Of a stretch of DNA of 64,000 bases, positions 1-64,000 are shown one piece after another; the stretch's first letter is position 1; each line of letters begins with the position of its first letter. The DNA lies in contig NC_088809.1 of assembly GCF_011386835.1 (NCBI RefSeq), forward strand, positions 6,696,001 through 6,760,000. The letters are read 5' to 3'. This DNA comes from Chrysemys picta bellii. Lineage: Eukaryota. The position numbers and the translations under genes were made by a program. The notes beneath the pieces were generated by a model, which was not told the DNA's origin, searched no databases, and saw only the letters and a program-made list of their open reading frames with translations.

Positions 1-355
1 CAGGAGTCCTGGGAATGGCTGAGCACATTGAATCTGTTTCCCCCCCTGTTACAAATCCTCACAGCTTCTTGTCAAACGGTCTGAAATGGGCTCGCTTGAT
101 TATCACTACAAAAGTTTTTTTTCTCCTGCTGACAACAGTTCATCTTAATTAATTAGCCTCTTAGAGTTGGTTGGGCAACTCCCACCTTTTCATGTTCTCT
201 GTGTGTGTGTGTGTGTATGTATATATATATATAAAATCTCCTCACTGTATGTTCCATTCTATGCATCCAATAAAGTGGGCTGTAGCCCACGAAAGCTTAT
301 GCTCAACTAAATTTGTTACTCTCTAAGGTGCCACAAGTACTCCTGTTCTTTTTTC
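1..355 (+). mobile_element. Penelope-like element 3' end (pseudo-LTR), cut by window start
   Basis: Closely matches 54330-54650, including cccacgaaagcttatgctc...aaggtgccacaagtactcc. Confidence 0.85.
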
Positions 356-2409
356 AGATTTTTCTGTTTTCATATATTGAATTAAACATCTTTCACGTTG
401 AGTTAAGCAGTTCCTGGTTAAAATTTCACCAGCAAACTGAACAGAAAGTTGAATGAAAGGGTCTATTACTGCTAAATCACCCTTGCCAGAGATCACTTAT
501 CCCCTGGTCCATATACAAATATTTTATTGCACCATATCCGCATTTTTAAAAAAGATATGGGGAAAGTGTGTGCGCATGCACACACACACGTGATCCAAAC
601 TGATCATTGTGTTCCATTCTCAATCTAGTCAGTATATTTTTTACTTAAAGCATTTCCAGCAAGTACAATTAATAGACATTTGTTTGCCAAGTGGTCTTTC
701 CTTGTTCCTCGGTTGTAACTATAACAACGTGTTCCTGTTTAAAGGACAAAAACAGAATAAATCCCTCAGCCTCCCACCAGTACTTACTGCAAACACTTAC
801 ATCCCCAGAATGTAATTTATCACAAGGAGAATTTTTGTAAGATCCCCTTGATAAAACATTGGCAGCATGTCACTACACAGATCCAACTATTCTTGGTCGG
901 TGGCCCAAGATGGGATTGAGGGTATCACACGGAGTATTATATTCCTTACCCATCTTTCTACTTTTATTTATTTTTAATTTAAATTACTACTAGTGAAATA
1001 TGAACCATGGGAAAAAGTAGCCTTTGGAGCACATAATGTTTTCAGATAGAGTTCACCAATTAGAGAAATAATGAAGGATTGCTTTCATAATCTTCCAGGG
1101 ATTTGATTACTCAAGATACAGGAGGCAAAGAAATCTGGCAGTGGCGTGGGGGCATGTAATGAGGATTATCAATAACCAGAAGAATATGGGGTGAGGTCTT
1201 GGGACCAAATCTGAAGGAATATGAAACAATGGAGTTATTGTTTTAAAAAAAAACCTTATGCCTCTAAATATGTTTTCTTCCCCAAAACAAGATCCAGAAG
1301 TATTTATTATGGACTTAAATCATTCTCAATAGCTACAGCAATTCTATCTCAAACAACTTAATGCTTGGTATATGTGAGTTTTACACAAGAAAACTCGAGA
1401 TAGAGATCAATATAATACTTCAATAAACAGTTTTGTTTCAACAGGCAAGGCGTCTGCGTCAGGAGCAGAGCTAGTCTATGTAAGTCCTAGTTGCTCTTGC
1501 AGCTCTGGAAGGTGTATGGCAGATAGAAAGATACATATGCAGTTCTCAGACGAGCTTGGATTAGCTGTTTTCCTGAGGATTTTACACACTCTGAAGTGTG
1601 GTGTTTTTTGTTTTTATTTTGGTTGTTTTGTTTTTAATACTCTGCGCGAACGTTGTTCTTGCAATGACTATTATGCATTAGCAAAGAGGCAAAACGAAGT
1701 ATTGCAGGTTAACAGAGATGACAGTAAAGACTTAATTAGTGATTTTATTTGTAGATGAAAGCTAAGAAAACATCCTCTCTGGTTCTAAACAGTCAAATTC
1801 TCAGCCAAGGAAACAATCTGCATTCGCTGTATATGTTTGTAAATAATGTACATACTTATGACAAGCTGTTCACTACCATTTGCAGCTTTGAGATTTTTGC
1901 GTGGTTCCAGATATTGCATATGCAAATTACCAGAGAGAATTCTTTAGCATTTTGCTATTTTAAACTGTCTCTAAAAACATCTGACATTCAAGTAGGATCT
2001 ACAAAAAGGAGTCCAAAACACATAATGCAACTTTTGTGACTGGACTAGGGAACATATGAAAGGGGCTGAGTAAGGGTTTGGGAGAAGATCGAACAGGCAG
2101 CTAAGATCTTTTGAAAATCCCAAATACATAACGAGCATTTTAAGTGTCTCCAAGTGGCCATTTTTTTTCTCAATTTATTCCGCTTGGTGCTGTTACCACT
2201 GGCTGAAAGGGGAATTTACCGTTATATCATCTTTTTAGGTGAGTTTCTTTTGTCTCCCAGTATCGAAAGTCTGCACGTAGAGTAGTCAAATGGCTTGCAT
2301 AGGTTAAGTTTAAACAATGATATGGGATAAAAATACAAGTTAGACTTGAAAACTTGACTTCTGCTTTCACTTGAACAACAAGCCTGGGTAGGACAAAAAG
2401 TAATCTGCT

Positions 2410-2970
2410 TAATCAAGGGAGATTTATGTTAGATCCGGGGTAGGCAACCTATGGCACGCGTGCCAAAGGCAGCATGCGAGCTGATTTTCAGTCGCACTCA
2501 CATTGCCTGGGTCCTGGCCACCTATCCGGGGGGCTCTGCCTTTTAATTTAATTGTAAATGAAGCTTCTTAAACATTTTAAAAACCTTATTTACTTTACAT
2601 ACAACAATAGTTTAGTTATATATTATAGACTTCTAGAAAGAGACCTTCTAAAAACGTTAAAATGTATTACTGGCACGCGAAACCTTAAATCAGAGTGAAT
2701 AAATGAAGACTCAGCACACCACTTCTGAAAGGTTGCCGACCCCTGTGTTAGATATTAGGAAAAACTTCCTGACGGTAAGGATGGTTAAGTAGTGGAATAC
2801 ATTAGCAAGGGAGGTTGTGAAATCCCTGTCACTGGAGGTTTTCAAGATCAGGTGAAACAAAACCTGTCAGGGGTTGTCTAATATACTTCCCTCTGCCTCG
2901 GGGGGGGGCAGGAGAAGAGGATGGATTAAAAGCCTTCTAGCAGTCCCTTCCAGCCCAACATTTCTATGAT
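2410..2970 (+). mobile_element. CR1 LINE 3' fragment interrupted by a hAT MITE
   Basis: ttagat|attaggaaaaacttcc...agggaggttgtgaaatccc...ggaggttttcaag...cccttccagccc...ttctatgatt, typical of CR1 ORF2 end and 3' UTR. Confidence 0.75.
2435..2745. mobile_element. hAT MITE nested in CR1
   Basis: TIRs ccggggtaggcaac / gttgccgacccctg; perfect 8-bp TSD TGTTAGAT (2427-2434, 2746-2753). Confidence 0.9.
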
Positions 2971-5099
2971 TTTATTAATTTCACACAACAAATGGCATAG
3001 GTTGATTAAGGAGAGGGGAGAATGAAGTGTAAATACCCCAGGAATCTAGAGTTAAAATAAATGCAGGCAAAAGGGCTTCCCTGAGTTGGAGTTCATCTTA
3101 TGAAATAAAAGGGAGGCTCACAGACACAAGCATTTGTGTCTGAATAATTCACGTTAGCTGAGTTTGGCCTCATGTCCACTTTTGGCTAGGCTTCTGGCTC
3201 AACAGTGAGGCCAGACACTGGTGGTATATTCTCTGTTCAAGGGGAAAGTGTTAATTCTTTCCCTGGCCACCGTTGGAAGGCGGACCTAAACCCTGTAGTG
3301 CTATTTTTCACCTTCTGTATAATTCTTAATGTCCTTTTCAAAACAACCATAGAGCACCAGAAGGAAACAAAGTTATCAGTGAAAAAACTGACATGCACAC
3401 AGCGTAAGCTCTGAATGATGCCAGTAAGATAACCAAAGAGCAAAGAAAAGGAAGTTTATTTTCAAAAAAATAAACAACCTGAATGTATTCTTAGCTGGAT
3501 TCTCTGTCTCATGGTTTAAATCTAAACTACTTGCTGGAAAAATGCCACAGGATGGGGCATACAGTCAAACTTAAATGAAGGAAGAACCTTCTTTATACAG
3601 ATACTCACCTGCAAACTGTATTCTTATCAGTAACCTTCTTAATCCTTGAAGACTTACATGTCCCAAAGAAAATACGTTTATCTGACGTTCCCTTGACTGG
3701 ATTAAAGATAAAAGCAGGCTTTCCCACTGTTCCAATCTCACACAGTAAAAGTTGCCTTTGATATGTTTGTAAAAGATGTTTTAGATTCATATGTATGTTA
3801 GTGCTAGTGCTTTATCTTCCTTCCATTAATTAGATATTTGCAATATCTTCAAGTTAAAGTTTTCATAGATAGGCATTTGAGAGAGCCTCCCTAGAAAAGG
3901 GAACATTTCATTTTCAGAGCCAGATTTTTTTGGTATGGCTTTTCTTGTCTGTCACTTTGAGAACAAAGTTGGATAATCGATACACATACCTTGCAGTTGT
4001 TTTCAGTTTCAAAAATCAGACAAAACTGGTTAAAATAAAACCATATCCATGCTAGCTCTGATGAATAATATTAAGAATCATTGTAGGCTTTCCCCATATC
4101 TACATTAAACATTTATAAACTGTTTTAGTTGCGCTATCCTCTGAGTTCCTATCCCATAATCCCTGGAACAGCTCCCAGAAGGAATAGATTTTGGAATGTT
4201 TGTTTAAAAAAAAAAAAAAACACACCACACTGGTGGGAAGTCTAGTTGAACTGTTTTCAGTCTGTCCATGTCCACACTAGCACTAAAATGGGTCAGAACA
4301 AGCAGATTCAGACTGAACCACTTCTGAAATGTGTTTAAAACTCCGTTTACTCCAGTTGGTTCTTAGAATGCTCAGTGTTGTCAACTTTCATGATTTTGTT
4401 GTGAGTCTCCTATTTGGTGTTTTTGTTTCAAAGCCGCAACTCTACAATTCATGTAATTTAATGAGGATTTCAGCTTTTGAATAAAAAGCACCTACAATTA
4501 TTATTTTTAAAATTAGATTTTTAACCAATGTAATGATTTGGGGGGCCTGACCCTATTTTTTTAATGCTCAGGATTAGCAATACTGCATGCTTGTGTAAAA
4601 CAAACAAACAAAAACTATATAAACACCATTATGTGGAGGCATAGAGGGGTAAACATTTTAGGGAGCTAAACTAGTTAATAGGATGGTAAAATGTATTTAA
4701 TACATAGTCACCTTATAAGGAGTGTTCCGGGCTTGTACCCTCTCACTTTTCTAAGTATTGACTAGTAATGTTGCTTGGCAGACTTAAGGCCCAGAATACT
4801 CTGTTTGATCTGAATTTGGCAGCAAGATCTCCTGGTTTCTGCAACACTCTGGGCCAAAAAGTAGAGATTTTTCCACCAGCTTCAGGTAATTAAAAAGTTG
4901 TGTGGATCTCAATGCACTTGATAAGCAAATTAACAATGCTATATACATATATGCAGTATTTCTTGTGATGTAATTTATTATATTGAAATCCGTTCCTTTT
5001 AGGCCGTCCCTACATTTTAAATACCCTGGAGTTTCTTAGATGACAAAGTATTGTAGAAGTTTTCAGGGAGTGAGGCTAGAGATTTTGGCAACTGAAGAC

Positions 5100-5890
5100 A
5101 TAGTGACAGTTGTTGACACATGAGAGGTATTGAGAAGTGGTCTATAAGTATCTAAATAGGAAACCAATATTTGATGATGGATTCTTCAGTCTAGCAGACA
5201 AAGGCATAACAAGATCAAATAGCTAGGAAGTTTAATCTAGACAAATTCAGACAGTAACAGTAAGGGTAATTAACATTTGGAATAATTTAGCAAGGGTCAA
5301 TGTCATGGTGACTTCTCCATTACTGGTAACTTTTTAATAAAGATTGTATTTTTTTTTTTAATTATGGTCTTGTTCAAAATAAATTACTTTGGGAAGGTTC
5401 TATGACCTGGGCCTGTTTTATGCAGGTCAGACTAGATCAGTGATTCTAAACCAGGGGTACACGTACCCCTGGGGGTATATACAGGTCTTCCGGAGGGTAC
5501 AGCAACTCATTTAGATATTTGCCTAGTTTTACAACAGACTACATAACAAGCACTGGTTAAGTTAGTAAAAACTAAAATTTCACACAGACAATGATTGTTT
5601 ATACTGCTCTATCTACTATGCACTGAAATGTAAGTACAATATTTATATTCCAATTTTTATTTTATAATTGTATGGTAAAAATGAGAAAGTCAGCAATTTT
5701 TCAGTAATTGTGTGCTGTGACACTTTTGTATCTTTGTCTGATTTTGTAAGCAAGGAGTTTTTAAGTGAGCTGAAACTTGGGGGTACGCAAGACAAATCAG
5801 GCTCCAGGAAGGGGTATAGTAGTCTGGAAAGGTTGAGAACCACTGAACTAGATGATCACAATGATGATCCTTCTGGCCTTGGCATCTACT
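5100..5890 (+). mobile_element. Old CR1 3' fragment interrupted by a hAT MITE
   Basis: Degenerate CR1 end (tctagcagacaaaggcataacaag...ctagacaaattcaga...tagatgatcacaatg...ccttctggcct). Confidence 0.6.
5438..5845. mobile_element. hAT (Charlie/Buster-type) MITE
   Basis: TIRs cagtgattctaaa / ttgagaaccactg; TSD GACTAGAT/AACTAGAT. Confidence 0.85.
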
Positions 5891-6079
5891 CATTGGAATT
5901 TGGTATTCCCAACTCAAAAATGTTATTTCTACTCATGAAATCTTTTAACTATAATTTAACTCCCCATCTCCAAGACCTAAGCTTTCCTTCCTGTATAAAA
6001 TATAGCCAGGTATTACAGTATTTTATGCTGGATTTATGGCTTATTATAACAATCTGTAACCCACTAACTCCACTTTTTT

Positions 6080-6570
6080 GACTGCAGAGGTGTTAACGGA
6101 CCACTTCACCTTGATTGATCTCTTAGAATATGTGTTAACTACTTATGCTAAACAACCTTTTCCACCTTGTATTTAGCTGTGACACTGAGGTTTTGTCTAC
6201 ACTGGAATTTTGTTGGCAAAACTGTTGTCATTCAGAGGTGTGAAAAAAACACACACACACACCCCCAACGACAAAAGTTTTGGTGACGAAAAGCGCCAGT
6301 GTGAAAAGCGCTTTGTCAGCAGAAGGGCTCTCTCCTGCCGACAAACAGCAGTTACACTGTGCCCCTCTTAGCAGCACAGCTGTAGTGGCACAGCCATATT
6401 GCTAAATGCTGTGTAGTGTAGGCAAAGCCTGAATACCTTTCCCAGACCTGAAGAAGATATCCTTGTAGCTTGAAAGCTTGTTTCACCAACAGAAGTTGGT
6501 CCTATGAAAGATATTACCTCACCCACTTTGTCTCTCTAATCTCCCGGGACCGTTACAGCTATAACTACAC
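6080..6570 (+). mobile_element. Penelope-like pseudo-LTR of a further family, interrupted by a Harbinger-type MITE
   Basis: cccagacctgaagaag...gaaagcttgt...caccaacagaagttggtcc...; an inverted relative lies at 31670-31830. Confidence 0.6.
6189..6429. mobile_element. PIF/Harbinger-type MITE
   Basis: TIRs ggttttgtctacact / agtgtaggcaaagcc; 3-bp TSD TGA on both sides. Confidence 0.8.
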
Positions 6571-7874
6571 TGCAAACAGCATCTAACTGATCAGTGTTAT
6601 CCCACCATGTTTTAGAAATGTCTATTTTATCTAAGTCCTCTTCAGTTGCTAGACATTCTAGTTCATCTATTTTTGCTGTTTAAGTTTCTTACATTGGTAT
6701 ATTCAGGTATGTATAGATCTGGACTCAAACGTTTTCTACTGCCTATTTAATCGTAGTTCCTATAAAACTCCCTTTGTTGTGGCAGGACAGATGCAATTTT
6801 AAGGCTCAAGGATTATATTATGTAGCTTTTCATTCTTGTATGTGTGTATAAATGTATATAACCCGTAACGGGCTGGCAACGCTGCATTTTGTTGTGTATC
6901 TTTTGTACTGGTGAGAGTCTTAAAAATGAAGGGGAACATGAGGTAAAATTACTTCCCTATCAGTTAAAACTGGAAACAGTTGTATTGGTGTTTAAAATAC
7001 CCTTTTACGCATGTTCAATAGAAGAACTGCACCACCCCTCAGAAGATGCCATCGCTTAGCTAGACGACTCTGCACACGCTAAATAAATAGTCATTAATAA
7101 ACATCTGACTTTGGTAACAATCCACTGCAGTTCTTTAGTTGTAGGGAACTTTTTTATGTTGAAAATTTCCTCAGCATAAATTTTGGACCACTGTACTCTG
7201 GTACAAAAATACAGGGCATTTAATTGGGCTGGGCACAAAATAGTGGCACCCTGCAGTGGTAAACTGATCAAAGCACCAGGAGCAGTGGTGCTAACTCTCT
7301 GGGAACAGAACAATGATAACTTGTGTGGTAAATTTGCAGTGGTGCCTCCTCTGGAGTGCTAAGTTTGTTAGAGGTCTTAATACAGCAAATGAGGCATGAA
7401 ATCTGCCAGGAGTGTGAAGTGTTAAATCTGCTCCAGAGCAGGCCAGGGTGCTATTAAATTAACTGGGTTTTGAGGGAGGGAGGATGCTGCAAAAGGAGGA
7501 AGGGGCAGCAAAGAAAACCAAAGCTATTTAGTGTTGGAAGAGCTGAGCTGGAAAATTCTGAGGCGTTTCCTGCACTAAGGTGGTGGCTTGGACTGGGGGG
7601 GAGGGAGTGGAGAATCTTGAGGTGGCTGAGGGAGAGGGTTTGGGTGGGAAAATGTTGAGGAAGGTTGCACGGGCAGCTGCTGAGGGACGCCATGGGTGGG
7701 CAATTCCTGAGGCGGCTAGTGGGAGTGTGTGGTTTGCGCTTGGCGTTGGGTGGCTCCGATTGGAGGGAAGATAGAGGTGGGCTCCCCTAGGGGGAGGAAC
7801 CCGGGGTGGAGTTGTTGAGCTGTGCGCCTCTATTATCATGAGCGGCTGCTCAGCTGCAGCAGGTGGTTGAGGGA

Positions 7875-7999
7875 TAGGGTGACCAGATGTCCTGATTTTA
7901 TAGGGACAGTCCCAATATTTGGGGCTTTGTCTTATATAGATGACTATTACCCCCCCACCCGCTGTCCTAGTTTTTCACCCTTACGATCTGGTCACCCTA
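7875..7999. mobile_element. hAT MITE (TAGGGTGACCAGA family)
   Basis: TIRs tagggtgaccaga / tctggtcacccta; perfect TSD TTGAGGGA. Confidence 0.92.
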
Positions 8000-10294
8000 T
8001 TGAGGGATGGGGGAGCATCGCGTTAGAAGGAAAGCTACGTAGCCTTGGCTTTGCGGATGATGGGCTCTCAGGTTGCCCTACCTGATGTCCATCTCCAAAA
8101 GAGCTGCTACAAGATACCTGCCCATTATAATGGGCAGCATCTGCCTGCAATATCTGAAGGGAGAAAATACAATGAAATCTTTGGTGTTGGGTGGGTAACA
8201 CCTGTGCGTTTTGCGGAGAGGTGCTAGGGGGAAAGCACCTGTTATAAGTAATTAGGAGAACAAATCTGCCTCCACCCCCAATTTCCATCTTGAAAATTTT
8301 GGGGTACTTGGAATTGCAGATAAGAACGCAGAGACCACCACAGAGGGTCGCATTTTGTAAATCTAGATAAATGCAGCCACTGGTGGGATGAATAGCAACC
8401 AGTAGATGTTGCAGGTCTGAGGTTTCAGCCAAGCATGCCAGAGAAGCCACTGACAGTATGTCTACACTGCCAGGTGAAGTTGTGATTGTTGCATGCCTGT
8501 GTTAGCTTTAATCTAGCTAGCCTGGATCACAGTAGCAGTGTATATGTGGAAGCATGGATTAGCAACCTAAGTACAAGCTCTCAGTGTCCCTGCAGCACAA
8601 ACATGATCTCTATTTAAAGGTGAATCTGACTGTGATTCTCCAGCAATAGAACCTGCTCATAGCAGATCAGGGTTTGAAAAGGTATTCTTAATCCCTTGCT
8701 TTGCAGTAAGACATGTTTCCAATACATGTATCGCTACACATATAAAGGTTCCCATCAATTAAAATTTGAGAAGTCAATCACAAACACAGTCTGACATACA
8801 AGGAATACAACTGCTAGACCATGCTACCCACATTACCTGGATAGCCCCTGTCTACCATTTCCTCAGCTTCCCCCATCCTCTCCCTGAGGGGGAACCGCCA
8901 GCTTCCACCTGTTTGACAGGTGCAATCGAAGTTGGCATCAACCTGTTCTGCTTGAGGAATTTCCAGCTTCTGCTTTTCTCCCAAGAACAGATCATTAGTT
9001 CGAGAAGTTTGAGGAGGAGATGCTCAAAACATGTTAAAACTGTTTGTGGCTTTGCATTCCAGTCTCCTTTAGATCATATTTATTTTTACTACAACACCTG
9101 CCTACTTAGAACCACAGCGCAGGGTTGGAACACCAGTAATACGCCCCCCCCTACTGCTCCCCAAGGTTTGTGGGTGGGGGGAAACCTTTGAGGCAGACGG
9201 GGAAGGGACAATTCCTCCAGCATTTGCTAATTTGGTCTTTTCTACCCTGCCCCATGCCTGTGGGCTAAGCTGCCTGCAGTACCGCCTGTGGTCGCTAGAG
9301 GTCGTTGTACGGCTTGTTCAGCCGTGAGCAGCTGTTTGAGATCTACGGTTCCAGGTGTGAGCCCCGCAGACTAGAGCCTAGGAGAGCCTGTAAGGCGAAT
9401 TCTCAGGCAGCCAAGGCCTCATCTCCTCGGCAATGGTGCACAAAGCAGGTAAGAAGGACCTTCCTGGGTAGGGAACCTCAGCTTTTTCCTAGAGCCTGCA
9501 GCCTGCTGGGAAGAGACTAGGGCGGGACATGGGGCTTGCACGAGGAGAGGGGAAGCAGACGTGGGAGCTGGTTTAGGGGAGTTGGTGGCTGCAGTGTGTG
9601 TGTGGGAAGGGGAGCTAGACTGGGCAGAAGCTGCGTGATGAGTGGGAGCTGCAGAGGGGGCCTGGTTGGGAGCCATGTCATGCCCAAGGTGCGTGAAGGG
9701 ATGCCCTGTTTGTCCCTGTCAGGCTGACGTTTCACATCTCATTGGTTTTAGCCGGTGTTATGATTATTGTGGGTCTTTCTCATGTTTTTGTCCACTCCTG
9801 TGGGTGCCAGAACTGAAGAGAATTCCGTTCTCACCTCAAAGTGCCGTACGCCAATGGGGCCAAGGTCCCTGAGGTGTGTCTGGAGGCAAACCCTGGCGGT
9901 TATTCCATTTGTCCCAAGTATGTGTGTTGAGCAGCCAAGCGTTTGGCTTCTAGGGTCTCTTTCCCTCCTGGACCCCCCATGCACTCATTTGTACCAAACC
10001 TGGTCTCTTCTTTGTGCAGGTCACTAGACCGCGTTACCCTTGCTGGTGTTCTAGGGAAACAGTTGGTAGGGAAGAGGGCATACCTGAGGCTTAGCCCACT
10101 AAGCCAGCCCCTTGTACAGGGTTAAGGGATGGTCTTGTACCCAAAGCTTTGTATTTCTAGCTACTGCCGCAATGGGCCATTACAAATGTGATGACTCAAA
10201 CAGAGAAATTGCCGATGGAAAGAAAGAGAGATCTGAGTGATACAGAGAGAAACTAGACATTACATTAGGTGAAGTGTGGCCTCGCAAATACAGT

Positions 10295-10475
10295 GTTGGC
10301 CTGGGATTTGGAGACCTGCATTTTACTGCAAGCTATGCCCTGTTAGGTGACCTTGAGAAGGCCACTTCACTTCTCTGTGTCCCTTTTTTCCCATCTGTAA
10401 AAGAGGAGCAATGAAACTTACCTGCTTTGTAAAACACTTGGTGATTTATGGATGAAAAGGGATATGTAAGAACTA
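10295..10475 (+). mobile_element. Degenerate CORE-SINE (MIR-like)
   Basis: gtgaccttgagaagg...cacttcacttctctgtgtccc...ttcccatctgtaaaa...gtaaaacacttg...gatgaaaag. Similar copies near 20240, 24160, 25140, 37830, 44140, 51560, 53300 and 57150. Confidence 0.6.
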
Positions 10476-11038
10476 GGTACTTTTATTATTATTAGATTGG
10501 GTTTCTGGATTCTGCTCCCACATTTGCCACTGACGTGCTGTCGGTCCCTGGTCAAATCACACCCTTTTTCTGTGTCTCATCTTATCTTTGAAGATAATGC
10601 ACTAGTTAAAGAATATAATCTCTCACAGGGGTGTTTTGAGTCTTTGTGTGTGTGTGTGTGTGAGATGTGTGTAAAGCAGTTTGAGAGACTCATGTAGAAA
10701 GCACTCCAGAGGGGCAGAAATATTACTTTTTTGTACTTATCATTGTACATTATTCATTCATTAGTAAGCTCAAAGGCGAATACAAACTCAAGTTGTCTAT
10801 GAAAATGACTTTTGTTTCCAGATTCCTCATTTTCCATTGTCTGGATGGCACTGTTGTGTTTCTTGTTTTTCTGTTTTTCTTTTTTAATCCTCTGTAAAGT
10901 GAAGTGTTTTATGTTTTAGTCATGACTTCAATAAAAGATGACACCACTGAGATCTATTTCTAGCTGCATTAAAAAGGAATTTACCTTTGTTCATTAACAT
11001 TTAGCTTTTTCTCTCCAAAGTGTAACAGTTTGGCTTGG

Positions 11039-11252
11039 CCCTGTCAACACTGGTTCTCCACTTGTGAAGTAACTCCCTGCTCTCCATGTGTCAGTATATA
11101 ATGCCTGTGTCTGTAACTTTCACTCTATGCATCCGAAGAAGTGAGGTTTTTACCCACGAAAGCTTATGCCCAAATAAATCTGTTAGTCTTTAAGGTGCCA
11201 CCAGACTCCTTGTTGTTTTTGTAGATACAGACTAACACGGCTACCCCCTGAT
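11039..11252 (+). mobile_element. Penelope-like 3' end, 5'-truncated
   Basis: atgcatccgaagaagtg...cccacgaaagcttatgccc...cagactaacacggctacc; 12-bp TSD AGTTTGGCTTGG (11027-11038, 11253-11264). Confidence 0.85.
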
Positions 11253-14200
11253 AGTTTGGCTTGGAATGTATCCCCCCCCCCCCCCCCTTTGCATGCATAG
11301 CAGATGAAAATATTGACATAGTCTTATCTTTGTACTCTTCTATATAAAATCTGGTAGTGATTTAAAAATAATAATTTATTAAGCCTCATGAACAGCATGT
11401 GAGATATGGAAGTACTTTTGATATCCCTTTATGTAATGGGAAAAATTGAGGCACAGTTCACATTGGGACAAGTGAAGAGTGTGTTATACGCATGTGCTTA
11501 GCAGAAAGCCTGGTAGCTGTGTTGTCATTTCCACCTGCCCCTTCTACCCTTAAAGGCTAGATCTGGAAAGAAAAAAAAAAAGGGCAACTTCAAATTTTCC
11601 TAATGCTCGCATGAAAAATGCATTTTGTATATTTGAACTCCTGCTTCAAAAGTCCAATATCTATAAGGACGTGACCAGCACAGCAGCACTGACATGTTCC
11701 TTTCCAATGTCTTGCAGATAATCCTTGATGGGTAATATAAATATGTGCCTTATGAGTATTGTCTGGCATTTCTTGTCTCAGCTTCCTGAACAGCTGTGAC
11801 CTGATGGAAAGCTTAACTGCATTTAGAGTTGTTTACAGTGGCTCTTTCAATGAAGAACTGACTTCATTTAGCTAGTCAGTTATTAAGTGTGATTGCATTA
11901 GAAATTAAAACTAAAAGAGGACCCAAGTTACTATCTCAAATCTGCCTCCCACGCTCAAATTTTTGAGAAATATGGTGGTTTCAAATGCATGCGCCCAAAT
12001 CCAAGTCTGATCCAAAATTGGAAGGGGTCTGATTTCTGGATCCATAATTGATATAATATGTATATAGTGTGCATATGCCCCAAGTGGAGATTCCTTTAAA
12101 CAAGGAAAATAGAAGACTCCATGAAGTCCAGCAGGGAATTCAATACTCTAAACAGTCCTAAAAAGTACATGTGCAGTGCTTGAATGCTACAGTGATAACC
12201 ACTAATAGAAACCCCTAAGAAGAATGATTCAGATGTCATCCCAAAATGGCAGAAATATCATTAAGAACATCTACATCTAATCTGGTGAGATTTTGCCATT
12301 CTGGGCCATAATTGCAGTAGGGAGCCTTAGAAGATTTTTGCACTTTCAAACCTGAACATTTACCCTGTTTCTGTCCTGAACCCAAACACTGACCAACCAC
12401 TGAACTGATCTGGATTCAAACACCACCTCCCTGACCCTTTTTTAGTTAAGATCTTGTTCTCTCGATCAATAGCCTCTAACTCTAAAGTTGCCCCAAATGC
12501 CCATTTTTTCAGGTAACTTCTGTGTATAAATCCCCTTTAACTGCCATTAATCCCTTAAAGGAGAATGGATTAAAAAACACTGATGCTAACTTGAAGGGGC
12601 AAACATGGGGCTGTAATTTCATAGTTTGGCTATTAGAACTGTGGGAGCTTCTCTAAATTGGTATCATCCTTGCAGTTCAAGCAGATGCGCTAGCTAATTC
12701 ATTAGAGAAATAGAAATATAAGATGATAAATGGTTATGTATGTACAACCCCGGTGCCTGCAACCGAAATGAACCTGGGAATAACAAATTATTTTTCCTTA
12801 ACTGTCTTTTAAAGAAAAACCAAAGATCTTGCTTTAATCTTTTGTTGTTTTTTTTTTTAAATCAAATAGTCCTTGCTGTATCTTTCCTTGGGTTTATCCA
12901 GTAACTGACCTGTAGCCCTGTGATTAGCGCACTCGGATGTGCTAGTACAGAATGTGGCTGGCTGCTTGCACTACGGTGATTCTGGCAATAACAGTGTATT
13001 GGGCCAGATCTACACCAGGTGTAAATCATTGGTCCATTAATATCTTTCTGCTTTGCAGATGGCACCAATTTCCAGTTTGGTTTCAGGTGCAATTCAAAAG
13101 ATTGTCTTTAACCTAAATAGCTTTTTGTGGTATAGCTACCGGTTGTCTAACAGACCTTGTCTCTCCTCCTGTTCTACCCGGGTAGCTGAGATGAGCTGGC
13201 ACACATCCATCTTTGAGAATGCCTCGATTTTTCGATGCGCAGGGGCTGGTGTTGGTGGATTCTCTGTTAATGGTCTTGGACACTTGATTTTTCACCCCTC
13301 CTCCTAGTCTCTCAGAACATGCATTAATAACGTTCTGTATAAGTTGCAAGGCATTATATGTAATAAAAATACTTAGCAAGACTTTTTTTCCTGAGGGGCA
13401 GATAGAATGGTGAAGGGGTCTTGTGTTACGTTTTGTTAGGGAGTTGGGTTTTTTAATGACATGTCAAATTAATTTAATTGTTGGAATATAGGTGTTTTCA
13501 GTTCTGAGCTTTGTGGAACTAGGCTTCTGTAATGGGTGCACTGTATAAATGGGAGCAGAGCGCTTGAGCCTGAATTTTTTTATGAAACAAGAATAACATG
13601 CGCTCCAGCCGCATGCCAAGTACTGGTGACAAGACATCACACTCGTTGGTTGGAAGGGAACAGAACATTCCTGAGCTTGCACTGACCAAAGATATGCTGA
13701 TGCAGTGCGTTCCCCAACAGCTGACGCTGCATGCTGATGAAAAATTATTCTTTAAATAAGTTGAACTGAAGACACTTAGGGAGAAATACACCCTTGTGCC
13801 TAAAGAATGCACAAGTCTCTTAGCACCACTTAAGCCCCACTTTAAGGGCTTGAAGTTCAGCTTTACTCTGTACCGTGATTGCAAATGTTGCACCTACTCA
13901 TCCAATAGGTCTTTGTGTATGTGCAGAGTCATATCTGCTTACGCTGCTTACAGCACATTTTCATTATTTTTGTTTAATCCTCTTACCATTTCAGAGCCAA
14001 CACAACCCTGCAAGAGGGATCTGGATTCTATTTTGTCTTAAGAATCTTGAACAAAATTATTAATTAAATTCCCATTAGAAAACCATTACTGTTGATGGGT
14101 GAGCCAGAAAGAAGCCAGTATGAATTTCAGCATATGATGGGCTGACCGTTAAATAAACAACTCTCGTTTAAAATGTAAATGGAGTGCAGATGATCTGGCC

Positions 14201-16349
14201 TTATTAGGAGGAACCCCCATAATGTTCTATCCCCCCTCTGTCCTGCAATGAACTCCTGAACCTACACAAAGTTCCTTGCAATACTGGGGCATTACTTATA
14301 ATCTAAACTGCAGTTATACTCTGAGAAGGGGATTGATGCAGGCCCTCTACACTGGGGTAAATCTCACCCTTCTAGAATAAGAAGATATCCCTAGAGTAAT
14401 GCTTGAAGTCTTCCACCTTGAGGCATATATAGAATATGAAAGACTATTTTGTATAGAGCTGAAGCTATTGACTTTGCCAGCAGCATTTTTTTCTTCCCCC
14501 TGTCCAAATATTTGGCGTGAATGAGTGTTGTCTCCTTCACGTAAATCATGTTTTCCAACTGCTTGCTGCTATAGCGCAATTAACGTAGTTAATTAATAGC
14601 ACTTTGTCCATTTATATGAGAAACTCAGTGCCTTGCATACAACTAATTGTCACAGAACCTTTGAAGTGCTGAAGGAGTAAATCCATTTTCCAGTTGGGTA
14701 AACTGAGGAACAGCCAGGTGCCCAAGGAGCTGAAAATAGACCCCCAGGAGTCCTGAAGCCCGGTGCTGTGGTCTAGCCACTCTTCATGCAGTTTGAGAGC
14801 CCACCCTTCTGTGGATGTGGAAATGTGTGATTTCAATGAGCATGATGGTTTCAATGAAGAAGGCTGCGACTACACCTTAAGCATCCTCTCATAAAGATGC
14901 AGACGTCTTGTTCCATGAACAGAGCATTGTTCTCGGCGGGACCATGCTGAGGAGTGATAACCTTGCCAAGGTCTTAAAAAATGAAGACGCATGACTTTTA
15001 TACAAGATTGCATTGTTTCTGTTGTTGCCTGGAAACCTGGATGGGGATGGGGCAGCAGAACATGAGGCTGTCAAATAACTTTAGTTTACTACATGTTGTA
15101 AAACAGCCACAAAGCGAAGTCTCTTTGCTCCACAGCTTCTCCATAGTCTTCCTGGTTTTGGGAAATGGATGGAAGTAGTGGAAGCAGGTAGTACAAAAAA
15201 GTTTAAGGGATGGATGGATGCCTAGCTAGCTAGCATCCCACTAAATAGCAATGTGTCCATGCTGACATGAAGATGTATTGGGTGACCCTATGGTTCCATT
15301 TTATCCATAGTAATCCGAGCACTCCCCATTTCAACAGGAGTGGAAGGGCACAAAGCACCATGCAAAATCAGGCCCTATAGTCTGCATAATTCCAGTGTGT
15401 GCAATTAGTATCTCAGAGGCCAATGTAAAGGAAGGATCCTCCCAAAGACCTCAAGGACCATTGACATAATAATGCACAAATGGAACGGGGAACACCTCCA
15501 AAGATGCAACCTAAATTGTCTAGAAGAGATGGGGAAAATATCTTCCTCTTCTTAGCACTTGCTGTGAGGGCAGAGAGAGAGAAACGCCAGGCCACTGAAA
15601 GATTCAGACATCACAATTCAGCCACCAGCTTTTATTTATATTCAGTTCTCGAAATCTCTTAAATAATATAAAAATACAATTACAGTCTTGGATATTCTCC
15701 TAAAGGTATAAATATCCATCTGCTTTTCCATTGTGGTTTTCAAGTCTTCATAATTGACTGTTAAATAGATACAGTAGAGAAGAAAATAATTTCCCACCCT
15801 GCCATTCGCCCTTAGTAAAATGTGTCCAGGCACCCTTGTACATCTCTCATATGAGTGACAATATGGATGTGGTATTATAGTGTCATGTACACAAACATAG
15901 CCCTAAAGAAAAAGGCATAACTCTGCACTCGCAGTATAAAATCCCTTTTTGAGATAGCCAAGATTTAAAATTCACCAAGAGGCTGCAACACGTTACATTA
16001 CATTGGCTCAAAGGATTAAATCACTGCATCTCTCTGCATGTTGAGGTGATCAGAATTTAACAGGAGAAACGCATCTTCAGAGCGTATTGGGCTTTCCAGT
16101 GTGTGATTGGATAAGCTCTGAAGATATCAACACAAATCCCAGAACAACCCCCTTTATAAAGTGTGGGAGTATTTTATAGAATTAGTCAAAATGTTTTCAT
16201 TGGAACATTTTTTTTCCCCCAACAAAATGGAAATGTTCACAAAATATAAATTCTAAACAAAAAACTGGAGGGTTTTGATGAAAAAAACCCAAAAAATTCA
16301 AAGAAAAATTCCACACGGGGAAACAACATTACCTGAACAGTTCTAGTAT

Positions 16350-16570
16350 TTTATTATTCAATAGGAGACTATAAAGGATCATCAAACCTCACTCTTCAGA
16401 TTTAAGCCTCCAATGGGATTCAGGAAGGAATTTTCCATGTATGCTAAACTAGATGTATTGGGTGGAGCTTTCCTTTTCCTCTGTAGCATCCAATACTGGC
16501 TACTACCAGAGGCAGGATGCTGGACTAGATTGGACTAACAATCTGACCGGTATAGTAACTCCTATGTTCC
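16350..16570 (+). mobile_element. CR1 3' UTR fragment
   Basis: gggattcaggaaggaattttcc...gaggcaggatgctggactagattggac...tcctatgttcct terminus. Confidence 0.6.
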
Positions 16571-17073
16571 TAAAACCCAAGAGCGGTAGATTTAAAAAAT
16601 AATCAAACCCTTCTTTAAAAATTAACCTTAAGGAGAGAGAAGCAAGAAAATGTTCCCTTCTGGGTGAAGCATGCCATGTATCCTGCAATACGTAGGATGA
16701 GCCCTGTATTGCTTATTGATTGATTTTTTTTTTTAAACAGGTTGTGTTGTGCCTTAGTGTTGGAGGACATAGCGGATGCTATGTGTGACCAAAGCAGTTT
16801 CATGTCCCTGATTTGAGGTGCAGCATATAACTGTATTGCATTCAGAACCTCACTTTGGCACTCCGAGTCCAGATTCCTATAAATCCTTTGGATGGATCAT
16901 TAAGCACGCTTGCAGTGTTGCTTTAAAATTATCAGGTTGCAATTAATACGTTTTATTGCTTTCAAAAGCAAAGTCTTATGTTTTTAAAAAGGGCTTCTCT
17001 CTATCTTTGTATTATACGTATCATGAGCATTGATGATGATGATCCCTGAAATTAATTTTTATATATTATATAT

Positions 17074-18737
17074 TAGGGCTGTCAAGCGATTAAAAAAAAT
17101 CTCGATTTAATCGTGCTGTTAAACAATAATAGAATTTAATTTATTTAAATATTTTTGGATGTTTTCTACATTTTCAAATATATTGATTTCAATTAGAGTG
17201 CAGAATACAAAGTGTACAGTGCTCACTTTATATTTATTTTTATTACAAATATTTTCACTGTAAAAAACAATAGAAATAGTATTTCTTAAATTCACCTACT
17301 ACAAGTACTGTAGTGCAATCGCTTTCTCATGAAAGTTGAATTTTCAAATGTAGAATTATGTACAAAAAATAACTGCATTCAAAAATAAAACAATGTACAA
17401 CTTTACAGCCTACAAGTCCACTCAGTCCTACTTCTTGTTCAGCCAATCGCTCAGACAAACAAGTTTGTTCACATTTGTGGGAGATTATGCTGCCCGCTTC
17501 TTGTTTACAATGTCAACTGAAAGTGAGAACAATGGCGCAGTTGTAGCCAGCATCGCAAGATATTTGCGTGCCAGATGCGCTAAAGATTCATATGTCCCTT
17601 CATGCTTCAACCACCATTCCAGAGGACGTGCTTCCATGCTAATGACGGGTTCTGCTTGATAACGATCCAAAGCAGTATGGACCGATGCATGTTCATTTTC
17701 ATCATCTGAGTCAGATGCCACCAGCAGAACATTGATTTTCTTTTTTGGTGATTCAAGTTCTGTAGTTTCCACATCTGAGTATTGCTCTTTTAAGACTTCT
17801 GAAAGCATGCTCCACACCTCATCCCTCTCAGATTTTGGAAGGCACTTCAGATTCTTAAACCTTGGGTCGAGTGCTGTAGCTATCTTTTGAAATCTCACAT
17901 TGGTACTTTCTTTGCGTTTTGTCATATCTGCAGTGAAAGCGTTCTTAAAATGAACGTGTGCTGGGTCACCATCCGAGACTGCTATATCATGAAATATATA
18001 GCAGAATGTGCGTAAAACACAGAGCAGCAGACATACAATACTCCCCCAAGGAGTTCAGTCATAAATTAATACTTTTTTTTTTAATGAGCGTCAGCAGCAT
18101 GGAAGCATGTCCTCTGGAATGGTGACCGAAGCATGAAGGGGCATACGAATGTTTAGCATATCTGACACGTAAATACCTTGCGATGCCAGCTACAAAAGTG
18201 TCATGCGAATGTCTGTTCTCACTTTCAGGTGACACTGTAAATAAGAATCGGGCAGCATTATCCTCCATGTATGTAAACAAACTGGTTTGTCTTAGCGATT
18301 GGCTGCACAAGAAGTAGGACTGAGTGGACTTGTAGGCTCTAAAGTTTTACATTGTTTTGTTTTTGAGTGAAGTTCTGTAACAAAAAAAAATCAAAATTTG
18401 TAATTTGCCCTTTCATGATAAAGAGATTGCACTACAGTACTTGTATTAGGTGAATTGAAAAATATCTTTTGTTTATAATTTTTACAGTGCAAATATCTGT
18501 AATAAAAATAATAATGTAAAGTGAACGCTGTACACTTTATATTCTGTCATAATTGAAATCAATATAGTTGAAAATGTAGAAAAACATCCAAAAATATTTA
18601 TAATAAATTTCAATTGGTATTTTATTATTGTTTAACAGTGTGATTAAAACTGCGATTAATTGTGATTAATTTTTTAAAATAGCAAATAATTTTTTTAGTT
18701 AATCGCGTGGATTAACTGTGATTAATCGACAGCCATA
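17074..18737. mobile_element. Foldback-type non-autonomous hAT with transposase C-terminal remnant
   Basis: Termini tagggctgtc / gacagccata; inverted arms 17074-17648 and 18089-18737; ORF 17485..17925(-) has LDPRFK and PLEWW..LAHLARKYL of the hAT dimerisation region. Confidence 0.9.
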
Positions 18738-18880
18738 TATAAGATTCCTATTGATAAGTGTTAGGAAAAACATCAAGGCTATGTTGTAAAATCAGCTGTA
18801 GTCTAGGGCTTCTCAACTGGAGAAAAGTGTTTGAAACAAAAAATTAACCTCCACAGAGCCTGGTATTGGATGGCGAGTGT

Positions 18881-19072
18881 TCATTGGAAAAGAAGACTCA
18901 TGACGTAGATAAGTGTTGGGACCACCAATAAAGCCTTTGCAGGAGGCTGGACGACACTGACATCAGAGCGGTACACGATTCTGTCATTGAGAGGTTGAAC
19001 AGGTCGGAAATTGTCGGTCATGAGTAATGTTTTATTCTTAGTGAAGTAAAGCGTCTCCAAGAAGTTCTCCAC
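18881..19072 (-). CDS. CA4: CA4-type gene exon 8 (..MTDNFRPVQPLNDR.. plus GPI signal)
   Basis: 192 nt ending TGA; NFRPxQPLNxR motif then hydrophobic tail LLVVPTLIYVMSLLFQ. Lies inside track ORF 18881..19090. Confidence 0.95.
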   Translation of the reverse strand: MENFLETLYFTKNKTLLMTDNFRPVQPLNDRIVYRSDVSVVQPPAKALLVVPTLIYVMSLLFQ

Positions 19073-22000
19073 CTGCACACCACCATCCAAAAATAGTTAT
19101 TTTTTTTTTGAGGGAAAGAAAAGGGAATTGTCCTATCTTGATTCTATAGTTCCTCACACGGTAGTATTGCTCTGAACCACAAGAGTAGATAATGTTTTCA
19201 CCCCTCTTAGCCCAGTGCCACCAAAACTTGTTCCCCAGATCACTGACAGATGCTTGCTTCTAGCCCAGGCAGACTCCTTAAACTTCCTCCCAGCTAAACA
19301 TCCTAGTCCTGTCTAGCGCAAGCCACCCTGGAAAGACAGGTCTTTTCTCTATGTTCAGCTCCTGCCCCATCCCTCAGGGCAAGGGATAGCTCAGTGGTTT
19401 GAGCATTGGCCTGCTAAACCCAGGGTTGTGAGTTCAATCCTTGAGGGGGCCACTTAGGGATCCGAGGCAAAATCAGTACTTGGTCCTGCTAGTGGAGGCA
19501 GGGGGCTGGACTCGATGACCTTTCAAGGTCCCTTCCAGTTCTAGGAGATAGGATATCTCCATTAACAAACAAAACAAAGGCCCCTGTGACACAACTCGCA
19601 GGGATCAAGATTACATGCCCCACCTCCTCTGGCTCTTCTCTAGAACCTAACTCCTGGCTACTTGCAGCAGGAATTTAGCCAGCAACTGCCAGCTGTGAGG
19701 CATACTCCCAATTTCTCATTTCCCCCATTGCACTGTTTCACATCTGGCTGGGTGTTGGGTTCTCAGCAAACACTGAGCAACTTTCATTAAGCTTACGGAC
19801 TCAGTCTGATGGGGTATCACACTGTGGACATAATGGTCATTGTTTGCGGATAAGGAACTGACCCAGAAGGGTTGTGACTTGTCCAAGCCTACTCAATGAG
19901 TTCATGGTAGAGCTGAGATGGGAGCGCCAACAGATCATGATCACTGGACCACCCTGCCTCTATAAGGTATTATAGTGGTAAGTACCCCCATGACTCCTTG
20001 CTTTATAGAAAGCAGAAATAAATTATTTCAGGTTGAAGTTGAAGCAGGACAGAATGGTGTTTATGACTTGATGGATGCAAAGATATAATTTTAAAAATAT
20101 TCTGTTCTATTAAAATAAAATTCTAAACGGGGCTAGAGGAAAAAGGCCAGTCACCCATTATTTAGTTCTCAGAAACAATTCAGCGACACATTCCAAAACA
20201 TCTGAAGTTAGAGGATGATTCAGACCCTCATTTAGAGGCACTATGGGGCATTGGATAGAGCACTGAACTAGCATTCATCTGAATTTGGTTCCCACTTCTG
20301 CCACTGATTCACTGTGTGGCCTTTGGCAAGTCACTTAATTACAATGTGCTTTAGTTTCCCCACTTTTAAAATGGCAATGATACTGACATTCCTTTGAGAA
20401 TTGCTCTGAGATCCTTTTTTCAGAGTAGCAGCCGTGTCAGTCTGTATCCACAAAAAGAACAGGAGTACTTGTGGCACCTTAGAGACTAACAAATTTATTA
20501 GAGCATAAGCTTTCGTGGACTACAGCCCACTTATGCATCCGAAGAAGGTATGCCACAAGTACTCCTGTTCTTCTTTTTCTGAGATCCTTGTATGCAAAAT
20601 GCCATATAAGATATAGTATATGCCCATCCCCTTTTTTTGGAGTGGGGAAGGATTCTGAGTTTTGTTTTTTCACCAAAATGAGTGGTGGGACAGATGGCAA
20701 ACATACTGGGCAGTGTATGATCTGTTGTGGTGACATTGATTTGGAGTCTCTTAAGATTGGACGGCAGAAGGTAATGGAGAAGGGGACAATCCTACATTGG
20801 ACTTTGTATGTGAGAGAGCATATGTGGGAGGGAAGAAAAGAAGGTGGGGAGTGGGAGTGAGACAGACCAAATGACCTCACTGCTTAGGGTGACCAGATAG
20901 CAAATGTGAAAAATCGGGATGGGGGGGGGGTAATAGGAGCCTATATTAAAAAAAAGACCCAAAAATCGGGACTGTCCCAATAAAATCGGGACATCTGGTC
21001 ACCCTATCACTGCTCCTTTCAGTCTATAACTCGAGGAATTACCTGACTTTCCTTCAGTATGATTGGCTCCTGAAATATTGTCCAGACGACAGCCTGGTTG
21101 CAGTTGGGCGTGGTCAGTGAGCCATTGTACCGATAATAACGTGTGAGATTCACTTTAGCTGGAATGAGCGATTCCAGGGGCAAAGATGTCATATTTTTTT
21201 GAGACCCTAGGAAAACAATGGAAAAACATCAGTTGGAATGGGCATGGTTACAGGCTCACTTTTACAGCTCCCTTCAACTCTGGCTTCTACTACCTCATAG
21301 TCCCCCATCGCTGGTTGTGGGGGAGGCGGGGGCTACTGCGCCTGCCCGTCTCAAGAGCCCCTGCAGAGCACAGCTATACAGCACGGACACCTTGTGTGCA
21401 GGGGCAACTCCAGGCACCAGCGCAGCAAGCGCGTGCTTTGGGCGGCAAGCCGTAGGGGGCCGCCTGCCGGTCGCTGTGAGGGCGGCAGTCAGGCGGCCTT
21501 TGGCGACATGCCTGCGGGAGGTCCACCGGTCCCGCAGTTTCGGCGCCAATTCAGCGGCGGGTACGCCGAAGCTACAGGACTGGCAGATCACCCGCGGACC
21601 GCCCGCAGCCGAAGCCCGCCTGACTGCCGTGCTCGGGGCAGCAAAAAACATAGAGCTGCCCCTGCTTGTGTCTAAGCTCTCCATACCCTGCTTCCTCGCT
21701 TAAAATCACTTCAAAGTTTCTTCTGAATTGAGGGCAAGTCTACGCTTAAAACGCTGCTGCACCTGTAGAGTGCTTTAATCAAGATGCTCTAAGCCGACAG
21801 AGAGAGCTCTCCCATCAGCTTAGTTAATCCACCTCCCAAGAGTCAGTAGCAATGTTGGCAGGAGAAGCTCTCCTGCCGATGCAGCGCTGTTGACATGGGG
21901 GGGTAGGTCGTGGATTTTTCATATCCCTGAGTGATGTAGTTATACCGATATAGGTCTGTTGTGTAGAGCGGACCTTAGGCTTGATGCTCCTATCTGTGAA

Positions 22001-25000
22001 TTCAAACGCGGATCTCACTTGAGTACCAGGAGAAGGACTGGCCGCTTTATATATCCTACGTATAATGATTATCTTGATAAATAAATTCAAATTGCCCGAT
22101 GATAAATCCAAGCTCCTTACCTTTGAGAGCAACTTCATTTAACATCTCTATTAGAGGTTCATAGTTTTCATTTTTTGCACCGGTCTGAAACAATATTTTG
22201 AGTCAGAAAATGTACCCATTTCCTCAGACATTTGCCCCTCATGTAACTTTTAATTTAATTATTAATGAAACAGAAAAGAAGTGGGAAAGAAAGCAGAACA
22301 AAAATCAATTAGCTGAACATAGCAAAGTCACTGCGGCTATGTCTACTCTACAGTCAGAAGTGTGACTGCTGCATGTGTAGACATTCCCAAACTAGCTTTG
22401 ATCTAACCAGCTCGAATAACAATAGCAGTGAAGTTGCAATAGGATGGGCTTGGTGCGTGAGTCCATACCCAGGGACGGGTGGGCTTCTGTAGCCTGTGCT
22501 CCTTGTGGTATCACTGGTATTGTTATTCAAGCTAGCAAAATCAAAGCTAGCTCAGATGCTGTGTTGCAGTCACGTCTCTCTGATCGCAGTGCAGACATTT
22601 ACTAAGCACTAGAGGTGAGGCCAGACTTAAATGGTTGATCTGGACCCCTGAAAACATTGGGGAACTTTGGCTTCTGGCCAGTTCTATAGCCAAACCTTGC
22701 AACTTGGGCCAAGCTTTGGTAGGTGCCACTCTTAGGTGGCTAATTTAAAAAAAACCCTGGCAACTTACCTTTATAAAGAACCCCAGCACGGCCAGACCTT
22801 CTTTATCAGTCACTGCCTGCTCTGTAGTGGAGAAACCCTCTTTCCTGTGGACTATATGAAGCTGTAATACAGGCATTAACGGTCCATTATTACTCCCTTT
22901 TCTTTATAGCCATTTATTGTTGGCCAGTCCTGGCCCCTTCCCTGTGCCCTGGGTGTGGAGAAGCCACTGCTGTTCTACTGTGGAGGTGGGGCAGGGCCAC
23001 TCCCTGCCCGCAGCTGGCGAGAGGCACTGTGGACAATATGGGGCTGGTGAATTTGCAAAGACATGTACCCAAAGGCAGTTCCGCCCTCCCCTCCCTCCGC
23101 CCCTGTAAAAGAGGAGCTTATGGGCTACTGCCGCCCTGGATCTGCAGTGGTTCCACTGTTACTCCATGACCTGAGGTGGAGGGTGATTTCCTCCCACCAA
23201 CTCGCTTGGGACCCTCCTGCATCAAGCCCACCTGGTTTGTCTACAGAGGTTGGATTTGCCCTCTCTGCTATTGGAGGAATTGATACCTGTCGCTGCACGG
23301 TCACAACAGAAGTGTCTGAATAAGCAAGTGTGAAACTGGGAGATACAGGCTTCATAGCCTGAACTGCTACTGCCTCCTCTGAAGGCTAAATAATCCTGGG
23401 TTTTACTGCCTGTCCTCATTGGCCTTTGCCATGCAAAACTTCCAGCTCCTGATTGTTTTTCATCTGTGTTCTGCACAGGGCTCAACAAACAAATTCTCAG
23501 TTCTTTAATTCCCCTCCTGGAGTCTTGCAAAAGAATCTGTTGGTTTATTTCATTCAACATTAGGTTAAGAAGCCAGAGTTCTTGGACCTGGCTGCGTTAA
23601 CAGAGAGAGAATCTCACCTACCTCCATAGCGTATCTCTCTCCATCTATGCTGTGTTCCGATCCAGGGCTGAATCCTTTGCTTGTGCCCCAGTGGAAGTGA
23701 AACTCGATCGCATTGTATTTATTTCGAAGACCTCCACCTCCAATCTTTGCTGACCCGCTAAGAGATACTTTAACTGGTAGAAACAAGTAGTTAAGAGCCA
23801 AATAATTGTTTTCTTTTTATTTTAAGAATAATTGAAACTAGCAAGGGGCATTGGTTGCGAAAGCTCTGGAACCAGGGTTTCCCAGAAATTCACTGGGTTT
23901 TGGATTCAATGCTTTGGCTCAGCCCTTTATATTGAGTGACCTAGAACTTCAGATCCAGATCTGACTCTGAACACTCCCGAGTACTGGTTCAAATGTGATT
24001 AAAACGGGGAACAGTCCAATCCCTATATCCAGGGCACAGGAGTAGTTCAGATACTTGAGAGTTTGATTTCCTAATGACCTTGTGCTAGTTGCTTAGGGCC
24101 TAATTTGCCAAAGTACTGAGCACCTGTGGCTCCAGTTGAAGTCTATGGCAACTCTAGGTGCATCACACTTCTACAGCTCAGGCTATTAACCTCTCCGTAC
24201 CTCAGTTCTCTCATCTGTAAAATGGTGATAATGATACTTACCTCTCTTTGTAAAGGGGAGACCTATGGATGAAAAATACTACGTAACGGAAGAGAATTGT
24301 GTACTGCAATCTATGGAAGTTGTATTTATTTTGGTGAAAGCCAATTAAATGAGCTTTGGTGGTAGCATCTTCATCGGCCTTTCTTTTAATCAATTGTTCT
24401 CATCAATTTAATGTTTAAATAAATCAATACTAGCTTTTCAATGCAGTGTAAGGTTAACAGACAATCTCTTCCTTGCTGGGAGCGTCTAAGTGACTGGTTT
24501 GTTGCCAGGAGGGAAGCAAGAGCCTATGCTTCTCTCACTTTTAAGACAAACACACTAGGTTTCTTCCTCTGTTATCTAGAAAGGAGATGTTGGAACAGGG
24601 ATTTTTCCTTTTAAATGTACAGAGTTGCATTCTAGAAGGTGAACTTGGTCCCAAGAGGTTTATTTGTTGGTTTCTATTTTTGTCTCCTATTGTGTGTACT
24701 GCAGTATTTATTTGCTTTGAGAGTCTTGCAGAGTTTATAGTTAAAGACACTGTTACATGTCTCAACTGTAGGACTCACTTTCACTTTACACCAGTCTAAC
24801 TATAGAGCTGTGGTTTTCAACCTGTGGTTTGTGAGCTCCTGGGGGTCTGCAGACTATGTCTAAGATTTCCAAAAGGGTCTGCACCTCCACTCGAAATTTT
24901 TTAAGGGGTCTGCAAATGAAAAAAGGTTAAAACCAATGCTATAGAGTAAAACTAGGTAAGCGAAGCCTGTGTAAGAGCAGAGTTTGGGTCCGTTATTAAA

Positions 25001-28000
25001 AGGAGAATAAAACCTATCTCCGGGAAGAATAAAAATATTTTCTAGTGATAATTTCCCTTAACCTTTCTCTGATTGACAGATTTGTGATGCATTTGAAAAT
25101 GGCAGTCTTTGTGCTCTCTGGGAGATGGAATTAGGACCTCTGAGAAGAAGGCTGGTCTAGTAGATAAGGCCCTGGATTGGGACTTGGGAGATATGAGTTC
25201 AATACCCAGCTCCCAAAGATTGGCTGCATGTCCTTAGATGAGTCATTTCCTAGCTGTGTTCCTCACTTCCCTGTCTGTAAAATGGATTAGTAACATTTCT
25301 TTGGTCTGTTTAGGCCAGGCCTGCACAACATGCGGCCCGTGTGGGCTCTTTGTGCGGCCCGCAGGGGGTGAGTAGGTGGGCTCACTGTGTGGCCCGCAGG
25401 GGAAGGAGGATTTGTTTCTGTGGGGCAGGCGGCACTGGGGGGAGTGTTTCAGTGGCGCTGGGGGGGTTGTTTCTGTGGGGCGGGGTTGTTGTGTTTCAGG
25501 GGGGCTGGGCGGTGCTGGGGGGTGGGGTTCAGCGGGGCCGGGGGGTTTCGGCCCTCAGCTGTTTTCTTTGGAGTAATATGGCCCTCTCCGCTTTACGAGT
25601 TGTGCAGACCTGGTTTAGACTGTCAGGTCTTGTGGGCCGTGACTCTTACTATGTGTATGAAAGACACCTAGCACAATGAGGCTCCAATCTCGGAGCATTT
25701 AGGTGCTATTGAAATCTAAAAATAATAATTGCATCCAATCTTCTTCTCATTGCACCAGCGGGAGTTTTGCTCCCCCCGCTGCAAACCCCCCTTTTGCATG
25801 TCGGGGAATTAAAGTTCTAAGCGGTTTCTATGAGCATTTATTTTTTATACAAAGACACTTCTATGAGCATCAGCCAGGCTTTGAAGATTCCACAATTGTA
25901 TATTGTACCAAAAAGGCTATTAACTTTGTTTTTTCTTACAAACTTCTTCTGATTTTCCACTAATGTGGACAGTCGGCCTAAATATTGAATTTCAAAACCA
26001 AAATCTCATTACCCAATCCATCTGCTTTTTTTAATTTCAGCTGTCTCCAGGGGAGCACTTTTCTATGGGGCCATTTAGATTTAGGGGCCTGGCTGTCAAG
26101 CAGCCGGTTCTCTTGACAACAGTCCAGTTTTTTCAACTCTCCTTATGCTTTGGGGTCTCTGACAAAAATGGATGCACAGAAATATAAATACAAATTTTTA
26201 TGCCAGGCCTGTACCTCTTCATACATTATTGTCAAAGTAGGAGGAGGTCAATCTTTCTGCATTGGTTTTATCATCCTACCTGTTGTGGTTTTTGTGCAGC
26301 AAAAAAGTCACTGAGAGGGTCATTGGGGTCAATTAGACATCTCAGTGTTAGTGGGGAAAATGAAAGTATTGCACTTCCAAGGTCTTGGGGGGAGGGGTCT
26401 AAACACATACAAAAATTTGAATAAAACATGATAGGCAAGCCATAGCTTCTTTTTTCTCTAAGTATTCTCAAGCTATGATGAGGACAACCTGTTAGCATTG
26501 GTTTTGTCTACATATCTGTTGTGGTTTTAGCATAGCGAAAACAGTCACTTAAAAGGTATTAGGGCCCCAAATTAATTATGCAGGTATTCCAGCATCAGAT
26601 GATTTTTACTTTGAGGCAGCAGTTATTATATGAATCCTAAGTCATTGTTTTTATCATCACAGTTTGTGTTTTTTGTTTTTCAAAAAAAAAAAATGCACCA
26701 AATTGGTCTGTTGGTCTGTGAGCCCCCAGATAACATTTGCCTCATGTATCATCACATAACATTTGTAGAGCAAATTGAGTTTCTTTGAAGATAGTACCAT
26801 CAAACTGATTTTCTGGGAAGCCTGCACTTGCTAGGAAAAGTTTCTGGGGAAGCCACAATTGTCAGATACATTTTCTGGCAAGCCCACACTCGACAGATGC
26901 TGTTACTGGGGCAAAGACTCAAAGTTGCATTGCACACACATGTTGCATTTCGGAATGCATATATGGTTTTGATTTTGTTGAATTGCACATGGCACAATAA
27001 ACCTCTGAGTCAGAGATGGATGTTTCCCAGGGACCTGGGTACAGGAATGGTGAAACCACTGGTGCAAAGATAGGAGCGATGCAGCCTGGCTTTAGGCTTC
27101 TAGAGTAGCAGCATCTGTGTGTGCTGGGTACTGATCCAGAGCCAAATGGGGAAGATGTTACAAGATGTTACATCTGGTCCAGAGAACGAGACAGAAAAAT
27201 ACGTCAGAAATGTGTGAAGTGTAAAAACGTTGTATGTTCAGAACCTGTCACCTATTTTTGCTCTATTTGTTCCAAGTATTTGACCATTTAGTTGCTACTT
27301 TGCTGTATCTGTGCCTTTTATATGATTGTTGTTGCTATCTAGTTTCATTGTTCAAACATGGGGTCAGTTAGACCCTGACACTATTGTGTAGCTTTCTTTA
27401 AAATGTGTTTGATCATAGGGTCCGTTAGACCACAAGTACTGTATCTGAATCTAGGAAAGTTTTAATTTGTATATACATAGTTGTATAGTTCACTGGTTAC
27501 AATAAAACCAGCTTTAAATGTATCCTCCAATTTCCAATTTTCCCCACCCCCAATTTTGACATACCAGGTGTCTCCAAGATCCCAATAGAGAAATAGTTGG
27601 GTGATTTTGGGTCCAATATGAGGGTTAAATCACCACTAAGTGTTTAAAAAAAAAATACAAACAGTTTTTGTAGACTTAATAACCTGACGCAACACAGTAC
27701 TGCCACAGAGTATCCCCAGTAATATTTCTTCCCGATAGACAGCCTGGAAGAACATTAAAGCTGAATCAGTAAATAGCTAATTAATCAGCTCTGGCCAATT
27801 AACTTCAGTGTGTGAAGAAAATAATCTCAACACTGAAAATGTTTCTGATAGCAATTAAGGAGCTAATAAAACACAGCAAAATAGGTAAACCCCATTCATT
27901 GCCATAACTTACCCGTATGCCCATTATTTTCTATGCGCCAAGGGGAGGACTGATTGGTATTATAGCCTTCAAAAGTAAATGGTTTCAGGTCCTCTTTGTA

Positions 28001-43000: not shown

Positions 43001-45861
43001 TATGAACGGTCACAGACCAACTCAGATAAGGCTTTGCAAGTGTGCTAGCAGCCACTTGCTGCATGCTTACAAGGAAGAAAGAAAAGGAAACACCAAAGAA
43101 CGTATCCTGCTTAAGGATATAAACTTAAGATCAAAAGTTTGCCTGTGTTGTAATGGCCAAGGTAACTACTGGGAGAAGATCGTGTTTTTGATAACTTGTT
43201 AGTGATATTTAATCGTGTGTTGGATGGGAGGATAGGCAGGGAGGGCTATCCGTGATTTCTTTCCTCCCTGGCTCTCCATCGCTACCCTATCTGTGTGTTC
43301 TTTTCATGTACCTCTCACTCTTCTTAGTTTTAGATTAAAACTTAAGGTGACAGCATCATGGTTCTGCCATCTCTGGGTCTGAAATATTAATATGTGTCTG
43401 TAAAGAGTTCTTGCCATGGTACGTGGAAAGGAAAAAGTTAAAGAATTCTTCTGCCTTCATTTGTTCTGTTCTGTTTTATTTTTTTTTGTCCTTGCAGCTC
43501 TGCATTGCATTGCTATAAACAGCGCATACTTTGCCTTTGCATGACCCCAGAGACATAAGGCTAGAAGTTCATGCAGACCCCATCAGAGCCAGTGTAGGTT
43601 ACAAAGTTTTACCTCCATGAGAATCAAAAACACATAAGATATAAGTATAAAAAATGAGAGAAACAAGGTCTGCCATATGTATATCCTTTGAAATTCCAGA
43701 AACTAATAGTGTGGGGTGGTAAATCTGTAAATGGTTGATTCCTGTTCAGTGCTCAAGGGGAATGTGAAGATACTCCAAGGACCCTGCTAATATGCCGTGG
43801 GCAGAAATTATTTCCCTATCCCCACTTTGGCAGTTGTTGTATCCCTGTTACATAACATCTGGACCATAATGGTGATGGTACTACAGATGGTTTTAAACAA
43901 TCCTCTCTCAAAAGGTTTTGAATGTCTCTGTTGGAGCTGCCCAGATCTCACACAGATCTGTGCTGATCCCCAGGAGGCACTGAGATGGGATGCTTTGGGG
44001 GCACATTATGCTGCTGTTGATGATGGAATAATGATAGATATGTAGGAGCCGAAAAACATCATTAAATTATTTCTGAATGTTTCATGAGATGCTACCATAT
44101 TGAGAGACAACATGGGCCGGGGTAGGATGTTTGCTGTAGAGTTAGGACTGCTGGGTTTTATTCTTAGATCTGCTCCTGGCTTCTGGTTGACCTAGGGAAA
44201 GTTGCTTCAGCTCCGTGCCTCAGTTTCCCCATTGATAAAATGGGGATAATACTTAATGTACCTACTTTGTAAAGCACTTTAAGATATATACATGAAAAGA
44301 GCTTGGTGTTTGGTGTTATTATTATTATTATTCTATTACCAAAGGTCAAGGCTTCCTACAACTTGGGGTCCCCAAGCTGTGGCCCCATCAAACCTGCTAT
44401 TAGTCCAGCTCTGATCACTCATGTTTAGGGAGACCCCCTAAAAGTATCAACAGAAGTGCTGATTAGTAACTTAAGCTCTGTCTTGTGAATGCAGCAAACT
44501 ATTATAGATTGTCTCTCTTATTTAAAAGCACAAACCTCTTCTATAAAAACAGTCCACCAAGAGCGCAGTCAGAGAGATGTGTGTTAGTAGCTGTGGACTT
44601 TGAACCAAGTGGGAGATCTATTAGTTGCTGAATACTTTGAAAAGCAGAGGTTTGTTGTGTGTGTGCATCTGTACTAGATGTGGATGGGGAGGTTGATAGG
44701 AAGGAGGTTATTGGAAGCCTTAAGTGACAGAAGATCCACATCGGTCAGATTAAGCAGCTGCAACTGTACTGCAATGTCATTCTCAAAGGATGGATGTGGA
44801 AAAGGTAAATTACTGGACTGTTGATTTGGAGAATTAAAAAAACCCCTCATTGGGGTTAAAACCCCTCCATTTCAGTCACGTTCTATTCAGGTTTTAACAC
44901 TGTCTTCGTCACATTCAACATTTGCTGCTTTCAACTACTCTGGCCAGTGGCTCTCGGGCTGGGTTATCTTGTTGAAATCTGTATCCCTTTAACAAACTCT
45001 GTCACAGTGCAGCAGTATGTTAGATGCATCCGATAATATTGAATCTTTTTTCTTAATGATGCAGCCTACTCCTTTTTAGGATAAAAACGCTGAGCCTTCC
45101 TCACTACCTAAGGACTGTTGTGTTTATTTTTAACTTTGATATTTACATGGGAAAGGATATTATTGAGTAGTACTGCATTCCTCATCCAATATAAGCATAC
45201 AAAAGCCATCTGAATTTTTTGAAGTGCTGATTATAGATCATTATCTGGTATTAACACAGTCATCATCAGTGGAAAGTAAAATTTAATTAAATACATAAAA
45301 AAAGAACTATAAATGTCGGTTAATTCTTAAACAAATATATTGCTCTATCAGGCTAAAATAGCATAAGACAAAGAGATCCTGAATTCTTTCATTTCTTACA
45401 TTATAAAGAGACCATAGCATTATTAGAAGAAAAATAGAATAATTAGGTTACTTATAGTTGTATACCATTTAAATCAGCATAGTAGACAGGCAAAGAAAAT
45501 ACATTTTTACTGAATCTTTATTTCTAATTACATATAGAGGTAAAGTAAAACCTCTTGGATTTTCTTGGGGTGAAAAAATACTATAACCATAAAGGTAAAA
45601 TAAAACAAAACAGTCAGAATAAATCCACTTGTGATACCAAGCCATAAATGACCTGAGAGAGAAACAAACAAATACATACCTCGGATTTATCATATAGAAG
45701 CATTAAAGAGTTAGAACAGAATACAGTGCTATTCAAAATTCAAATAATCAAATATGAGTAACCGTGATACCCCGGGGTGGGCAGAACAGCATGGTCTTCT
45801 TACCTTCTGTTGCTGTCTTGGCAATGTGCAGAGAGAGCAGAACAAGGAAAAGCAATTCCAT
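18881..45861 (-). CDS. CA4: GPI-anchored carbonic anhydrase 4-type enzyme, 8 coding exons, 315 aa (span includes introns)
   Basis: Eight exons with GT-AG boundaries join in frame (58+54+171+152+93+64+164+192=948 nt): [315 protein letters not shown]. Motifs: QSPINI, NNGH, FHFHW, GSEH, ELHIVH, GSLTTP, NFRP; signal peptide; hydrophobic GPI tail. Intron phases 1,1,1,0,0,1,0 as in mammalian CA4. True orthologue versus CA4/CA15-family paralogue needs a phylogeny. Confidence 0.93.
19377..19565 (+). mobile_element. tRNA-derived tortoise PolIII/SINE with CR1-like tail
   Basis: A box TAGCTCAGTGG (19387), B box GAGTTCAATCC (19430), tail gggctggactcgatgacctttcaaggtcccttccagttcta shared with CR1 3' ends. 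Confidence 0.88.
20417..20577. mobile_element. Miniature hairpin Penelope-like insertion in CA intron 7
   Basis: Minus-strand PLE terminus followed by a short inverted copy (gccacaagtactcctgttct); 12-bp TSD TCTGAGATCCTT (20405-20416, 20578-20589). Confidence 0.8.
20885..21006. mobile_element. hAT MITE (TAGGGTGACCAGA family)
   Basis: Reverse-orientation relative of 7875-7999; perfect TSD TCACTGCT. Confidence 0.92.
21043..21206 (-). CDS. CA4: CA4-type gene exon 7 (..[22 protein letters not shown]..)
   Basis: 164 nt; acceptor ttgttttcctag, donor CAG|gtaatt; YxGSLTTP motif. Confidence 0.96.
21399..21664. mobile_element. GC-rich hAT MITE (CAGGGCCGGCT-like family)
   Basis: TIRs caggggcaactc / gagctgcccctg; TSD CTTGTGTG/CTTGTGTC. 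Confidence 0.85.
21732..21974. mobile_element. PIF/Harbinger-type MITE
   Basis: gggcaagtctac / gtgtagagcggacc termini; TGA/TTA flanks. Confidence 0.7.
22121..22184 (-). CDS. CA4: CA4-type gene exon 6 ([21 protein letters not shown])
   Basis: 64 nt; acceptor attgtttcag, donor AAAG|gtaagg; phases fit both neighbours. Confidence 0.92.
22769..22861 (-). CDS. CA4: CA4-type gene exon 5 (LHIVHRKEG...LAVLGFFIK)
   Basis: 93 nt; acceptor tgtattacag, donor AAG|gtaagt; third zinc-ligand His. Confidence 0.95.
23622..23773 (-). CDS. CA4: CA4-type gene exon 4 (VKVSL...EFHFHWG...[14 protein letters not shown])
   Basis: 152 nt; acceptor ttgtttctaccag, donor GAG|gtaggt; two zinc-ligand His. Lies inside track ORF 23565..23801. 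Confidence 0.96.
24808..24938. mobile_element. hAT MITE
   Basis: ctgtggttttcaacc / ggttaaaaccaatg; perfect TSD CTATAGAG. Confidence 0.85.
25316..25612. mobile_element. hAT MITE
   Basis: caggcctgcacaac / gttgtgcagacctg; TSD GTTTAGGC/GTTTAGAC. Confidence 0.85.
27130..27628 (+). mobile_element. piggyBac right-end remnant with Cys-rich C-terminal domain
   Basis: 27163-27291 encodes RCYIWSRERDRKIRQKCVKCKNVVCSEPVTYFCSICSKYLTI*; terminus AGGG|TTAA at 27621-27628. Confidence 0.7.
27913..28083 (-). CDS. CA4: CA4-type gene exon 3 (EPGVW...QSPINIVT...NNGHT)
   Basis: 171 nt; acceptor ccttttaaacag, donor ACGG|gtaagt; QSPINI and NNGH motifs. Confidence 0.95.
28752..28864 (-). mobile_element. Penelope-like terminus in CA intron 2
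   Basis: Reverse complement of the 11.1-kb family end; 10-bp TSD TTATATTGGC (28742-28751, 28865-28874). Confidence 0.8.
28805..28845 (-). ncRNA. Minimal hammerhead-like motif with canonical CUGAAGA core
   Basis: Minus strand: GCAC-CTGAAGA-A-GTGGG-tttttta-CCCAC-GAAA-GC-TT-ATGC. Confidence 0.55.
29202..29255 (-). CDS. CA4: CA4-type gene exon 2 ([18 protein letters not shown])
   Basis: 54 nt; acceptor tttctctgttgcag, donor GCAG|gtaatt; WCY motif plus second Cys. Confidence 0.93.
29775..30180 (-). mobile_element. CR1 LINE 3' fragment
   Basis: Track ORF 29845..30147 contains VRLWNALPHEVTEAKNLARFKKGLD, the CR1 ORF2 C-terminus. Confidence 0.75.
30440..30900 (+). mobile_element. Harbinger Myb/SANT accessory-gene remnant
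   Basis: TPVDRLSQIRRRKKRSWDD..FSEILQAS..ERTDRRKAQE..MELLHQQMRMLQTLV with stop and frameshift; resembles, from memory, the basic/coiled-coil region of turtle Harbinger ORF2. Confidence 0.6.
31670..31830 (-). mobile_element. Penelope-like pseudo-LTR fragment (relative of 6430-6570)
   Basis: ggccaacttctgttggtgag...aagctt...ttcaggtctggg is the reverse complement of the 6.4-6.5 kb sequence. Confidence 0.6.
32613..32780. mobile_element. GC-rich hAT MITE
   Basis: caggagcgcc / gccggccctg; TSD CCGGTTCA/CCGGTTAA. Confidence 0.75.
35384..36215. mobile_element. Truncated hAT-type element with C/T-rich low-complexity body
   Basis: Starts tagggtgaccaggtgtc; GC-rich, then pyrimidine-rich repeats; no matching right TIR found. 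Confidence 0.5.
38133..39019. mobile_element. Probable solo LTR in CA intron 1
   Basis: TGTGAT...ATCACA inverted termini (TG...CA), about 890 bp, non-coding; TSD not clean. Confidence 0.45.
41549..41763. repeat. Palindromic MITE-like element
   Basis: Arms ttctggaatcagagtgccttattcctgtttagctt / aagataaacaggaacaaggcactctgattccagaa around an AT-rich centre; gtgtagataaccc end is Harbinger-like. Confidence 0.65.
45804..45861 (-). CDS. CA4: CA4-type gene coding exon 1 (signal peptide [19 protein letters not shown])
   Basis: 58 coding nt, hydrophobic signal core, strong donor GAAG|GTAAGA, phase 1 matches exon 2, TATA box about 85 nt upstream. Confidence 0.85.
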
Positions 45862-45939
45862 TATCTATCTCCTATTTTAGATAAGATCAGTGAGGAGGCT
45901 AGAATCAATTAGTATGTGATCATATTTCTGCTCTGGGAG

Positions 45940-45947
45940 TTTTTATA
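45940..45947 (-). promoter_or_regulatory. TATA box of the CA4-type gene
   Basis: TATAAAAA on the minus strand, 79-86 nt upstream of the exon 1 ATG; four WGATAR motifs within 45861-45979. Confidence 0.6.
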
Positions 45948-47674
45948 CAGGAGTAAGGAGTCATGGTCAGTCCTGATAGCCGTAGTCAGGAAGGTGAACT
46001 CCACCCCTTTTTAATTTCTCCAGGTATACACGACTCCTGATTTGCTTTAATTTATTTAATTTCTCCCAAACTGGAATTGTAGAAGGGCTGAGATTTTCCA
46101 GCACTAAATAAGTGTCTGGGGCTAAATGACAGATATTTTACTGATTGGGCAGATATCTTGTAGCCTATTAGTTTAGTGTTTCATTTCTATCCACTGAAAA
46201 ATAGCAGCTTCTCTGATAGTGCACATGATCTTCAGATTAAGTGAAAGTATGTCCATTATGGTCAATGCTTTGTAAAAATAAGAAGCTACTCAGACTTGGA
46301 GCAGGGTTAAGAGACTGAAAAAACAGGCTCTTTTTGTGCAATTACAGTCAATGTTTTATGCAGTGCCACGTGGCTTTCATGCATTTTGCCGGGCACTTTA
46401 TGTGTGTCTAGCTTTCACTTGGTACAGTTAAATGAGAGCGAAACTTTTTCAGTCAATGTTCCTTTTTTTAACTATCAGAAAGTGACGCAATGCTTCTGAT
46501 TGCTGTGCTGTGCCACGCTATGCAGGCTCTTATACTGCCGTATCACCGTAGTGTTGGAGTGCCCTGATTCAAGGTGCCTGATTCACAGACAGGCTTTATG
46601 CTCAGCCAGTAGAGGTGTGATGAACAAGTCTACTAGCAAATGGCATTTCCCTTCGTATATTGTATTGTATGCATCTGAGTTAGGGCCAGATTATGACCCA
46701 GCCATGCATGAAAATAAAGGGTAAAGGAGAGCTGGTTTAGAGGGAAAAGTAAGGGTTACCGAGTAAAGATCTGCAATACATTTCTCCCCATGCACCTCCC
46801 GGTGCAATTACTTGCCCGAGCATCACCCTGTATGAATGGAGCCTTTACACTGGAAACCCCTGGTGCGGGAGCAGTACATAGTAAACAATAATAACGGGCC
46901 AGATCCTGCAGTCTCTTCTTAGTCTGTACTTGGGCAGATCTCCCTTTGCTTTCAGTTGGTGTCTTTCCTGAATAAGGTTTGGGGCCAATAATAACAATTT
47001 AATATCTCCCAGCTGATCTGTGATGCACGGGCCTTTGTTTCCCTCCCCCACCCCCCGAGAGATGACGACTATAAATAAAGTTGTAACAATGAAGGGTTGC
47101 TGAGTGCTATTTTTCCATCCCGGATTAGGTAGATTTTAGAAACATGAACGGACAATAATGAACCCAGCACCTGGTGCTGAGCTGAATTGTTACTGCAGTG
47201 ACCATAACAAAAAGGGGTGTGTGTGTGTGTGGGGGGGGGGGGGGTTGTTGGAGTTTAGAACTTCCTAATTTGGCAGCCTATGTGGAGTTTTCCGAGTGCG
47301 CAGTCTGCTAAGCACGTAGTCAGAGATGGGGGCGTCGGAGGGAGGGAATGGGTCGGTGTCAAGCGGAGGTCTCGAAGGATGTGTACAAAAGTTTGTTCAA
47401 GCTCTTTTCAGTTGTGCTAGGTGCAGGAATAAGATCTTTGGTGGGGAGAGAGTGGTGGCTCTTCCAGAACAATTTTCTCACAATGTTCTGGCTGCACTCC
47501 CTGAAAGTGAAGAGCTAACTTCCACACTTCACATGCCCCCCTGGTCGTCCTTATTTAGGACCAAAGAATCAGAAATTGAGAAACTTGGGCCTTTAAATCG
47601 GACTCTTATCTTTTTTTCTCCTGTGTACCCATGTTCATCCTCTCATTATTTAATTTACATCACAGTAGTGCTTA

Positions 47675-47924
47675 GGGTATGTCTACTCTAGGCAGGGAGC
47701 GAGCTTCCCAACACAGGTAGTCGGACTCACACTAGATTAGCTCGAGCTAGCGTTGCTAACAATAGCAGTGTGGACATCATGGCTCCGGCGGGGAGACAAG
47801 CTAGCCACCAGGTTCAGACCCAGGAGGTCGGGTGGGCTTTTAGCGTGCTAGCTCCAGCTGAGCTAGCATGAGTCTGTCTACCTGAGCTGGGACACTTGCT
47901 CCTAGTTTCAGTGTAGACGTACCC
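47675..47924. mobile_element. PIF/Harbinger-type MITE
   Basis: TIRs gggtatgtctac / gtagacgtaccc; TTA TSD on both sides. Confidence 0.85.
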
Positions 47925-48970
47925 TTAGAGGCCCCATTTTGTGCTAGGTGCTGTACATACATATAGTCCCTGCCCCATAGAGCTTACAGTCTAAATAGAG
48001 AAGATAGGCAGAGGGCAGGAGAATTGAAACATTGTGATGGGGGAATTTAGGCATAGAGAGAGTCAGTGTCTTACCCAGTGTCACACAAGAAGTCTGTGGT
48101 TGAACTGGAAAATGAATCCAGGTCTCCTGATCTTTAACCCCAAGGCCATTCATCCCCTTCCATAGCTGTTCCTCTGCAGAATCTTTTGCAGTGGTTTCCA
48201 TGGCCATGGGTGGGCTAAGAACTGCGGGATCCACCCACACTCTGTGGTTTCTCTGCAGAGATTCTCCTTACCCCAAACCCTGGCCTCAGAAGACATTTTA
48301 AGTTCTCCCAGTCCAGACTAGCCCTTCCACACTCTTGTGAACCCCCTACAGGACAGGATAAACCCTGTAGTGCCCGGTAACCTGAGCAGCAAGCATCCTA
48401 AAATGTGTGCCATCATGCTTGGGGCTCAGCAGCAAAGCCTTCTGGGGAATCTCCTGCTGGGGCCTGGATCCTGGTCTGCCAGAGATCTGACCTTCGCCAG
48501 CCACTCCCCACAACGCTTCAAAGGATGTGCTGCAAGAACTGGTGGGATGCTTTTTGTAACGTTGGCATATGACTAAGCCAGTCTGTTTCGGCAGAAGCTT
48601 GGAGACAGGAAGTAAGAGCAGTTTACATCCTCTGCAGATGAATGGCTGGAGGCCCCTTGGATATCTGAGGAAAGCAGCCAAGGGAGATTAAAGCAGGATC
48701 CTTTGTATCGGAGTCCCACGGCTGGGGGGGACCAGATGGAATAGAGGCCGAGTAGCAGGCAGCAGGTACTGTGCTAAGCGTATTGCCTCCAGTCGGCTAC
48801 CTGCTTTGGTCAGCACCTGTCTCACTTCGGCTGGAGATCAGAGAGCAGGAGAGTGACATGAGTTCATGGGGGGGGGGGAGTATTTAGAGGGACTAAGAAT
48901 GTTGGAGGATTAACCCTAGATCAACCAATGACTCTGCAGTTGGGAAACCCGCCCTTAAGAGAGAGAGAAC

Positions 48971-50111
48971 TAGGGTGACCAGACGTCCCGATTTTATCGG
49001 GACAGTCCCGATATTTCCTTCTTTGTCCCGCGTCCCGACCGATGTTCGGTCGGGACGCGGGACAAAGAAGGAAATTTACCCTCTGCTCCGGCGCTCACGC
49101 CCCCCCAACCCCGACTCCGCCCCCTCCTTCCCCCATTGGATCTCTCAATGGAGGGAGGAGGTTAGGAGGAGGGTCGGGCAACTACCAGGAGCCTGGGAGG
49201 GGAAGGGAAAGTTGCCGCGGCCCCGCCGGGAAGGAGCCGCTGGAGCGCAGCCGAGTGGGAGAGGCGCGGGGCTCCCATGCCGGCGGCGGGACGCGCCGCA
49301 TGTGCCCACGGCGGGCTGGGGAGCGGGAGGCTCTGCAGGGCTGGGAAAAGCCCTGGCTCCTGCCCGTTGCCCAGCCTGGAGCCCCGGGGAGCCCCTCAGG
49401 AGACCGGCCGCTGCTGTGGAGGCAGCAGCCGGGGCTGGCTCTGGCCCGGGTGGGCAGCGTGGGCCGCCGGAGACACGCGGCGAAGAGAGGCTGCGGGGGC
49501 GAGACTTGTCCCAGGCAGGGAGGCCGGCGGACAGGGGTGAGGGGCCAGCCGGGGTCCCCATAAACTTCCCCGCCGCTGCCAGGGAGCCCCGCGCCTCTCT
49601 TGCTTGGCTGCGCTCCAGCGGCTCGCCCCGCCTGGAAGGAGCCGCTGGAGCGCAGCCGAGCGGGAGAGGCGTGGGGCTCCCTGCCGGCGGCGGGACGCGC
49701 TGCATGTGCCCATGGCAGGCTGGGGGGCAGGAGGCTCTGCAGGGCTGGGAAAAGCCCTGGCTCCTGCCCGTTGCCCAGCCTGGAGCCCCACAGGTGACCG
49801 GCCGCTGCTGTGGCTCGGCTGTGCCAGCCCTGGCCCCTTGCACGCCCGCGCCGTGGCCAGCCCCGGACTTTGTTTCTTGTCCCCCCCCCGCCCTCTTTAT
49901 CCCTAGCCCCTTCTGCATCGGGGCCAGCTTTTGCCCTGGGGTGGGCAGCACGTGCGCCCGGCGCGGCTGGGGCCTGCTAATGCCCCCCCCGCCCCTGCGA
50001 AACTGCTTTTTTTTTTTTTTTTTTTGGCTCCGCCGCCATTTTTTTTTTGCTCCGCCCCCTCCCCCCCCCCCCCGCGTCCCGATATTTCATCCCTGTGGTC
50101 TGGTCACCCTA
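48971..50111. mobile_element. Large CpG-rich hAT non-autonomous element with internal duplication
   Basis: TIRs tagggtgaccaga / tctggtcacccta; perfect TSD GAGAGAAC (48963-48970, 50112-50119); about 155-bp direct repeat at about 49230-49385 and 49635-49788. Confidence 0.92.
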
Positions 50112-50469
50112 GAGAGAACATGTTGCTTTGCTCCTGATTACACTGTGTTAAGGCTTTCTGCCTACTGGCTGGGAAAGCTGGAATATCCCTCCCAATAGGT
50201 GCAGGAAAACCTGGAGAGATCCAAGCTCCCAAGGTATCTTGTCTCTCCATTGAGTTAGCTCTTATCCTTCCCAGCAAGTCTGCTCTGCCGTGCTGCTACA
50301 ACCCCAGTACTTGTTCTGGAGTGAGGAAGGCTGGCAAACAGTTCCATCCAGACAGTGCCAAACACATTAATGCTGGTAGAGTGTCCCCTTGCTGGTTTGG
50401 AACAGGTCCTTTCCAAATTTGTTCATGAACTTGGGGTGCGGGGGTTGTTTGTTTGTCTGATCATTTATT

Positions 50470-50800
50470 TTTTAAGGGAAGTGAATTTTTAGTGCTGGTG
50501 GAATGTGCCAAATTGACTTCCCTAGAGACTGAAGTCCTCTGTCTACAGAAACTGGTATAGCATAGGTGGTGGCAGTAAGAGACCACACAGCCCCATGGCT
50601 GCACCTTAACCCTGTCCTCGCAATCTTAGATGGCCAACAGATGTGCCAGTTTTGGAGCTGGCTTTTGCAGTATGGACATACCTTCTCCAAGAACAGAACT
50701 AAGACCCATTAACCAGAGAACCAGTTAGATTCACTACTAGCCTCTGCCAGATTTGAACGGGTGATGAACATTAGCAGCCCTTTTCACTGTGGGGTGGGGA
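50470..50800 (-). mobile_element. LF-SINE (ancient tRNA-derived SINE)
   Basis: Minus strand reads gttcaaatc..(B box)..ggtcttagttctgttc..gtccatactgcaaaa..ttggcacatctgttggc..ccatggggctg..actgccaccacctatgctatacc..agaggacttcagtctctaggg..gtcaatttggcacattccaccagcactaaaaattcactt, following the LF-SINE consensus as I recall it from head to tail. Confidence 0.7.
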
Positions 50801-52151
50801 AGCTTATTCCAGTAACAGATCATTTTAAGTGGGGCAACCAGAGAGATTTGCGGGGGTTGGCTTCTTAAGCCTTTTGGCTTAGTTCTTATGTGTTACCTGC
50901 TTAATATTTGTTCTGTGTTATACCTGAGAACTATATGTTGCATTATGTGCTCCAATAGGTCTTTACCATCAACTACTCCAATTCTATACCAACCTCCTTG
51001 CAGTCTTTCTGGTCTAGGACAGGAATGTGTGTGTATGAGTGAGTGATGTTTCCTTCTCAGAGATAATAAGGCAGCTGTAACAGAAAACTTCTTCTTTAGC
51101 TCAAGTGCTAGTGGCCTGTGTTTTTGAAACTAAAGGACAAGGCTTCTACTTCTAGCTCCTCAGGTATGTGCAGGTGGTTTATCTAGGCATTGTGTTGGCC
51201 TTTTACAGTACATAGATTTGTTACACTGCTTCTATTTTAAGACCAGTCCCTTGTGCCAAACATACCTCTAGTCTGAACGTGGGTATTTTGGTTCAGACAT
51301 AAGTCACAAAAAAGCAGTGATGTTGAGACAGATGGGTTTATGACTGCAAATACAGGAAGCATTCAGTCTTCTTTAGAGTTAAATTATAGGTAGGGGACTT
51401 TGTTGCATGACACCAAGTTCCCTTTTTCAGTGCTGTATATATCAATGTCTTTCTCTTTTTAGACAACCTCATAAATTCTACGCAGGTTAAAAATTACAGC
51501 CCTGCATCTGAGTGAATTGTACAGGCTGTACCATACCTAAATACCTGTAAAAATGTGAGCTTTAGTCTCTCTCAGACTCAGTTCCCTATCTCAAAAATGG
51601 GAATAATAGTACTTCCTTCCCTTACAGGGGTGCTGTGAGGATATGTGAAAGATACATGCAAGGTTTTGAGATGCTCTGATATAGCAGTAATGGGAGTCAT
51701 ATACGTACCTAAATTAGATAGATATATTGTAAATTTTCCTTCTTTTGATCTCTAAATCGATTTTTAGAAAATTCTTGATGAATTATAAGTGTGATTCTTG
51801 TCAGTTATAATAATTACTACCATTTATTGAGAGCTGATGAGTGACAGCGTGCTGTACAGAACATGGTGCAGGTAGTATAATCATTGCAAACTGTAATATT
51901 CCAGAAATTTTTTTTTTTTCCCTTTTAAGGCTGTCCATGTCCACGAGATCGAAAGGTAAAAGGATTCACAGGACCTGCCAAGGCCATTTTAGTGGATGTG
52001 TAGAGCTGGGAGAAGATTTTCAGTAAGAGTCTTTGGTCTTAATCCACTTGGTTAATTAGGTATAGTTAATCAGGAATAATTCCATGTATAGACAAGCCCT
52101 TAGGTTCATGTGTGCCTACATCACTTTTAAAAATGGAACTTGCACTTCTAA

Positions 52152-52565
52152 CAGGGCCGGCTCTGGCTTTTTTGCCACCCCAGGCAAAAAAGCCTCCCGC
52201 CACCCCCCGCTCCCCGGTGGGGAGCGTGGCAGGGGAGGGCGGCGAGCCCGGCCGCGGCCCCGCTCTCCCCGGCCGGAGCACCGCAGGGAGGGCGGCGAGC
52301 CCGGCCGGGGCCCTGCTCTCCCCGACCGGCCGGAGCGCCATGAGGAGGGCGGAGAGCCCGGTTGCGGGCCCGCTGTCCCCGACCGGCCGGAGCATCGGGG
52401 GGAGGGTGGTGAGCCTGCTGTGGCTCCGCTCTCCCCGGCCGGCCGGAGCGCTGGGGGAGGGCGGTGAGCCCGGCCGCGGCCCCGCTCTCCCCGGGTGAGC
52501 GCTGCCCCCCTCCAGGTGCCGCCCCAAACATATGCTTGGAGGGCTGGTGCCTGGAGCCGGCCCTG
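52152..52565. mobile_element. GC-rich hAT MITE with internal tandem repeats (about 50 bp)
   Basis: TIRs cagggccggctc / gagccggccctg; TSD ACTTCTAA/ACTCCTAA; repeated ccgctctcccc..ggccggagc..gggagggcgg unit. Confidence 0.88.
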
Positions 52566-53483
52566 ACTCCTAACTAACTTAGGCACATTTAGAGAAAGTT
52601 AAATCTGATAACTAGATTAGTATAGCCTTGGGTCATGTGCTTCTTTGACTGCACAAGGTTTTTACTTCCTTCTTTTGCTTCTCCGTCTGTGGCTTGTAGC
52701 TAATATAGTTCTCTTATCTGGCTGCTGAACAATATCCTGAGATGTTAAAGCCTGATAAGCATCTTGGATTCAAATTCCTGCTGAGGGACACACATTTATG
52801 GCTAGAACATTTTCAGTTAACTGAAAAACTAGGAAGTAGAAATTCTTCAGCGGGAAGGGGTGGGGGAGGAGCAAAACCTGTTTTGAAAGAGTCCCAGCAA
52901 AAATGTTGGAAAGAGATTATACACCCGACTTTTGTCTTCCTATCCAAAGAGGAAGGCTTTAATCCACATTAATTAAAACAAAAATTGGGTAAATAGGCTC
53001 CTTATTTTTACTACCCCCTTTGCCGAACGTTCCTTCTTTGCAGGCCTGCTGGATCTAGATTGAAATGCTGAATAGATGTGTATTCTTATGTCAAAACCGT
53101 GCTGGAGGTCATGGCAAGCAGGAATGGTATGTTCTTCCTTTATAAGACCAAGCCTGCTCTTTGTCTTTCATAATTTGGGACAGGATATTTGCTGTCCACA
53201 GTTTAAAACATATTTTTAATAGAATGAGGGGATGGTTGGGAAAAATAGTTATTGTATGTTGGGGCTGTGGAATTTCATAGCAAGAAAGGTCTTGGGACTC
53301 AAGCATAGAATGGTGAGTCAGACCTGGGTTCTGTTCCTATTTCTGCCACTGTCTTCCTGTGTTTTCTTGGGCAAATCACTTAACCTCTCAGTGCTTCACT
53401 TTCCCTATCTGTAAAATAAGCATAAACAACTGGAGGGATAACACTGGGTGATGTGAGGTGCAATAGAGGCACAAAGTATTATC

Positions 53484-54676
53484 AAAACAGGAGTACTTGT
53501 GGCACCTTAGAGACTAACAAATTTATTAGAGCATAAGCTTTCGTGGGCTACTGCCCACTTCTTCGGATGCATATAGAGTGGAACATATATTGAGGAGATA
53601 TATATACACACATACAGAGAGCATGAACAGGTGGGAGTTGTCTTACCAACTCTGAGAGGCCAATTAAGTAAGAGGAAAAAATGTTTTTTTGAAGTGATAA
53701 TCAAGCTAGCCCAGTACAGACAGTTTGATAAGAAGTGTGAGAATACTTACAAGGGGAGATAGATTCAATGTTTGTAATGTGCGTAGAGACTGTCCGGTTT
53801 GGCCAATGTACATGGCAGAGGGGCATTGCTGGTATTAGTGAAGTAGTAGAGAGAGCTTACAGACAACCCCCCAGCCTAAAGCAAATACTCACCAGCAACC
53901 ACACATCACTGAACAAAAACACTGACCCAGGAACCTATCCTTGTAACAAAGCCCGATGCCAACTCTGTCCACATATCTATTCAAGTGACATCATCATAGG
54001 ACCTAATCACATCAGCCATACCATCAGGGGCTCGTTCACCTGCACATCTACCAATGTGATATATGCCATCATGTGCCAGCAATGCCCCTCTGCCATGTAC
54101 ATTGGCCAAACCGGACAGTCTCTACGCAAAAGAATTAATGGACACAAATCTGACATCAAGAATCATAATACTCAAAAACCAGTGGGAGAACACTTTAACC
54201 TGTCTGGCCATTCAATGACAGACCTGCGGGTGGCTATCTTACAACAGAAAAACTTCAAAAACAGACTCCAACGAGAGGCTGCTGAGCTGGAATTGATATG
54301 CAAACTAGATACAATCAACTCAGGATTGACCAGGAATGGCTGAGCCATTACAAACATTGAATCTATCTCCCCTTGTAAGTATTCTCACACTTCTTATCAA
54401 ACTGTCTGTACTGGGCTAGCTTGATTATCACTTCAAAAAAACATTTTTTCTCTTACTTAATTGGCCTTTCAGAGTTGGTAAGACAACTCCCATCTGTTCA
54501 TGCTCTCTGTATGTGTGTATATGTATCTCCTCAATATATGTTCCATTCTATATGCATCCGAAGAAGTGGGTTGTAGCCCACGAAAGCTTATGCTCTAATA
54601 AATTTGTTAGTCTCTAAGGTGCCACAAGTACTCCTTTCTTTTTGCGGGTACAGACTAACACGGCTGCTACTCTGAA
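53484..54676 (+). mobile_element. Penelope-like retroelement with inverted 5' pseudo-LTR and GIY-YIG endonuclease fragment
   Basis: 13-bp TSD ACAAAGTATTATC (53471-53483, 54677-54689); 53484-53779 is the reverse complement of the 3' pLTR; 53855-54343 encodes AYRQPPSLKQIL..CTSTNVIYAIMCQQCPSAMYIGQTGQSLRKRINGH..QREAAELELI (GIY-YIG). Confidence 0.93.
54554..54593 (+). ncRNA. Minimal type-I hammerhead-ribozyme-like motif in PLE pLTR
   Basis: GCAT-CCGAAGA-A-GTGGG-ttgtag-CCCAC-GAAA-GC-TT-ATGC; mirror copy at 53531-53570(-). The core has C at position 4 instead of U. Confidence 0.55.
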
Positions 54677-55744
54677 ACAAAGTATTATCTTACTCATGAC
54701 ATTGCAGTGCAGCATCTTCTCCCATAACTTCAGAAACCGTTTTTGCACATTTCTTTAAAATCACAGAGTGAAATTCTGCAGTCTTCAGACAGGCAAGTCT
54801 CCCGTTGGTGTCAGTGGAAGTTTTGCCTGAGTAAGGACTTGCAGAATTTGTCTTAGATATTTTACAAACTGCTTTTTGGTTTCAACACAAAAGCCAGGAT
54901 GCACGATATTCCCCCATAGGACAAATTCTGAGATGCCTTGTGCTAATGTATATGGACAAAACTGTGCATGACTTCCCCATAAAGTGGACCCCTCTCAGGA
55001 AGCCCGCCTAAGTGCGATTCTGTCCAGATCCCAGCAGATAGTATTACTGTCACTTATTATTTGCATTACAGCAGCACATAAAGGCCACAGCTGAGCCTGA
55101 GTAACATTATGCTTGACACTGTACAGATACAGAGTAGGAGATGATCTCTGCCCCGAGGCACTTCCGTATGAGGTGTGAGAAGCTAGTTGTGCAGGTGTCT
55201 GCACAGAGAGAAAAGGAGGTGTCTTCAGGGGGAAAGTGAGTATGCTTAGCTCCATTGCACACTTCCCACAAGCTTGACCCCAGTGACATGTGTACATGCT
55301 GTTCAAAACTCTCTAGTCCAAGCTCTTTCTTGGTGCCATTGGGAGTTTTGAGAGTATTGGGCCGTCCATGGTTGGGTGTCACAGTTTCAAAGTGAATGTT
55401 TCAATGTAAGACCAAGACTAAAGGGCTCCTTTTGAATTATTCAGCACTGGGTGGTTCAGTATTCGAACACCTAAGTGTATACTAGAATGTAGCACTTAAA
55501 AGTCATGTGACGTTATGGAGCTAAAGGGTTCGTTGTTGGAAAGTGACCTCTCGCACCCATAAATGTGCCACTTTACATTATCATTTGTCTACCTAAAAAA
55601 ATTATCATTTATTGGGACTGTTTTTTGTCTGCAAACTTCCTGCAAGCATTCCTGAGCTCTATTCTGTCAGTAATAAAAAGGCAGTAATTTCCCATCTCTT
55701 TATATCTGTTTACTGACAGTAAGAATGGTTAAAGTCACAAGATA

Positions 55745-55962
55745 ATCTTTCTGGTGTCATATATCTCCTTTCACACAGCAAGCCTCTGAGTGCGACCCCC
55801 TTGTACATTAAAAACACTTCTTTTTATATTTAAAACTATTATAAATGCTGGAGGTGAAGTGGGGTTTGGGGTGGAGGCTGACAGCTTGCGACCCCCTCCC
55901 CTCCCCATGTAATAACCTCTCGACCCCCTGAGGGGTCACAACCCCCAGTTTAAGGACCCCGG
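55745..55962. mobile_element. hAT MITE remnant
   Basis: gcaagcctctgagtgcgacccc...ctgaggggtcacaacccccagtttaaggacccc right end; left TIR degraded. Confidence 0.55.
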
Positions 55963-57356
55963 GTATAGTATATTCCTGCAACACAAAATATGGCATTTAA
56001 AACAAAGCAAAAAGCAGCTTGACTGATGGCTGGGCAAATGGCCTGTTAGAAATCGATTCAATCTCATATCCATGTGCATATTTTAAAAAAGATTGAAAGC
56101 TGCAAATTATGCACATAGCTCGTCCAAGTAACCCTGTGTTCCTAGAACCACTAACCCTGGTCTTTCACCTCCTGCCAATGACTTCTATTATAGGTTATAC
56201 CCACCTGTTATCTCGTGTTTCAAATTAGACTGCAAATTCTTTGGGGTGGGGACTCACTTTTTTTTTTTTTTTTGGCAGGGGGGGTGCGGGTTTTTTTGTG
56301 CACCCAGCACAATGATGGTTCTGTCTGACTGGGGCCTCTGAGTGCTGCTGTAATATAAATAAATTCTTAGATTTAGAAGAGAGCTAAAGAGAGAGAGGCC
56401 TGGTCCAAAAGCCTGACTTGTATTCTTTCTTGTCTTGCCACAGCGAAGTTGGGAAAATAAATATATAAGCAAACTCTTTCCCATTTTAAAAATTCAATTA
56501 ATATTTTTAAGTTAGGTTTTCAAGTGGATCATTAGCCTAACGGACCTCAAGAGAATTTTCCCCTTTATATAACGCTAATAAAAGACTGTGTTGTGTAATG
56601 GTTATCATGTGGGGGCTGAGTGTCATGCCTTCTGGGTTCTACTCCCTGTTTGAAAATTGACTGGGTGTGAGACAACTAGGGCCTGATTTTTCAGAGGTGC
56701 AGACAACCCACAACTCCAGTTGAACACCAAGGGATCTGCAGGTGCTCAGCACGTCTGAAATCAGACCCTAGTTGTTTCAGGCTGGCACTCAAGAACTGGG
56801 GCACCCAACATTAGTGGACATTTTTAAAAATGTGCACCTCCATTTTTCTGTCTCTCACTTTATCTGTAAAATGAGTACACTAATACTTCCCTGCCCCACA
56901 GAGGTAACGGGAAGCTTAATTAATGTTTATAAAGCACTATGATATCATGGGGGGAAAGGTGATACAGAAAAGCAAAATATTGTTATTACTTGGCATTTGT
57001 TTTCACACTATAATATAATATCACCTAGCTCTTGTATAGTGCTCTTCATCAGTTGGTGTCAAACAGGTAGATATAAATCAGTTATTTCCTGGTAACACCA
57101 GGTACACATCTGAACCCATTGAACTTTTGGCCAAGGGAAGATGAAAGGAAGGATGCTCTAATGGTTAGGACACTAGCCTGGGACTTCAGTGACCTAGGTT
57201 CACTTCCCTGCTGTGCTACAGACTTCCTGTATGACCTTAAGTAAGTCACTTAGTCTTTCTGTGCCTTAGTTACTCATCTGTAAAATGAGGACAGTAGCAC
57301 TTCCCTACTTCTCAGTGGTGTTGTGAGGCTAAATAAAGATCACCAGGTGCTCTGGT

Positions 57357-57980
57357 AATCATAGAACTGGAAGGGACCTCGAGGTCATCTAGTCCAGTCT
57401 CCTGCACTCATGGCAGGACTAAGTATTATCTAGACCATCCCTGACAGGTGTTTGTCTAACCTGCTCTTAAAAATCCCCAATGATGGAGATTCCACAACCT
57501 CCCTTGGCAATTTATTCCAGTGCTTAACCACCCTGACAGTTAGAAAGTTTTCCTAATGTCCAACCTAAACCACCCTTGCTGCAATTTAAGCCCATTGCTT
57601 CTAGTCCTATCCTCAGTGGTTAAGAAGAACAATTTTTCTCCCTCCTTATAACAACCTTTTATGTACTTGAAAACTGTTACCATGTACCCTCTCAGTCTTC
57701 TCTTTTCCAGACTAAACAAACCCAATTTTTTCAATCTTCCTTCATAGGTCATGTTTTCTAGAACTTTAATCATTTTTGTTGCTCTTCTCTGGACTTTCTC
57801 CAATTTGTCCACATCTTTCCTGAAATATGGCACCCAGAACTGGACACAATACTCCAGTTAAGGCCTAATCAGCGCTGAGCAGAGCGGAAGAATTACTTCT
57901 TGCGTCTTGCTTATAAAACTCCTGGTAATACATCCCAGAATGATGTTTGCTTTTTTGGCAACAGTGTTATACTGTTGACT
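57357..57980 (-). mobile_element. CR1 LINE 3' end (ORF2 C-terminus plus 3' UTR)
   Basis: ORF 57540..57833: DVDKLEKVQRRATKMIK..RLKKLGLFSLEKRRLRG..RTRSNGLKLQQG.FRLDIRK. Confidence 0.92.
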
Positions 57981-58740
57981 CATGGGAGGGGGGGGGTGAG
58001 GGGGAGTCCGGGACATGATAGATGTTCAGCTCTGGCAGAGTATTTCAAAGTACTTCTGGCAGAGTAGGTGGTCTCCAGTCTAGCATAGCTTTCATCCTCA
58101 GCTTTAAACTGTTCCTTATATATATTTTTGAAAGTTCAAAACTCCCTTGCAAAAAGCTGAAAAGATAAAAGTCTGGCTTCCTCTACATAAATGCATAATT
58201 AATCAGCACTCTCTACTACTTCACTAATGCCTTCTTTAATCTAGTAATATTGGATGGATTTTTTAAATTTTATTTTATTTGGTAAATCCATTAGAGAATT
58301 AAGAAGATCCCTGAGCTTTTCACAAACAAGCTATTTATGCTCTGTTTGATATTACTCTTTAATTAGGCTACCACTTCACATGCTATTTCACCCCAGAACA
58401 CTAGATTCCCAAGAGACTTAAGGTAACATTTTCAAAAGTGTCTGCTTCACTTTGGAGCCTCAGTTCCATTGAACTTAGGTGCTTTTGAAAAATTTACCCT
58501 TAATAACTTTACTGCTGCTGATCCCACTATTCTCCCGTTTTGTCTGACCTGTATGTCAGTGGATCTAGCTAGATGCTGACAGGAACTGCTGCCCCCAGCG
58601 GTACTGCCAGGGAGGTAGTGGTAGTAGCAGAGATAGTAAAAGAGTACTCAGCAAAACAACAGGCCAACTGCATGGATGATGAAGTAGTAAGAGGACAAAC
58701 AAAGAGGGTATAGAAAAGCATTAACACACAACTTTTTGTT

Positions 58741-58984
58741 GATCACACTTTGCATTGAGTATGTTTATAAAGGGTTAATATATCAGGAATATATTTTTAA
58801 TAAAGGGTTGATCAACTGTTGTAGAGTCAAACAGGTCGATAGTTTGCCTATAACCATTCATAACACCTTGGCTGATGTTCTTATAACCCTCTATAATACA
58901 CACTATTTACATTTGTAACATGCTTACAACACCTGTTAAGCCTTTATCAACTTTATAAAGGCATCCTTAATATAAAGTGGGATT
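58741..58984. repeat. Old AT-rich element with degenerate terminal inverted repeats (MER131/Eulor-like)
   Basis: 5' gatcacactttgcattgagtatgtttataaag versus reverse complement of 3' end aatcccactttatattaaggatgcctttataaag; internal ataaagggtt / ataaccct repeats. Confidence 0.45.
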
Positions 58985-61587
58985 ATTTTGGTTTCCTTTT
59001 CATGTCCATCCAGCATTTTCATATGGATTTCTTACTTTGGGTTTCCGGTTAGCTGAATGTTGTAAAATGCTGGCAGAACTATTATGTGATTCACAGATTC
59101 ATAGATTTTTAAGGACAGAGGAGACAATTTTGATAATCTAGTCCCTGACGTCCCATATAACACAGTCCGTAGAAATTCACCCATGCTAATAATTCCTGCA
59201 TCAAGTCCAAAACTGCTGTTTGAGTTACAGTGTACCGATATTACATTTAACTGTAATAAGATGCTTATTTTTAATAAAAATGAATCCTATGATTATAGAA
59301 TAATGATGCAAACTCATGACTTGGTGCATCATCAGCTGATTTAAAATTATTCTGTAATTATTCTGTTCTAGAACGTTTGGTCAATTTGCTCACAGGAAAC
59401 TTGCACCACTGGGTCCTCATTTTGGACAGCCAAATAACAGCATAAATATTTCAGCAGGTCTCTGTCCAGAAGATTTTCTTGTGATAAAAAGAAAGGCTGT
59501 ATATAAAAAAGAAACAGTTTTATGGACCAAAAGCAGCTGTTTGGGTGTAGAAAAGGTACTTGTATGCCAGTGCAAATTTACATATTGACTTACTGATGGC
59601 AATGGCTGATATGATGTTAAAAAAAAAGAAAAGAAATCCATCAGACTCAGCAAAAACTTTCTAAGGGGGGATTATGTGAATATTTGCCCTTTTGTGGTAC
59701 TCCCAGAGAACTCTGAAACTGTCCCAATTTCTTCGTTTTCCCCACTCACCATGTATATAGCTGTAGAACATTCTTTGTGACAACAGCGACCTCTACTGTT
59801 TAACATGCCTTTTTATAATGTACGTTCCAACACCAGCCTTTTTCCAACTAGGCTGAAGCACTTTAAACCTGGTTCTTGAAACTCATATAGCTTTTTAAAA
59901 AAAATAGATCACAAAGTCTCCATTAATTATACTGGTACCACATGGAATATCCCACAATGAATATATACAAATACAGATGCTTGTCATTTGCCTCCTACAA
60001 ACTTGTATCAGGACTAGATAAATACAGACGATGGGATTTCAAAAGCACCTACCGTAAGTAGCTTACGTGCTTAACTGCCATTGATTTCATTAAGAGTTAG
60101 GTGCCTAACCTGCTTGGGTGCTTTTGAAAATCGTACGAATAGACCCTCTTATTCGATTTAACGTCAAAAAGAAAACAGTAGGAGCTGCTCATGATTTACG
60201 CCATTGTAAGAGAGAGAAGACTCAGGCCCTTATAGTTAGCGATTGGTCATGAAGCATTTTTGAATGTCCTCCCTGCAAATGATATTTCTGCAAATATAGG
60301 TTTCAGTTCTGTAATCAGCTCTGTGTGGGCAGACCCTTCCACCTGCATGGAGCCCCTCTGGGACATTGCAAAGGGATTTGATTGCAGGCTTGGGGATCTA
60401 TTGTCTTACCATGTCTGTACTGTGCTTAGAAAAATTGAACTGCTACTGTTCAGACCAGTTGCAACTGTGAGAACAACAGGCATTCAGCTACTAGATTGTT
60501 GGTTCTGTCTATCAAATTGCTGTTAGAGATTCTGATGTATTCCCTATGTAATGTGTTAGGCACACATGAACTATATATATTTTTGTGCATAAAACAATTT
60601 TTAATTTTGCCTCAGGGGACGTTGTGTTGTATGGAAGCTTTAATGGTTAGTAGCATTTCTGGTAAGTGTAACCCCGTGAGAATCCTTCTGAGATGAAATT
60701 ACAGCTCACAACTCTGTGTGAGAGGCTGGATTAAGAAATTATCAGCCCTGACTCTCATCAGGTCTAGAGAAAACTGAAATCAGCCATTTTCTGCCTAAGA
60801 ACAGAATACTAAAGGTCTGTAAACAGCCGGGATATGAGAGGCTTTAAGATTCGCTCTGAAATGAAAGCTGAGCAATAAATTGGCATCTTTTTCTACAAAG
60901 AAATTGAATTAAAGACCAGGGCCCTGAGCCAGCAAAAGCATGTAAGCACATGCTTAACTTTAAACACATGAGAATTCCACTGGAATCAATGGGACTACTC
61001 ACAAGTTAACTTCAAGCATGTTTTTAAGTGCTCTGCTTGATTGGGGCTTAAGACAGTGAAGCTAAAATGTTGTTTTCCACATTTAATTTCTACCCAATGA
61101 CATGCTCCGCTAAATATTACCATATCTATCTCTGTCTAATCTATCTATGAATTAGGGCCTGAATTCACATTAGGTTGTGTGTTTTTTTTGGATACCGTCA
61201 GAGATTATAATTACTAATCTGTTCATATCATGCCACTGTAAGCAGTGAATATTTACTGCTTGATAAAGGTTGCTGTAGGCAGAGGAAGGTTGCCATAGGC
61301 AGATGAATGATACTTTATTGAATATGTTTGCCACCTTTGATTATCCTAGCAACCTGAGAGGGTTTAGTCATGCCCCTGAATTGATAACCAAAGTGCTTAA
61401 ATGCACTAAGGGTTGAAGTTTAATCCATTATTAGGATGATATCGTGGCAACAGAAACTCCAACAAAAAGATAATTTTTTTGAACTGCAGAGCAAGGGGGC
61501 AGTAATACATCTTGTACTGTTCGCTCTCACGGGATATAGGATATGCAAAGCAGTGTTTTTTAGCCGTTTAAAATTGGATTTTCCACC

Positions 61588-62550
61588 ATGAACAGATACC
61601 TGAACTGTTCTGTCAACAGCACTGAAATCTGGAGCTCACATCTAGTCCTTGCACTGGGTATCCCTCAACTGATCATTAATGTAATATCTGTGATCTTCAA
61701 CTGTGCGGTCATCATTACTATATTGTCTACAAAGGATCTGCATAAACCCATCTTTATTCTTTTCTGCAATTTGGCTTTTTCTGATCTTCTCACCAGCTCT
61801 TCAGGCTTTTGGATTTCAATGCTGTTCATCACTAACCCAGAAAGCACAATCTTTGGATCCAAGGATCTCCTCATAGCTTATGCCTTTTATACTATGTCTA
61901 TTCTGTCCACCATCTATAACTTAGTCAGCATTGGAATTGAGCGCTACTTGGCTGTGGCAGAAAGCCTCAGGATGAGATGCAGGGTTTCCCGAAACCAGTC
62001 GCTGGCTGCATCTCTAATTAACTGGGCACTTGCCTTCTTTTTGAGTTGCATACCTCTAGTGGGGTGGAACTGCTTGAATAACAAAGAAAACATGTCTGCT
62101 CTCTACAGCCCCTTTTGTGTTGACTACCTCATCTTAATCACCATCCCCAACTGTGTGGTGGCCTTTATCTTGCCTCTGTTCACGTACCTTAGCATCATTG
62201 CCATATTGAGGAAACAGAAGTTCACAATGGGAGCGTGTGGACAAGCCAATGGCATCTACAAATCAGCTGAAGTCCAGGTTTCCAGAACTAGTGTCTTTAT
62301 CTGGCTTCTGGCACTGGTTTCCTATGCACCTTTTGTTGTAGGAGTCGTGTTAGATGCAGCCAACCGTCTGTGCCCCACTGACCTGTATCCAAATGTCTAT
62401 GTGTTTCGAAACTGTACTGCTATGATGATCACCATGAACTCTTTGGGGAACCCCATCATCTACACACTCCAAGTTAAAACATTGGGAAGTAAACTCAAGT
62501 TTTTGAAGTGCCCTGCCAGCAACCGGGTGCAAGTCATTGGGAATATCTGA
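61588..62550 (+). CDS. Intronless class A GPCR, EDG (LPAR1-3/S1PR)/GPR3-6-12-like, probable orphan, 320 aa
   Basis: Kozak ccaccATG; seven hydrophobic segments; N1.50, LAFSD (D2.50), ERY, W4.50, GWNC, P6.50, NPIIY; N-terminal sequons NCS and NST; no Cys at the top of TM3, as in lipid-receptor/MECA GPCRs. Confidence 0.93.
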   Translation: MNRYLNCSVNSTEIWSSHLVLALGIPQLIINVISVIFNCAVIITILSTKDLHKPIFILFCNLAFSDLLTSSSGFWISMLFITNPESTIFGSKDLLIAYAFYTMSILSTIYNLVSIGIERYLAVAESLRMRCRVSRNQSLAASLINWALAFFLSCIPLVGWNCLNNKENMSALYSPFCVDYLILITIPNCVVAFILPLFTYLSIIAILRKQKFTMGACGQANGIYKSAEVQVSRTSVFIWLLALVSYAPFVVGVVLDAANRLCPTDLYPNVYVFRNCTAMMITMNSLGNPIIYTLQVKTLGSKLKFLKCPASNRVQVIGNI

Positions 62551-64000
62551 CCTACTCTGGAATTGCATATGACTAACATAAAACTGTCTGTCTGTCTATC
62601 TAATCGTTTTCGGCATTCATTAAGTTCTTCAGCTGGACTGTGGTTCTCTCTTGAAAAGCCACACTCAGGTTCAAGCATGCCAAAGATTGGCCTACAACCA
62701 TGGGTCAATTTCAGAACTAGGGCAAGTGGACAGCTCCCTGTTCCTACTTTGGCAGAGGCAGTGCTGGAACTGCTTTTAACTCTTCCATAGGCACCAACAT
62801 CACTGATTTGAGATCTTCAGGTCCTTGCTTTGTAATGCACTTGTGGAGAAATTCAGACTGAGTGCATGGGGGGAGCAAAAAAACCAAACAAGGAGAGCTT
62901 TTTTTAATGAGCAAAAACTGATTGTGAAATGCAATCATCCAAATGGTCTGTTAGGTGCTTCTCTGGATGCACCCGTTTGTCTTGCTCTGATAAAATAGCA
63001 ATGCGGCTGTTTTGAAAGGAAAGTTTTGGGAGTTAAATCAATTTTCTTTACATTATTTTAATTTTACCTGATTATTCAGTTAATCCTTGACCCTGAGCAC
63101 AGGAATTGTGAGTAGCAGTTATTTATCTGCTGACAGTTCTGTGTCTGTCTGCCTGATTTGTCTGTCCCTTTATTGGAAACATACGATTTATTTTGCATTA
63201 AGAGATAAAAATAAATCCATGGATACTATTTACTTTGCCTTTGGAAATGTGCTTCTGCTGTGCTTGCATTACTCGCAGCCTTTCTTATTTTTTGTATTGT
63301 TTCATGTTTTTAAAGGAGACGTTGTGTTCATTTGCATGAAAATTTTCAGAAATAGAAAAAATGAAAGTTTCAGCTATTTATTTATAATCGGTCTTTTCTG
63401 TGTGCAAAAATGTATTTCTTTTTCTATTAACATAGCACTCACCATAGTTTACTGTAACCCTTTTAATTGCAAAATATAGATGAATTGTCTCTCTTTGGTG
63501 AAACATTTGTGATTCTATACTTTCTACCTTTTTATTTCTTCATATTTCTGCTTTTCACACTGCACCCACTTTAAAACTTGAACTATAATCTCAGTTAAAA
63601 ACACACTTCAGTTTTACAATATCAAGACTGCAATGGAGTTAATCATGTACCAAGAAAATTGTTGGAGTTTTTAAATAAAAAGAGCAAACATTTTATAACG
63701 GGTATTAAAGTTTGTTCATCTGCATCTAATTAAAAAGAGGGAGGGTCCCCTCCCCAAAATTGGATATTTGAATAGTTTATTTTTTCATATTTCCTTACGT
63801 AGACTAGACTAATTTTTCAACTTTGCCCTTTATTGTTCAAAATAAACTTTTGGGATACATTTTTTGGGGGGGAATTTTGGGATAGAAGTTTTGAGTAATC
63901 TGAGGTAGTCCTAAAGCACTACATGAATGGTTGTATATACAGAAATTTGCACTTAGAAATCCTTATTACACAAGCTCACCTTTTTGATTGAAAAGACTAC

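What the first reader, a model, noticed from the sequence alone, without database searches (positions are those of the whole stretch)
61588..62550. Probable orphan EDG-like GPCR with the lysophospholipid-binding and toggle-switch residues rewritten
Seen: intact intronless 320-aa 7TM ORF with GWNC, ERY and NPIIY. Counting back from R3.50 gives A3.28 and Y3.29. TM6 reads ALVSYAP (A6.44, S6.47, Y6.48). ECL2 is GWNCLNNKENMSALYSPFC. Known: LPAR1-3 and S1PRs use R3.28 plus Q/E3.29 for the lipid head group, carry FxxCWxP in TM6, and have GWNC-x5/6-C in ECL2. Here the second Cys position is Met and a Cys appears later. Inference: not a true LPA or S1P receptor, although automated annotation would probably label it so. 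It may be a separate receptor lineage, possibly absent from mammals, with a different ligand or unusual basal activity. This is the best candidate in the window for an undescribed signalling system.
Basis: partly seen in the sequence, partly recalled or inferred. Interest (0 to 1): 0.78.

Follow-up and report, generated by a model that had tools for sequence, protein, structure and literature searches.

The report
Orphan EDG-like receptor lost in mammals
This is an intact, selectively maintained gene for a G-protein-coupled receptor related to the lysophospholipid (LPA/S1P) receptors. It belongs to an old lineage of bony vertebrates that was not found in mammals, lacks the residues LPA/S1P receptors use to hold their ligands, and has no known ligand.

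Summary
Window 61588-62550 (+) is an intact, intronless 320-aa class A GPCR ORF with GWNC, ERY and NPIIY, A3.28/Y3.29, S6.47/Y6.48, and an ECL2 whose second Cys is Met with a Cys further on.

It is the turtle member of a conserved orthogroup:
- It occurs in turtles, crocodilians, birds, squamates, amphibians, coelacanth, gar, paddlefish, bichir and characiform/gymnotiform teleosts.
- Sequence databases label it inconsistently: LPAR1/2/3-like, S1PR1/2-like, MC5R-like.
- No mammal appears among the 120 best hits.
- An exhaustive search finds only 5 representatives below E 1e-30; the next hit is 26% identical.
- The microsynteny carbonic anhydrase / GPCR / ZNHIT3 / MYO19 holds from gar to ostrich.
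- dN/dS is 0.13-0.27.
- Y3.29, Y6.48, a basic 7.35 and the two ECL2 cysteines are invariant in 45 sequences.

It never nests inside the LPAR1-3 or S1PR clades. Whether it is a third EDG branch, the sister of LPAR1-3, or deeper depends on taxon sampling.

No functional study was found. A 2019 Ensembl catalogue may list the clade as 'GPR119B', but I could not verify that mapping, and GPR119 is not a close relative.

Verdict: a real, uncharacterised orphan receptor lineage of a known kind. Interest is moderate. The ligand and signalling are inferred, not shown.

The parts
61588..62550 (+). Single-exon coding sequence of the 320-aa receptor (stop codon included)
   Evidence: ORF list. Pfam 7tm_1 E 6.9e-27. 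Identical to an NCBI protein named 'LPAR3-like [Trachemys scripta elegans]'.
61603..61623 (+). Short N-terminus: sequons N6-C-S and N10-S-T, with conserved Cys7 (61606-61608). TM1 starts near residue 17, so there is no long N-terminal cap like that of LPAR1.
   Evidence: Sequons and C7 (43/45). AF2 helix 17-47. LPAR1 aligns only from its residue ~59.
61876..61881 (+). A97 (3.28) and Y98 (3.29), where LPARs have R-Q and S1PRs have R-E
   Evidence: Alignments. Y98 is in 45/45 orthologs; position 97 is A/P/V/L and never basic.
61939..61947 (+). E118-R119-Y120 (E/DRY motif, 3.49-3.51)
   Evidence: E 45/45, R 44/45.
62062..62118 (+). ECL2 from G159-W-N-C162 to C177. It holds the N168-M-S170 sequon where EDG receptors have N-C-S, and the invariant S170, Y173, P175 and C177.
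   Evidence: C162 and C177 are in 45/45. All paralogs have their second Cys 5-7 residues after GWNC instead.
62311..62331 (+). TM6 core A242-L-V-S245-Y246-A-P248 (A6.44, S6.47, Y6.48, P6.50)
   Evidence: Y246 and P248 45/45, S245 41/45, A242 37/45. The LPAR, S1PR, CNR and GPR3/6/12 rows that cover TM6 have W at 6.48.
62371..62373 (+). Cys262 in ECL3, a possible disulfide partner of Cys7
   Evidence: C262 is in 43/45. One lizard sequence lacks both C7 and C262. The pairing is inferred, not measured.
62404..62412 (+). F273-R274-N275 at the top of TM7 (7.34-7.36). A conserved basic residue lies next to the position of LPAR1 K7.36.
   Evidence: R/K in 45/45, N in 44/45. Alignment to LPAR1 E-K.
62449..62463 (+). 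N288-P-I-I-Y292 (NPxxY)
   Evidence: P289 and Y292 45/45, N288 42/45.
63210..63215 (+). First AATAAA/ATTAAA downstream of the stop codon; a candidate polyadenylation signal (uncertain)
   Evidence: Pattern scan. Low-depth contigs of run X2 lie on 61796-62184, 62609-62787 and 63126-63276, and on nothing unique upstream.

Best explanation
**What it is.** The ORF is a working gene for an orphan class A G-protein-coupled receptor. It represents a distinct, ancient lineage of the EDG/MECA lipid-receptor cluster. The lineage was present in the ancestor of bony vertebrates, is kept in sauropsids, amphibians, coelacanth and some ray-finned fishes, and is absent from mammals as far as these databases show.

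**What is shown.**
- It keeps the machinery a class A receptor needs to switch on a G protein: N1.50, D2.50, E/DRY, W4.50, Y5.58, N7.45, NPxxY.
- It has the cluster's hallmarks: GWNC in ECL2, no Cys3.25, no Pro5.50.
- Its ligand site is built differently from LPA and S1P receptors. There is no basic 3.28, and Tyr replaces Gln/Glu at 3.29. There is no long N-terminal cap. Ser-Tyr replaces Cys-Trp at 6.47-6.48 and Ala replaces Phe at 6.44. ECL2 has a relocated second cysteine. Conserved Arg/Lys7.35, Asn7.36 and Asp6.58 sit at the pocket mouth.

**What is inferred.** It binds a hydrophobic, probably lipid-like agonist. The polar head of that agonist would be held by Y3.29, R/K7.35 and N7.36 rather than by R3.28. 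Tyr6.48 would act as a lineage-specific activation switch. The identity of the ligand, the G-protein preference and the basal activity are unknown.
For: **Real and intact.**

**Orthologs.** 56-86% identical across tetrapods and coelacanth. Fish members appear.

**Isolation.** Only 5 representatives fall below E 1e-30 among 1.84 billion. The next hit is E 1.7e-20 at 26% identity.

**Orthology by synteny.** Carbonic anhydrase / GPCR / ZNHIT3 / MYO19 in ostrich, alligator and gar. ZNHIT3 is next door in four more loci.

**Purifying selection.** NG86 dN/dS is 0.13-0.27 for unsaturated pairs, and all ORFs are intact.

**Signature residues.** Invariant or nearly so in 45 sequences, and different from all LPAR, S1PR, CNR and GPR3/6/12 rows.

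**Own clade.** 100/99 or 100/100 support, outside the LPAR1-3 and S1PR crown clades.

**Fold.** AF2 model with pLDDT 79.5 and pTM 0.79, seven helices plus helix 8. The nearest solved folds are LPA1, CB1, CB2 and S1PR1.

**Profile scores.** LPAR1 128.7 bits, S1PR1 96, CNR1 92.6.
Against: - No direct functional evidence exists here: no ligand, no coupling, no tissue.
- Evidence of transcription is weak. There is one 161-nt contig in a polyA RNA library of another organism, plus low-depth contigs of a run whose RNA status is a guess.
- Absence from mammals rests on annotated proteins, not on a search of mammalian genomes.
- The deeper phylogenetic place changes with taxon sampling (against 65, 67).
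- The conserved basic 7.35 could still hold a phosphate, so a lysophospholipid ligand is not excluded.
Confidence: 0.75

Rival explanations
1. It is a genuine LPA (or other lysophospholipid) receptor: a fourth, divergent EDG-type LPAR. It would hold the phosphate head group with R/K7.35, N7.36 and Y3.29 instead of R3.28 and Q3.29.
For: - LPAR1 is by far the best solved relative: 87.6 bits for the single sequence and 128.7 bits for the profile against 96 for S1PR1.
- ECL2 aligns without gaps to that of LPAR1 and shares GWNC, E-N-x-S and L-Y-S.
- Without the long amphioxus rows, the best tree makes it the sister of LPAR1-3 (74/82).
- A basic residue is invariant one position from LPAR1 K7.36.
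Against: - R3.28 and Q3.29 are absent in all 45 orthologs. Established mutagenesis on EDG receptors makes them the head-group pair; see the abstract of PMC514652, listed.
- The N-terminus is about 16 residues, so the capping helix that contributes contacts in LPAR1 is missing.
- With amphioxus rows, a clade with the LPARs is rejected (AU p 0.007).
- Identity to LPAR1 is only about 24-27%.
Confidence: 0.15
2. It is a mainly ligand-independent, constitutively active receptor, like GPR3/6/12 and GPR185. On this reading the changes at 6.44, 6.47 and 6.48 set a high basal tone.
For: - The core switch residues are rewritten: A6.44, S6.47 and Y6.48 are conserved.
- Relatives in the same cluster (GPR3/6/12) are known for constitutive activity; this is general knowledge and was not tested here.
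- The C-terminal tail is very short.
Against: - Extracellular and pocket-mouth residues are as strictly conserved as the core: Y3.29, R/K7.35, N7.36, D6.58, and the ECL2 residues S170, Y173, P175 and C177. That is what a ligand site under selection looks like.
- It does not group with GPR3/6/12.
Confidence: 0.1
3. It is a decaying or non-functional copy (a processed pseudogene of an LPAR or S1PR) whose 'rewritten' residues are drift.
For: It is intronless and differs at residues that are essential in its named relatives.
Against: - The ORF is intact in every species examined. dN/dS is 0.13-0.27.
- The same substitutions are fixed from gar to birds.
- Microsynteny has been conserved since the gar-tetrapod ancestor.
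Confidence: 0.01

Closest known systems
LPAR1-3 (EDG-type lysophosphatidic acid receptors)
   Same: - Best sequence and profile match and best structural match.
- GWNC in ECL2, and an ECL2 of the same length with E-N-x-S and L-Y-S.
- No Cys3.25. E/DRY and NPxxY present.
- Possible sister group in one data set.
   Different: - A/P/V/L at 3.28 and Tyr at 3.29 instead of Arg-Gln.
- Asn at 7.36 instead of Lys, with the basic residue at 7.35.
- Ser-Tyr instead of Cys-Trp at 6.47-6.48, and Ala instead of Phe at 6.44.
- The second ECL2 Cys is moved by 8 positions.
- The N-terminus is about 16 residues without a cap, and ECL3 is 6-7 residues longer.
- It lies outside the LPAR1-3 crown in all trees.
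S1PR1-5 (sphingosine 1-phosphate receptors)
   Same: Same cluster, same GWNC-type ECL2, similar fold.
   Different: No R3.28 or E3.29, no CWxP, a different ECL2 disulfide pattern. Not nested in the S1PR clade.
GPR3/6/12, GPR185 (GPRx) and teleost 'GPR186'
   Same: Orphan or constitutively active members of the same cluster. GPR185 is also missing from placental mammals according to PMC6504862.
   Different: GPR3/6/12, including the cluster that NCBI names GPR186, form their own 100%-supported clade away from this lineage. They keep W6.48 and a near GWxC-Cys ECL2. No GPR185 sequence was in the tree. The Xenopus members of this lineage are not named GPR185.
'GPR119B' of the Ensembl GPCR cartography (PMC6504862)
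   Same: Among that paper's non-human MECA clades, this one fits the taxon pattern best: gar plus 2 reptiles plus 3 birds, no mammals.
   Different: The mapping of its reference protein to this lineage could not be verified. If it is the same clade, the name misleads: no GPR119 chain is among the 60 best PDB matches of the profile, so GPR119 scores below rhodopsin. This lineage also carries the EDG-type GWNC loop.
Amia ocellicauda protein P0125 ('S1PR2-like')
   Same: Sister of the whole lineage in one tree (99/98). It shares Y6.48 and K7.35-N7.36.
   Different: It is a singleton on a long branch, with no relatives found by the word search. It is 26% identical, keeps an EDG-type GWNC-x7-CC loop, and lacks Y3.29.

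Membership tests
Class A (rhodopsin-like) GPCR | 7tm_1 profile match and seven-helix fold | tested here: met
   Pfam PF00001 E 6.9e-27, 95 bits against a cut-off of 30.5. The AF2 model has 7 helices plus helix 8, pTM 0.79.
Class A (rhodopsin-like) GPCR | Activation microswitches N1.50, D2.50, E/DRY, W4.50, Y5.58, NPxxY | tested here: met
   N38, D66, E118, Y200, P289 and Y292 are in 45/45; R119 and W146 in 44/45.
Class A (rhodopsin-like) GPCR | Trp6.48 in CWxP | tested here: not met
   S245-Y246-A-P248; Tyr in 45/45. Several functional class A receptors lack W6.48 (general knowledge), so this does not exclude membership.
MECA / EDG-type lipid receptor cluster | GW(N)C motif at the start of ECL2, and no Cys3.25-ECL2 disulfide | tested here: met
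   G159, W160 and C162 are in 45/45. Position 94 (3.25) is L/M/I/P/V and never Cys.
MECA / EDG-type lipid receptor cluster | Closest sequence and fold relatives are LPAR, S1PR and CNR | tested here: met
LPAR1-3 | Arg3.28 and Gln3.29 head-group pair | tested here: not met
   A97 (A/P/V/L across orthologs) and Y98 (45/45).
LPAR1-3 | Lys7.36 and an N-terminal capping helix with basic residues | tested here: not met
   N275 at 7.36 (44/45), with R/K at 7.35 instead. The N-terminus is about 16 residues.
LPAR1-3 | ECL2 GWNC followed by Cys within 5-7 residues | tested here: not met
   Met169 (V/L/A/M across orthologs) sits at that place; the Cys is at +15.
LPAR1-3 | Nesting inside the LPAR1-3 clade | tested here: not met
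   It lies outside the LPAR crown. A sister relation is rejected in one data set (AU p 0.007) and weakly favoured in another (74/82).
LPAR1-3 | Activation by LPA | not testable with these tools
   Needs a cell assay.
S1PR1-5 | Arg3.28 and Glu3.29; nesting in the S1PR clade | tested here: not met
   It lies outside the S1PR clade. OG+S1PR is not the best tree, but it is not rejected in the reduced set (p 0.28).
GPR3/6/12/185 | Nesting in the GPR3/6/12 clade | tested here: not met
   The GPR3/6/12 rows form a separate clade with 100/100 support. No GPR185 sequence was available.
GPR119 / melanocortin receptors | Closest similarity to GPR119 or MC1-5R | tested here: not met
   MC5R scores 75.6 bits against 128.7 for LPAR1. 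No GPR119 chain is among the best 60, so it scores below rhodopsin at 73.5 bits. Neither family could be put in the tree, because no tool supplied their sequences.

The most novel reading that the evidence does not exclude
The lineage is the receptor of a lipid or lipid-like mediator not covered by the known LPA/S1P/cannabinoid systems. It would read the ligand through a Tyr3.29 / Arg7.35 / Tyr6.48 pocket. That would make it a signalling axis of non-mammalian vertebrates that disappeared in the mammalian stem, where the CA4-ZNHIT3 neighbourhood is no longer contiguous. The human gene positions are from general knowledge and were not tested here.
Probability: 0.35. Interest if true: 0.65.

Novelty: new variant of a known kind. 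Interest (0 to 1): 0.5.

Why it matters
The gene shows that the EDG-type lipid receptor family has a further, deeply conserved branch that mammals appear to lack, and that databases file under at least six different wrong names. Studies in chicken, Xenopus, reptiles or characiform fishes that take 'LPAR1-B-like' or 'S1PR2-like' at face value will mis-assign LPA/S1P biology to it.

The conserved Tyr at the toggle position, together with the absence of the 3.28/3.29 head-group pair, makes it a natural experiment. It can show how this receptor fold recognises ligands and switches on.

Deorphanising it is directly feasible: it is a single exon and short, and many orthologs are available. It is, however, one of dozens of non-mammalian orphan GPCR clades, so the interest is moderate rather than high.

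Tried and rejected
**Identities ruled out**
- GPR186: rejected. NCBI's GPR186 is the teleost GPR3-like cluster, in the GPR3/6/12 clade.
- GPR185/GPRx: unlikely. The Xenopus members of this lineage are unnamed or called LPAR1-A-like, and the lineage is far from GPR3/6/12. No GPR185 sequence was at hand to test directly.
- GPR119 paralog: not supported by similarity.
- Pseudogene: rejected.

**Searches that gave little**
- I looked for melanocortin and GPR119 representatives among the 150 best representatives by motif and found none. Four unlabelled representatives were checked against the PDB: one was an EDG-like receptor (P0162) and the other three were adenosine- or amine-like. So those two families are missing from the trees.
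- RNA evidence: the runs found were mostly of guessed type and kept as contigs, with no joints, starts or ends, so they are only suggestive.
- Literature searches for a functional description under several names found nothing.
- Amia P0125 was searched for relatives to define a sister family; none were found, and its locus has no called neighbours.
- A search for the carbonic anhydrase gene in the window gave only weak matches at 45.6-45.9 kb.

Full report
**1. The observation**

The window holds an uninterrupted ORF at 61588..62550 on the + strand, 320 codons plus stop. The upstream frame is closed by stop codons. The start Met is the one used by the orthologs. The protein matches Pfam 7tm_1 over residues 38-292 (E 6.9e-27).

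- Counting back from R119 = 3.50 gives A97 = 3.28 and Y98 = 3.29.
- The ungapped HMMER alignment to human LPAR1 and a MAFFT alignment with paralogs added confirm this. A-Y lies under R-Q of the LPARs and R-E of the S1PRs.
- S245-Y246-x-P248 lies under C-W-x-P, and A242 under F6.44.
- In ECL2, Met169 sits where the Cys of the EDG 'ENCS' stands, and a Cys follows at residue 177.

**2. What it is**

The exact protein is on record as 'lysophosphatidic acid receptor 3-like [Trachemys scripta elegans]'. The 120 best relatives are all orthologs at 56-86% identity, from turtles, crocodilians, many birds, squamates, amphibians and the coelacanth. Their automatic names disagree with one another: LPAR1-A-like, LPAR1-B-like, LPAR2-like, LPAR3-like, S1PR1-like, S1PR2-like, MC5R-like. 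No mammal is among them.

An exhaustive HMMER scan of 1.84 billion representatives shows how isolated the group is. Only five representatives score below E 1e-30, and the next hit is E 1.7e-20 at 26% identity.

Those five are:
- a frog representative of the tetrapod cluster;
- a bird model;
- spotted gar;
- a gymnotiform teleost;
- a chondrostean-type contig whose gene model is fused to ZNHIT3.

A second word search adds characiforms, paddlefish and bichir. The lineage therefore goes back at least to the ancestor of bony vertebrates. It was not seen in cartilaginous fishes, cyclostomes, most teleosts or mammals.

**3. Orthology and selection**

In ostrich, alligator and gar the gene lies between a carbonic anhydrase gene and ZNHIT3-MYO19. 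ZNHIT3 is the neighbour in Trachemys, Carettochelys, Rhineura and the chondrostean-type contig as well. In Pelodiscus, ZNHIT3 is on the other side. A characiform has different neighbours.

All coding sequences fetched are intact. Nei-Gojobori dN/dS is 0.13-0.27 for pairs whose dS is not saturated, with turtle-turtle pairs at 0.18-0.27. The gene is under purifying selection.

**4. Conserved anatomy**

In a 45-sequence alignment (A2) the conservation is as follows:

| Group | Residues | Conservation |
|---|---|---|
| Invariant | N1.50, D2.50, E3.49, Y5.58, P6.50, P7.50, Y7.53, Y3.29, Y6.48, G159, W160, C162, S170, Y173, P175, C177 | 45/45 |
| Always basic | position 7.35 (40 R, 5 K) | 45/45 |
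| Nearly invariant | R3.50, W4.50, N7.36, D6.58 | 44/45 |
| Nearly invariant | S6.47 | 41/45 |
| Nearly invariant | C7 and C262 | 43/45 each |
| Nearly invariant | N7.45 | 43/45 |

Position 3.28 is never basic (A/P/V/L). Position 3.25 is never Cys. Position 5.50 is Ala or Val, not Pro.

The unusual residues are therefore fixed features of a working protein, not drift. The extracellular face is as constrained as the core.

The AlphaFold2 model (mean pLDDT 79.5, pTM 0.79) has TM1 starting at residue 17, so there is no N-terminal capping helix. Its nearest solved folds are LPA1, CB1, CB2 and S1PR1. One lizard sequence lacks both C7 and C262.

**5. Phylogenetic place**

In a 91-row quick tree and a 41-row careful tree (LG+C20 PMSF), the orthogroup is monophyletic (100/99) on a long stem. 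It lies outside a well-supported LPAR+S1PR clade (99/98). It groups weakly with amphioxus receptors and with a singleton from Amia. On that data set the AU test rejects orthogroup+LPAR (p 0.007) and orthogroup+LPAR+S1PR (p 0.0098).

When the long amphioxus, Amia and teleost rows are left out, the picture changes:
- The orthogroup joins LPAR and S1PR (80/89), to the exclusion of GPR3/6/12 and CNR.
- The best tree makes it the sister of LPAR1-3 (74/82).
- The alternatives are not rejected (p 0.28 and 0.40).

The safe statement is this: it is never nested within the LPAR1-3, S1PR, CNR or GPR3/6/12 crown clades, and whether it is a third EDG branch, the sister of the LPARs, or deeper is unresolved.

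Profile scores agree with an EDG affinity: LPAR1 128.7 bits, S1PR1 96, CNR1 92.6, MC5R 75.6, rhodopsin 73.5, GPR3 73.5. No GPR119 chain is among the best 60. Melanocortin receptors and GPR119 could not be placed in the trees, because no tool supplied their sequences.

**6. How it most likely works**

Shown: an intact, constrained class A receptor with all G-protein activation microswitches and the EDG-type ECL2 start.

Inferred:
- It binds a hydrophobic ligand, as its relatives do.
- It holds the ligand's polar end with Y3.29, R/K7.35, N7.36 and perhaps D6.58, rather than with R3.28 and Q/E3.29 plus the N-terminal cap.
- It uses Tyr6.48 in place of the Trp toggle.

An LPA-type ligand held by R7.35 remains possible (about 0.15). 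A mainly constitutive receptor is also possible (about 0.1). A pseudogene is excluded.

**7. What is known**

No paper describing this lineage functionally was found. NCBI's 'GPR186' is a teleost GPR3-like gene and is not this lineage.

The Ensembl GPCR cartography of 2019 (PMC6504862) lists seven MECA clades without human orthologs. The one called 'GPR119B' (gar, 2 reptiles, 3 birds, no mammals) fits the distribution best. The gar protein of this lineage comes from the Ensembl-derived proteome, so it should be somewhere in that catalogue. I could not verify the identifier mapping. If the two are the same clade, the name is not supported by similarity.

The lineage may thus have been noticed once as a clade, but it has not been characterised.

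**8. Expression**

One run of a polyA RNA library from another organism holds a 161-nt contig inside the ORF. A run of the same species label, whose RNA status is only a guess, has perfect low-depth contigs on the ORF and on 62609-62787 and 63126-63276. It has nothing on unique upstream sequence. This suggests a transcript with a 3' UTR of roughly 700 nt, but it is not proof.

**9. Verdict**

- It is a new variant of a known kind: an orphan EDG-like receptor with a rebuilt ligand site and switch, lost in mammals.
- Interest is moderate. It is directly testable and widely mis-annotated, but it is one of many non-mammalian orphan GPCR clades.

Noticed in passing
L012:10001-10933 (Amia ocellicauda, protein P0125): A singleton 'S1PR2-like' receptor with no relatives in the word search. 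It sits as sister of the whole lineage (99/98, long branch). It shares Y6.48 and K7.35-N7.36 but keeps an EDG-type GWNC-x7-CC loop. It may be a fast-evolving paralog or a long-branch artefact.
   Followed up: partly
L003:1-2181 (Pelodiscus sinensis): ZNHIT3 lies upstream of the receptor gene on the opposite strand. In the other sauropsids and in gar it lies downstream on the same strand. This is a local inversion or an assembly issue.
   Followed up: no
L011:3265-8984: The gene model P0124 joins the N-terminal half of the receptor to a ZNHIT3 C-terminal domain. This looks like an annotation fusion of two neighbouring genes.
   Followed up: no
window 48975-50198 and 52066-52586: GC-rich stretches carry long overlapping ORFs on both strands and Pro/Gly/Arg-rich translations. 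They could be a CpG island or a GC-rich repeat between the receptor and the upstream gene.
   Followed up: no
window 53768-54343 (+): A 191-aa ORF whose text resembles a GIY-YIG endonuclease domain.
   Followed up: no
window 17485-17925 (-): A 146-aa ORF that reads like the C-terminal dimerisation region of a hAT-type transposase. It is probably a transposon remnant.
   Followed up: no
window 45617-45860 (-): Weak tblastn matches (E 1e-5 to 1e-7) to the edges of the ostrich and alligator loci where a carbonic anhydrase gene is called. This may be the first exon region of the upstream neighbour.
   Followed up: partly
L010 (Salminus brasiliensis) and proteins P0286-P0290, P0123: The otophysan teleost members sit on a long branch (about 1.1 changes per site) and are 29-34% identical to the turtle protein. 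Four of them have A6.47, and all have K7.35. The one locus examined (Salminus) has a different neighbour, a myotubularin-related gene. They are faster-evolving copies in a new genomic place.
   Followed up: partly
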